A DNA stretch of 60,527 nt. Origin: Thraustochytrium aureum. Taxonomy: Eukaryota. Below are positions 1 through 60,527 of this stretch, piece by piece. The position numbers and the translations under genes are program-made. The notes under the pieces were generated by a model that did no database searches, was not told the DNA's origin, and saw only the letters and a program-made list of their open reading frames with translations. The stretch lies in contig BLSG01000142.1 of NCBI GenBank assembly GCA_012862495.1, forward strand, positions 100,051 to 160,577. The letters run 5' to 3'. Each line of letters begins with the position of its first letter. Position 1 is the stretch's first letter.

Positions 1-817
1 GTGAGCGGCTTGGCTTGCTGCTTGTTCGAGTGCTCTCAGCTCCCGAACTGCCGCAGCCGAGAATTGAGCGCGCAGTTTAGCGACGGCGCGGACTCCCTCT
101 CCCAGCGCGCTTGTGAGGGTGCATTTCGCGGCTCGTCCAGGCTGGACGCGCGCGAGCCTGAGGCGTGGAGGAGCGGGATGCGCTGATTGGCTCTACTAGT
201 AGTACATGTGCTGCGCGCAAGAATTGAGCGCGTGGTGGTGAGACTGGCCGGCAACGCAGGAGTCAATTTCGCAGGTCTGCCACGTCGCCCTGGCTGAGCC
301 AATCCAGTCTTTCTTCCTCCATCGCTATCCCAACGCGCTCCTGCATGCGGCAGGGGGAAGGAAAGGCAGCCTCCTTCAGAAAACAGCAAGGATTTCCGTC
401 CGCTTTTTTCGCAGTGTAATTCGCTCGGCGGCCAACCACATCGCAAGTTCGCGCGACGCGATACCTAGCCTGAGGTACGCCGCGGCACGAATGCACCCTC
501 CTCGCTCCCACGACGGCGCGCCCGTGCAGATGCCGTAGAGGATGCTGAGTGAGTTGGTGGTCTACTGGAATTTGATCGTTTTGGCGCGCTCGACTCCAGA
601 GCGATGAGTGAATCCAGGCCCGGTGCTGAAATCCGTTGTGGAGCGGGGTTTTTATTCGAAAAAGTACCGATCTTATTCTCTTGTTGGTGTGAAGAGCCGC
701 TGCAATTTGGTCAATTCCAAAAAAACAAATAAATAAATAAATAAAAACCATTCATCCATTCAGCCACAGACCGACTCGGACTCACAAGATCATCATCATC
801 CGTCACGAAGGTTTGTG

Positions 818-852
<35 letters not shown>
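818..852. repeat. (GGCT)n tetranucleotide microsatellite
   Basis: Perfect ggct run upstream of the secreted VWD-like gene. Confidence 0.95.
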
Positions 853-853
<1 letters not shown>

Positions 854-1217
854 TTCATCCATCGCCGCCGCGTCGCGCGTCTCGCTTTGGGGCGCCGCAT
901 GCGTGCGATGGCCTGTTGCCCCTTCAGAGTCTCGATTCGGTTGGCTCTTCGCCGATGAGGTACGGCGCGCCATTACATTTTCAGGCGATTTTTTTCATGG
1001 CTGCCCTCTGGCGCTGAGGGGCGCGCGGGTGCGGCTGCGAGTGGCAAGGTGAAAGTGGCTTGCAGACCCACCTTTCTCGCACCTTGCACAGGCTGAGCGA
1101 GTCGGTGGCGCCTGCAGCAGACCCCCAACGAAAGCAAGACCAGAGCCCTGGTCGAACAGAAAAAGGCCACAAGCGAAGGCAACCAGCAACAAGTAGAGCA
1201 AGCAGCAGACGTCCAAG

Positions 1218-4200
1218 ATGAAGCTCGAGACCGGACTTCGCGTCCTCTCGGCGTGCGGCCTCGCAGCCGCCGTTGCGCTGGGCCAGACCCTCCGACGTTC
1301 CGCAGCCCGTGCGCCCCTCCTCGTGCTCCGGCACGGCTGGCGTCAGCTCCGTGCTCGCCCAAGACAACGTGTGGTGCGGTGCGATGAACCAAATGTCGTC
1401 CAAGGGCTCCGTCGAGACCTGCTGCGCCTCCGAGGCCGGTGACGACCAGCGCCGTCTCCTCGAGGCCATCGGCGCCCGCGACCTCAAGTCGAAGAAGACT
1501 GCCCCCGTTGTTGCCGCTTCCGTCGACCCCGCTGGCATCCCAGGCACCTGCCGCGCCTTCGAGTCCAGTGCGCCATACTGCGACGAAGCGGTCACCCCGG
1601 GCTGCACCAGCTTTCTCAGCGAGAAGGACGTCATGACCATCGATCTCGACATGGAGAACACCGGGACGGCTGGCACCTGCTGCGCGACCTGCACGTGCTA
1701 CGGCGACCCGGAGTGCGTCTCGTTCGACGGCACCCGCGACGAGTGGATCCTTTGCGACGGCCGCAACAGGAAGTGCGCCCACTCCAAAAGCGACTGCCTG
1801 AAGCAGGTCGATCACGCTGGCAACAAGTGCAAGTGGCTCAAGGGCAAAGGATGGCAAGACTTTTCTCGCAGCGGCTCGCCGTGCCAGCCCAACTGGGCCG
1901 TCTCTGGGTACCCCTCGATGACCATGTACGAGGCTGATGGCTTCCAGATCAACCTCGAGCTCAACGAGCGCGGCGTCATCTCCAAGGTTATGATCGTTGG
2001 CTCCAACCAGGTCACGTACTCGATGACTGCAGAGTCCTGCTTCAACGCTGATCCCCGCGTGACCGACGACTCCAGCAGCGCGTGGGACGTCTCCGGCGCC
2101 GATTCCCTGCCCTCCTCTTGGGGTGTCGTCTCGCGGAACGAGCTCCAGATCCTCTGGCGCACCCAGGACGCGGTCGGTATCTTGACCGAGATCGTGTGCA
2201 CCAAGTCCGTTGGCTCGACGCGGCCCCGCCTCAACATCCAGCGTGTCGTCGAGACGGCCGAAACCCGGACCACCTCGGGCGGCTTCTGCAAGACCGGCAA
2301 GATCTCCGAAAAGTCTGGCACGACCGACGTCAGCTCCGTTTTGCATGATGCGTGCCTGCGCCGCAACTTGCCGGACATGCTCACCTCCTGCAAGGCCCTC
2401 GTCGACCCTTCGTGCACGACCCAAACGATCAATGCGAACACGGACCTGTGGTGCGAATCGGCCGATCTTGGAAACACCGAGGTCGCCGGCGACGTCGAGG
2501 CCTGCAAGAACTCCCTCCGCCACGGCACCCCTCTCGAGCGCATCGGGGTCTGGGCCCAATACATTTGCGAGGCGAACCAGCTCGACCCGGAGCTTTGCAT
2601 GAACGAGATCGCCCAGTTCGGCTGGGAGTGGTTCCTCTCCGACTACGGCAACGGCATGGTCGACTCGTCGAGCTCCACCTGCGTGTCGGACGCCTCGACT
2701 TACACCAAGGTGACCGATGCATGCGTTGCCGGCATCGCCGTCGAGTACTTCAAGGACAACGCCTGGACGCAAGCGTTTTTCATCCCGAGCACGATGCCGC
2801 CCTGCAACAACGAGCTCAAGCTGAACGCCGCCGCCTTCCCGGAGCTCTTCATGTACAAGGTGCGCTTCTCTGAGTGCGACCTCGACGCTGTGTGCCAGCT
2901 CTCCAACAGCTGCATGCCGGCCATGGGCTTCTCCGTCGCCTTCACCTACACGACCTCGGACTGCCCGACTCCCGCGCCGACTGCCTCCCCGACCTGCGCC
3001 ACCGCCGTACCCCTGGCGGCGGCGACAGCAACACTGTTGTGGTGACCTCGGACGGCTCGATTGAGATCGTCATGACCGCCGAACTCAACTCGTTGACTTG
3101 CAGAGACGACGACGCCAGCACCAACGTTTACCAGGTCGGCTGCGAGGGCTTGCCCACCTTCACGATGGATATCGAGAACTGCAAGCCGACGCCAGTGTAC
3201 ACCGTCTACACGGTTGACGGCAGCGCAACCTCGTGCGAGGGCCCTGACCTCCCCATCAACGACAACACCGATATCCGGGTCGTCATCCGCGGTGGCGCAA
3301 TGAACGTCTACTACGGTGACAACGTCTTCGACCCCGTCTGCACCAAGCAGCTCCCTGCCCTCCCCAAGGGCGGTGAGGGCGTCTGCGTCTACGAGTCCGC
3401 TCCCAACCGCCCTGCTGCGGACGTCTGCTTCACCGCCGGTCTTGTTGTCAACGACAACAGCGAGAGCTGCTTCACCTGCGTCACGCCGCCGGACCAGCAG
3501 ACGCAGAAGATCTGCGAGATCAAGTCCGAGTCCGAGAAGATGGGGACGTGCGAATCTTGCTGCACTGCTGAGAGCGGCATCTTGAGCCCGAGCGAGGACA
3601 AGAAGTGCCGCCAGCTCGGCATGGATCAGCCGTACTGTGACGAGAAGACAAACAGCGCCCTGTGCAAGAAACTCAGCAAGAACTCCGGCAGCGGCAAGCT
3701 CATCGTCGAGGTCAACATTGAAGACGACACCTCTCTCCAGTGCTGCAAGAGCTGCACGTGCTACGGCGACCCCGAGTGCGTCGCCTTCGACGGATCCCAG
3801 GACAAGTGGATCTTGTGCGACGGTCGCGACGACACTTGCTTTGTCAGCTCGGAAGTGTGCGGAACGCAGAAGGATCACGTCGGCAGGACCTGCGCGTGGA
3901 ACCAGAATCTCGCCAACCAGATTGGAAACAAGCGTGCGGATATCGGAGCGATTGGCTCACCGTGCCAGCCAGACTGGGCTGCCTCGGGCGATGCGTACAT
4001 GACCATGTACACTGTCGCGGGCTTCTCAGCGCGCATCTCCATGGGCGAGCGCGGTGTCATCGAGACTCTCGAACTCACCACAGCCTCCGGCGTTTACACG
4101 CTCGTTGCGGATCGCTGCTTCCAGGGCAATGGCCTCAATGCGTGGGAGCCGCTTGTCGGCAACGCGCTCGACGTCAAATTCCTCAATGGGGCCAGCAAGG

Positions 4201-5078
4201 ACGAACGCTTGGTCGAAATCCTCGACCCCGTCACCGGCATCTACCTGCGCGTGACGTGCATCAAGGCCACCAGCTCCAACAAGAAGATCGTCGGTTACCG
4301 CATGAACATCAACAACCTGATCGAGACCAACCCCAACCGCGTTGGCTCCGGGTACTGCGCTGCCGGTGGAGACATCGAAAAGGGCTTGTCGACCACGGAC
4401 TCTACGGATTTGATTTTCGAGAAGTGCCAGCAGGGCATGGACGACGCTCACCTCACTTGCAAGGCCCTCACCAACCCGTCCTGCACGACCACGCAGGTCG
4501 CCAGCGGCATCGCCGCCTGGTGCGCCGCCGCCAACTTGCCCATCACCGCGGATGCTTGTATCGCTGCCATCGGCAAGTCTTCAGCCAAGTGGGAGGCCAA
4601 GTACTGCGAGGCTATTTCCCCGAAACGCCCCGACGGCATGTCCAAGCAGCAGTGGATCGTTGAGTGCACGGCTGAAGTTCAGGTCAATGGCATCGAGTCT
4701 TTTGTCTCCCAGTACGGCAAGGGCGTGATTTCTAGCGGCGCGAACGCCAAGAACGACCTGTGTGCCGCGTCTGAATCCGACTACAAGCCTCGCACCGCTG
4801 CCAACGCGTGCACCCCTGGTATCTCCGTCGAGTACCAGAAACCGAACGGCGTGTGGGTCGAGTCGTTCTTCATCCCCGCCAACTTTCCTCCGTGCAACGG
4901 CATGCTCGAGATTACCGCCAAGAAACACTACAACCTCTTCACCAAGCCCATGCGCTTCCGCCAGTGCGAGGTGGACTCGCGTGCCTGCCCCGTCACGACG
5001 GGCTGCCTGCCCAACTACGGGTTCGACATCGAGTACCTGTTCACGCAGAACCCCAGCATTTGCCCGGAGAGCCGCTAA
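1218..5078 (+). CDS. Secreted cysteine-rich protein with two tandem VWD-like modules (two apparent frameshifts, ~1290 and ~3000)
   Basis: ATG 1218 gives a signal-peptide-like MKLETGLRVLSACGLAAAVALG-QT. Removing one C of CCC at 1288-1290 joins ORF 1273..3045; a second shift near 2995-3010 joins ORF 2874..5078. Both halves carry CCxxCTCYGDPECVxFDGxxDxWILCDGR, GSPCQPxWAxSG, ERGVI, CKALxxPSCTT and GIxVEY..W..FFIP..PPCN. Strong C-ending codon bias; PTPAPTASPT linker. Confidence 0.75.
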
Positions 5079-5601
5079 AACAAGCGCTTTGTCCTTGCGC
5101 ACAGCATAGTTTGACACACAATGAATTAGTTTCGATCAGCGACTCTCGTCCACATCCACACCGCTGCAAACAAATTCCATTTCTCCATTGCTGCTGTCTT
5201 GTATGTAGTCCGGCGGCCGTTGTGCTCGGCATCGCGAGTCCGTCCGGCCGCAGGCGCCGTGGTGTTCGGGTGCTCTCTTGCTTACAATGCTTCTGAAGCT
5301 AACTCGAAGAATGTTGAAGTCATTCATTCATTCATTGCCAGCACACATCTGTCGCCAAGGGCTACCTGCGCCAATCGGCGAAAACGCGCTGCGCCTGCGG
5401 AAACGAAGCGGCAGGCGCAGCGCGTCCGGACCCAAGCTGCCATCTGAGCTGCTGCTCTCCAGCTCCAGCTGCTGCCGTTGCTCCACGCGAGCGACTTTGA
5501 CGGCTGGTCCTGGGTTAGGTTCAAGCAGGGGAGACGGTGGGTGGCCAGCAACGGACACTTCGAACGAGCCTTGCACGCGTGCCGCAGTACCGCATCGCTC
5601 G

Positions 5602-5756
5602 AGGCGCGGGCGCTGGGGTATCGCTGCGGCATCCAGCCTGACGCGTCGTTTCTATTGCTGACTCAGGCGGCAGCGCGCGGCGAGCGCAAGGCGCAGGCGC
5701 TGGGGTTTCGCTGCGGCATCTCGTCCGACACGTCGTTTCTATTGTTGATTCAGGCG
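5602..5756 (+). repeat. Imperfect 87-bp tandem duplication, possibly degenerate Sel1-like repeats in ORF 5478..5891
   Basis: aggcgcgggcgctggggtatcgctgcggcatc...gtcgtttctattgctgactcaggcg at 5602 recurs at 5689. Translation ALGYRCGIQPDASFLLLTQAAARGERKAQALGFRCGISSDTSFLLLIQA. Confidence 0.6.
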
Positions 5757-5963
5757 CAACGACGACACGGACTGCCTCAGGCAGCCCTCCACGAGGTGCC
5801 GCCCGCCAAGGACCGCAGGAGAATCTGCTGGCGCTTGCTCAGCCGAGCTGGTGCGGACCTGAAGCTGGACGACGGCGACCTTCGGGGCTGAGGAGCCGCG
5901 GAACGTTGGCTTTTGGGGCGCCCGCGTGGCGTTGGTGGTCGCGTGCGCGGCGGCCTCGAGGCC

Positions 5964-8900
5964 ATGGCAGATGCGGCCGTCCAGCCACAGGTTGACGAGG
6001 ATAGCGAGGACGAGGTCGATTTTATCGCGAGCGACGCTTACGATCACCTCGCGCTTGCTGGAGCGGAGGACTGTGCCCACGAGTGTGACGAGTACCTTGC
6101 AGATAAGCGCAGCGGAAAGTTCCAAGCTGAGCTCCAGGTGCTCGCTGGGATCGCAAAACCGCGCGCGCTCCATGGAAAGCAGTCTGGGGACCTCGCGGGG
6201 CTTGGGGGCGCAAAACCCTGGCTCTCGCGCGAAGAGGCAGAGCTCGAGCAGCGAAACCACAAAACTACCTCGCCATGCCAGAAGCGCAGCTTCGTGCGTT
6301 TCGTCCAGCTGTCCCGCACGAACTCAAGGAGGAGCGCAACGAGGAGGCCCTAGAGATCGCGCACGTTACCACGCTACCGCGCCAGGTCCCTGCCGCTGTT
6401 TCCTCCACTGGTCTCACCAAGCTCAAGAGCACGGCCAAGTCGCGTCAGCTTCGGCACGACGCTGCAGTCAAGGCATACAAAGAGGCTGTGATCGAAATCA
6501 GCGAGGAGCTCGAGGTCCTTGTCATCTCTAAAGGGCGCCAACTGCGCGACGAGCTCGAAGGGATCGACGACCAGCTGGCCAAGGCAGTTTGCCAAGTGCA
6601 GGAGGAAGCGCGCCTGCGCTTGCAAGACTACAGCTACGTGACGGCCACATGGGAAACGCTCGCGGGCTTGTGCGAGCTGCGCAAGCAGGCCATTCTCGAC
6701 TTTGGAAAGGCGCTGGAGGGCGTCGAGTCAGCGCGCTCAGCCCGGGTCGGCGACAAACTTGGAGAACTCGTTGACAGCCTCGCGCAAGTAAGCTACAAGC
6801 TCCGAGGCGAGATCGAGCGCCTCGTCGAGCGCGAGACACACGAGGTCAACGTCGTCATCATCAGCAACTTGCGCACCAAGAGCGACCTCGTGGCCAAGAT
6901 GCTCAAGAAGCAGGTTTTCGTATTCCACGCTACAAAGTCAAGCTGGGAAAATGCAGAGACGCGCTGGCGGAACTTGCGCCATCAGCGCGCACTCGACGAG
7001 TGGATGGAGCTCCTGAGCTCAGCGCGCTTCACCGATCCAGAGGAGCGCAACGCGATTGTCGACAAGATGCAAGAGGAGCAGCGCGCGCGTCACCAAGACC
7101 GGCGAATCGACCTGCTGAGCGAACTGCAGCGCCTCGTCCCCGTGGTGCAGTCTGCAAACCCTGCTGGAGAAACAGCAGCGCTTCAAGGGGTTGGCGCAGA
7201 GATCAAAACAGCAGCGCTTCAAGGGGTTGGCGCAGAGATCAAAACAGCAGCGCTTCAAGGGGTTGGCGCAGAGATCCCCGCCTCTCTCCCCGCGCTGACT
7301 GCAGACCGCGTTGAGGAAATTCGCGCTCGACTCGTAGCTGTCGACCTAGAGGAAGAACAGTGTAACCAGGTCGCGTCGCGAGCCTTGTCCGAGCAGCGGG
7401 CGAGCATGCTGCTCGACATGGAACGCTCCAAAGAGGCCCTCCGAGCCGAGCTGCACACTTATGCAGCATTGGCCCCAGACGGAGACATCTTCACGCAAGG
7501 CCGCCGGGGGGAGGGCGCGGCGCATCGAGTTCGTCTCGCCAAGCTGCTGGGCGACAATTCCCTCGACGACTTTTTCCGCCGAGCTGGGGGCTTGAAGACA
7601 GAGATTGCTGCTGTCGTTGCGACCCTCGCAAAGCCAGAGCTCATCCACAACGACCACGTTAGCGCGCTGCAGGCCCGCGTCGTCCTCCTTGACGAGGCTG
7701 CCAAGCTCGCAGCTCAAAAAGAGTCCGAGGGAAAGACAGCGGAACTCCGCGCCATTGAAGCGCTGCTTGAAAAGCTCCGAATCGCAAAAAAGCAGAGCTC
7801 GCCCCGCTCGTGCCAGTGCTGCACCAGCAAGCCTCCAAACTCAACACGGCGTCCTTGGGCGGGCCCCTCCGTGCCGAACTGCGTGTGGCTCTCGACATGC
7901 TTGAGCGTGTCCAGCCCTCCCTGCGCGTGACAAGAAAGGACGAGGACGCCGATGCCAGCGAGCAGGCCTCTTCCAGCGGCCAGGGCGATGCCAATTTCAG
8001 CAACGAAGAAGGGGTAACCGAAGGAGACAACGAGGACGAGGCTGCTTGGGATTCAGGGTTCCACAGTCCTGTTGACAGCGCAGAGCTGGCCTACAAGGAG
8101 AAAACCGCTAAAACCTCGTCGATCTGCGCGACGCCCAGCGCCGCATTGGCACGATAGTGCACGCATCAAATCTGCCGTCGACCTTCAAGGACGAGATTCG
8201 CAGCATCAGGGCTGTGCTCGAGCAGCAAATGCGCGTCAACATGGACGTTGACAAGGTTGTAGCTGAGCACTGCACTTGCGTAATCGCAAAGCGCGACGAC
8301 GAGGTTGCCGCTTTCGCGCAGGTCGTCGTCGAGCACGGCCACGCGCAGCGCGAGCGGCTCAAGGTGAACGCAACAAAGTTGTGCGACTTTTTTGCAAACC
8401 TCGCCAGGATACTCTCTGACGGGGCGCGCGAGGAGGAGGCCACAGACCTCTTCTTCGAAAACGCACTGGACCAGCTTCAAGATGCGTTTGAGGAGCAGGA
8501 CACGCAGCGCGAGGAGGCTTTCAAGGAAACAATCCATGGCCTTCGGCATGCGCCCGATAACGACGCACTGGACAAGAGCTTTCGTGAGGCGCTGCAAATT
8601 CTCGCTGATATTGACGTGGGATACCGCGACTACCATCGGGACGGCGTAAAGCTTGCCAAGCAGCACCCCGCGCGAGCTTTGGAGGAGGCCTGCGAGCAGC
8701 ATGACCGGATCGCTCAGCACTTTGGCCTCGTGCAGGTCGGCACGCTCGCAGAACTCGCTGCAAAAGCAGAGCTCGAACTTGCTCAGTCCGGCTCGGCAGG
8801 GGCCAGTGCAAGGGCCAGTGCAAGGTCTCTGGGTCAGCCGCAACAAGAAGACGTGCCAGGAGGTGGAGATAGTAGCGAGAACGAAATCAGCGAGTTGGAG

Positions 8901-11865
8901 GACAAGGAGCAGGCTGAGCTCCAAGAACCCAATCCCGAGCAGACGCAAGCAGTGGCTTCGCCCAGGTCGGCAACTTCGGCAGCTGGAGCAAAGAGCGTCA
9001 TTGGGGAGGACCCAGAAAGCGATACTGCCGAAGAGGACCTGAGGGCACCAGCAGGGGATGATGCTTCGACAGGCGAACAGAGCAAAGCGGACGCTGTCGA
9101 AGCGCAAGAGCCGCTCGACGTTCTCGGCCTATTTCGATTTCATGTCGTGCAGTCTTGTGAATCCGTCGCCATGGCACTGCTGTCGTGCAAAGCCAAAGAC
9201 GCAGAGAGCGATGAAGAGTCGAGCGTTGCGAGCGACGAGCTGCCTGGCAGTGCGGATGGCAGGTCCGAGGCGGCCTCAGCTTCGGTTGACGGGGAGAGCG
9301 CAAAACATGACACGAGCAACGAGCTCGAGCCAGAAATACAACCCGTGCCTGGGGACACTGCAACGATTGNNNNNNNNNNNNNNNNNNNNNNNNNNNNNNN
9401 NNNNNNNNNNNNNNNNNNNNNNNNNNNNNNNNNNNNNNNNNNNNNNNNNNNNNNNNNNNNNNNNNNNTGCAACGATTGCTCCCCGTGGGCCAGTGCTTGT
9501 CGACCTTGAGGTGCCACTCGAACTCGTTTCTGCCATGGTCGAGCACGTTCGCAACGCCGTTCTCGTTACCTCGTGCGAGTCCCGGCGGGCGCGCATGGCT
9601 GAAATGGATACAATCTGCGCAGAGCGCTGCGAGGACTTCACAGATGAGCTCGAGGAGAGGCTGCGGCTGCACTGGCCGCGAAAGGGGCGCACCGACGTCA
9701 AGTTTCAGCAACCACGAGCTGGCGAGCTCCTCCAGCACAAGCAACGGCATGACAGGCACGTGCGCGCGGTCAGTCTGCGCAACAAGGCGCAAGCGCAGGC
9801 GTTTGAGCGGCGCCTCGCGCAGGTCGAGGGCGCGGTGAAGAAATTTCGCCAGCACATGAACGGGCTCACCTTGCACCTCGAAGCGCAGACAAACGTGGCG
9901 GCACTGCAAGGGATCCTCAAGCGCGGCAAGGACACCGTTGGCGCTTTCCAGGCCGCGATGCAAGAGCAAAAGGAGATCCTGATGCCTTTTGTGCGTCGCT
10001 CAAACGAGTTGATGGAGATGAACGGGCAGTTCCTGTCCACTTGCACGCCGTTCGAGGAGGGCGGGGACTACAATGCGGAAGAGATCCGCCTAGAAGAAGC
10101 TGCACTGCAGCAGGTTGAGGAGGGCCTTTTGCGCGATTTGGCGGGGCGAGCGGAGCGGCTCCAGGGTCTCTTTGCAGAGATCCGCGAGTCTCGCGCTGCG
10201 CTTTCCACCCGTTTCAACGCGGACTTTGAGCGCTGTCTGCAGGCGCTCTCCGTGCGAGAAGGTCTTGGCCAAAAGTATGGACGACGCCGTCGGCGTGGGG
10301 CGCAGGGAAAAGCTTACGCAGCGAGATCGCCATTCTCCGAGAATGCTGAACACCACATTGGCGGTCTGTTGACCAGGCTCGAAGCGCTGTGCCAAGAGTC
10401 CCCTGGGGCTGCGACGACGGATGTTGCAGCTGCCGAGATCAACGGCGGCGACCTGACCTCTGCTCGAACGCTCTCGGAGCAGATCAAGATCTGCGTCGAC
10501 GAGCTGCGCCGCAAGACGTACTTTCGCGCGAAATACCTCGAGTTCTTTCGTGACCCGGACGTGACGCCAGTTCCTGAGCGGGTCGAGCTGCAAGACGCGC
10601 CAGCCACAGTCCCAGACGCTCACGTGGCGGTCGAAGGGGCCCAGAGCGGCAGCGTGGCGTTTCTCGGGCTAGACGACGAAGAAATGGCCAAAGGGGTGGG
10701 GACGGATCCGAGCCCGGGGGCAACCTTCTGGCGCCGTGTGCACGAGGCGGACGTCCAGTGCCAGAAAGATACGAGGGAGCTTTACGCTCGCGAAGGCATG
10801 CTCGACGAACTCAACGAGTCTGGCAAGCGACTTGCGCCGGGTGGCGAGCTCTTGCCTGAATCTCTGGTGAGCTTCTTGAGCGAGTTTGAGCAGCGCGCGC
10901 GAACCTATCGCGAGGACGCATCGAGGCGGCTTCGCTCGCAGCTGGAGCGCATGCAAGACTTACTTCTGGTGGCCCCGCGACTGGCCGTGCAAGATATCGC
11001 GGCGCGCTCGCAGGCTGCGCTCGAAGGGGGCAGAGCGGCTGTGCAGGACTCGCTTGACGAGTTTTGGGAGGACTCTGAACGAGCCAAGGCTGGGCATGAT
11101 GCAATGCTGCGCCCTCGACTCGGCGATCCCAACAACCTGGGCGAGCTCAACCTTTTGTGCGAGAGCGAGGATACTCGTGCGCGAAAAGCGAAAGAGCAGC
11201 TCATTGCTGCGCACGCAGAGCTAGTCGCAGCAGCGCGGAGCGGTACGAGCGCGTTCGTTGATGCGCTGCACCACACAACGCAGTCATTCACCAAGCTTCT
11301 CGACTCGTGCGTTCTCCCCGTTGATCTCAAGGCGCTCCCCGGGGACGATCTCGTCGTCACGAAGCGGATGGGGTTGCGTAAACTGCGCAAAGCTCGCGAG
11401 AAGCACGAGTCTGGTCAAGGCCCTGACGGCGGCCCGGACACTCAGGGCGCTCGCGAGGTGCCCCGCAAGGAGTGGCCGGGGGTCAACTTTGCGCGTCTCG
11501 AGGAGGCCTTGGCCTCCACACGCCCGCTTGAGCTCGCTCGTGCTGACGATGATGGGCAAGGCACGGCACAAGATCAGCCAGGCCAAGAGGACCAGCAGGA
11601 TCTGCCGGTCGGCGGTCTTTTTGACGGTCACGGGATGGCGGCTTCTTTTGCCTCGCTCTCGACGCCTCAACACCGCGCAGCTGTTCAAGCGAGGTTGGAC
11701 GTGTTTTCCGCTTTCTCGGAGTGGCTTGGGGCCTACACGTCCTCCTTTGACGAAAAGTACGCTGCACTCCTCCGGCTCGAGGAACGATGGACCAAATACT
11801 GGGAAGCCTCGGCAGAGAGGCTCCGGCGTCTTGCTGCAGAGCAATCCGCGGCTTCTTTGGTTTAA
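5964..11865 (+). CDS. CCDC180: Coiled-coil domain-containing protein 180 (DUF4455/DUF4456; ciliary FAP76-like), with several frameshifts and one gap
   Basis: ORFs 5913/6275/7810/8157/9058 join after adding one A in the A-runs at ~6262, ~7788 and ~8111. Long helical coiled-coil protein with an acidic middle. Motifs ELEERLRLHWPRKGR..PRAGELLQHKQRHDRHV and LRPRLGDPNNLGELNLLCESEDTR resemble the CCDC180 C-terminal region. Confidence 0.7.
7170..7276 (+). repeat. In-frame 36-bp tandem repeat x3 (TAALQGVGAEIK)
   Basis: aaacagcagcgcttcaaggggttggcgcagagatca repeated three times inside the CCDC180 CDS. Confidence 0.95.
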
Positions 11866-11955
11866 AACATTTCTGACGCTACCGGTAAGATCAATGTTAC
11901 TGTACTCACATGACTAAGGCTCTCGCCGCTGCTCCTGGATGTCCTCGGGCTGGAT

Positions 11956-12702
11956 TTACCAGTCCGAGTCCGAGTCAGAACCGTCGTCGCGCCGCCGCCT
12001 GGCGTATCGGGCGCTGCCGCGATCACCGTTCTCCTCACGGTCGCTATCGCTGCGAGGCGCTCGCGAATCGCGCGGCGGGGCCCGCGCGACGTGTTCGTCG
12101 CCGTTTCTCGCTTGATGCCCACTCTCAACGCCGCCGCCGCCGCCGCCGCTCCTACCATGGCTGTTTCCGCCCCAGGCTCCGTTGCGAGAGCTTCCCGGAC
12201 CGCGCCGCCTCTTGCTCCGCGGCCCGTCACAATCCCACTCGGGCCGTGCGCGCGGCGGCGGCACTACATGGTGCGGTAGAGGAAACGTGCCGCCAGGGGG
12301 TCGTGGTTGGCGCAGAAGCTGACCGCCGCTTCGAGCGCGGCCATACTGGCGGCCTTCGCGAAACCCAGGGTCCATCTCGACTTTAATCACTCGGCCATCA
12401 AACTTGATGCCATCGAGTAGCACTTCAGCGAGAACTGCCGCGCGCCGTTCAACAAACTCTACAAAGCAAAACCCGCACGGCGTCCTTTCAATCCGGTGCA
12501 AGCCCATGATCACCTTCCTCACGGTGCCCGCTTTCGCGAACAGCTCATACAGCTGCTCCTCCACGGTAATCTCATTCAGCCCACCCACGTACACCGTCGT
12601 GGAGGTCGCTTTGGCCTTGTTTTGCAATTCGAGCGACTCGAATTGGCTGCGGTCCAGGTATGCCGCCACCTTCGGCCGTACCTCCTCCAGCAGGGTCGAC
12701 AT
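11956..12702 (-). CDS. NCBP2: Nuclear cap-binding protein subunit 2 (CBP20)-like RRM protein with a low-complexity R/G/D tail
   Basis: ATG at 12702. AYLDR..STTVYVGGL..EEQLYELF..VIMGL..TPCGFCFVEF..DPGFREGRQYGRARSGGQ follows the CBP20 signature. The upstream part of ORF 11956..13359 is translated satellite. Confidence 0.85.
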   Translation of the reverse strand: MSTLLEEVRPKVAAYLDRSQFESLELQNKAKATSTTVYVGGLNEITVEEQLYELFAKAGTVRKVIMGLHRIERTPCGFCFVEFVERRAAVLAEVLLDGIKFDGRVIKVEMDPGFREGRQYGRARSGGQLLRQPRPPGGTFPLPHHVVPPPRARPEWDCDGPRSKRRRGPGSSRNGAWGGNSHGRSGGGGGGVESGHQARNGDEHVARAPPRDSRAPRSDSDREENGDRGSARYARRRRDDGSDSDSDW

Positions 12703-12734
12703 CGACCTGGCCCTGCAAATTCCAGCTCCGCGGT

Positions 12735-13065
12735 GCGATGCAACGCAACGCCAAGCCAAGCCAAGCAACGCAATGAATCCCAATGCAATTCGGCGCCGAG
12801 TAACGCAAAGCCAAGCAACGCAAAGCAATGCGAACAACGCAAAGCAACGCAAAGCAATGCGAATAACGCAAAGCAAAGCAACGCAAAGCAATGCGAATAA
12901 CGCAAAGCAAAGCAACGCAACGCGAAGCAAAGCAGCGCCGAAGCAACGCAACGCGAAGCGCAGCCCAAGAGAGCACAACACCACGAACCGCCACGTATCG
13001 CCACGCCACGCGATGCAGCGCAACGCAAGAGCACAGCGCCGAGTATCGCCACGCCACGCGAAGCG
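12735..13065. repeat. Degenerate (GCAAV)n pentamer satellite with ~28-33 bp higher-order units
   Basis: gcaac/gcaaa/gcaat runs; gcaacgcaaagcaatgcga(a/t)aac repeated 3x; gtatcgccacgccacgcga repeated 2x. Confidence 0.9.
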
Positions 13066-13069
13066 CTCG

Positions 13070-14008
13070 CAGTATTTAAAAAAACAAACCAGGGCGTTCT
13101 GCGAAGCGCGCGAGACGAGCCGGCGCAGGCGAATCCAAGCACGCGTTCCCAGTCGCGCGCCGCCGCGATCCGCCTTGGGAACGCCCTCGGCCCCCGCGCA
13201 GCGCAGTTCGTTCCCGAGCAGCGGCTGGGAACGTTCCCCCGCAACGCGCGTTCCCAACCGCGCCCCAACGCGCGCGGCTACCTGCGAACGATCGCCTGCC
13301 TGCCTGCCTGCCTGCCCGCACCTTGTCTCCTTCGCGCGCCAGCCCAGCCAGCGCCGCACAGAGAAACGTTCCTTTTCGGCGATTCCTCCGCTGCAGAGCT
13401 CTTAAAGCCTCCGACGTCAAAAGNNNNNNNNNNNNNNNNNNNNNNNNNNNNNNNNNNNNNNNNNNNNNNNNNNNNNNNNNNNNNNNNNNNNNNNNNNNNN
13501 NNNNNNNNNAAAGATTTCTAAGACTATCTGTTTCGGGCGGTAGCGTTTAAACCTGGCCCGCGGGGAATCCAGGCGCGCCCGAGAGGGCGGGGTTAGGGTT
13601 AGCCGCAGACGCGTTCCCTGCGCGGGAACGCGTTCTCTGCTCGCCGCCGGCCGCAGTGGTAGTAGTTCGCTAGGAGGCACTAGGTCCGGCGCTGCGCTGC
13701 TGCGTGGAGTGGGTGGTGGTGGCGAGCGCGGGTTCTTTAGTTCTGTGGGGCTTCGCAGGCGGTTCGCTGGCGGCGGATTGAATTGCGATTGAAGGGCGAT
13801 TGGGCGCGGATTGAATGCGGATTGGCGCGAGTGGGTGGTGGCGCAGGAGAGCGCGAAAGCACGAGGGTCGGCGGGCGAGTGCGCTGTGCAGGGTGTCGCG
13901 GCGTGCGTGCGGGTGTGCGTACGTGCGTGGCTGGATTGCTGGCTTGTCGGCGCTCGCGCATTGGCGGCTTTCGCGGGGCCTTGCGTTCGCGCCTGGTGAT
14001 TTGGGGCG
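13070..14008. promoter_or_regulatory. Probable bidirectional promoter region between head-to-head NCBP2 and EIF3L
   Basis: Divergent ATGs at 12702 (-) and 14009 (+). Clustered CGTTCCC/GGGAACG motifs, GGGTTAGGGTTAG at 13590-13602 and five GATTG (reverse CAATC) motifs at ~13776-13825. Confidence 0.5.
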
Positions 14009-15580
14009 ATGGGGGACATGTACGAGGACGGCGGGGATGGCATGTACGCGGCGACGCCGTTTGAGGAGGACATGGCGTCCGACTTTAACCTGCTGGAGCG
14101 CGTGCGCGACTTTGTGACCAAGTTTTATCAGAAGATGTCGCAGAACAAGGTCGCGGACGTGCGGCAGCTGTACCAGAAGGAGTGGACGAGCATCACCAAT
14201 GCGTACTACAAAGATACGGAGTGGCCGCGCGCGGACGAGGTGGCCAACCTGTGCGAGAACAACCAGATCTTTCTGCTGTGCTACAACGAGCTGTACTATC
14301 GCCACATCTTCGTCAACGGCGAGCCGCTGATCCACCACCGCTTCGAGTCGTGGAACAACTACCGCAACCTGTTCGACGCCTTCCTGGACGAGACAACGAC
14401 GCGCAACCTGATCCTGCCCAGCGAGTGGCTCAACGACATGATCGACGAGTTCCTCTACCAGTACCAGGACTTTTGCAGGTACAAGCACGACCTGTCCAAC
14501 CTGTCTGGCGACGAGGTCAAGCTCCTCGAGGAGAACACAAACGTGTGGCAGACCGAGACGGTGCTGGGCTACCTGACCTCGTTCGTGCAGCGCAGCAACA
14601 TCGCCAACCTTCTTGCCGGGTCAAAAGGAGTTCTGCACGGCCTGTGCGTCCTGCCCGCCATGGGCTACTTTAGCATGTTCGGCCTCTGCCGCCTGCACTG
14701 CCTGCTCGCCGACTACCGGCTGGCCGTTGGCGTGCTGGCCCCGATCGACATTGACGACAAGCGCGCGCTCTTCACGCGCGTGCCGGCCTGCCACGTCAAC
14801 TTGTTCTACTACCTCGGCTTTGCCTACATGATGATGCGCCGCTATGCGGACGCCGTCAACGTCTTCAGCTCGGTCCTCCTCGCGCACCGCGGGTCCAAGG
14901 ACCGCAACAGCTCGTACGCCGACTCGCAGATCTACAAGCGCTACGACCAGATCCGCGCGCTGGCCGCCATCTCCATCTCGCTCAGCCCTGGGATCCGCGT
15001 CGACCAGCAGGTGCAGCACATCGTGGTCGAGAAGCACGCCGACAACACGCCAAGCCTCACGCGCCGCGACGAAGGCACCTTCGAGAAGCTCTTCAGCTAC
15101 TCTTGCCCCAAGTTTATTGTGCCGGGGATCCCCGACTTTCGCAGCATTGGCAACCGCCACCAGAGCGCCTACCACCTGCAGCTCAAGTGGTTCTTGCACG
15201 AGGTGCGCCAGCAGCAGGTTTTGCCCACCATCCGCTCGTACCTCAAGCTGTACACTTCCATCTCAATCGAGAAGCTGGCGCGCTTCTGCGACATCCCGGA
15301 GGACAAGTTCCGCGAGTACCTCATGGCGCTCAAGTCGTCCTCCAACCAGCTCGTGCACCAGACCAGCACCCCGCCGCTGGAGGGCGAGCGCGGCCCGGTC
15401 AGCGACGTGCACTTTTACATCGTGGGCGACATGGTCCACATTGACGAATCTCGCCAGCCGCAGCGGTACAGCCAGTTCTTCCTCACGCACGCCCTCAAGT
15501 TTCAGCAAGCCATTGACGACATGGAAGAGCTCAAGAAGAGTGCCCCCGTTGCCGCCAAGCCGGCTGTCGCCTCGCGCTAG
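14009..15580 (+). CDS. EIF3L: Eukaryotic translation initiation factor 3 subunit L (Paf67 family)
   Basis: Intact 523-aa ORF. FLLCYNELYYRHIF, RFESWNNYRNLF, LILPSEWLNDMIDEFLYQYQDFCRY, GYFSMFGLCRLHCLLADY, LFSYSCPKFI, LPTIRSYLKLYTSI are typical eIF3L blocks. Confidence 0.95.
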   Translation: MGDMYEDGGDGMYAATPFEEDMASDFNLLERVRDFVTKFYQKMSQNKVADVRQLYQKEWTSITNAYYKDTEWPRADEVANLCENNQIFLLCYNELYYRHIFVNGEPLIHHRFESWNNYRNLFDAFLDETTTRNLILPSEWLNDMIDEFLYQYQDFCRYKHDLSNLSGDEVKLLEENTNVWQTETVLGYLTSFVQRSNIANLLAGSKGVLHGLCVLPAMGYFSMFGLCRLHCLLADYRLAVGVLAPIDIDDKRALFTRVPACHVNLFYYLGFAYMMMRRYADAVNVFSSVLLAHRGSKDRNSSYADSQIYKRYDQIRALAAISISLSPGIRVDQQVQHIVVEKHADNTPSLTRRDEGTFEKLFSYSCPKFIVPGIPDFRSIGNRHQSAYHLQLKWFLHEVRQQQVLPTIRSYLKLYTSISIEKLARFCDIPEDKFREYLMALKSSSNQLVHQTSTPPLEGERGPVSDVHFYIVGDMVHIDESRQPQRYSQFFLTHALKFQQAIDDMEELKKSAPVAAKPAVASR

Positions 15581-16194
15581 GCGCAGAGAGCGTCGACGCA
15601 CCTGACGTGAGTAGCTACTAGCCCGCACCGCCCCGCTTGTCAACCCTTGGCACCGAAGGCACCAACACCCCAAACACCCGGATTGATTGCAGTTTTAGTC
15701 TACTTGTAGCTTGGCCTTGCCGGCCGAGTCCTGCCCGCACGGCGCCCATTGCTGAGCGCAAACGCCCGCTTTTTTTTCAAGTTGACGAGGTCCACGACCA
15801 GGGCCACGCTGCATGGCCCGTTGGCCAAGTGGGCTCGAGCGTTGCGCAAGGCAAGCCGCACGGCCAACCTTTCTCTCAACTAGAGAGAGTAGAAAACGTC
15901 TCGAGGAAGAGCAGAGCCTGAATGCCTTGCTTTACGCTTGCTTTCCGCGGGACGGGCGGAAGAACGCGGGGTCCGAGACTCGCTCGCGCGTGCCCATGTC
16001 GCCAGCCACCACTCTGCGCAGTTTTTCACTCGGTTGCTCGACCCTCGGTCGCCTTAGCTAGCTGGAGTGGCCAAGGCGACGCCGCTTGCCATGCCCGCCT
16101 CCTTACTCGTCACTTTCAAGCCCTTGGCCAGCGGCAACGCGCTGCGTGCTGTCCGGCACCGCATCCTGGCCAACATGAACGGCTTGCTCGGGCT

Positions 16195-19100
16195 CTATCG
16201 ACATGACGTCGCGCTCGGTCGGGGCTTCAACAACATCGCCAAGTGAAGCATCGCGACCAACCTCTTGGCCGATGCCGCTGCCAGGCTCGCCGCCTGGCGC
16301 AGAACTGTCNNNNNNNNNNNNNNNNNNNNNNNNNNNNNNNNNNNNNNNNNNNNNNNNNNNNNNNNNNNNNNNNNNNNNNNNNNNNNNNNNNNNNNNNNNN
16401 NNNNNNNNNNNNNNNNNNNNNNNNNNNNNNNNNNNNNNNNNNNNNNNNNNNNNNNNNNNNNNNNNNNNNNNNNNNNNNNNNNNNNNNNGTCCTCGTCCTC
16501 GTCCTCGTCGTCGTTGGCGGATCGCTCAGAGCCGCAAGCGCCGGCGGCCGGGCTTTCAAGTTGAGCAGGGGCAGCATCCCGGTCAACTGCTTCCTCAGGA
16601 TCCACCTCAACGTCGCCGCCCGTCGCGCTGTTTTCTGGCACAGCCTCGTCACCTAGGGCTAGCCCGGCACGCCGTACGGCCGTCGCAAGCGAGCGTTCTG
16701 GACTCGCGGCGCGCCGGGGCCGCGGTGACGGAGATCGACTCTCACCCCGAGAGCCAGACCTCGACCGCGCGCGAGGCTGAATTCCGCGGCCCGACGAGGC
16801 GTCGAATACGACCTCGTCCAGGACCTCTGGGATCTCGGACAAGGCGAGAGCGACGTTCTTGGAGCCGCTGCGCCCGCGCTTGGCAGGCGAATCGAGCATC
16901 CGTGCATCCAACCCTCCCTCGTCGACACCAGCCAGGACCAAGACCTCAGAGGGACGCATCAGTTGGTCCTCACTGCCATTCAAGTCTCTGCGCGAGAAGA
17001 AGTCACACTTGGTGCAAACGCTCTCGACCAGAAACGCTGCAAAGCTCTTGGTCCGCAGGAAGACCCCCAGGTACGGCCGGTACAAGCGCGGGCACTTGAG
17101 CAGGAACATGCGTACGTTGAACGAGAGAACGGTGCGCGCGCGCTCGCTGGCCGGCCTGCAGGTCAAAAAGTACTCGCGGTACGCGCTCAGCATGGAGCTG
17201 TGCAAGCGCATCAGCTTGCCGTGCACGCGGCTCGCGGAGCGCGCGTTCGCGGGGATCCCCTCCCAGTCCTCCAGCAAACGGTCCCGCAGCGTCTCTGGAA
17301 ACGACGGCACGAAGGATCGCGGCCCATACGACGCGCCCAGGGTCTGTCCCAAACTGGTAAACGAGGAGGCGGAGGACGAGGAGCTGGCCCGCAGGCGCCG
17401 CGTCGTCACCGCTTCTTCGTAGCGAAAGAGCGGGTGGCTGAACCGATTCGCCGCAGCGCGGCGCACCTCCTCAACCCCGCGGGGCGTCTGAGACGGAGCC
17501 CGGCCACGGTCTGTTCGGAGACCGTACCCCCGTTAAACGGATCGCCGCCCTGACCTGACAGCTGCTGCGCGGAGACCTCTGCGACGAGAGAATCCGACGG
17601 CCGCGGCACCTCGATTGTGTCAGAGTCGATGTCAACGACGAGCGTGCTTCCCTCGAGCAGCGGCGCGAGGGCGCGGATTGCCATGAACCGGTCGTACGGC
17701 CTGAGGTTGTCGTTCTCGTGGACCATCCACTCTCGAATCGCCTCGTAGCCGACAAACTCGCCGAGGTGAGTGTCGCGAGCCCCGAGCTCGAGGGTGCAGA
17801 TGCCGATGAAGAAGCTGGACGCGAGGGCGCCACCTTCGCTTTGACTGTGAGCAGTCTCGTCTAGCTTGCGACGGCGCCGCGCTGCAAAGGAACGACAGAG
17901 GGGGACCGGGACGAGCGGGCAGTAGGGGTGCTTCCACACGAATGGCCAGAGTAGCGTTCGCAAGGACTCCCCAACAAAGGTGAGCAGCGTGGGACTGTCC
18001 GACAGCATGATGACTGGGCGATTCAGGAGAAGAGCGGCGACAGTGTCCGCCACGTTCTCTTTGCGGAGGAACCGGAACAGGTGCGCAAAGGCAAAGTGCA
18101 CGGGCGGTGGCCCAAGGACCGCCCTGGTGGAGAGCGTCGCTGCGCCAGCCCCTTGCTTGCTCGCACGGGCAAGCGCCTCGCGGACAGTATCAGCGGCCTT
18201 GATGCGATTTTCCTCACCGCGATCGAACGGCTGCGTTGCAGCCCGCTGACCCCGTAGGCTCGACTCGCACGGCTTGCCCAGGCACGGTTTGCATTGGTGG
18301 AACGCATTCAACCATCTGGTCTAACACCTCGCGCAGCTCGTTGAAGACAGGCTTGTCGAGAGAAAGAACTGCCAGGCACACGGGAACAAATGCAAAGGTG
18401 GGGAGACAAACCGACTTTGCGCAGTGCGAGCACTTGCTGAGCGATTCGGCCCAGCCCCGCGCAAAGACAAACCGCATCGGCGCGCTGGCCTGCTTGATCT
18501 GCTTGATGACGTCTTCAAACATGCGCTTCGCGACCGAGACGCCGTCGATGGCGACAAGGGCGTCGTTGGCACGCAGCACGCCGCTCCTGGCAGCCGGGCT
18601 TATCGAGCCATCCGGGCGATTCACAAACTCCCGAACGATTATATATCCGTGTTCATTGAGGTGCAGGTTGAGACCAAGCCCAAAGTCGGGATGCTTGCAA
18701 AGCGTAAACTCGACCTGCCTGTATCCGCTCGCGGCGCTTGCGCTGTGAAGGTGGTCGCCCGCCGGGTCGCACTCGGTTTCGCGCGGGGCCTCCAGGCTTT
18801 CTGTGGACTCCGGTTTGCTCGCATTCGCCCCGCCAGTTGGACACTGAACTTCAACAAGTTGATGTCGGGTCAAGCACGCTCCGTACCAGAACCGCGACGT
18901 GCTTGGCCGCGAGGGCTGACTCCGCTGGCGGCAGGGCATCACAAAACAGTGAACCGACTCGCGCGGCCTCAGCGTTTCAATCTTTCGCACTAGTTCGCGA
19001 CGCTCCGCCTCAATTTGGTCCGGTGTCAGGGCAGCCACGCGATGCTCTGGCAAGGCGCCCGGTGGTGCCCACTTGCTGGCGTCTGTCTCCTCCAGCTCGA

Positions 19101-21811
19101 TTTCGTCCGCGCCAACCTGCGCGGTGTGCTCATTGATCACAGTCTTGACGCGGACGGTTGGGTACGGGCCCCCGAATGGAGGCGCCGGCGTGGCAATAAA
19201 CCCGTTCACGTTGTCTGGGTCGGAAGAGCGTCTCGTACGGTGCGTGAGGCGCAGCCGAGTCAGAGACTCGCTCTCGATTTCCTCCGTGTCGGCAACGCGG
19301 ACTGCAAGACCCATGGGCAGCATGAAGGCCGCGATTTCTGGCGGAAGGGCCTCGCTCGATGACCACGCTTGTTCCGGGCGGGTCTCTGCGGTCCCGACTG
19401 CGGCGCCGGTCGCAGATCGTTGCGAGTCGCTGCCGCCGCCTTCGGCGGCTGCAACGGAAGCGTCCCCGTCCATGAGACTCACGTCGACGTCGATGCGAGT
19501 CCGGAAGAGCATGCCCCCAGCGCGATGCGACAGGCACGGGGAGGCGCAAGAGCAGGTGCAAGCGCTTTCGCTGCAGTCGACGTGGCACTCGCACTCGCAC
19601 GTTGGGCCGCGCGGCGCGTACGGCCTTAGGGGCCGTTCGTCGGCAACAAGCGTCGAGGACAGAAGGACTGCGCGGGACACGAATGCCCTGCTCTTGCCGT
19701 TCTGCGCACCCCTCGCGTTCCACAGAAAGCTTGAGCGCCGCCGTCGCTCGATTTGGATGCCACTCGAATAGCGCGAGCGCGGCGCGACGCCGCGGCGCGG
19801 GCCTTGGCTCCCTGCACCCCCTCCTGCTGATTCGGGCTTTCGCTGGGGCTCGCTGGGGCGGCCTCCGCGGGCAATTCCAGCACGAGCAGCTTGCTGGAGC
19901 GCACTTTCCCAGCGAGCACCGCATTGAGCAAGTTGCGCTCTCTGTGCGACTCGGAGGCTTCCTCCTCGATGCGGGCCATCAGCGCAGCAAAGCACTCCGA
20001 GTCGCGGAAGAGTGGGAAAACGTCCTCCTGCATCCACGCCAGCACGTCCTTTTGCGCAGGCACGAAAACGTTCTCGAGCTGATTCGCGAGCGAGTCAAGC
20101 ACGGAGAACGCCGTGCTGATGGAGGCAAAGCCGCCGACCGAGGCCAGCTTGCCGCTCCCCCCGCCAAGCTCGGCGCTGATCTTTTCGAGGCTCTGCGAGA
20201 CAAAGACCTTGGAGTCGTCACTCACCTTGGACGCCTCGCAGCTCGAGCTGCGGCTCAAAAAGCGGTCGAGGATGTCATAGGCCATTCGAGGAGCTCGAGG
20301 AGCTCGGTGCGAGTCTCCTTGAGCTGCTGCGCTGCAGACGGTGGGGCCGCGCTGACGGGGAGCATGTCAATAAAGGAAGAGGGTCGGGATTGATCGCGCT
20401 GCGGGGAGAACCGGTCGCGGCGCTGCGCCTCGTGCCCACTTGCTCCTGGGGCGTCTGACTGGTAAGCAGAAGCTACCGAACCGGCCGATTCCCAGCGGCC
20501 AAAGGAAAACACTGAGTGCGACTTGCGGGCGCGGAGCTGCTTGCGGCGCGGCGGATCGTTTTCCGCACTCTTCGGCGAGCCTAGGGTTGGCTGGTCTCCC
20601 AGTGCGGGTTGGGAATGTGAATGCCTCCCCGGGGTTGCGGCTCCCAGGGCGACTGGCAAATCGCCCATGGCTGCCAAGCGTGGGCCTGTCGACGCGCCCG
20701 ACGAGGCCGCGCCAAGCGCCCGCGCTCGGTACCGGTCGTTGGCTTCAATCAGGAACTCCAGGTTTCCGGCCTGTGTCGTGAAGTGGTCCTGAATAAACGC
20801 GGACAAATACTTGGCGTACTCTGGATTGTCCAGGATTTGATGCATGCTAATTGGGCGCCTGTTCCTCAGCTCTTCTAGCAGAGCTTGGAAAGACCGGCTC
20901 GCTTTGAAGCGCGCAAAGTATGTCGTCCGCAGCACGGTCTCGACGCAGCGCTGCGCACTGGAGAACATGTCGAGCGTTGGCGCACCTTCCTCGAGCTGCT
21001 GACGCACCTTTGTGCGCTCGAGCGCGAGATCAAAGTCGAGCTTGGCGCTTGGCGTGTATTCGTCCTCGAATTGTTTGAACTCTGCGAAGATGGTGTCTTG
21101 GTCCTCGTCGTCCGACTCGTCCGGAGCGCTTTTGGGCTGGTCTAGCTTGCCGTGCGAACCAGCTGCCGGGGCGAATACTTTTCGTAAATCTTGCTCGCTT
21201 GGGCGAGAAGGTCTCCCGTCCGCCCCGTCAGCTGTTTGTACTCCTCCACCTCGAGCCAAAAAAACAGCAGCTCGACCTTTTCGATCTGCGACAAGAAATC
21301 GAGANNNNNNNNNNNNNNNNNNNNNNNNNNNNNNNNNNNNNNNNNNNNNNNNNNNNNNNNNNNNNNNNNNNNNNNNNNNNNNNNNNNNNNNNNNNNNNNN
21401 NNNNNNNNNNNNNNNNNNNNNNNNNNNNNNNNNNNNNNNNNNNNNNNNNNNNNNNNNNNNNNNNNNNNNNNNNNNNNNNNNNNNNNNNNNNNNNNNNNNN
21501 NNNNNNNNNNNNNNNNNNNNNNNNNNNNNNNNNNNNNNNNNNNNNNNNNNNNNNNNNNNNNNNNNNNNNNNNNNNNNNNNNNNNNNNNNNNNNNNNNNNN
21601 NNNAAAGGCACGACCTTCGCGCCGGCAGCCGACGCTGGCTGGCGCCGCAACCTCGTCCAAGCGATTGAGCGGACGCAGCGGCACACAGCGCAGCCGCCCA
21701 CGAAGCCGCGCTCGCCAGCTCGCGCGCCGCCGTTCCCGCTCTGCTACTGCGGCCTTCTGTGGGCGGCCGATCCTGGCGCATTCCCTGGAGCTCCTTTTGT
21801 TCCTCCGTCAT
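16195..21811 (-). CDS. Large RGS-RGS-DENN protein with a PDZ domain inserted in the DENN module (multiple frameshifts, two gaps; ends approximate)
   Basis: RGS1: LLFFWLEVEEYKQ..ASKIYEKY..MFSSAQRCVETVLRTTYFARFKAS. RGS2: ILDNPEYAKYLSAFI..NLEFLIEA..VFVPAQKDVLAWMQEDVFPLFRDSE. uDENN: IAAFMLPMG, HCFVM..YGACL. PDZ: GLGLNL..SPAARSGVLRANDALVAIDG. cDENN: LFRFLRKENVADTVAALLLNRPVIMLS..LLWPFVWKHPYCPLVP. dDENN: FNVRMFL..FLRTKSFAAFL. Putative ATG at 21811. Confidence 0.75.
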
Positions 21812-22487
21812 CAATCCTTGAATTCCAATACTTGTAGTCAGAGTACTCAAACGGTAACCAGGAGGATCTCGCCTCCGATGTGCTGCTGCTCGGACCCTGG
21901 AGTCGGGCTCGGGCTTGCGGGTCGACTCGCCCTGGACCTCCCGCTGCTCCTGCTCCGCTGTGACTCGGAGCGCACGGGAAGGAAGGTCCTGCTTGTCCGT
22001 CGTGACGCGCGAGACTGCCTCCTGCTCGTTCTGCTCGGACGCGTGCCGCTTGAAACTGCACGCGTGCATGCATGGCAATGCTGCTGCGTCGCCCGCGGCT
22101 GGTTCGTGTTTCGGTTGGACGAGGCAGGATTCTGCCGTCAGGATTCTGCCTGTCAACGTACGAGTTGGTGTCCGGTGGCGGCCTGCTCCCTTCCCGCTCG
22201 CTCCCACTACGCCTTTGACTTGTCCGCAGCAGCCAACGGCAACAAAGCCATGGCCCGTTGCCTGCCTGCTTGATCGGCGAAAACGCAGACAGAGTCGGAA
22301 CACTCTGCGCGGCGCGAACGGAGAAAGCGACGAACGTGATACACAACAACACCATCGAGCGCGGGCGCGGGCGGACGAGCAACACAACAAGTTTAGTACG
22401 CAACAGACTCGCGCTCTTGCGCTTGTCCGTGCGGCAGAGTTTGCGTGTCCAGCGAACTGAGCAGCCCGCGAAATTGGCAGACGCGAA

Positions 22488-23540
22488 ATGGAAGACCTTG
22501 AGCGAGCGTACGACTCGATGCTGAGGTCCAGGCCGATGGAGGAGATGCGCGAGGTCGTTTCGTACGCGCGCATGCTTGCCAAGACGGACATGCGGCCCTG
22601 GAAAGAGTTTGTCGAGCGCTTTGACGTGCCAAAGCGCAACCATGCTGTCGTGACGAAGCGTGTCGCAACCAACGTGCTGTACTACCGCGTCAACTACGCC
22701 GCTCTCGTGGTTGGGGCTCTCGGCGGCGCGTGTGTTTTCCGAAATGGCAACATTGTGCTGGTGGCTCTCGCCGCGCTGGCGCAAGGGTTTTTCTTGTTCC
22801 ACCTGCGGCGCCGTCGGCCGATCATCACGTTTGGACGCGTGTGGAGTCTGAAGGACCGTGCTGGGTGCTTTGGCGGCTGTGTGTTTGTGACGGCCACCTT
22901 CCTTGGAGCGTTGTGGTCAACGCTCTCTGCCCTTGCGCTTGCTGGCGCGATGATCGCAGCACATGCCACGACCCGGCCTTGCAGCACGCGCAGCAAATTT
23001 TCAAGCCTCGGGTCCAGCATCGAGCTGGAGGAGGGCGTCGACGTGGAGGGCGGCGCCCCTGTGGCCGAGACAGAGCCCGTGGCGTCATTTTCTGCAGGCT
23101 TGTCGTCGTCGCGCATGGGTGTCGAAGCGTTCGGGAGTGTGTTGTCGCAAACCGCGACCGCGCGCACTGCGGCGATCCAGCACACGCTAAAGTGTGAAGA
23201 GCAGCGGCGCCAGAGCGAGTACGAGATGCAGCGCGCTCGAAATGCAGAGTACGCGCGCCAAAGGCGCCGAGCGCTTGGCTCGCACCGACACGGGTCGAGC
23301 GGGACAGTTGAAGAGACCAAAGAGGAGACTCCTGCGGCAGTCCCCTTTCCTCAGCCCAGGTTCAGCCCGGCGACGCCGGAGCAGCTACAGCAGGCCGCGG
23401 GAGGCGCAGAGGTGCAGGACGCTGATTTGGCGGAGCGCGAGGCAGCCTCGCACTCCTCGGGGAGGGTCTCTGTCAAGGTGCACGTCCCGGCGCGCCAAGT
23501 TTTGATCCCTGGCGCGAGCAAGAACAAGAAAATCGACTAA
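22488..23540 (+). CDS. PRA1: PRA1 family protein (prenylated Rab acceptor) with a long hydrophilic C-terminal extension
   Basis: MRPWKEF..RFDVP..RVATNVLYYRVNY, two hydrophobic hairpins and HATTR (HAxxR) match the PRA1 family. Confidence 0.8.
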   Translation: MEDLERAYDSMLRSRPMEEMREVVSYARMLAKTDMRPWKEFVERFDVPKRNHAVVTKRVATNVLYYRVNYAALVVGALGGACVFRNGNIVLVALAALAQGFFLFHLRRRRPIITFGRVWSLKDRAGCFGGCVFVTATFLGALWSTLSALALAGAMIAAHATTRPCSTRSKFSSLGSSIELEEGVDVEGGAPVAETEPVASFSAGLSSSRMGVEAFGSVLSQTATARTAAIQHTLKCEEQRRQSEYEMQRARNAEYARQRRRALGSHRHGSSGTVEETKEETPAAVPFPQPRFSPATPEQLQQAAGGAEVQDADLAEREAASHSSGRVSVKVHVPARQVLIPGASKNKKID

Positions 23541-23990
23541 CTGTCTCTAGCTGGAGAGAGCAAAGGCCTTGGCCGCGAGCGAGCATCGCGCACGCGCCGG
23601 CTCTCATCGCATCATAACGTCGCCAATCAAGTTGTGCTCAGCTTACTCAGTTGGGTTGGTCAGCTTAGTTGGGTTGCTCCTTGCCAGCGGAGCATTTAAA
23701 AAAATAGTATCGTCTTGGCTATTCCGCTGCGGCGCCTAATCCACGACGGCACAGGCGCAGAAGCGTACTGCTGAAGGGCGGGGCCGTTTGTGCGCGCAGG
23801 ACTATGGTCTGCGGCCTGAAAGCGCCGGCTGCGGCCCGCTGGGGGGTCGCATCGCGCACTTTTACTGATGCCCAAGCAACCCAACTCGCTCTTCGTGTCA
23901 ATAAGAAAGTCAGTCATAGACAGAAACAATAGACGCTGCGCGGCTCTGGGTCTGGCTGTGGCACGGCACGGCAAACGCAGCAGCGCGCAG

Positions 23991-24455
23991 CTAGGCGGCT
24001 AGGCGGCGCGGGCTACTACTCGAAATGTAGTTGCCGTATACTTTGGTGTCGCGGCCGTTGAGCTCGAGGCGCAGGCGGTCAATAGCGGCCTCAACGTCGT
24101 CCTCGGCGACAAGCGAGACGTTGGTCGAGTAGGTGCTCATGTTGAGGAGCTGCACGCCGACCTCGTAAGGGCTCGACATGATGTGCACAATGCCTGTCTC
24201 GTCGAAGGGGATGTCTTTGCCGAGCAAGCGGATCGCCTTCCAGCGCTGCGGGCAGACCACGAGCGAATCCTCCGGAAAGTCTTTGAGGTCGCGCTCGTCG
24301 AGCAGCAGCGAGATCTCTTCGTTGGTGCTAAAGTAGGCCCACAGGTAATCGTGCGCAACCTGGCGCATGCGGAGGTCGTGCACCGAGAGCGAGGCGGCCC
24401 CAGCCGCGGAGGCCTCGGCCGCATCCTCAGCGGTTTGCGTTGTTTGTTTTTGGGC
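23991..24455 (-). CDS. CASTOR/GATS-like ACT-domain protein, C-terminal part only (5' end in gap)
   Basis: YFSTNEEISLLLDERDLKDFP..WKAIRL..IPFDETGIVHIMSSP..MSTYSTNVSLVAEDDVEAAIDRL parallels the CASTOR ACT3-4 pattern (ISLVMD..W..V..GFDECGIVAQISEPL..ISTF..LVP). Confidence 0.7.
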   Translation of the reverse strand, partial: AQKQTTQTAEDAAEASAAGAASLSVHDLRMRQVAHDYLWAYFSTNEEISLLLDERDLKDFPEDSLVVCPQRWKAIRLLGKDIPFDETGIVHIMSSPYEVGVQLLNMSTYSTNVSLVAEDDVEAAIDRLRLELNGRDTKVYGNYISSSSPRRLAA

Positions 24456-25286
24456 NNNNNNNNNNNNNNNNNNNNNNNNNNNNNNNNNNNNNNNNNNNNN
24501 NNNNNNNNNNNNNNNNNNNNNNNNNNNNNNNNNNNNNNNNNNNNNNNNNNNNNNNNNNNNNNNNNNNNNNNNNNNNNNNNNNNNNNNNNNNNNNNNNNNN
24601 NNNNNNNNNNNNNNNNNNNNNNNNNNNNNNNNNNNNNNNNNNNNNNNNNNNNNNNNNNNNNNNNNNNNNNNNNNNNNNNNNNNNNNNNNNNNNNNNNNNN
24701 NNNNNNNNNNNNNNNNNNNNNNNNNNNNNNNNNNNNNNNNNNNNNNNNNNNNNNNNNNNNNNNNNNNNNNNNNNNNNNNNNNNNNNNNNNNNNNNNNNNN
24801 NNNNNNNNNNNNNNNNNNNNNNNNNNNNNNNNNNNNNNNNNNNNNNNNNNNNNNNNNNNNNNNNNNNNNNNNNNNNNNNNNNNNNNNNNNNNNNNNNNNN
24901 NNNNNNNNNNNNNNNNNNNNNNNNNNNNNNNNNNNNNNNNNNNNNNNNNNNNNNNNNNNNNNNNNNNNNNNNNNNNNNNNNNNNNNNNNNNNNNNNNNNN
25001 NNNNNNNNNNNNNNNNNNNNNNNNNNNNNNNNNNNNNNNNNNNNNNNNNNNNNNNNNNNNNNNNNNNNNNNNNNNNNNNNNNNNNNNNNNNNNNNNNNNN
25101 NNNNNNNNNNNNNNNNNNNNNNNNNNNNNNNNNNNNNNNNNNNNNNNNNNNNNNNNNNNNNNNNNNNNNNNNNNNNNNNNNNNNNNNNNNNNNNNNNNNN
25201 NNNNNNNNNNNNNNNNNNNNNNNNNNNNNNNNNNNNNNNNNNNNNNNNNNNNNNNNNNNNNNNNNNNNNNNNNNNNNNNNNNNNNG

Positions 25287-25345
25287 CCTGGCTGGCTGGC
25301 TGGCTGGCTGGCTGCCTGGGGTGGTTGGAGCGCTTGCTTGCTTGC
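25287..25345. repeat. (CTGG)n and (GCTT)n microsatellites at a gap edge
   Basis: ctggctggctgg... then cttgcttgcttg directly after the N run. Confidence 0.9.
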
Positions 25346-26670
25346 TCGCGTGGTGCGTGCGTGACTCGACGGCCAGGCAGGCCAGCAAACCGGAGGGACC
25401 GGCGGGGAAACGCGCGCCGCCTCGGGCGAATGCGCCGTCGCCAACGCGCCTGGCGCCCTTGTGGAGCGCTGTGAGGCGGGTGAATTCGGCCCTGCGTCGC
25501 GCAGCTGTGCGTGCAAGCGCTGCTCGTGAGTACTGGTGTGCGCAAGCGTTTGCAATTTCCTTGCCAGGTCGGGGAAATGCTCGCGCAAGGAGGCTCCCTC
25601 GCGCCCGCGACGCCTTGAAGAACAAGGAGCTCGAGCGCAGCCGATCTTGGAAATCAATTGTCGCGCGCACCGGTGCAGTACCTCTAGCTAGAGGTAGGAC
25701 ACCGACAGTGTTCCAGCATGCACAGCGCGGCTGGCCAGCATCACGATCAACCAACTTGACTCGTGAGGGCGTTCAAGCCAATCCAACTTGAACAGCCCAC
25801 TGCCAGGGCCGGCCACCTGCTTCAAAACCAACGAGGCCTCCTTGCCAAACGAACGTCAACACGTTGTTGCGATCATCCTGCGCAGTGGGCGGGAGCAGCG
25901 GCCGCTGGCAACACTGGCAGCAGTGGATTCCATTTGTGAGGGCCTGGCGGGACCAGATTGCGACAAGACGCAGCAGATGATCGATCACACTTGATCACAC
26001 CTCCTCCTTGATCGCTCCACCACGACCACCACCACCATGAGCATGATGATCACCTGCGACAGGCTGCGACTCGCGGCATACTTGGCTCACGCTTTCTGAA
26101 GCAGCAGCGGAAGGTACAACTCATCTACCTTCAAGCCTTTCGCGAGGAGTCTTGGCCCATTTCACGCCAGAATCGAGCACACTTGAGGCAGGCTGTGGCC
26201 ACCTCGTTGAAAGCAACGACTCGGAGGATGATCCACCAACCTCGTCGAAAGCCAGCAGAGGCACAGAGCGGCACTGGGTGTGCGCTCGGTCATGGCACAG
26301 AGGGTAGGTAGGAACACGCGCGCGGCGACAATCGCTCGCTGCAGCACAAGGAAAGCGCCCACACGAGCGTCGACCGCTTGGGTGAGTGAGGTCTAGAGTC
26401 GTCCACCTGAGCCACCCACTGTCGATGAGGAGCAGGAGGAGCAGCAGGGCACGCCCCTCACGGCTGGAAACAAAACGATCAGTGCTGCGTGAGTGCCACT
26501 CGAAGCGAAGTACGACCAAGCGACCAAGTACCTACCTACCCACTGACTCGCTTCAACAGCTTGTCAGCAAGCCAGACGGCAGTCCCCAAACCTGCCAGGA
26601 CGGCGCCGGGCACATACGCTCGCGCCTGCGCGAACAAGGACGGGCAGTAGTCAGTCCTGTGGCAATCGTT

Positions 26671-29325
26671 ATGGCGCGCAAGAAAGTGAGGGCCGCGACG
26701 GTGGACCCCGCCGAGGTGGCCGGCTCGGAGACCTCGTCCGTGCCGACTGTGCCAGCCAACGCGGAAGGCGAGGCCCAGGTCTCAGTGGAGGAAGTTGAGG
26801 ACACGGTGATCGCGCGTGCAGCAGAGGGCTTCGCGCCAGCGGCTGACAGCCTGCGCCTCCACCCGCCCTTGCCCCCAACAGATCCTTGAGTCGCGCGTTG
26901 GCGGCGTTGGACTCCAGGTGGTGGAAAACACCGAGGCGAACCAGGAGCTCGAGCACAGCCTCGATGATGACGTGAAGGAGATCAATGCCCTGCAGGAGGG
27001 AAGCGAACACATCGCACACCTGAACCTGGACCTTCGTGGCGAGTACCGGAGGCCGGACTTGCTGGTGGCCAAAGCGTACCGCGCTCGACACCACCCGCAA
27101 GACCGCGAGGGCAAGCAGTTGTCGTACTGTGGAACCGACACGGGCTCATACGTCCATTTGTGCAAGAAAATGAGCGTCGAGGAGGACGAAATGATCCGGT
27201 TTGGGCCAGGCATTGCGAGCTACTTCAAGTGGCTCAAACTATTATTTGTGATGTACGCCGTCATCTTGTGCATCCAGGTGCCAGTAATCCTGTTCAACGT
27301 GTACGCGGGCGACTACTTTGACGACAATATCCTCCCCACGACCACCACGACGATCGGCAACCTCTACCGCGCGCCAGCTGAGAACACCTCTGTGATAGAG
27401 TACTACGAGCTGCGCCTCCCCCTGGTCTGCAGCAACAAGCCGGGCGGGTTTTGCGAGATCGACAGCGGCTCGATGCTGTTCTACTATGGCTGCATGGACG
27501 CCGTGACCGTGCTGGTGTTCCTTGCTTTCGCGGGCTGCTCGTCGCGCTTCGCGCGGCTCGAGAGCAGGCGCTTCACGTCGCATGTGCTCAACGTCGAGCA
27601 CTACTCGGTACAGGTCGCCAACGTTCCCAACGACTGCACCGCCGACCAGATCCGCGACCACTTCGAGGAGGTTGTCGAAGGGAAGGTGCACGACGTACAG
27701 CTCGTGCAGACCACCGGAAACGCCATCAGCCTCTGTGTCCAGCGCGGGCGCCTTATCAAGCGGCTCGCGCGGGCTGACGCGCGCCGCAAGTACTACGACC
27801 AAATCAACGCCTCGCTGGACAGGCGCGAAAAGGCCCAGCGCAGCTACGACGACTTGTACGCCCGAGTTGTCGAGATGGACAACCGCGCCTCGGAGCGAGC
27901 CACGGAGGGCGACGCACTCTTCGCGTTTGTCACGTTTGCCTCGCAGCGGGATCGCAATAAATGCCTTCGCCTCTACCGCGGCTTTGGCTGCGCCCTGAGC
28001 CAGAGCCCTTCGCTCCGCCTCAACGGCGAGCAAACCCTAAAGGTCTCCGAGGCCCCGCCTCCCTCGACGTTGCTTTGGGAGAACAACGAGGTGAGCAGGC
28101 TCTCGCGCTTTGGGCGCCACCTCGCGACAGGGATGCTGATGCTGCTCCTGCTCTGCCTGACCTGCGTCATCAACTATTTGACCGAGCCCTTCAAGCTCAG
28201 CAAGAACATCTTCGATTCCATCACTGGGGCCGGCTCTGTCGATGCGATTTGCGACGGCGCCTTTGCCGCCATGTCTACGGTGGAGGAGGCTCTGGCGTTT
28301 GCGCTCGCCAACCCTGACGTCGAGCTTGAGGACCGGCCGGGCATCTCCCTGCTGGAGTGCCTTTGCGAAAACCAGCTCAACCCAGGTGGGGCAGTGTTCC
28401 CGAACGGAACGAGCATCGGATCCGCCCTTTTCTCGAGCGACGGCGAATGTGCCTTCTACCTCGACCAGCGCGCCAAGAGCATCGGCGTCCAGTCTGGCGT
28501 CTCGTTCGCCACGCTGCTCATGAACACGGTTATCTTCCTTTTGCTGACGGAGTCGGGTTTTTTCATGAAGTACACCTCGATTGTGCAGCGCGAAATGACG
28601 ATCATGAAGCGTCTCTTCCTCGCGACGTACATCAACACGGGTTTGCTTGTGCTCTTGGTGAATGCCGACATCCAGAGCTTGCTTCAGCTTAATTTCTCAG
28701 AGGGGGCGGCGCGCATCTTTGGTCGCGGCACCTTTGTCGACTTTTCGCAAGAGTGGTACCGCGTCGTGGGGACGGAGGTGCTGCTTGTGGGCATTCTCAA
28801 CATCTTCGCGCCGCACATGTATCCTCTCCTCCTGGCCACTTTTAACACGCTCTACCGCACGCTTCACCACCCCATCTCGCAGTCCGAGCTCAACGAAATG
28901 TTTCTCGGTCCGGACTTCGTGTTGAGCTACAGGTACTCGCAGGTGCTCATGATGTCCTTCTTCATCATGACCTACAGCACGGGCCTCCCCATTCTCTACG
29001 GGCTCGGCATAGTGTCCATCGTCATCACGTACTGGGTGGACAAGTACTTCTTCACGCGAGTCTCCCGCACCCCGGCGCTCTTCTCGTCGCAGATCGGGAT
29101 CTGGGCCAACGACACGCTTCAGTACGCCGCCATCATCCACCTCCTTTTCGGGATCTGGATGCTCTCCAGCCCCTTTGTGTTCCCGGCCAACTCGGCGCAG
29201 AGCACGCTTGGCCTGATCGACTCGATCACCAACGCGGCCGGCGTTGACGTGGACGCGGTCACCGCTTTTAACGGCACCAGCGCACTCGACAGCCTTGGCA
29301 CTCAGATCAAAGACCGCTTCCTGCG
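26671..29325 (+). CDS. OSCA/TMEM63 (CSC1)-TMC-like multi-pass ion channel; predicted intron 26806..26881; 3' end in gap
   Basis: Exon 1 26671-26805 (45 codons, MARKKV..EDT). Intron GTGATC..CTGAC(26843)..pyrimidine tract..CAACAG. Exon 2 from 26882 is in frame with ORF 26816. Motifs FGPGIASYFKWLK, YSVQVANVP, AFVTF, APPPSTLLWEN, DFSQEWYRVVG, YRYSQVL, YWVDKYFF; many TM helices. Confidence 0.8.
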
Positions 29326-29992
29326 NNNNNNNNNNNNNNNNNNNNNNNNNNNNNNNNNNNNNNNNNNNNNNNNNNNNNNNNNNNNNNNNNNNNNNNNNNN
29401 NNNNNNNNNNNNNNNNNNNNNNNNNNNNNNNNNNNNNNNNNNNNNNNNNNNNNNNNNNNNNNNNNNNNNNNNNNNNNNNNNNNNNNNNNNNNNNNNNNNN
29501 NNNNNNNNNNNNNNNNNNNNNNNNNNNNNNNNNNNNNNNNNNNNNNNNNNNNNNNNNNNNNNNNNNNNNNNNNNNNNNNNNNNNNNNNNNNNNNNNNNNN
29601 NNNNNNNNNNNNNNNNNNNNNNNNNNNNNNNNNNNNNNNNNNNNNNNNNNNNNNNNNNNNNNNNNNNNNNNNNNNNNNNNNNNNNNNNNNNNNNNNNNNN
29701 NNNNNNNNNNNNNNNNNNNNNNNNNNNNNNNNNNNNNNNNNNNNNNNNNNNNNNNNNNNNNNNNNNNNNNNNNNNNNNNNNNNNNNNNNNNNNNNNNNNN
29801 NNNNNNNNNNNNNNNNNNNNNNNNNNNNNNNNNNNNNNNNNNNNNNNNNNNNNNNNNNNNNNNNNNNNNNNNNNNNNNNNNNNNNNNNNNNNNNNNNNNN
29901 NNNNNNNNNNNNNNNNNNNNNNNNNNNNNNNNNNNNNNNNNNNNNNNNNNNNNNNNNNNNNNNNNNNNNNNNNNNNNNNNNNNNNNNNNNNN

Positions 29993-31369
29993 CTTGGAGC
30001 GAAGTACTGAGGGGATCGCTCCGAGTGGAACAAAAACACAAAGGCCGAGATCATCAAGCCGGCGTGGGCCAGATACTTTGGCTGGGGTCCGAGGCGCTGT
30101 TCGGGACTGTCTCTCCAGTTCCCCAGGCCAGTGAAACGGAGCTTCTGTCCGTGTGCTGGGCAAAGGGACCAACCCCGTAAGCGAAGACGAGCGCCTCGCT
30201 CGACTCGCTGTCTTGAAAATCCTGGCCCGCGAAGCTGCTCGCAACGAACTCGAGCGTTACCGTTGTCCCGTCGACCGTAACTGCGGCCGACTCGAGCCCG
30301 CTCGCCCCTTGGAACTGAACGAAGGAGGCCCCTGTTTAGAGGCCGCGATGGTCGACGGGACGGTGAACTCGCCTACGGGCTCGGGGGAGACCGAGCCGTA
30401 TTGGTCGCCAACCTTGGCCTCGTCAGTAAACGCGATCAGGCTCTTTGCGCCGTCCATTTGCGCCCCGAGGCCGACAGCGACCCAAGCGCCACTGCCGGCG
30501 CCGGCCCCGGGGATCGAGACGGAAAGGCGTCCACTCACGCGCGGCGTGGACTGGAGTACCCTAGAAGAGCCGCCTTCCGTCGCAGCCAGCACCTGCCAGG
30601 AAAACGAGCCTTGGCCGCCAAACAGCTCGATCGACTCGAGGCTGCTCTCGCTTGAGGTCGGTTGCGCTGTTGGCGCTGCTGCCGGAGCTGGCGTTTGCGG
30701 CGCCGAGCTCGTGGGCGTCGATGGTACCAACGGCGAGAGCGTGGGACTTGATGAGACCTCGTCGCCTGCTTGCGGCGAAGTTGTCGGGCTTTTGGAGCCC
30801 TCGGCACCTGCATGCGGCGACTTGGTGGGCGAGCGCGACGGTGGCTCGCTCGGCGCACTTGGCAGAGCCGCGTCCGCGAAACGGACTTGTTGCGCCGCCC
30901 GTGTGAGGGGTGTATGGCGCCACACGCTGCCACCGGAAATAGACCCACGGACGATGAGCGCGTACGTCGCGTCTGTGAAGGCGCGTCCATTGATCGCGGA
31001 GGCCTCAAAGGTAACGTTCAGGCGCCCGTTCAACGATTCCGAGCTGATCACCTGCAAATCGCCGTTCTTATTGGCCCCAGTCAGACCGTGGCCGCTTCCA
31101 TCTACCGCCGAGTGTTGCGCGACGCCCTCATGCGCGCCGGTGCACGACGGGCAGAACGTGACGAATTGGCTTCCGAACATTTTCTCGTCCAGGGACAGCC
31201 CGAGTGCGACAAACCCGTTGGTTTCGGCGGAGAGCTGCACTCTAAACACCGACTCACTCAGCCTCTCATACACCATAGTCGCAACCCCGTTGACCTCCAC
31301 TACGACCTCCGCTCCGCGAGCAGCCACGGCGAGCGCCGCGGCGACCAGCGTCGCGCCATGCAGCCGCAT
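29993..31369 (-). CDS. Secreted/membrane DOMON-DOMON-cytochrome b561 protein (CYBDOM/FRRS1-like); frameshifts; 3' end in gap
   Basis: Signal peptide from ATG 31369. DOMON1: GFVALGLS..KMFGS..VTFEA..LIVRG..WRHT. P/S/T linker. DOMON2: AWVAVGLGAQMDG..TLEFV..LVFAYG..AQHT (second half in a shifted frame). Then KYLAHAGLMISAFVFL-PLGAIPSVLR, typical of the first b561 helix with its heme His, running into the gap. Confidence 0.7.
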
Positions 31370-32086
31370 TTCGTTTCGACCCAGCCAGTCCACGTTGACC
31401 AGCGAGCGGCCTGACAGTGGCGGGCGTACGGCTTGCAGAGGTCGGGCCCGTAGGGATGCTGCTGTCGCCCTCTTCGTCCTCGCCGTCGCTGTCCTTGTTG
31501 CTGGTTGCGGTGTTGGTGGTGTTGTTCGTCTGAGATTCAGTGGAGTTGCTCGTGTGTCGAGTGGTTTTGTTGGAGCTTGCTTGCTGCTCTCGGTTTTTCG
31601 TGCAAGAATTCCGCGCCGTGCACCCGCTCGATGCGATGCGCTCCCCTCCCCGGCTCGTTCCCTGGCGAGCGACCCTGCGGCCCTGCGGCCCCACGCCTTT
31701 TGTGCTGCCGCGGGGAGACCGGCTTATTCCCGCCAGCTTTACAGAGCTCGAGAGAGAGCTTGAGAGCGAGCGTTGAGGCGTAATGTGCGAGAGCCTTGCA
31801 TGCAACTGCGCGAGGTAGGAGCAACAACGCACTGGAAGAGCAGGCGGTCGGGCGCCGCTGATCGCGCAGGGCCGAGGCGGCGTGAGGGCGCTCTCTAGCT
31901 CTCTAGAGAGAAAGAGCGGCGCCACAGACCTGTAGCTTGAGCCGGAGAGCAATACGATAGGCCATCAGTACAATGTGACAGTTGATTGGTAAGTTAGAGA
32001 ACGCAACGTTATCTTGGCCAGGTCAGGTCGGGTCGCCGGTGGTGCGATAGGAAAAGCCCGCTGCGGCGACGCGCTTGCTCGGCGCA

Positions 32087-32801
32087 CTAGGTGCGCGGCG
32101 CGCCAAAGGCCTCTGGCATGCGCTCGATGGTATACTTGCGCTGAGATATGTACATGATCGGAACACCAGGGACCTTGCGTATCCTGCGCCGCAGGTCCTT
32201 ATCGCAGGTAGCCACAATAAAGCACCGGTGCTGCTTGACCGTCATCACGATGTCGTCATCTGCGTAGTGGCCCTTCTCAAGGTAGCCCGGCATGCGCAGG
32301 AACCGAGGGTCCTTGGCGAGCCGCAGAGCGACCCGGTACTTTGATCCAAGCTTCTCAAGCTCGGCCATCACCGAGTCGAGGATCACAGGGATGCACTTGG
32401 CGTATAGGCAGTCCATCATCGACTTGACGATGTCGAGCTTGTTTCGGATGCTGTTCGGAGCGAGTCGGCGGGCGGCGGTCAGCGCGCGGTTCTCTGCTTG
32501 CGCGGCTCTGCTTTGTGCGCGTGCGGCTCTGTTCGTGCGCTTGCGCCTAGCAGCAGTCCACTTACCTAAAGTTGATAAAGTTGGTGTCCACGATCACGTG
32601 GTACGGTGGTCCGAGCTGCTCGTTGTACTTGAAGAACAGCGCCGTCGGCGTGCGCTCCACAAACTTGGGCCCCTTCTTCTTGGCCTCCTCTACTGCCTTG
32701 GTCTTCACCTTCTCCAAGTTGCCCTTAATCCTCTGGTCCGTGGGTTTGATCATCTTCTTCACCTTGGCAGGCTTGCGCGCCTTTTGCCTGTTCTTCGCCA
32801 T
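32087..32801 (-). CDS. FCF1: rRNA-processing PIN-domain nuclease FCF1/UTP24; exons 32566..32801 and 32087..32450
   Basis: 115-bp intron GTAAGT(32565)..CTGAC..CAG(32451). The spliced 199-aa product has [50 protein letters not shown] and [24 protein letters not shown]. Confidence 0.95.
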
Positions 32802-33065
32802 CTCCGCCCGGGCCGACCAGCCAGCCGCGCCACCCAAAACCCGCAACCCAAGCACCTGCAGCCCGCGTGGCCGCCTGCACGCCTTCACGCCTTCACGCCT
32901 GCGTGCCTCGCAGCTAGCTTGGCCGTCGCCTGGATGCCGCTTTCGGGCTCTGCGCCACCTCCTCGTTGCCTCCACCAACCAACACCTCAACCCAAGTCAA
33001 GAGACAAAGTCAATAGTTACATACGGCAAACATGACGAATATAGATATTCAAGATAACCGAAAAG

Positions 33066-33157
33066 ACTGTTCTTTCTGTTCGGAAGATAAAAGAACTGTT
33101 CTTTCTGTTCCTAAAGGTACTGTTCTTTCTGTTCCGAAGAGAAAAGAACTGTTCTTT
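33066..33157. repeat. Four direct repeats ACTGTTCTTTCTGTTC (spacing 29/24/29 bp) in an AT-rich patch upstream of FCF1
   Basis: Copies start at 33066, 33095, 33119 and 33148 (last one partial). Confidence 0.9.
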
Positions 33158-33806
33158 ATATTCCTAAGGCGCTTCTATGGTCTCGGCGCTGCTGGGCAAG
33201 TGTCCCGCGCGNNNNNNNNNNNNNNNNNNNNNNNNNNNNNNNNNNNNNNNNNNNNNNNNNNNNNNNNNNNNNNNNNNNNNNNNNNNNNNNNNNNNNNNNN
33301 NNNNNNNNNNNNNNNNNNNNNNNNNNNNNNNNNNNNNNNNNNNNNNNNNNNNNNNNNNNNNNNNNNNNNNNNNNNNNNNNNNNNNNNNNNNNNNNNNNNN
33401 NNNNNNNNNNNNNNNNNNNNNNNNNNNNTGCGTTCGTCGTCGCGGTGGTGTTCTCGCGCGCGCACGGGGACTCGCAGGCGAGCAGGCAGCGGGCCAGGGT
33501 GCCCTTGCGCGCGCCTGGGCCCGCGCACGGCCGCACGCTTGCAGCTCTTGCTCAGATTTTCCCCCGGCTCGCGCCCCGCGCTGCGAGGATCTGCCCCTCG
33601 TTCCTGGCGCACGGGCTGCAGACTCGCGCGAACCCGCGCTCGCGAACAAGGGCCGGCCTGCGGTCTCCCTCCCGCGCCATCCCGCCCGCGCCCCCTCCGG
33701 GCTTGCCTTTGTGGGGCGCTCTGGCCTGCGGCGCAAGCGCGGACGCCGCAAGTGCGGCTCGTGGCGCCGCAACAAGTCCACCTTCCTGTAGAAGCCAACG
33801 AGTCAG

Positions 33807-34271
33807 ATGGACCAATCCAGCCTGGAGCATCAGGGGCTGGAGGACCTGGGCGATACGATCATGCCGCCGCCGCCGCCGCCGCCGGAGAGCGCGACCTTGC
33901 CTGTTGGCGCTGTGCGGGCAACTAGGAAGCCGCAGCCAGGCAGAATAGTGCGGCTGCACAAGGACGCGGAGGAGGCGATGGACCGCGCGCTGGGCAAGGA
34001 CTGCTGGTTCACGAGCGATGTCAGCTTGGCGATCAAGTACCTGTTTTCTGTGCTTGACGACGTACCCAATGGGCTGGACGACTTTCGCTTGCACATCCAG
34101 CGCGTCAACGACGACAAGCGTGTCAAGAGCATGACGCGGCGCTCCCAGGAGGACCGCCGCAAGAAGCGCCGCGTCGAGAGCGAAAAGCTCGACCAGGCGC
34201 ATGAAACCAAAGTGCCCGACGAGGTGCACGCGGAAGACGGCCAACGCGAGCTCGACGACGTCCACCTGTGA
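33807..34271 (+). CDS. Hypothetical protein (poly-Pro N-terminus, basic NLS-like RRKKRR)
   Basis: ATG-started 154-aa ORF with coding-like codon usage, followed by an A-rich tract. No family recognised. Confidence 0.5.
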   Translation: MDQSSLEHQGLEDLGDTIMPPPPPPPESATLPVGAVRATRKPQPGRIVRLHKDAEEAMDRALGKDCWFTSDVSLAIKYLFSVLDDVPNGLDDFRLHIQRVNDDKRVKSMTRRSQEDRRKKRRVESEKLDQAHETKVPDEVHAEDGQRELDDVHL

Positions 34272-35251
34272 CGAAACCGCAAACGGAACTCGGCCCTGAT
34301 CCTCCGGGTGCCCGTGACACTGGAAAAAAAAAAACTGTACTCTTCGCTGGAGCGAGTGCGCGCCTGGCAAAACCTCCGCGCCGCTGCTCCATCTCCGCGT
34401 AGCCGCAAGTGCCGTTCGGTGTCACGCTGCTCGCCGGCGGCGCCCAATCCCATCTCGTCCTCCCTGACAGCATCTGCACATGTTCAATTGTTCATGAAAA
34501 CAAGCACAATCAGCGCTTTCCTCCCTCTGCTCCCGGCCGGCCTGTCAGGTCTTGTTGACCGCCAATCTCGCACGAGCTGGCCTGGCCCGGGCCGCAACGA
34601 CCAAAAGCTCGCCACTGTCCGACGCGGCCCGTCGCGAACAAACCGGTGCTCCTCGTTCCGCCCCCTTTTGCACCTTTTTTCCAGAGTGAAAGGAATTCTG
34701 TCGTCAGAGTGCCACAAGACCATGGCCGCGATCGGACTGGCCGGCGTCCCTCGTCACCCAGCGACTCGCTGGCCTGTTGCCACTATCATCACCGGCGCTC
34801 GCGGCCCAACTCGGCCGCTCTGCTCTCTCTACGTAGGCCTCCCAGTGCACATGCACATGCTCTGCGGGAGCGAAAACCACCCTCGCCGCTGGCCGTCGGT
34901 CGGCGGCGGCGCGGCCTTTGCGCAATAAATAAATGCTGGTCAGCCTCCGAGTCGTCCTGATCGAAGCCGCAGAGAGGAAGGAGGAGGCCGAGCTCCGAGG
35001 CCCTCCACCAACTTGATGTCTCTGCGAGTCTCTGCAGGGTTCAAGTTGGCCTTCGCTCGCTCGCTTCACTCGCTCTGTGGTTGTCGGTGCTCCGGCCGGG
35101 CAGATCTTCGCGCTCGATCAATCGACCTGCAGACCCGCAACGCACCCAACGAAGACAGATCGAGGCGAGCAGGATACTCTGGAGGACGAGTCGTGCGTGC
35201 GGAAAGGATTCTACGAAAGCCCAAGCTCCAGCGGGACTGAGAGCGCGCAGG

Positions 35252-37394
35252 ATGAGCGCGCCAGGGACGAACAAGGTGGACGTCGAGGTGCGCGGCGACG
35301 GGGTCGCCGTGGTCACCCTCGACCACTTTCCGCTCAACACGCTCTCGAACGCGGTGCAGCTCGGCATCGAAGACGCCGCCGTGCAGATCGAAGGCGACAA
35401 GCGCGTCAAGGCCGTCGTGGTGCGCGGGGCCGGGTCGAGGGCCTTTTGCGCCGGCGCGGACGTCGTCGACCTCAACAAGAAGCACGAGCGGTACCCGAAG
35501 AAGCCCTTCTTCCAGTACTTCGAGGCCCTCAACGTGCCGGTGGTGGCCGCGATCCAGGGGTTTGCGCTTGGCGGCGGCCTCGAGCTGGCCCTGAGCTGCC
35601 ACTACCGCGTCATCTCCAAGACCGGCGCCGTGGGCCTCCCCGAGGTCAACATCGGCCTGCTCCCGGGCGGCGGCGGCACCCAAGGCCTGCCGCGGCTCAC
35701 GGGCGCCAAGCTCGCCCTGGAGCTCATGCTCTCTGGCGCGCACGTGCCCGCTGTCAAGGCGCACCAAGCCGGCGTGGTTGACCTCGTCGTGGAGGACAAG
35801 GAGCTGATTGAGCGCGCTGTCGCCTTCGCGCTCGAGCGCGCCCAGTCCAACCCCTCCAACGAGGGCCGCCGCATCTCGACCATGCCGTGCCCGCCCCCGG
35901 AGGACGCAGGGCCCTGGTTCCGACAAGATGCGCAAGGCGATGGCGGCCAAGCGCCGCGGCCAGCCCGCGCCGCAGCGCATCATCGACTGCGTCGAGGCAG
36001 CCTGCAAGTCGGCCTACCCCGAGGGGCTCAAGACCGAGCAAAAGCTCTTCGGCACGCTTCTGGGCTCGCCCGAAGCCAACGCACTGCAGCACGCCTTCTT
36101 CTCCGAGCGCGGCGCCGCCAAGGTGCCCGGCCTGAAGGCCAAGCCGGCCAAGATCTCCAGCTTGGCCATGATCGGCTCGGGCCTCATGGCCGGCGGCATC
36201 GCCATGAACTTTGCCGAGCGCGGCATCAAGGTCATCATGCTCGACCGCGAGCAGGGCTACCTCGACAAGGGCATGGCCGTCATCAAGGCCAACTACGCCC
36301 GCAGCGTCCAGCGCGGGTCCAAGTCTCAGGCCGCCGTGGACAAGGCGCTGGCGCAGTTCTCCTGCACCACCTCCTACGACGAGATCAAAGACGTCGACCT
36401 CGTCATTGAGGCGGTCTTCGAAGACATGGACCTCAAGAAGGAGATCTTCGCCAAGCTCGACGCCACCTGCAAGGCGGGATGCATTCTGGCCACCAACACC
36501 AGCTTCCTCTCCATCGACGAGATGGCCGCTGTGACCAAGCGCCCCGAGGACGTCATCGGCATGCACTTTTTCTCGCCTGCCAACGTCATGCCCTTGCTCG
36601 AGGTCGTCCGCGGCGCCAAGAGCTCCCAGCGCACCATCGCCACCGCCATGGCCGTCGGCTCGCGCATTGGCAAGTGGTCTGTGCTCGTCGGCAACTGCCA
36701 CGGCTTCGTGGCAAACCGCATGATGGCCCAGTACGGCGTGGAGGCCCGCAACATGCTCATGGAGACCGACGCGTCCATCGAGCGCATCGACGCCGTTGCA
36801 ACCGACTACGGCATGCCGCTTGGCCCGTTCCAGCTCAGCGACCTTACCGGGCTGGCCATCGGAGTGGAGGCCCGCAAGAAGCGCGGCACCTTCGACCCGG
36901 AGAGAATTGTGCAGGACTGGCTCGTCGAGACCGGCCGTATGGGCATGAAGACCTCTGCTGGCTGGTACGACTACTCGAAAGACCGCAAGCGCTCCTCCAA
37001 CGCGCAGGTCAACCAGCGCATCCAGGAGACTCGCAAAGTCCTCGGCATGAAGCCTCGTTCGATCACGGACGAAGAGATCTTCCAGCGCCTCTTTTACCCA
37101 GTCATGAACGAGGGCTTCAAGATTCTCGAGGAGGGCTTTGCAACCCGCCCTGCCGACATCGATGTTGTGCTCATCCACGGCTACAACACGCCGCGCTACA
37201 AGGGCGGCATCATGTATGATGCCGATGTCATTGGCCTCCCGGTCATCCTCAAGGCGCTGCAGGGCTTCAGCAAGGCCTACCCCAAGGCCGACTACTTTGT
37301 GCCGTCCAAGCTCCTCGTCGACTGCGTCAACGCGAACGAGACACTTGCACGGTACTGGGTCAACCACGGCGCATCGATGCAAGCCAAGCTCTAA
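35252..37394 (+). CDS. EHHADH: Peroxisomal bifunctional enzyme: enoyl-CoA hydratase + 3-hydroxyacyl-CoA dehydrogenase (MFE-1 type); extra C at ~35921
   Basis: Crotonase motifs AFCAGAD, ALGGGLELALSC, GLPEVNIGLLPGGGGTQ. HAD motifs IGSGLMAGGIA, VIEAVFED, LATNTS, GMHFFSPA, GFVANR. C-terminal PTS1 -AKL. Confidence 0.92.
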
Positions 37395-37407
37395 CGCAAT
37401 GAAAATT

Positions 37408-37502
37408 CCGAGGATCCATCAGATCCATCGTGTCCCTGTCGATTGCTTGCCCTCCCGAGGATCCATCAGATCCATGGTGTCCGTGTCGATTGATTGCCCT
37501 CC
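37408..37502. repeat. 47-bp imperfect tandem duplication just 3' of the EHHADH stop
   Basis: ccgaggatccatcagatccat.gtgtcc.tgtcgattg.ttgccctc at 37408 and 37455. Confidence 0.9.
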
Positions 37503-38182
37503 CTTCTTCGTTCGTCGATGTCTTCGATGGATGGCCCTTGAGCTTGTTCTCCTTGACCGTGACATGACGCGATTCCTGTCCGCAGGCCAGCTCGGTGTAG
37601 AACGTAGAGTAGTCTACACTCATGATCGCAACGTCTGAAGAACACCGTGGCTGGCTGCAACACGGACCCAGAGCAGTATGGCCGACTGTGAGGCTCTCGA
37701 GTGGCGACATTCCGCCAATCTTTTCCGAGTCCTTTTCACTTGGACAACTACAAGGTCTACGCACGCCACGCATCATGCCTGCCTTGGCCCGGTAGAGCAA
37801 TTTGTAGAGTACTTAGAGAGTGGTGGGCTGGTCATCTCTGTCCCGCGCGCGGTGCGAGCCGTCCTCGGTACCGGTTGTGCCGCTTTCCGAGTCCGGGCGA
37901 AGATGCGTTGTTCTTGCCCGTTCGTATACTCAGGCTCGAGATCGCGCGTGTTGTGGAGTGCTGTGCAGAGCCCCAACGCGGTCGGGCAAGACAAAGCCAA
38001 TCAACGCAGCGGTGCAACGGAGGCAGAAAGAAAGCAAGCAAGAAAGAAAGAAAGGAAGGAAGAACTTGGAAAACGAAAGCAAGCAATCGCAGAGCTGCCT
38101 GGCGTTCCGGATTGGCACTGAGCTGGGTTGCGAACGACCGCGCGAGGCGCCTTTACGATTCGCTCAAGACTGCCACGGGACA

Positions 38183-41100
38183 ATGCGCGGGGACAAGGAG
38201 GTGAACGTCAAGGTGTCGGACCTGCTCGTTCGCGCGCTCGAGAATGAAGGCGTAGAGTACGTGTTCGGCATTCCCGGCGAGGAAAACCTCGACGTTACCG
38301 AATCGCTCCGCAAATCAAAGAAGATCAAGCTCATCTTGACGAGGCACGAGCAGGCGGCCGGTTTCATGGCCGCCACCGTTGGCCGGCTGACAGGCAACCT
38401 GAGCGTCGCACTCGCCACCCTCGGGCCTGGGGCAACCAACCTCACGACCGCAGCCGCGTTCGCGAATTTGGGCGGGTTCAGCTGCATGCTGATCACTGGG
38501 CAAAAGGGCATCAAAGACACTACGCAGGCTGCCTTTCAGATCGTCGACATCCCGGCGCTCATGCGCCCGCTCACAAAGTTCACGACGTCGGTGCCTCACG
38601 GCAACGTCCTGAGCGCCACCGTGCGCAAGGCTGCGCGGATCGCGACGACCGAGAAAAACGGGCCCGTCCACATCGAACTCCCGGAGGACGTGGCGAGCGA
38701 GATGACGCGCGAGGTCATCTTCGACCCCACGCCACTGCGGCGCCCCGTGGCCGACGAGAAGGGCATCGCCCGGGCCACCGAGGTCCTGCTGCAGGCCAAG
38801 CGGCCCATAATGATGATCGGCGCAGCCGCAAACCGACAGCGCGCGGTTCGCGCCCTCAACCAGTTCATCAAAGACCACCAGATCCCGGTGTTCTGCACGC
38901 AGATGGGCAAGGGCATCGTGAGCGAGGACAGTGAGCTGTTTATGGGCTGTGCGGCGCTCTCGTCCAAGGACCACGTCCACACCGCCATCGAGGCATCGGA
39001 CTGCATCATCAGCGTGGGCCACGACGAGACTGAAAAGCCGCCGTTCCTCATGACGTCACAAAAGCGGACGGTGCTCCACGTCGGGTTCTTGCCCTCTGTG
39101 GTCAGCAACTACTGGTATCCGACCTGCGAGGTCGTCGGCGACGTGGCCAACGCGATTTGGAACATCGGCGAGCGGCTCAAGGCCGAGCGCGGCCTCGGCT
39201 CGTATGCGTCGCCCATCTTCACCCGCATCAAGCAGCTCAGCGACGTGTGCATGAACGAAGGCTCGAACGACGACGCCTTTCCGGTCAACATCCTACGCGT
39301 CGTGAAGGACGTGCGGGCAGCGCTCCCCGCGGACGGCATTCTGTCGCTGGACAACGGGCTCTACAAAATCTTTTTCGCTCGCAACTTCCCGGCGCTCACC
39401 CCGAACAGCGTGCTTTTGGACAACGCGCTCGCCACGATGGGCGCCGGGCTGCCAAACGGACTCGCGGCGCGTATCGCGCTGCCGGAGAAGAAGACCGTCG
39501 TCATCACAGGCGACGGGGGCTACTTGATGAATTGTCCCGAGCTGCAAACCGCGGTCCAGTTCGGCCTAGACCTCGTCGTGCTCGTGCTGAAACGACAACG
39601 CGCTTGGCATGATCCAGTGGAAGCAAACCAACATGGGCTTCGACTCGTGGGGGCTGGACCTGAAAAACCCGGACTTTGTCATGCACGCAAGGTCCTTTGG
39701 CGCGCACGGGCATCGCATCGAGGCCGCGGCAGACCTGGAGCCGCTGCTCAAGCGCTGCATTGAGGAAGAAGGGGTGCACGTGATCGAGGTGCCGATTTCC
39801 TACGCCTGGGCAAAGCAGGTCCTCGGCAAGATCCCCATCCAGGCTGCGGAAATTGTGCGCCGTGTCAAGGAGGAGTTTCCCGACCTCGAGCTGGAGGACT
39901 CGATGCCCGGCGAGGCCCAAGAGGTGCAGAGCGACGACCCAGAGCGCGACTTGACGGCGTGCAAAGAGAGGTTGGACCATGCGCCTGAAGCGCCAGATAG
40001 CCGAAGGGCTGGCAAGGGCGACAATCTGCGTCACCACGAGAGCGACCCCGCGAGTGACGGGGCTAGCCACGGCTCGGACGCTGGCGAGTCCGGCTCGGCG
40101 CCTGAGAGCGGCGCTAAGGGCGAGGGCGGGCGCGGCGCAGCGCGCCATGGGTTTTCCATCAACAAGGGCGACAACGTGCCTTTCTACCTGGCGGGCGAGC
40201 CCACGGCGCCCAACAGCGAGCTTGAGGTGACCAACAAGTACACCCAGGAGGTTTTTTGCACGACCGCCCGGGCTGGGCCCGAGGACGTCGAGAAGGCGAT
40301 CGCTGCCGCGGCAGGGCCTGGCGCAGCGAAGATGCGAGCACTGCCGCCCTACAAGCGCAAGCAGATCCTGCTCAACGTGGTCGAGGGTGCCAAACGCCGC
40401 TTTGAAGAGTTTGCCTACATGCTTGCCATCGAGGCTGGCAAGCCGATCAAGGACGCTCGCGGCGAGGTCGGCCGGCTCATCGACACCTTTCAGATCGCGG
40501 CCGAAGAGGCGGTGCGCATCTACGGCGAATACCAAAACCTCGAGATCTCCGAGCGCGNNNNNNNNNNNNNNNNNNNNNNNNNNNNNNNNNNNNNNNNNNN
40601 NNNNNNNNNNNNNNNNNNNNNNNNNNNNNNNNNNNNNNNNNNNNNNNNNNNNNNNNNNNNNNNNNNNNNNNNNNNNNNNNNNNNNNNNNNNNNNNNNNNN
40701 NNNNNNNNNNNNNNNNNNNNNNNNNNNNNNNNNNNNNNNNNNNNNNNNNNNNNNNNNNNNNNNNNNNNNNNNNNNNNNNNNNNNNNNNNNAAGGAAGGGT
40801 TTTCAATCGTTCCTTGCTCGCGCGAGGCGGGTACGGCGTTGACAGAGGACGAGCGGTTCAAGCTTTTGACGTTTACGGGCTCCCCGACCGTCGGCTGGGA
40901 GCTCAAGAGCCGCGCCGGCAAGAAGGCGGTCGTGCTCGAGCTGGGCGGCAACGCTGCCTGCATTGTTGACGATCTCTCGCAGGGCTTGGACAAGACGGTC
41001 TCTGCGGTGGTTCATGGAGCCTTTTACCAGTCGGGCCAGAGCTGCATCAGCGTGCAGCGCCTTCTCGTTCACGACAGCATTTATGAGCGTTTCAAAAAAG

Positions 41101-41645
41101 CGCTCGTTTCTGCCACGGCGGATCTCAAGACGGGCGACCCGCTCAGCGAGGAGACATTTGTGGGCCCTCTCATCTCGGCGAACGACGCCGAGCGCGTCGT
41201 CGAATGGATTCGTGAGGCGACTGACGGTGGAGCCACGCTGTTGTGCGGAGGGGAAAAGCTGAGCGACGTGATCGTGTCCGCTGCAGTCGTCGAAAACGTC
41301 CCGCGCGACTGCAAGCTCAGCGCCGAGGAGGTTTTTGGCCCAGTGGTGTGTCTGCAGCGATACCAAGACTTCAAGGCGGCCGTCGACCTTGTCAACGACT
41401 CCAAGTTCGGCTTGCAGGCCGGCGTTTACACCAACAATTGGAACAAGGCCAACTACGCGTTCGACTGCATCGAGGCGGGCGGCGTCTGCATCAACACTGT
41501 CCCGTCGATCCGCATCGACTCGCAGGCATACGGGGGTATCAAAGACTCTGGGCTCGGCCGGGAGGGCATTCGCTATGCGCTTGAGGACATGACTGAGGTG
41601 AAAGTCATGGTAATGAAGGACGCCGGCCGCGCCGACCTGTTCTAG
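38183..41645 (+). CDS. Fusion: ThDP-dependent acetolactate-synthase-like/2-oxoacid decarboxylase + aldehyde dehydrogenase (family 21-like); extra A at ~39590; internal gap 40558-40790
   Basis: N-terminal: ALENEGVEYVFGIPGEENL, TRHEQAAGFMA, TLGPGATN, GDGGYLMN..VL(NDNALGMIQWKQ after removing one A). An uninterrupted ~110-aa acidic G/S linker leads in frame into ALDH: LEVTNKYT, IEAGKPIKDARGEV, TFTGS, LELGGNAA, FYQSGQSCISVQR, EEVFGP, YGGIKDSGLGREG. Confidence 0.85.
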
Positions 41646-42062
41646 CAAGTGTCCTTGTTCGAGCGCGACAACACAACGTCACAACATCCGCACCACAAAA
41701 TCTTTTATAAAAAAAACCACCAAAGAAACCACCACCAAACGGAGACGAACAAACCCATCCGCAGCGCCGCACGCACACGGAGCGCGACGTCGCGGCCGTC
41801 CCGCGCGAAAGCCACTTGGACCCCAAAAATGACCGTTACACTTGCCTCCAGCACGAACTCGTTCACCATCACACCGAGCACGATTCGGGTGCGCCCCGCG
41901 GTCGAGCGCTTGGGCACACGCGCCAATGCTCATTGAGCGGAGCCGCGCGGTCATTGAGAGCACAGCTTTCAATTGGCGCGATGAAGAAGCGCGGGGCTGA
42001 CGCGCGACCCCCAGGCGCGGGCGCAGCGGACAAGCTCTTCTGCTGCGTTACGGACTACGAAC

Positions 42063-42689
42063 ATGAGCGACGGCTCGGCTGCGCTCGCGGCAAAGCCAGC
42101 CTCGGGGCCCGCGAGGCAGACGGCGACCAGGAACAGACGTCGAGCGACGGCCCAACGAGAGTATCGCCACCCGAGGTTTATGAACGAGGAGATTGAGCAG
42201 CTTGGTGCGCAGGTGGCGCGGCTGGACCGCGCCGCAGCGGCGAAGGCGGCGAGGCTTGCTCGACTTCAAGCTGACCGCCGAAGCGTGGAGGAGGAGACGC
42301 TCAAAACCCAGCTGGACCTTCAGATCCTGTTGCAGATTCTCAAGGAATTCGCCAAGGAGCGCCGCGGCCCTTCGACCAACCAAATCACAGCCAGCAACGC
42401 GAGCAGGGTTCCGGAACCGCTTGGGCTCGGCGCGGCGTCGCTGGAGCGCGACTACGGCAACTTGGCAGAGTTGGACGTCGCCGATCTAGACATTTACATG
42501 GCCGAGGCGTTTCGCTCCATGCTCGACGCTTCCAGCGCCAAGGAGCTGTCGTCTCCAAAGCAGGTCTTCTCGCCGAAAGCTCGAAAAGCGGCATCGAGTA
42601 AGCGCGGCGAATCGCCAGAGGGCTCCAAGCCAATCGTTGTCCTGTCTCGCCAGAGAAAGGCGGCGCATTGGCCCTGTTTCGTCACCTGA
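42063..42689 (+). CDS. Hypothetical coiled-coil protein
   Basis: 208-aa ATG ORF with a heptad-rich segment (EEIEQLGAQVARLDR..LKTQLDLQILLQILKE). The true start could be the internal M near 42180, and the C-terminus may be frameshifted. Confidence 0.45.
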   Translation: MSDGSAALAAKPASGPARQTATRNRRRATAQREYRHPRFMNEEIEQLGAQVARLDRAAAAKAARLARLQADRRSVEEETLKTQLDLQILLQILKEFAKERRGPSTNQITASNASRVPEPLGLGAASLERDYGNLAELDVADLDIYMAEAFRSMLDASSAKELSSPKQVFSPKARKAASSKRGESPEGSKPIVVLSRQRKAAHWPCFVT

Positions 42690-42943
42690 GCGAGTCGCTG
42701 GGCACTCTCGAGGTGAGCGCGACGAGTTGCCGTAGCGAGCGCCGCGAAGACTGGACCGGGAGCGGCGGCCGGTGGGCAAGCTGCCCAGAGCGGGCGCTGC
42801 CATACCAACTAATGGGTAGAAGAGCGTTAGCGTTACTTAAAAATAAAGAGGGAAGAGCGCTCCTGCTGGCCAGCCGGCTGCCCGCCCTCGCTGCGATGTG
42901 CAGCTAGCCCCCCCCCAAAAAAGCCGTCGAGGCGTCGCTGCGA

Positions 42944-45161
42944 TCAGTTGAGGAACGACAGGTCAACGGTAGTCTCGGAGACGCCAGCATAGCCAAACGG
43001 GTCGTCAGCCCCGAGCTGCTGCGAAGAGTCCAAGCCGTCAGCGGCACCATGCGTCAAGCCCGACAAAAAGGGGCCACGCAGCCCAGGCGACGGCCCGGAA
43101 AAGAACGCCTTTGAGCTCTCCGCAGACGAAGTTGAGGACACAGATGTCGCTGGCGACATCAGGTACCGAGCGTTGTCCAGATCTCCGCTGCGCTCCTCGT
43201 CGCTCACGGCGCAGTGCAAGTAGAGCGGGCTAAGCGGTGCCCAGGTTTGCAGCGGGTCCAAACCCGGCCCGCCCACGGCCGCCGGGCTCGACATTGGCGA
43301 CCATGCCTCGCGAGCCGGGCCAGGGGAAGGGCATTCGATACCGGGCGGGGGCCCGGCTGCACGCTTGGGCGAGCGGCTTGAGGAGACAGGCGTAGCAGGC
43401 GATGCATTTTTGGCAGTCCCGTGGCGGCTAGGCCTGAAGCGCGGTTCGTTTGCCGGGGATTTGAGCGGCGTGAGACCAGTAGGAGTCACTGGCGGCTGCT
43501 GCTGCGTTGTGGCTTTGGCCGGCAATCCTGCGAGCGGGAAAACCTGTGTTGTGCGCGACTCGTTCGGGCCATGGGGCTTGGGGTTCGTACCACGTCCAGA
43601 GCGACGCGAGCTGGGCGCATGGGGTTGACTGCGCGCAGCGTCCTTGGCGGGGTTCTTCTCGGGATGTACGACTGTTTGGCGGTGTGCGTTCCGTACTCGG
43701 GGCATGGACCTCGGTTTGCGGGTCGTGGATCCAGAGCGCTTCGGCGTTTTGGGTTGCGCAGAAGTCGGCGGGGCAGAGGTCTTTGGCGTGGCGGTGTGCG
43801 GGGAAGCGGTTGCGGGCTGCGAAGCGGCGGTTTCCAATTGTCCGCTAGATGCGCTCTCGACGCGGCTGCCCCTGCGCTGGTGCAGCCCAGGGCGTGCAGC
43901 ATCAATGATTGGGCCAAGACTTTGCCCAGGTCCAGGAGGCGGCGACGGCGGCGACGGCGGAAGGGCTTGCATGGCAGCAACGAGATTGACCGTGCGGACC
44001 TCCGAGTGCAGGATCGAGGAAAGCGAATATACCGAGGGCGACTCAAAGTACTTGTCACCTGCCGCGAAAGACGAGGACGCGCAAATTGCAAAGTCGAGGA
44101 GCTCTTGCGCGTCGGCACATTTCGTGCGACGCGCGTCGCGAGACCCCTCGGTGGAGGAAGCAAGCCGCGCGGCGGCAGACGAGAAGCGGTTCGAGGCGAG
44201 TTCGGGGCGCGACGCATGCCAGCCGCCGACGATGATCTGGTAGCAGGCTTCGTTGCAGACGTTTGGGCTGAAGGGCAAGGGGCTCGCACTGCGACATGCT
44301 CGGAAGCGGCCGCGCAGCAAAAACTCGGCCTGGTCCGCGCATCCTCTCGCCGCGAGAGCGCGGAAAACAGTGGCAAAAAGCGCGTCGATGCTGCGCGACG
44401 TGTCGCCCAAAGCTGCGGAGGCCTGGTCAAGCAGCTTGACTGCATAATCCGGGCGGCCGCATCGGATGCAGGTGTCCACAGCACACGGCCACAGCGCAGT
44501 CACGAGGCTTGACGGACTGTGCAAACTGTCCTTGGCGGAGCGCACGCACTCGGCTAGTGCGAGTACCAGCGCATTGTGCAAATCGTCGAGGCGAGAGTCT
44601 GGCGCGGAGGGGAGCGGCCCGACGTGGTTGCGGTCAGTGGCCCACACGAGGTCGCGCCAAAACCACCCCGAGGCCATAAATGCTTTTGACACGTCCGCTG
44701 GCTCGAGGTACTGGAGGATGAGCCAGGACGGCGACCTACAGCGCGACTCGGAGGGAGAGACAGGCCGCGCTCGACGAGGGCCGCGCGCGCTTGCGGCCTG
44801 CTGCGGCAGGCTGATCGGGTTCGGCCTGCTGCCGGTCGGGTCGCTCGCGGCTCGAAGGATCTTGTTCATGAGGCTGAGCGCGGATGCCATCGCGTTCTCG
44901 GCGCGCGTGAGCGGCGCTTGGGGCCGAAGTGGGCTTGGCTGCTGGCGAGGCGGAGAAGAACTCGAGACGGGCCCGTTTCCGCCCTCAGGTCTACGGCTGG
45001 CTTGCAGAGCCGACGTGAGCGCGGTGGGCGCAGATTTGGGTTTCCTGGGCGAGCTCGGCACGTTGCGCCGCCTGTCACCCGCCGGCGGCTTGCCCTGAGC
45101 GACCTCAATCCCGCCCTTGAGCCCGCGTTTCGCCACGAAGAAAATGCCTTGCACGACTTTG
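42944..45161 (-). CDS. Hypothetical protein, 5' part in gap: F-box-like motif, degenerate helical (PPR-like) repeats, long P/S-rich disordered tail
   Basis: Open frame of more than 700 aa. ILQYLEPADVSKAFMASGWFWRDL is F-box-like; WPCAVDTCIRCGRPDYAVKLLDQ and FATVFRALAARGCADQAEFLL are PPR-like. Confidence 0.5.
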
Positions 45162-46320
45162 NNNNNNNNNNNNNNNNNNNNNNNNNNNNNNNNNNNNNNN
45201 NNNNNNNNNNNNNNNNNNNNNNNNNNNNNNNNNNNNNNNNNNNNNNNNNNNNNNNNNNNNNNNNNNNNNNNNNNNNNNNNNNNNNNNNNNNNNNNNNNNN
45301 NNNNNNNNNNNNNNNNNNNNNNNNNNNNNNNNNNNNNNNNNNNNNNNNNNNNNNNNNNNNNNNNNNNNNNNNNNNNNNNNNNNNNNNNNNNNNNNNNNNN
45401 NNNNNNNNNNNNNNNNNNNNNNNNNNNNNNNNNNNNNNNNNNNNNNNNNNNNNNNNNNNNNNNNNNNNNNNNNNNNNNNNNNNNNNNNNNNNNNNNNNNN
45501 NNNNNNNNNNNNNNNNNNNNNNNNNNNNNNNNNNNNNNNNNNNNNNNNNNNNNNNNNNNNNNNNNNNNNNNNNNNNNNNNNNNNNNNNNNNNNNNNNNNN
45601 NNNNNNNNNNNNNNNNNNNNNNNNNNNNNNNNNNNNNNNNNNNNNNNNNNNNNNNNNNNNNNNNNNNNNNNNNNNNNNNNNNNNNNNNNNNNNNNNNNNN
45701 NNNNNNNNNNNNNNNNNNNNNNNNNNCCTTGCGCCAGAGAGTCATGCAGGGGAACCCGTACACCGTTTTCTAAGGGCTGTTGGTTCCCCTTGAACGCGAG
45801 AAAGAGCAGGGAGGCACCGGTTCTCTCGTGTGGGATGTGGGTGCGCGGGTTCCCCTCTACGAGATTGCGCGGCTCACTGTGTGGGGGGCGTTGCTCGCCG
45901 CCCTCTGGCGATTGCACGAAATGTATTGTGTTTTTGATGGATTGGTGGGCTGCCCTCTTTGCGTGCGGCGAGAACAGAGAGCGACGGCTTGGTGGGGGTA
46001 TTCGAGTGGTCAGCGCGCAGTATTCGAGTGGTGTTGTGGCGGCGGCGTGGATTGTTGTGACGCGGGACTCGCGAGTCTCGCGCTAGTACAGGGTTGCGAT
46101 GGCCGGCATGTGGCTGTCGGAGCGACCAATGGCTGTCTGTCTGTTGCACAGGAGAATCGTTGAGTAGGTGCTTACTTGAGTTGGACTCCAACGCGAAGCG
46201 TCTGCTGGCGAGCAACACACACATCATTCAGTGGTCGTCGCCGTCGTTGCACGGTGCGGCCCCGGCCACCCACTGGTGCTGCGAGACCCAGGCAGCGAGA
46301 CTTTACAAAGGCTATTTGAC

Positions 46321-46967
46321 TTAATTTGACTTTACAGAGGAGGTAGGCCAAGCAACCACCTGCTTGGTGGTGGTGGTGGTGGGGGGCCCAGTCGCGCCCG
46401 CTGAGAGCTCAGACCTGGATGATGTTGTTGTTGTTCTTGAGCTCGAGCTCGACGTTGCTCGTTTCCTCTTCGTCGGAACCGCCGTCGACAGAGAGAGAAT
46501 CACCACCCCACTCCACCCCTGTCGGCAAAGGCGACACCGCACGGTCGAATCGGTCAGGCTCGCTGTCGCTCGAGTCGAACGAATCACGCATATTGACCGC
46601 TAAGAGGGGAGGGGCCGCGGCCTCGTTGCTCAGCAGGCCTTGCTCGGAGGGAGCGCGCGTCCGACATGGCAAAGCCGGCGCCGCTGTCGCAGTCAACAAT
46701 TGCGATGCCGGCGTGCCTGCAGTCGTGCAGAAACGCGCCCTCGTCTTCTGGCTGGAAAGCAAACCCCGCCAGAACCTGGGCCCGGTTGTGGGCACGAGCA
46801 AGCAGACTTGGTCGCGCGACTTGTCGGTGATGGCGTTGCACCAGACGCCCAGGTTGGAGTTGCAGGCGTTGACCCGCTTTCTGAACAAGGTGACGCCCCC
46901 GTCGCGCGTGTCGAGCTCGCGGGAGCCGCACCCGATGTCGATCACAACGCGGCCATCGCGCAGAAAC
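46321..46967 (-). CDS. Fragment of a hypothetical protein (C-terminal part, frame uncertain, 5' part in gap)
   Basis: Coding-like minus-strand frames after the gap, with an acidic tail (DSFDSSDSEPD..DEEE). No reliable family. Confidence 0.3.
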
Positions 46968-48099
46968 CNNNNNNNNNNNNNNNNNNNNNNNNNNNNNNNN
47001 NNNNNNNNNNNNNNNNNNNNNNNNNNNNNNNNNNNNNNNNNNNNNNNNNNNNNNNNNNNNNNNNNNNNNNNNNNNNNNNNNNNNNNNNNNNNNNNNNNNN
47101 NNNNNNNNNNNNNNNNNNNNNNNNNNNNNNNNNNNNNNNNNNNNNNNNNNNNNNNNNNNNNNNNNNNNNNNNNNNNNNNNNNNNNNNNNNNNNNNNNNNN
47201 NNNNNNNNNNNNNNNNNNNNNNNNNNNNNNNNNNNNNNNNNNNNNNNNNNNNNNNNNNNNNNNNNNNNNNNNNNNNNNNNNNNNNNNNNNNNNNNNNNNN
47301 NNNNNNNNNNNNNNNNNNNNNNNNNNNNNNNNNNNNNNNNNNNNNNNNNNNNNNNNNNNNNNNNNNNNNNNNNNNNNNNNNNNNNNNNNNNNNNNNNNNN
47401 NNNNNNNNNNNNNNNNNNNNNNNNNNNNNNNNNNNNNNNNNNNNNNNNNNNNNNNNNNNNNNNNNNNNNNNNNNNNNNNNNNNNNNNNNNNNNNNNNNNN
47501 NNNNNNNNNNNNNNNNNNNNNNNNNNNNNNNNNNNNNNNNNNNNNNNNNNNNNNNNNNNNNNNNNNNNNNNNNNNNNNNNNNNNNNNNNNNNNNNNNNNN
47601 NNNNNNNNNNNNNNNNNNNNNNNNNNNNNNAGCAGGCCCTCCGCACCGATCCGCGACGGCTTCGGCGTCCGTCCCCGCGTGGGCACCTGCCGCTCGCTCG
47701 TCCGGCGTCCAGTCGATCGGGTCGCTGCGCAGCTCCGTCGCGGGCACAGCCTTCGCGCTCGACGAATGTCTCACTGCGCGGCATTGGCAGTGCCTCGCGC
47801 ACTCTCGCGCCTCCACCCTACCTTCCCTATCCTACTTAAAATCCGCGCGCGCTGAAAAGCCTAGTGCTTTCCCTATACGCTCTGCGAAACGCCTTTCTGG
47901 TTCACGGTAAACACACAAAGTCCGCGGAATGCAGCGTGGGACGGAAGTGAAGCGTGACGCTCGCGCCGGACGCAACGAACAGCGAGTGTACCCTGCCGCA
48001 TCTCCACATGCGTTTGATCGGAACGGGAGCACACTCCGTGGTGAAGCCACCCTCCAGTCGCATGAACGCGCAGAGTTGACGCAAACCGCCAGCACGCGT

Positions 48100-48102
<3 letters not shown>

Positions 48103-48141
<39 letters not shown>
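48103..48141. repeat. (CAGG)n microsatellite
   Basis: Perfect caggcagg run. Confidence 0.95.
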
Positions 48142-49471
48142 CGTGTTCGTGACACCAACGCGCCGCGATGGATGCAATGGTGTCGTCAAGTCGTCGCTGT
48201 TCTCATGAGAGGGAGTGCGTGAGGCCGTCACGAGGATGAATTCACGTTCTCCCGCGGTTGGTTGGACAAAGCGCGCGGTGCGGTCACGACAGCTGAGCTT
48301 CCTCCGGAGCGTGTTCCTCTACTAGCTACTCAGTAGTAATGTCAACCCTTGGTCGGCACTGTCTTTCGCCACGCGCACAATCCTGCCCCGCACTCGCGTC
48401 TCCGCTCGCAGTCCGCGGTCGCCGGTCCTCGCGCGGTGGAGCTCGCGCAGGCACTTACGATTACCTTGGCCGAGCGCGGAGAAGCGGGCAGATAGGGCGG
48501 GAGCTGGTGCGCGGGCGGAGTGATATCGAGGAAGAGCCAATTCCCGTTCCCATTCCCGCCCTTTTACAGCCTCACAACCGCAGTGTGAGCGAGGAGAACC
48601 CGCCGCCTCTGATGAGGGCGGGGGAGCCAGCGTAGAAGTGTTTTTTTCAAAATTCAACTTCTTTCGTGGAACACACCTCCATCCATCGACGCCCTTTGGT
48701 CCGTCCGCAGCCCGCTCTCGCGCGCCGGTCACCACGTCACGAAGGCGTCCCCTGTGACGAGCCGGCCGCGCGCAACGGGTTTTTGTTGAGAGGTTGGTTT
48801 TTCTTCCGTGCTCTGGCTTGCTGCGCGCTGCTTTCACGGTGCTTTGCGCGTTTTTCGCAGGGTTTTCGCTGGTTTTCCGCTCCTCCCCTCGCCGCATCTG
48901 TTCTGTTCCTGTGGAGCGCGCCTCGCTTTGGCATGGCTTGCCTCGTTGCACTGCCGCCTTTCTTCCTGCCCACACCACACCGCCTCCTCCCTCCTCTACT
49001 CCGCAGCGACTGAGGAGTGGGCCGGCCAGGGCGCAATCGGAATTGGTCAAGGTCGCGAGCCACCAGGCAGCTTGCTTGCTCGCTTGCTTGCTTGCTTGCT
49101 TCCTTCCCGCGCTCACCCGCAGTCTCGAACGAACGCCTCGCGCTGTCGCTGGCGGCCGAGCAGACCTCGATGCTTGCCAGACGACAAGGGAGGAAGGATA
49201 CACGCACGCCACCGACCTGACGCAGCAGCAGAGACCGGGGCTGGGAAAGCGCGTGCCCGCCGGTAGAAGGGTTGGCTACCTGGCTGGGCGCCGGCGTGGT
49301 CGTCGTTGGTTTGGCGCCAAAGGCCCAAGGCGGCGACGCAAACGCTCGCGAACTGCTGCTGCGCGCTCGCAGGCTGGGCTGGAAAGGAAAAAAAGACCTG
49401 GACGCGGGGGCCGGCCTGGCGAAAGGCGAGGTGGCGACCCTCGGGCGTGCGCGCTCGGGCGCGGCGAGGAG

Positions 49472-51915
49472 ATGATGACCAAGGCCAACGCCTTGAGGCC
49501 CCGGCTGTCCTTGAGAAGGGGCGCCTCCACCAAGTCGCTGAGCAACGAAGAGGCCGAGGTCGAAAACACGGTGGAGGCGCTCATGTACGAGGCGCGCGTC
49601 CTCGGCATCGGGGGCGACGTGTACGGCCTCAAGTGGCGGTACGGCAGCGCGGACGAGCCCCGCATCCTGGTCGGTGGCTGGCTCTTCCAGGTGAGCAAGG
49701 ACATCCTCTTGAAGAAGAAATCCAAGGGCAAGCTGGCGTTTTTCATCCTGGACGACGCAAACGGGATGCTCCGCCAGTGCAAAGACGAAACAGGGACGTA
49801 CTCGTACCGCAACATCGAGTTTCGAGACATTGCGGCCGTCCGCGCAGACTTTGACAAAGCCAGCGAGGCCGTTTACCTGCGGCTTTCCCCGAAGAAGGGC
49901 AGCGACTGGTTGATGACCCCCATCCAGTCGACCAACGATGACATCGTCGCGAGGTGGGTCGCCGCGCTCAGGCACAGGGCTGGCCTCTTCTCCGACGCGG
50001 TTCGCAAGGAGGCCGCGGCGGCCGAGCGCATCGCGCTCTGGATGCAGTCCCTCGTTCGCATGCGGCAGGCCATTGAGCGCGCCGAGCGCCGCCGCGAGCG
50101 CCGCGCGGGTTTCCTCAACAAGCTCTCTGGCATGGTCTACGGCTACGACGACAGCGAATCGGAGGCCGAAAGCGAGGAGGAGCTCGACAGCGAGTCGGAC
50201 ATGCGCGGCCAAAGCGACAGCTCTTTCCTCGTGACCTTCGTGAGCGCGCTCGCCGCAGACATGTACGACAACACGTTCGGCGTGGTGGACCCGAAGCCTG
50301 CGAGTTCCGGTGCAAAGGCCAAGCGCTCCAGCAAGCTGTTCAAGCACCGGTCGCTGTTCAAGCCCAAGCAGCCGGCAGGCGCCGTCTCCGCAACCGCGCC
50401 CGCCGACGAGCTCGTGCGGAGCGAGTCGTACGTGCAAGACTCGTTCGGCACCGTTGCGCCCCTGCAGCCCTTCGAGCTGGAGGACGAGCTGTGGGAGAAC
50501 GAGCGCTGGCAACTGAAACAGGGGTGGAGCACCACCTCGCTTCTTCCAACCGACCGCGCCGCCTTCACGGACAGGCTCGGCCGCGGCAACTGGCAGAGCC
50601 TCGACCAGTACGACACGCCCCAGGGCTGGAAAGTGACCGCCGACTGGCAGCTCGACCTCAGCGGCCAAGTCTCCGGCCGGTGCGGCACTGACGGGTACAC
50701 GTATGCGATCGACTTTCCGCCTCTGACGCCGACCTCGCGCGCGGGACGCCGCGCATCAGCAAAGGCGTCCGCACGATGGTGCGCCATCGGCGCTACTTTC
50801 GCCGCCGCGTGCCAGAGCGCACTCCGCGAGCAGAGAGCTTTGTCGTCTGGCACGGCTGGCTCGGGCGGAAAAACGCAAGCAGCGGGCGTTGGCACAACCG
50901 ATACTTTGTGCTCACGCGCGGCTTGCGCCTGCACGGCAAGGTCACGGGCGTGGCGCTCTCGTACTTTCGCGCCGAGTTCACGGACCACCTCGCCATCGTG
51001 GGCTCCAACGACCTCGAGGCCTGGAACGCGCTCACATCGCGCCACCTGCGCACCTTCAACCTGGACGGGGCCCTTGTGCACGACGTTGCCGTCAGAAGCG
51101 GGACGAGCAGGCGCCCCGCCAAGCCGCTCTGCTTCGAGGTCCGCGTCGCGTCCGTTGACCGACCGTCGCTCATCCTGAGCGCCGACTCTGCCATCTGCAA
51201 GGATAATTGGATGGGTGCCGTTCAGCACGCAGTCAAGGACCAGATCAACCGCTTCACGCTGACCAAGTCGCTCGACCTCGGCCGCACGGGGCAGTTCAAC
51301 GAGATCGCGCAGTACGACAACTCTGTGCTGGACCGCCTTTTGCCAATCAGCGTTGACGAGGCCTTTGATCTGCTCTTTTTCGACAAGGACTTTGACGCCG
51401 AGTTTGTGCGCCTCTGCCAGTTCAAGTTGGAGGAGCTCGAGCGGTGGTCGCAGCAAAAGAGCAAGGGCTCGCGCCGGAAGGCCATCTACACGAACCGCAA
51501 GCGGCAGCACCAGATTTTCAAGCACAAGGTTGTGCACGCCGAGCCGGGCGAGGGATTCCAGGTCGACATGTCGATCCAGAGCCCGCAGGCTGCCTGGGGC
51601 AACATTTACCAGGACGAGATCCGCATTGTTCTCTCCAATTGGAAGGACAAGTACGCTCGCCTCTGCATCACGCACCGCGTGCAATTGCGCTCGGAGGACG
51701 AGACGGTTCGCACCTTTGTCGAGTCCAACGCGCGCCGTCTTGTTCTCGAGCTCTTCACTGAACGGTGGCTCCCGCTTGTCACGCGCACGCTTCGCGAGAG
51801 GCGCCGCAAAAAGGCTGAGGTGTCCAAGCCCAAGGCTCTCTCGTCCCCGTCGGGTATCAACTACCGCGTGGACCATTTCGCCCGCACGATTCACGCGCCA
51901 GGCTATTCTTACTGA
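49472..51915 (+). CDS. PH - IQ-like - dysferlin (DysF) - PH - VASt/StARkin-like protein; frameshift ~50720-50770
   Basis: PH1: VGGWLFQ..FFILD..VARWVAALR. IQ-like: WMQSLVRMRQA. DysF: LWENERWQ..GWS..LLPTDR..PQGW..DWQLD..DGYTYAIDF..VRHRRYFRRR. PH2: GWLGRK..GRWHNRYFVL..CFEV..LILSADS..KDNWMGAV. VASt-like: LPISVDEAFDLLF..SPQAAWGNIYQDEIR..RLCITHRVQL. Confidence 0.7.
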
Positions 51916-52139
51916 TTTTTGACAAATACGTTTGCTTGCATCGCCTGCCCTGCGCCCGAGTTGCCGCCCAACGCGTTCTATTGCTGGGCCTGGTTGGCGT
52001 CCTGGTTGGCGCGACGATGCAAGCCAACGGCCCCGCAGCGAGCGCGTCTCTCATCTCAATCATCACTCAGCTCGACGTCGGGCCGGAGCCATCGGCCAAG
52101 ACAAAGACAAAGACAAGAGCACAACGCGGAGGCGCGAGC

Positions 52140-52180
52140 CAGCCAGAAACCAGCCAGCCAGCCAGCCAGCGAGCCAGCCA
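52140..52180. repeat. (GCCA)n microsatellite
   Basis: Imperfect gccagcca run. Confidence 0.85.
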
Positions 52181-52926
52181 GGGCCGCCAGCGCAGCCCAT
52201 CCCGCGGCGCATCGACCTGGGGCCGGGGCAGGCCACCCTTGCAAAACGAAGACGAAAAATGCGAGAAAAACAGCGACCAACTCGGAGAAAACAAAAACAA
52301 AAAGAAACTGGTCGAGCAGAAAATGGTGTTCCGTAGGAACAGAGGGAACAGAGACCCAATAGCGCGACGACGACAGGCGGCAGCATCGCAGCGAGGGTTG
52401 GCGCGGCCCGCGCGCCACCAGCCGACAGGCGCACCGATCCTCTCGCGCGCCCCGCCTGGCCTGCTGCCTCCTGCGCTGCGTTTCGCTTCGAGGTGTTTTG
52501 GATCGGAGATTTGTTCTGGATCGGCCTTGTTCGCGTGGCGGCGGTGGCGGCGCGGCGCGTGCTTGACGACCTGCGCCGGAGATCAGATNNNNNNNNNNNN
52601 NNNNNNNNNNNNNNNNNNNNNNNNNNNNNNNNNNNNNNNNNNNNNNNNNNNNNNNNNNNNNNNNNNNNNNNNNNNNNNNNNNNNNNNNNNNNNNNNNNNN
52701 NNNNNNNNNNNNNNNNNNNNNNNNNNNNNNNNNNNNNNNNNNNNNNNNNNNNNNNNNNNNNNNNNNNNNNNNNNNNNNNNNNNNNNNNNNNNNNNNNNNN
52801 NNNNNNNNNNNNNNNNNNNNNNNNNNNNNNNNNNNNNNNNNNNNNNNNNNNNNNNNNNNNNNNNNNNNNNNNNNNNNNNNNNNNNNNNNNNNNNNNNNNN
52901 NNNNNNNNNNNNNNNNNNNNNNNNNG

Positions 52927-53626
52927 GTTTCGCGTGCTTGATCCCAAGGTGAGCAACATGGGCCACGTGCACGAGCGCGCCGAGCTGCTGCGCGAGCGCA
53001 TTCAGGCCTGGGACGAGCGGGAACCAGGGGAGCGCGTCTTTCTGATCTCGCACTCCATGGGCGGCCTCGACGCCCGCCACATGATCTCCAACCTGGCCGG
53101 CGACGAACTGGTCGAGACGCTCGTGACGATCGGGACGCCGCACCTGGGGTGCTGCGTCGCAGACTTGATCGTGGACGAGGCCCCGCTCATCCCGGACCTG
53201 TACACCAAACTCGAGCGACTCGGGCTCTCGCTCAAGGCGCTCGAGTGCCTCACGCGGCGGTACGCCAGGGAGTTCAACAAGGTTTGCCCCGACTCGGAGC
53301 GGGTGCGGTACTTTTCGCTCTCTGGCCAGAAAGGCGACGAAGCCAAGGACTATTCGCCGATTTTGCGGCCCACGCTCCGATTTGTGGCGCAGCGCGAGGG
53401 GCCGAACGACGGCATGGTGAGCGTGTCCTCGTCAAAGTGGGGCAAGCATCTGGGCGTGCTGCCCTTTGACCACATCGAGCAGATCGATCGCGTCCCGGTC
53501 TACGATCGCGTTCTGGCCGTTCTTTTTGGCAGCCAGACCGTCGCGAGCGCGGCTCCGTTCGTGCCGGTGGAGACGGCTGGCGCAGCGGCTGTCGCGCCGG
53601 CAGGAACGACGACTTTTGCGGGCTAG
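52927..53626 (+). CDS. Alpha/beta-hydrolase triacylglycerol lipase (TGL2 / family I lipase-like); 5' end in gap
   Basis: Nucleophile elbow ISHSMGGLDAR, VTIGTPHLG, catalytic Asp in PNDGMVS and His in FDHIEQI. Confidence 0.85.
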
Positions 53627-54250
53627 GCTTGCCTGCACCAGGCAGGCCGCCGGCTCGGTGTTCCGCTGGAACCTTATTACTACCCCTATTCGCTCGTATT
53701 GTCGAGTCCGCCCTCCTGTTCGTGCGCTCGATCAGGGCACTGCCCTGCTATTTGTTATTTTTGCGCGGCGCCGAGCGCGCGCAGGTCCCCTATAGATATA
53801 GATAGATCGTACCTGGCGACCGAACCCTGTATCAAATGAAAGTTCAGTTTGCCACTCCTCGTGTCCAATCGGAGCAGCCCAAGCTCCAGAACGGCTTCTG
53901 CGCCAGCCTTGGTCCCCGGCGCCCGGCTCAAGGGAGGCGCTGCGAACGTCACGGTGGCAAGGCTCCAAAAGAACGAATGATCACTTTGGTCAAGAACAAG
54001 TCCTGTGTACCTACACGAGCCCCGAGCCGAGCAAGGTCCGTAGAGCAAGCAAGCCGAGCAGGCCGTGGCCCTGCGCCGCTCAAGCCCTCAAACCTCGCCC
54101 CGGCAGAGGAGGCAACCGACCCGGGCGCGCACAAACTATCACACAGACAGGTAGGTAGCAGGCAAACATGCAAATTGCAGACAACCAGGCAACGACACAG
54201 GCAGGCGGTGACAATTAAACAGAGCGGAAGGCGTCTGCCCAGAGAGCGGC

Positions 54251-54594
54251 TCAGGCACCATCCATGTCGAATTGCTCCACAAAGTCGTCCTGATCATCGT
54301 CCGCAGCTGCCACGCGCTCGTCGTCGTCCTCCTCTTGAGCAAACATGAGTTCATCCGACGCACTGCGCAAGCCCATCGGCCCGCCCTCGACTGGCCGGCT
54401 TGGTGGCCCGCCGCCGTCCATCGACACCGGCAGCAGGGCCTCGCCGGCCGCCGACCCGGCGCCGTGCGCCGCGCCGGGAGCGTCTAGGTCCAAATCGCCC
54501 ATTTGCCTCGCCAGCGGCGAGGGCTCCGTCAAGCTGAGCGACCTGATCGCCGAGAAGACCTCGCCGCTCGAGGGCTCCATTCTCGAGCCACGGT
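54251..54594 (-). CDS. C-terminal fragment of an acidic disordered protein ending in a TOS-like motif (QFDMDGA)
   Basis: Open frame after the gap: ..SLTEPSPLARQM..EEDDDER..DDFVEQFDMDGA*. Confidence 0.45.
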
Positions 54595-57402
54595 NNNNNN
54601 NNNNNNNNNNNNNNNNNNNNNNNNNNNNNNNNNNNNNNNNNNNNNNNNNNNNNNNNNNNNNNNNNNNNNNNNNNNNNNNNNNNNNNNNNNNNNNNNNNNN
54701 NNNNNNNNNNNNNNNNNNNNNNNNNNNNNNNNNNNNNNNNNNNNNNNNNNNNNNNNNNNNNNNNNNNNNNNNNNNNNNNNNNNNNNNNNNNNNNNNNNNN
54801 NNNNNNNNNNNNNNNNNNNNNNNNNNNNNNNNNNNNNNNNNNNNNNNNNNNNNNNNNNNNNNNNNNNNNNNNNNNNNNNNNNNNNNNNNNNNNNNNNNNN
54901 NNNNNNNNNNNNNNNNNNNNNNNNNNNNNNNNNNNNNNNNNNNNNNNNNNNNNNNNNNNNNNNNNNNNNNNNNNNNNNNNNNNNNNNNNNNNNNNNNNNN
55001 NNNNNNNNNNNNNNNNNNNNNNNNNNNNNNNNNNNNNNNNNNNNNNNNNNNNNNNNNNNNNNNNNNNNNNNNNNNNNNNNNNNNNNNNNNNNNNNNNNNN
55101 NNNNNNNNNNNNNNNNNNNNNNNNNNNNNNNNNNNNNNNNNNNNNNNNNNNNNNNNNNNNNNNNNNNNNNNNNNNNNNNNNNNNNNNNNNNNNNNNNNNN
55201 NNNNNNNNNNNNNNNNNNNNNNNNNNNNNNNNNNNNNNNNNNNNNNNNNNNNNNNNNNNNNNNNNNNNNNNNNNNNNNNNNNNNNNNNNNNNNNNNNNNN
55301 NNNNNNNNNNNNNNNNNNNNNNNNNNNNNNNNNNNNNNNNNNNNNNNNNNNNNNNNNNNNNNNNNNNNNNNNNNNNNNNNNNNNNNNNNNNNNNNNNNNN
55401 CGTTCTCTCTCGGATAAACACATCCAGGAAACTCCGAGGGATATTGGGAGGACGCGAGAGGAGGGATTCGAAAAGGGGGAAATTCGACGATGTTTTGCTT
55501 CGGTTTATGCAGTTTCGTTGGGAGGAGAGGAACGCACGAGGGAGGCGCGGCTGAGAGCGGAGACGCGGGCGCCTCACATGGGTTGCAGAGGGGCGCGCGG
55601 GGATCCCTCTCTCGTCGTGAGGTGCTTTATTGCGAGGAAACTGGTTTTTGAGCGCGAGGTTTGTGAGGGGTTTGCAGGGCTAGAGTTAGTCCGGCTGGAG
55701 GGTATATTTCACCGGAAGGAGAGAGGACTCGAGGATTTTGTGGGGGTTTGTGGGAGGAGGCGCAACGCGATGGGGGCGGAACGTGCCCATGCAATGCTCA
55801 TGCAACGCTGCGATTTGAGGTTTACGGATTGCATTTGCATTGGTTTTGCCAGGCTGGGCTCGAAGCTCGAGCGGTCATTGATTGATCTCTAGCGAGTCGA
55901 CGGAGTCGGGAAGTGGTGGGACGCGGAGGTCCTGCGTCGGCAGGCAGCAGGCAGGCCTGCCAGCCGAGCCTACTCCGTTCTGCTTTTAAGGCGAGCCCAG
56001 GGCAGTTGGCATTGCCGTCGCACGTTTGGATGCAAGGTACTCTGCTCTACTAGGAGTACTGCAAAGAAAAGCTGCGGCTCGATCGCACCTCCAAGCCCTC
56101 GCTGCCGTTCTTCTGCTCGAGAAAGCGGCCGGCCGGCCGGCGGCGGTCTTACTTCTACATGCTCTCAAGCTCGCACGCCGGCGCAGGACGACGCGAGCGT
56201 GGACAGAATGGCTGCGAGGCTCGTGCTTCCGCCAGCCGGCGGAGACCAAAGCTACTTGTACACTCGGAGGGCCTCGACCGTGACCGCGGGGGCCATTTCT
56301 AATGTTGCTCGTTTTGGAGCATTGTGGTGGCTGACGAAAAAAAGTTCACCCAGGTTCGCAGCGGGTCGCCCCTTGGATGCGCATTCTTGGCGTCCGTTTC
56401 CGGTTTGCATTACATGTCTTCAAAACTGCGGCAGACCTGAACGCCGGCTTGCTCAACAGGACGCTCGCGCTCGTTGGCGAAAAGTCTGCTCGGCCGGGCA
56501 GATCGGCCTGGCCCTCGCGACCGTCGCCGACGCGCCAGAAGAGCAGCTAACGCGCACCATCCCGCTCGTTGCCTGGTAGCCTTTGTCATAAGCGTCTCCG
56601 CAACTCTCGGTGTGGCAAACGACGCCCGCCCTGTACAACACCGCCCAAGTGGTCGGCTTGGTGCTTTTTTGTTTGAGCGCTTAAATGTCTGCCGCGTCCA
56701 TGATGTACTACAGAGCAGACGGCGGGCTCTGTCAATTCGCCAGACCATACGCCTCAGCCCTCGTGGTGCGGTGGAACTGCTCTGCCGTGACAGGAATGAG
56801 TTTTGTTATGAGTTTTGTTTTTATCCCCTCGCTTCGGCAGCACCGAGGAGTTTTGAATTCGGTCTACTTCGTTACGGTTGGCGCAGATTGCCGTGAGATT
56901 GAGCCAGAACTTCGCCCATGTCGCCAATCAACGCTGCGGTTGGCTGAACGATGCTCATCGTTGCGTAAAACACCGACGGCGGGTCCACGGACCGGAGAAA
57001 GGTCATGTTGAATGACCTTTGCTTGATGGATTCGCTGCGTACAGGTCGCTGAGCGTGGNNNNNNNNNNNNNNNNNNNNNNNNNNNNNNNNNNNNNNNNNN
57101 NNNNNNNNNNNNNNNNNNNNNNNNNNNNNNNNNNNNNNNNNNNNNNNNNNNNNNNNNNNNNNNNNNNNNNNNNNNNNNNNNNNNNNNNNNNNNNNNNNNN
57201 NNNNNNNNNNNNNNNNNNNNNNNNNNNNNNNNNNNNNNNNNNNNNNNNNNNNNNNNNNNNNNNNNNNNNNNNNNNNNNNNNNNNNNNNNNNNNNNNNNNN
57301 NNNNNNNNNNNNNNNNNNNNNNNNNNNNNNNNNNNNNNNNNNNNNNNNNNNNNNNNNNNNNNNNNNNNNNNNNNNNNNNNNNNNNNNNNNNNNNNNNNNN
57401 NN

Positions 57403-57748
57403 TGAGCTCGTTCGTCGGCGGGGCGTTCGGCACCGGCAGGCGTCCGCAACTCCCTTGCTGGATGTGAACCTTCTCAAAACTGTGGATCGGCGGAGTGTCA
57501 GGTACATCAGAATAGACGACGAAGTTGACCAGGAACCCATCGCGCTGCGGTTCAAGGTGATTGCCTTGATTAAATCTGTCGCTGTTCTCAACCAGACTCT
57601 TGCACATCTCCCTTTCGACGACCTTGGGCCCTGGTGTTGCGAGCTCGGCTCCAAAGCCCTGCAAGGCGGCCGCCTCTTGCGGTACGCTCACAGATTGACT
57701 CGTCTGGATCCACGCGCTGAGCACCACCGCAGCGACGAGAATGTGCAT
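57403..57748 (-). CDS. Possible secreted hypothetical protein, N-terminal fragment (runs into gap)
   Basis: MHILVAAVVLSAWIQTSQS is signal-peptide-like. Downstream frames contain stops, so this may be a pseudogene. Confidence 0.3.
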
Positions 57749-59358
57749 CTTCCCTCAACTCCCGGTAGAGTGCCTTACTGTACCGCTGTCACGATTTCGC
57801 TGCTAGATGCGAGCGCGCTCGACAGTGCTGCAGTCTCTCTCTGGGCAGCGTTGGTGAAGAACGGGCTCGATCTGGGTCTGCCAGTGCTTGCTCGACCGCT
57901 TCCTGCTCAGGCTCGCACGTTGCTAGCGCTCATGACGTTGATCTCTTCGCGCTTCGAAAGCAGAACAGGAAATACTGAAGAGAGGGACGCTGAACACCAA
58001 CTCGATGAAAATTGCCGGACCTACAGGCACGGTGACATCGCGCCGAATTCGGTCCCCTGACCAAGGACTCTCCTTGCTCTGACGCACACTGCCAGTGCTG
58101 CACTAACCACAGCTGGTTGGTTCAACGGCCGAAGAGATCGGTTTTGGGTGGGCCGGGCCGGTTTGGGACAAAATGCGAAGAGTCCATCAATTGCGGACTG
58201 ATGGTGCTCCTTCGGAGTTTCCGTAACGTGTCTCCTCACAACGGAGTGCGGCACACTCGAGCCAGCTTGGACCCGGTCTGCCGCCGTTCGACTGAACCAC
58301 GATAGCGGCCTGTGCCGCTTCCTGAACGCAACGAGCTGACCAAGCCGGTCGTCCTTGCTGTTCAAAACCATCCAGGATCGTCCTTGGAACGGCACCTGCA
58401 CAAGCACAAGCTAGTAGAGAGAATTCGTCAGCTGGCCGGTTTCATCGCGCCGGGAGCGCCGCAGCAGTATCGTGCCTATCCAACTACTGAACGGCTGATC
58501 CGGGACGATGTCGCACGCTCCGCGATCTCACTGAACCTTGTTTTCACGTGTCCTTGAACCTTGCCCACGTACACTGGGGATCTCGCTGCGGTGATTGGTT
58601 TCTGAACCCAACGCATCGCCCAGCAACTACGCCTTTGGGACCAAGCGTTGCTTGAGGTGCCTCGTCCTGGGCATTGCGGTGCCGAGGAAAGCCTCTTGTA
58701 GCTGATGTCAAGCCGTGCAGCGGCGGAACTAATGAGGCAAAAAAAATCGCTTGTTCATCGCGGGGGCTGAGCCGTGGCGCGCGAAGCTTGTGCTGGGCAA
58801 GCGCGCTGTTGGCCTTGGCGGCGCCGACACGACTTGGCAATGCCAAAGCTTTTCGCAGCTTTGCAATCTCAACTTCGGCCGCCTTTACTTTGGGCGCGCT
58901 CGCTGGGGAAGGTGGAGCGATTTGAGTTTTGTCGTGCTTCGATGCGGGGCGAGCAGGGCAGAGAGCGAGTACGCGCATAGCGACGAACGAGCGCGTCTTG
59001 GTCTAGTGCGAGGAACGCCTTTGCGCGACCGCGCGAGCTGCTGCCTCCCGCCGTGAGGTGGCGAAGACCAGTAACGCTTCGGATGAGATTATGTGCCTGC
59101 ATGGCTCGGTGCTCGCCGAGGCATCGACTTTGTTTTGAGACGTCCAAGAAACACGCAGCTACCTGGGCGTCGGCGCGGTCAAGCAAGGAGCTAGATGCAA
59201 CAAAATCGCTTCATCAGCTGGAAGGTTCGCCCTCGCACGCGCGCCCTAGGGAGGCGGTGCTGCGAACAACCGCCAGACTGCTACAGCTTACTAAAAGGGG
59301 GAGAACGGGAGCCAGTCGGCCAAGAAGGCGCGGCCGCCCAAGTCGCGCAGCCAGAGCC

Positions 59359-60527
59359 TCAGCCGGAAGCGGTCGTCCCGTTGCCCCCTGAATGAGCGCG
59401 CCGAAAATAAGACTCCACAGTGCTCGCTGGAAGAACAACGGACGCCAAGTTGGCCGTCATGGACGCATCGTAGGCTTCGCTCGCAACAAGGTCCTCGTTA
59501 TCCCAGCCGATCCCCTGCACATCGCCGACGTCTGTCGTACACGCGTACTGCGTATTGCGGTGGGCCTCCGCAAGCGGCCAGTACACATAATGAAGCCAAG
59601 CACACCCCGGCAGCGTCTCACACGACGAGCGCGACTTGCGCGCCCGGCACTCCGCAGGCGTGCGCGCGGAGGTCCGCCACTCGGTGAACCTGGCTTCCTT
59701 GGTGCGAACCGAGATTCCAATCCCGTAAACGCTCCGCCCCCCGCGATCCCAAGTCGTGCAAGGAAGTGAGCGCACACCGCCCCTACTTTGGCCGCAGACG
59801 GTAGCCACCGAGTGGGCGACATTCTTTCGGGTCAGCGAGGCGTCAGGATCGCCGCGCATGAGCGGCACAAGCGACTCGCCGTCCAGGTCATAACCGAGAA
59901 CGTCGACATCCGCGAGCTCGGCGACCGTGGGAAACACGTCCACTAACTCGACGACGTGGTCACTGTCCTGCACAAGCGTGGCGCCTTGGGCGAGGAGCGA
60001 GCGCGGCGGCTTGACCACGAGCGGAACCTTGAGCGACGTGTCCATGAGCGTCCACTTGGCAAAGTGGCTAAAGCTGTCGCCAAAGTTCATGCCATGGTCT
60101 GACAGGACAAACACCGCCGTCCTGTCCCACTGCCCCGTGGCGCGGACAGTGTCCAAGATCTCGCCCACGTAGCTATCCACGAAATGGACAGCGCGAGCGT
60201 ATGCGTTCATCGCGCTGCCAAAGTCCTTCATGAACGATGCGCTGCCCCACGAGATCTCGGCGATCGGCGGCATGCCCGTCGTCGTGATCCGGTTGTGCGT
60301 GTACCCGATTCCGGGCTTGCTGGCCGCCCACGGCGCGACCTCAAAGTCGGTGTGCGGGCGAATAAATCCCGCCAAAATGAGCCACGGGACGGCCTGGCCG
60401 TTCCACCGCGCGATCCAGTCCTTGACATGCTCCTTGGTGATATAGTCGCGGCACGACGAGGCCTTGCGGTTCCACTGCTCGTTGCAATTACACGTCCGAG
60501 CGCGTTGCCCGCAGGCTGGGAAGGGAA
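59359..60527 (-). CDS. Sulfatase, iduronate-2-sulfatase-like (S1 family), C-terminal part; starts beyond the window
   Basis: PWLILAGFIRPHTDF, AYARAVHFVDSYVGEIL, VLSDHG, KWTL..LKVPLVV, VELVDVFPTVAELA, LDGESLVPL, GISVRTKEARFTEW. Confidence 0.85.
   Translation of the reverse strand, partial: PFPACGQRARTCNCNEQWNRKASSCRDYITKEHVKDWIARWNGQAVPWLILAGFIRPHTDFEVAPWAASKPGIGYTHNRITTTGMPPIAEISWGSASFMKDFGSAMNAYARAVHFVDSYVGEILDTVRATGQWDRTAVFVLSDHGMNFGDSFSHFAKWTLMDTSLKVPLVVKPPRSLLAQGATLVQDSDHVVELVDVFPTVAELADVDVLGYDLDGESLVPLMRGDPDASLTRKNVAHSVATVCGQSRGGVRSLPCTTWDRGGRSVYGIGISVRTKEARFTEWRTSARTPAECRARKSRSSCETLPGCAWLHYVYWPLAEAHRNTQYACTTDVGDVQGIGWDNEDLVASEAYDASMTANLASVVLPASTVESYFRRAHSGGNGTTASG

Follow-up and report, generated by a model that had tools for sequence, protein, structure and literature searches.

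A ThDP-ALDH21 fusion gene in Thraustochytrium aureum, a likely one-protein route from 2-oxoglutarate to succinate

We identified, in a 60,527-nucleotide stretch of Thraustochytrium aureum DNA (contig BLSG01000142.1, positions 100,051 to 160,577; hereafter, the window), a gene that very likely encodes a genuine fusion of a thiamine-dependent (ThDP) enzyme with an ALDH21-type aldehyde dehydrogenase (ALDH). The gene would specify one protein of ~1,145 residues, in which the thiamine-dependent half would convert 2-oxoglutarate to succinic semialdehyde and the ALDH21 half would use NADP+ to oxidize the semialdehyde to succinate. The protein is probably cytosolic. From the residues conserved in the two halves, we consider it likely, with a probability of about two in three, that the fused enzyme takes 2-oxoglutarate to succinate and yields NADPH. 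The ALDH half keeps the three residues that bind succinic semialdehyde, and the ThDP half keeps both modelled 2-oxoglutarate lysines but lies in a sister branch of the known decarboxylases, so that this activity is graded as likely only.

The gene runs on the + strand from an ATG at 38183 to a TAG at 41643-41645 (Table 1). The first frame holds the ThDP enzyme, and the following frame, 39591-41645, is open across the linker and the ALDH. The product comprises 1,153 aa if the Ns are counted as written and ~1,144 aa by homology, in line with the ~1,150 aa estimated originally. It ends in ADLF, with no PTS1, and its first Met lies 29 residues ahead of the xPGEE motif (21-22 in bacterial counterparts), a distance that includes no extension of presequence length; the absence of both signals had been anticipated.

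Table 1. Features of the fusion gene, in positions of the window
Feature	Positions	Strand	Evidence
ThDP enzyme residues 1-469 (PYR, central domain, first half of PP); PRK08322, DNGxYK sub-branch	38183..39589	+	Pfam TPP_N, TPP_M, TPP_C profile 1-80; NF006187, 583.6 bits
Catalytic Glu of RHEQ, equivalent of MaKGD E50	38348..38350	+	Sequence; alignment column
Lys of DNGLYK, equivalent of MaKGD K386, modelled 2-oxoglutarate contact	39365..39367	+	Alignment
AAA, one base too many; +1 frame break within the GDG...NDN motif	39590..39592	+	ORFs, Pfam split, codon model, homologues
Remainder of ThDP PP domain, with equivalents of D462 (39594) and K471 (39621)	39591..39815	+	Pfam TPP_C profile 81-151
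Helix, then variable acidic G/A/S-rich linker	39816..40172	+	Open frame; linker lengths; alignment A1; P0005 model pLDDT
N-terminal part of ALDH21, R121 equivalent at 40473-40475	40173..40556	+	Homology, residue columns
Assembly gap, 233 N, concealing ~70 ALDH residues	40558..40790		Sequence; homologue spacing
C-terminal part of ALDH21 through TAG: R228 equivalent 40821, Glu 40938, Y296 equivalent 41025, Cys 41043, R457 equivalent 41511	40791..41645	+	5mz5 match; residue columns

The original prediction had joined the two frames by dropping one A at the AAA, and this repair is borne out by the Pfam TPP_enzyme_C match, which is divided exactly at the break (profile 1-80 upstream, 81-151 downstream), by a codon model trained on the other genes of the window, which places the change of frame at 39588/39589, and by all 31 ALDH21-type fused homologues, which are continuous across the site, 30 of them with Asn-Asp there. 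The extra A is most likely a single-base assembly error. It appears very improbable that the break is genuine in T. aureum and that the gene has recently become a pseudogene, is split, or is recoded: the extra A is present in the assembly and mosses show that the halves are separable, but the break sits in the ThDP cofactor motif rather than in the linker, and the product as written (527 aa) lacks the rest of the ThDP PP domain, including the equivalents of K471 and of D462, whose replacement by Ala inactivates KGD (PMC10418658). Furthermore, codon use is host-like on both sides (GC3 0.78-0.86, compared with 0.75-0.91 for host genes) and all visible catalytic residues are retained, whereas the assembly is rough, with 13 N gaps in the window and six direct frame switches in its coding segments according to the codon model, that is, five besides the one at 39590; an upstream multifunctional enzyme has a like +1 break at ~35919. 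An intron at the site was rejected because each of the many GT-AG pairs would remove conserved motif residues and because the homologues are colinear there. Programmed frameshifting is unlikely, as none of the 31 homologues requires it. Four ORFs of the window, taken as written, had no exact match in the protein collection.

Residues 1-469 alone exceed the NF006187 (PRK08322) cut-off of 509 bits, in support of the PRK08322-type enzyme proposed originally. PRK08322 members above the cut-off were found in 49 of 151 sampled Pseudomonadota genomes. KGD positions were taken from PMC10418658 and transferred via seven proteobacterial proxies; the motif spacing (53 and 36 residues) equals that of MaKGD in 12/12 proxy-type proteins. 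The ThDP half keeps MaKGD residues E50, K386, A408, M410, G434, D435, G436, D462, and K471, and six of the 15 positions of the KGD fingerprint are changed (Q254S, V382N, A384L, H385Y, Y465L, and L467M); three of these changes fall at modelled substrate contacts. Its identity to the KGD-type proxies is 36-38%, and a tree placing it with the KGD-type was rejected (AU p = 1e-5, with proxies representing this type and no cyanobacterial sequence included), which puts it in a sister branch of cyanobacterial OgdA/KGD and not, as originally thought, within the branch that contains OgdA. Proteins fitting the KGD fingerprint also pass the PRK08322 model, and both lysine motifs are found in 80/80 PRK08322 rows and 0/6 outgroup rows. 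In the Microcystis KGD, E50A and D462A are inactive; the 2-oxoglutarate contacts were obtained by docking to a predicted structure, and neither K386 nor K471 is among the mutants described in the available part of the source (PMC10418658). No cyanobacterial KGD was found among 80 GTDB loci and the 60 plasmid rows listed of 191; loci L084-L090 turned out to be AHAS or other enzymes. Our literature search found no assay for any member of the DNGxYK sub-branch.

The best PDB match of the C-terminal ALDH piece is moss ALDH21 (5mz5, E 1e-94), and for the N-terminal piece 5mz5 ranks fourth, after three Burkholderia ALDH21-like chains. The ALDH21-like clade has a support of 100/100 in an LG+G4 tree built without the moss chain. 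All of R121, R228, Y296, and R457 of moss ALDH21, together with the catalytic Glu and Cys, are retained (with PDB numbering shifted by 18, as deduced from alignments); thus, the ALDH21 assignment, the Tyr and Arg residues expected from it, and the catalytic pair of the original prediction all hold. R228 reportedly lies at the 2'-phosphate of NADP. Moss ALDH21 has measured dehydrogenase activity on succinic semialdehyde (Km 181 uM), and its R121, Y296, and R457 hold the carboxylate of the semialdehyde (bioRxiv 2026.01.13.699213). The ALDH21 half is predicted to oxidize succinic semialdehyde with NADP+; one bacterial ALDH21-like structure, 5jry, bears the title NAD-dependent. The domain had been described as complete, but the run of Ns leaves its cofactor-binding domain partly unseen. 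In four homologues, the landmarks flanking this gap are separated by 70 residues, compared with 79 codons in the window, so that the frame across the Ns is only presumed, and the gap may contain an intron or a stop.

Between the halves, the frame is open through an acidic, G/A/S-rich linker without a stop, as originally described, and close in length to that of Hondaea. One 180-nt stretch of it is weak as coding sequence (-9.5), yet this is the best-scoring frame in the codon model. Majority conservation of the linker in alignment A1 is 0.18, with 43% gaps, and the model of the homologue P0005 has pLDDT <50 at 602-652. A complex prediction for the two halves of P0005 (score 0.00, mark 0.32) carries no weight for or against binding. 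Channelling is unsupported here, given a variable linker with predicted disorder and the split genes of mosses; the linker probably serves as a tether between the two enzymes and not as a tunnel.

The fusion would descend from an adjacent bacterial gene pair, as had been proposed, and the neighbourhoods support this origin: an ALDH gene lies downstream on the same strand at 44 of 80 GTDB PRK08322 loci (26 ALDH21-like, 1 broken ALDH21-like, 13 EHGG-type, and 4 others, three of which were tested and best match the NADP-SSADH PRK09406, under its cut-off). At the other 36 loci, the available DNA contains no ALDH; 30 of these have at least 2 kb downstream, and glutamate dehydrogenase adjoins two of the 30 (nearest ORFs scanned only). 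The EHGG-type ALDHs retain R121/Y296/R457 and also adjoin KGD-type genes, and hence the same kind of ALDH serves either ThDP branch. Bacterial PRK08322-ALDH fusions of 1,015-1,048 aa are present in Ca. Obscuribacter and in MAGs, and the ESM Atlas adds one 58-member bacterial fusion cluster. The Ca. Obscuribacter-type proteins share domain order and ThDP sub-branch with the eukaryotic fusion but differ in their EHGG-type ALDH and shorter linker; grouping of the EHGG-type ALDH with the eukaryotic ALDH halves was rejected (AU p = 3e-24). No bacterial donor lineage emerged.

Among 78 long homologues, 73 have the ThDP-then-ALDH order, and the ALDH is of the ALDH21 type in 31. The ThDP-ALDH21 protein is present in Hondaea, red and green algae, liverworts, and ferns, with transcript-derived fused ORFs in MMETSP0958, Rhodosorus, Psilotum, and Pteridium. 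The algal, liverwort, and fern homologues rule out a fusion restricted to the protist; what had been taken for a feature of this protist is old and widespread in eukaryotes. A constrained tree outscored the quick free tree, which shows that the quick trees are not optimal, and our conclusions therefore rest on careful LG+G4 trees. In these, the eukaryotic ThDP halves form one clade (95/95; 93 in a quick mixture-model tree), and monophyly of the eukaryotic ALDH halves is unsupported (46/50). The fusion probably arose early, before or during the spread of the gene among red algae, green plants, and stramenopiles. In mosses, the halves are two separate genes (ThDP half: LOC112277820 in Physcomitrium, 580-582 aa in Sphagnum). 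Our literature search, outside of which the key ALDH21 paper lies, found no description of the eukaryotic fusion.

Two other activities have to be weighed against 2-oxoglutarate decarboxylation. It is unlikely, albeit conceivable, that the same architecture and chemistry serve a different dicarboxylic 2-oxo acid (e.g. 2-oxoadipate, taken to glutarate via glutarate semialdehyde) or a wide range of 2-oxo diacids. The three modelled pocket residues that depart from KGD are nearly fixed across the DNGxYK sub-branch, and the Arg/Arg/Tyr set of the ALDH would select a carboxylate-bearing aldehyde rather than a chain length; however, moss ALDH21, the nearest solved relative, is an SSADH, PRK09406-like SSADHs adjoin some loci, and the EHGG-type partner is common to KGD-type genes. 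We regard as improbable a ThDP half that acts as a carboligase (acetolactate synthase-like or a 2-oxoglutarate-acceptor ligase), with the ALDH half working separately in the GABA shunt. Databases call the PRK08322 family 'acetolactate synthase', its best-matching relatives of known structure are catabolic ALS or carry that label, and moss aldh21 knockouts pile up GABA and glutamate, in line with the published GABA-shunt role; this build-up needs no decarboxylase and runs counter to the 2-oxoglutarate reading. Yet AHAS and AlsS scores stay under their cut-offs for both the window piece (271.6/538 and 319.7/510) and full P0005 (339/538 and 374/510), and RFDDR and MVRQWQ, which we take to be the hallmark motifs of AHAS, are absent from the window and from 80/80 PRK08322 rows and present in 2/2 AHAS controls (genes adjoining a ketol-acid reductoisomerase gene). 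A biosynthetic IlvB/ILV2, the adverse case named in the original prediction, does not match these results, and the recurrent adjacency and fusion with ALDH would imply an aldehyde product.

Like OgdA/KGD, the fusion keeps the catalytic Glu, the GDG/ND motif, Met410, and both modelled 2-oxoglutarate lysines; unlike it, the fusion carries DNGxYK instead of DVGAHK, is a single fused protein, and is eukaryotic, with an ALDH21 rather than a PRK09406-type partner. Presumably, cyanobacterial SsaD is of the PRK09406 type and the Euglena gracilis decarboxylase of the OGDH-E1 type. The cyanobacterial bypass (PMC10418658) likewise pairs a decarboxylase, OgdA/KGD (Synechococcus PCC 7002 A2770, Synechocystis Sll1981, Microcystis MAE_06010), with a semialdehyde dehydrogenase. 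Euglena gracilis is a eukaryote with the same two reactions, performed, in contrast to the fusion, by separate enzymes in a modified mitochondrial Krebs cycle (PMC6856725 and PMC10418658). Moss ALDH21A1 is a cytosolic NADP-dependent SSADH (PDB 5MZ5/5MZ8/5N5S; Kopecna et al. 2017, as described in citing papers) that stands alone and is interpreted as a GABA-shunt enzyme, whereas the ALDH21 in the window, like that of liverworts, ferns, and algae, forms the C-terminal half of a fused protein.

To conclude, the shortcut from 2-oxoglutarate to succinate is hitherto known mainly from cyanobacteria. We tentatively propose, giving the combined picture somewhat less than even odds, that an old and overlooked one-protein, cytosolic, NADPH-making version of it is common to red and green algae, liverworts, ferns, and thraustochytrid-like protists and is split in mosses, whose drought-induced ALDH21 would be supplied to a large extent by a dedicated decarboxylase and not by GABA, and that the thraustochytrid protein may be a strongly induced source of NADPH for lipid accumulation. 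In mosses, the separate ThDP gene makes an uncharacterised partner for the characterised ALDH21; if the proposal is correct, ALDH21, a stress-induced moss gene in use for engineering drought- and wilt-tolerant cotton, would be half of a two-step pathway, with LOC112277820 as the other half, rather than a lone GABA-shunt enzyme. Likewise, a function would be assigned to the very large bacterial family that carries the label 'acetolactate synthase'. During oil accumulation in thraustochytrids, one 'SSDH' gene is up 62-fold (PMC6923395), and the fusion is a candidate source of the NADPH for this process, the supply of which is so far unexplained. Many non-flowering plants, algae, and marine protists would then bypass 2-oxoglutarate dehydrogenase outside the mitochondrion, gaining NADPH.

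The gene predicted to fuse a ThDP-dependent 2-oxoacid decarboxylase-like enzyme to an ALDH is written in two reading frames: the first encodes the ThDP enzyme through residue 469 and then runs off-frame to a stop, and the second, seen in the reading-frame analysis of the window, stays open through the linker and the ALDH. The one-extra-base break proposed within the ThDP domain was recovered by both methods, as the Pfam domain TPP_enzyme_C is split at the site (profile positions 1–80 on the 5′ side and 81–151 on the 3′ side), and a codon model, for which eight other stretches of the window served as the training set, changes frame there. The same model places six direct frame switches in the window, five of them in other genes, and the window contains 13 N gaps. 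We infer that the break is, with high probability, an assembly error; as written, the product would lack the equivalents of D462 and K471 (Microcystis KGD numbering). The predicted order of ThDP domain, linker and ALDH stands, but the ALDH is not visible in full, because 233 Ns hide approximately 70 of its residues, as measured from four homologues.

The upstream gene encodes a peroxisomal-type multifunctional enzyme (enoyl-CoA hydratase/3-hydroxyacyl-CoA dehydrogenase) ending in AKL; its two frames match residues 9–188 and 216–672 of a single PDB chain, and its break is probably another assembly error. The other four switches are errors or short introns. Other genes in the window (eIF3L/Paf67, DENN, RGS and PRA1) show the host to be a eukaryote.

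Coordinates of the fusion gene and of other features in the window
Feature	Position (nt)	Strand	Remark
Frame switch	~2947	+	Unannotated gene
Frame switches (two)	~7793 and ~8109	+	DUF4455/DUF4456 gene
Multifunctional enzyme gene	35252–37394	+	Upstream of the fusion
+1 break	~35919	+	Multifunctional enzyme gene
Purine-rich GAAA/GCAA repeat	38020–38075		~110 bases 5′ of the fusion start codon; probably within the 5′ untranslated region
Start codon (ATG)	38183	+	Fusion, first frame
Frame switch by codon model	39588/39589	+	Fusion
Second open frame	39591 to TAG 41645	+	Fusion
Off-frame stop	39766	+	Fusion, first frame
Gap of 233 Ns	40558–40790		Within the ALDH
Frame switch	~50716	+	Pex24p/PH/VASt gene

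A ThDP enzyme and an ALDH encoded as one gene, as originally predicted, proved not to be peculiar to this contig: in a search among longer proteins, 73 of 78 matches have the ThDP-then-ALDH order, 31 with an ALDH21-type and 42 with a second, EHGG-type ALDH (the best 7,994 candidates were scored, and missing lineages are not evidence of absence). Named organisms or transcripts are available for 16 of the 31 ALDH21-type fusions, the eukaryotic status of the other 15 coming from trees only. Such fusions occur in the protist Hondaea fermentalgiana and in a transcript, MMETSP0958, that is 81% identical to that of Hondaea and carries a taxid mapping to a fungus, probably mistyped in place of the one for Aurantiochytrium limacinum; in liverworts (Riccia, two; Calypogeia), ferns (Ceratopteris, Psilotum, Pteridium), Spirogloea and JGI Mesen1, which we take to be Mesotaenium; in green algae (Bryopsis, Ostreobium, Elliptochloris and, twice, Coccomyxa); and in the red alga Rhodosorus. 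Marchantia and Adiantum carry the fusion as partial models. The EHGG-type fusions (homologues P0029, P0033, P0016 and 39 others; 1,015–1,048 aa) are bacterial, and their carriers include Ca. Obscuribacter, non-photosynthetic relatives of cyanobacteria. In a partial Perkinsus olseni protein (P0086, 762 aa), an ALDH21 domain follows a different N-terminal region, without a ThDP domain. We consider the eukaryotic fusion of two known enzyme kinds to be real.

The C-terminal piece finds its closest match in moss ALDH21, in agreement with the original assignment, and the proposed comparison of Tyr and Arg residues shows the equivalents of R121, R457, Y296 and R228, as well as the catalytic Glu and Cys, to be retained. 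R228 presumably contacts the NADP 2′-phosphate. The set is also complete in 33 of 35 other eukaryote-type fusion rows, His replacing Tyr in the remaining two; EHGG-type ALDHs keep R121, Y296 and R457, and often not R228. In moss ALDH21, R121, R457 and Y296 hold the semialdehyde carboxylate (bioRxiv 10.64898/2026.01.13.699213), and the enzyme is described as cytosolic and NADP-dependent (same preprint; PMC7823795).

The ThDP half scores above the PRK08322 cut-off and below those of AHAS and AlsS, which argues against a biosynthetic AHAS (IlvB/ILV2). PRK08322 comprises two sub-branches, one of which has residues that fit the fingerprint of Microcystis KGD, an enzyme described as strictly decarboxylating 2-oxoglutarate (PMC10418658); 12 proteins with this fingerprint were found in proteobacterial genomes. 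The window protein falls in the other sub-branch: it keeps 9 of 15 fingerprint positions, two of which are the lysines that contact the substrate in a model, and has other residues at the remaining six. The proposed likeness to cyanobacterial OgdA holds at the family level and not as membership of the assayed branch. The lysine motifs are present in all 80 PRK08322 rows and in none of six outgroup rows. EHGG-type ALDHs pair with both sub-branches, and that of the window pairs also with ALDH21 and PRK09406-like SSADHs. It is mainly because both sub-branches converge on semialdehyde dehydrogenases that 2-oxoglutarate is favored as the substrate and the ThDP half would act like OgdA; no published assay was found for any enzyme of its sub-branch.

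Bacterial gene order bears on the same question. Among the best 80 of 591 GTDB loci, none encodes a fusion, and 44 have a same-strand downstream ALDH, as anticipated for bacterial homologues, mostly within ~500 bases (three at 1.5–2.1 kb). Of these ALDHs, 26 are ALDH21-like, one more is a broken ALDH21-like gene, 13 are of the EHGG type, and the remaining four belong to neither kind. Against a 2-oxoglutarate- and NADPH-linked function, no adjacent ALDH was seen in 36 of the 80 loci (30 with none across at least 2 kb downstream, six with <2 kb to inspect), and one bacterial ALDH21-like structure bears an NAD-dependent title. Furthermore, moss aldh21 knockouts accumulate GABA and glutamate about twofold and lose ~20% of succinate (bioRxiv 10.64898/2026.01.13.699213), a phenotype that the GABA route could account for by itself. 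We nevertheless consider a 2-oxoglutarate to succinate shunt the likely function, judging from sequence.

Other arrangements were seen among these loci. In two Verrucomicrobiota loci with no adjacent ALDH seen, the neighbor of the PRK08322 gene belongs to the glutamate dehydrogenase family (L038:2653-3990 and L052:5927-7279), and an Ldh_2 malate/L-lactate dehydrogenase-family gene lies directly upstream in Latescibacterota and Gemmatimonadaceae loci without ALDH (L004, L005, L010), which may hint at a different substrate for that subgroup. In a Heimdallarchaeota genome (L063), the ThDP gene is followed by a PRK09406-like SSADH gene.

In the proposed shunt, ThDP-dependent decarboxylation of 2-oxoglutarate would yield succinic semialdehyde, and its oxidation to succinate by the tethered ALDH21 would produce NADPH. 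The AlphaFold model of a homologous fusion, P0005 (mean pLDDT 77.6, pTM 0.54), consists of two folded enzymes linked by helices and a low-confidence stretch (602–652), and the linker is poorly conserved, with a length spread of ~80 residues; neither the model nor the linker comparison indicates a tunnel between the enzymes. Since the characterized relatives, Microcystis KGD (PMC10418658) and moss ALDH21 (PMC7823795), are tetrameric, the fusion may, by analogy, build larger assemblies. With 16–50 residues before the xPGEE motif (66 in Ostreobium, 73 in homologue P0003), most fusion N-termini are too short for a presequence.

In a careful LG + G4 tree of ThDP halves, built from a selection of 47 among 84 rows, all 23 eukaryotic sequences fall into a single clade (95/95) and the window groups with Hondaea and relatives (97/96). 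Judged by the tree of this gene, the host is probably a relative of the labyrinthulomycetes. The group around Hondaea recurs when ALDH halves are used (98/94; 42 rows selected from 74), but eukaryotic monophyly is then unsupported (46/50). A single clade of bacterial and eukaryotic fusions is rejected for the ALDH halves (p = 3e-24) and acceptable for the ThDP halves (p = 0.21 and 0.68 in two tests), which suggests either two separate fusions or one fusion with later ALDH replacement. Neither tree recovers a donor lineage or separates vertical descent from transfer among eukaryotes.

Mosses carry the two enzymes apart. Their ALDH21 stands alone (PDB 5mz5), and a search of shorter proteins with the Riccia fusion placed stand-alone ThDP proteins of Physcomitrium (LOC112277820, 597–607 aa) and Sphagnum (580 aa; handles P0226/P0228/P0229) near the top of the best 120 of 6,698 matches, with 75–79% identity versus 64–69% for bacteria. 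The tails of these moss ThDP proteins reach 44–51 or more residues beyond the last core motif, compared with 22 as the median for the 91 measured among 110 further stand-alone matches, and resemble the start of the liverwort/fern linker. These proteins are nested within streptophyte fusions (100/100), and an AU test rejects their placement outside the clade of fusions (p = 1e-4). We infer fission of the fusion in mosses from the ThDP half, moss ALDH21 not being among the tree rows.

We found no description of the fusion or of the moss ThDP gene in the literature, most papers being judged by listing; Kopecna et al. 2017, Zhang and Bryant 2011 or the supplements of the moss ALDH preprint may contain one. 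The words "fusion", "fused", "thiamine" and "acetolactate" are absent from the accessible text of that 2026 preprint (bioRxiv 10.64898/2026.01.13.699213), and the accessible parts of PMC7823795, PMC13387889 and PMC12041015 do not mention the fusion; PMC11850969, PMC9765476 and PMC6856725, likewise partial, provide background only. In Aurantiochytrium T66, "SSDH-2" (T66005295.1) rises from 4.2 to 259 (62-fold) in nitrogen starvation and 26-fold under oxygen limitation (PMC6923395 Table S1), and the authors of that study were unable to point to an induced main source of NADPH; SSDH-2 may or may not be the fusion.

To conclude, the eukaryotic ThDP-ALDH21 fusion is apparently undescribed until now, and the stand-alone moss ThDP enzyme (LOC112277820; Sphagnum) is predicted to be the missing partner of ALDH21A1. 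With its predicted function, the fusion would represent a variant of a known pathway.
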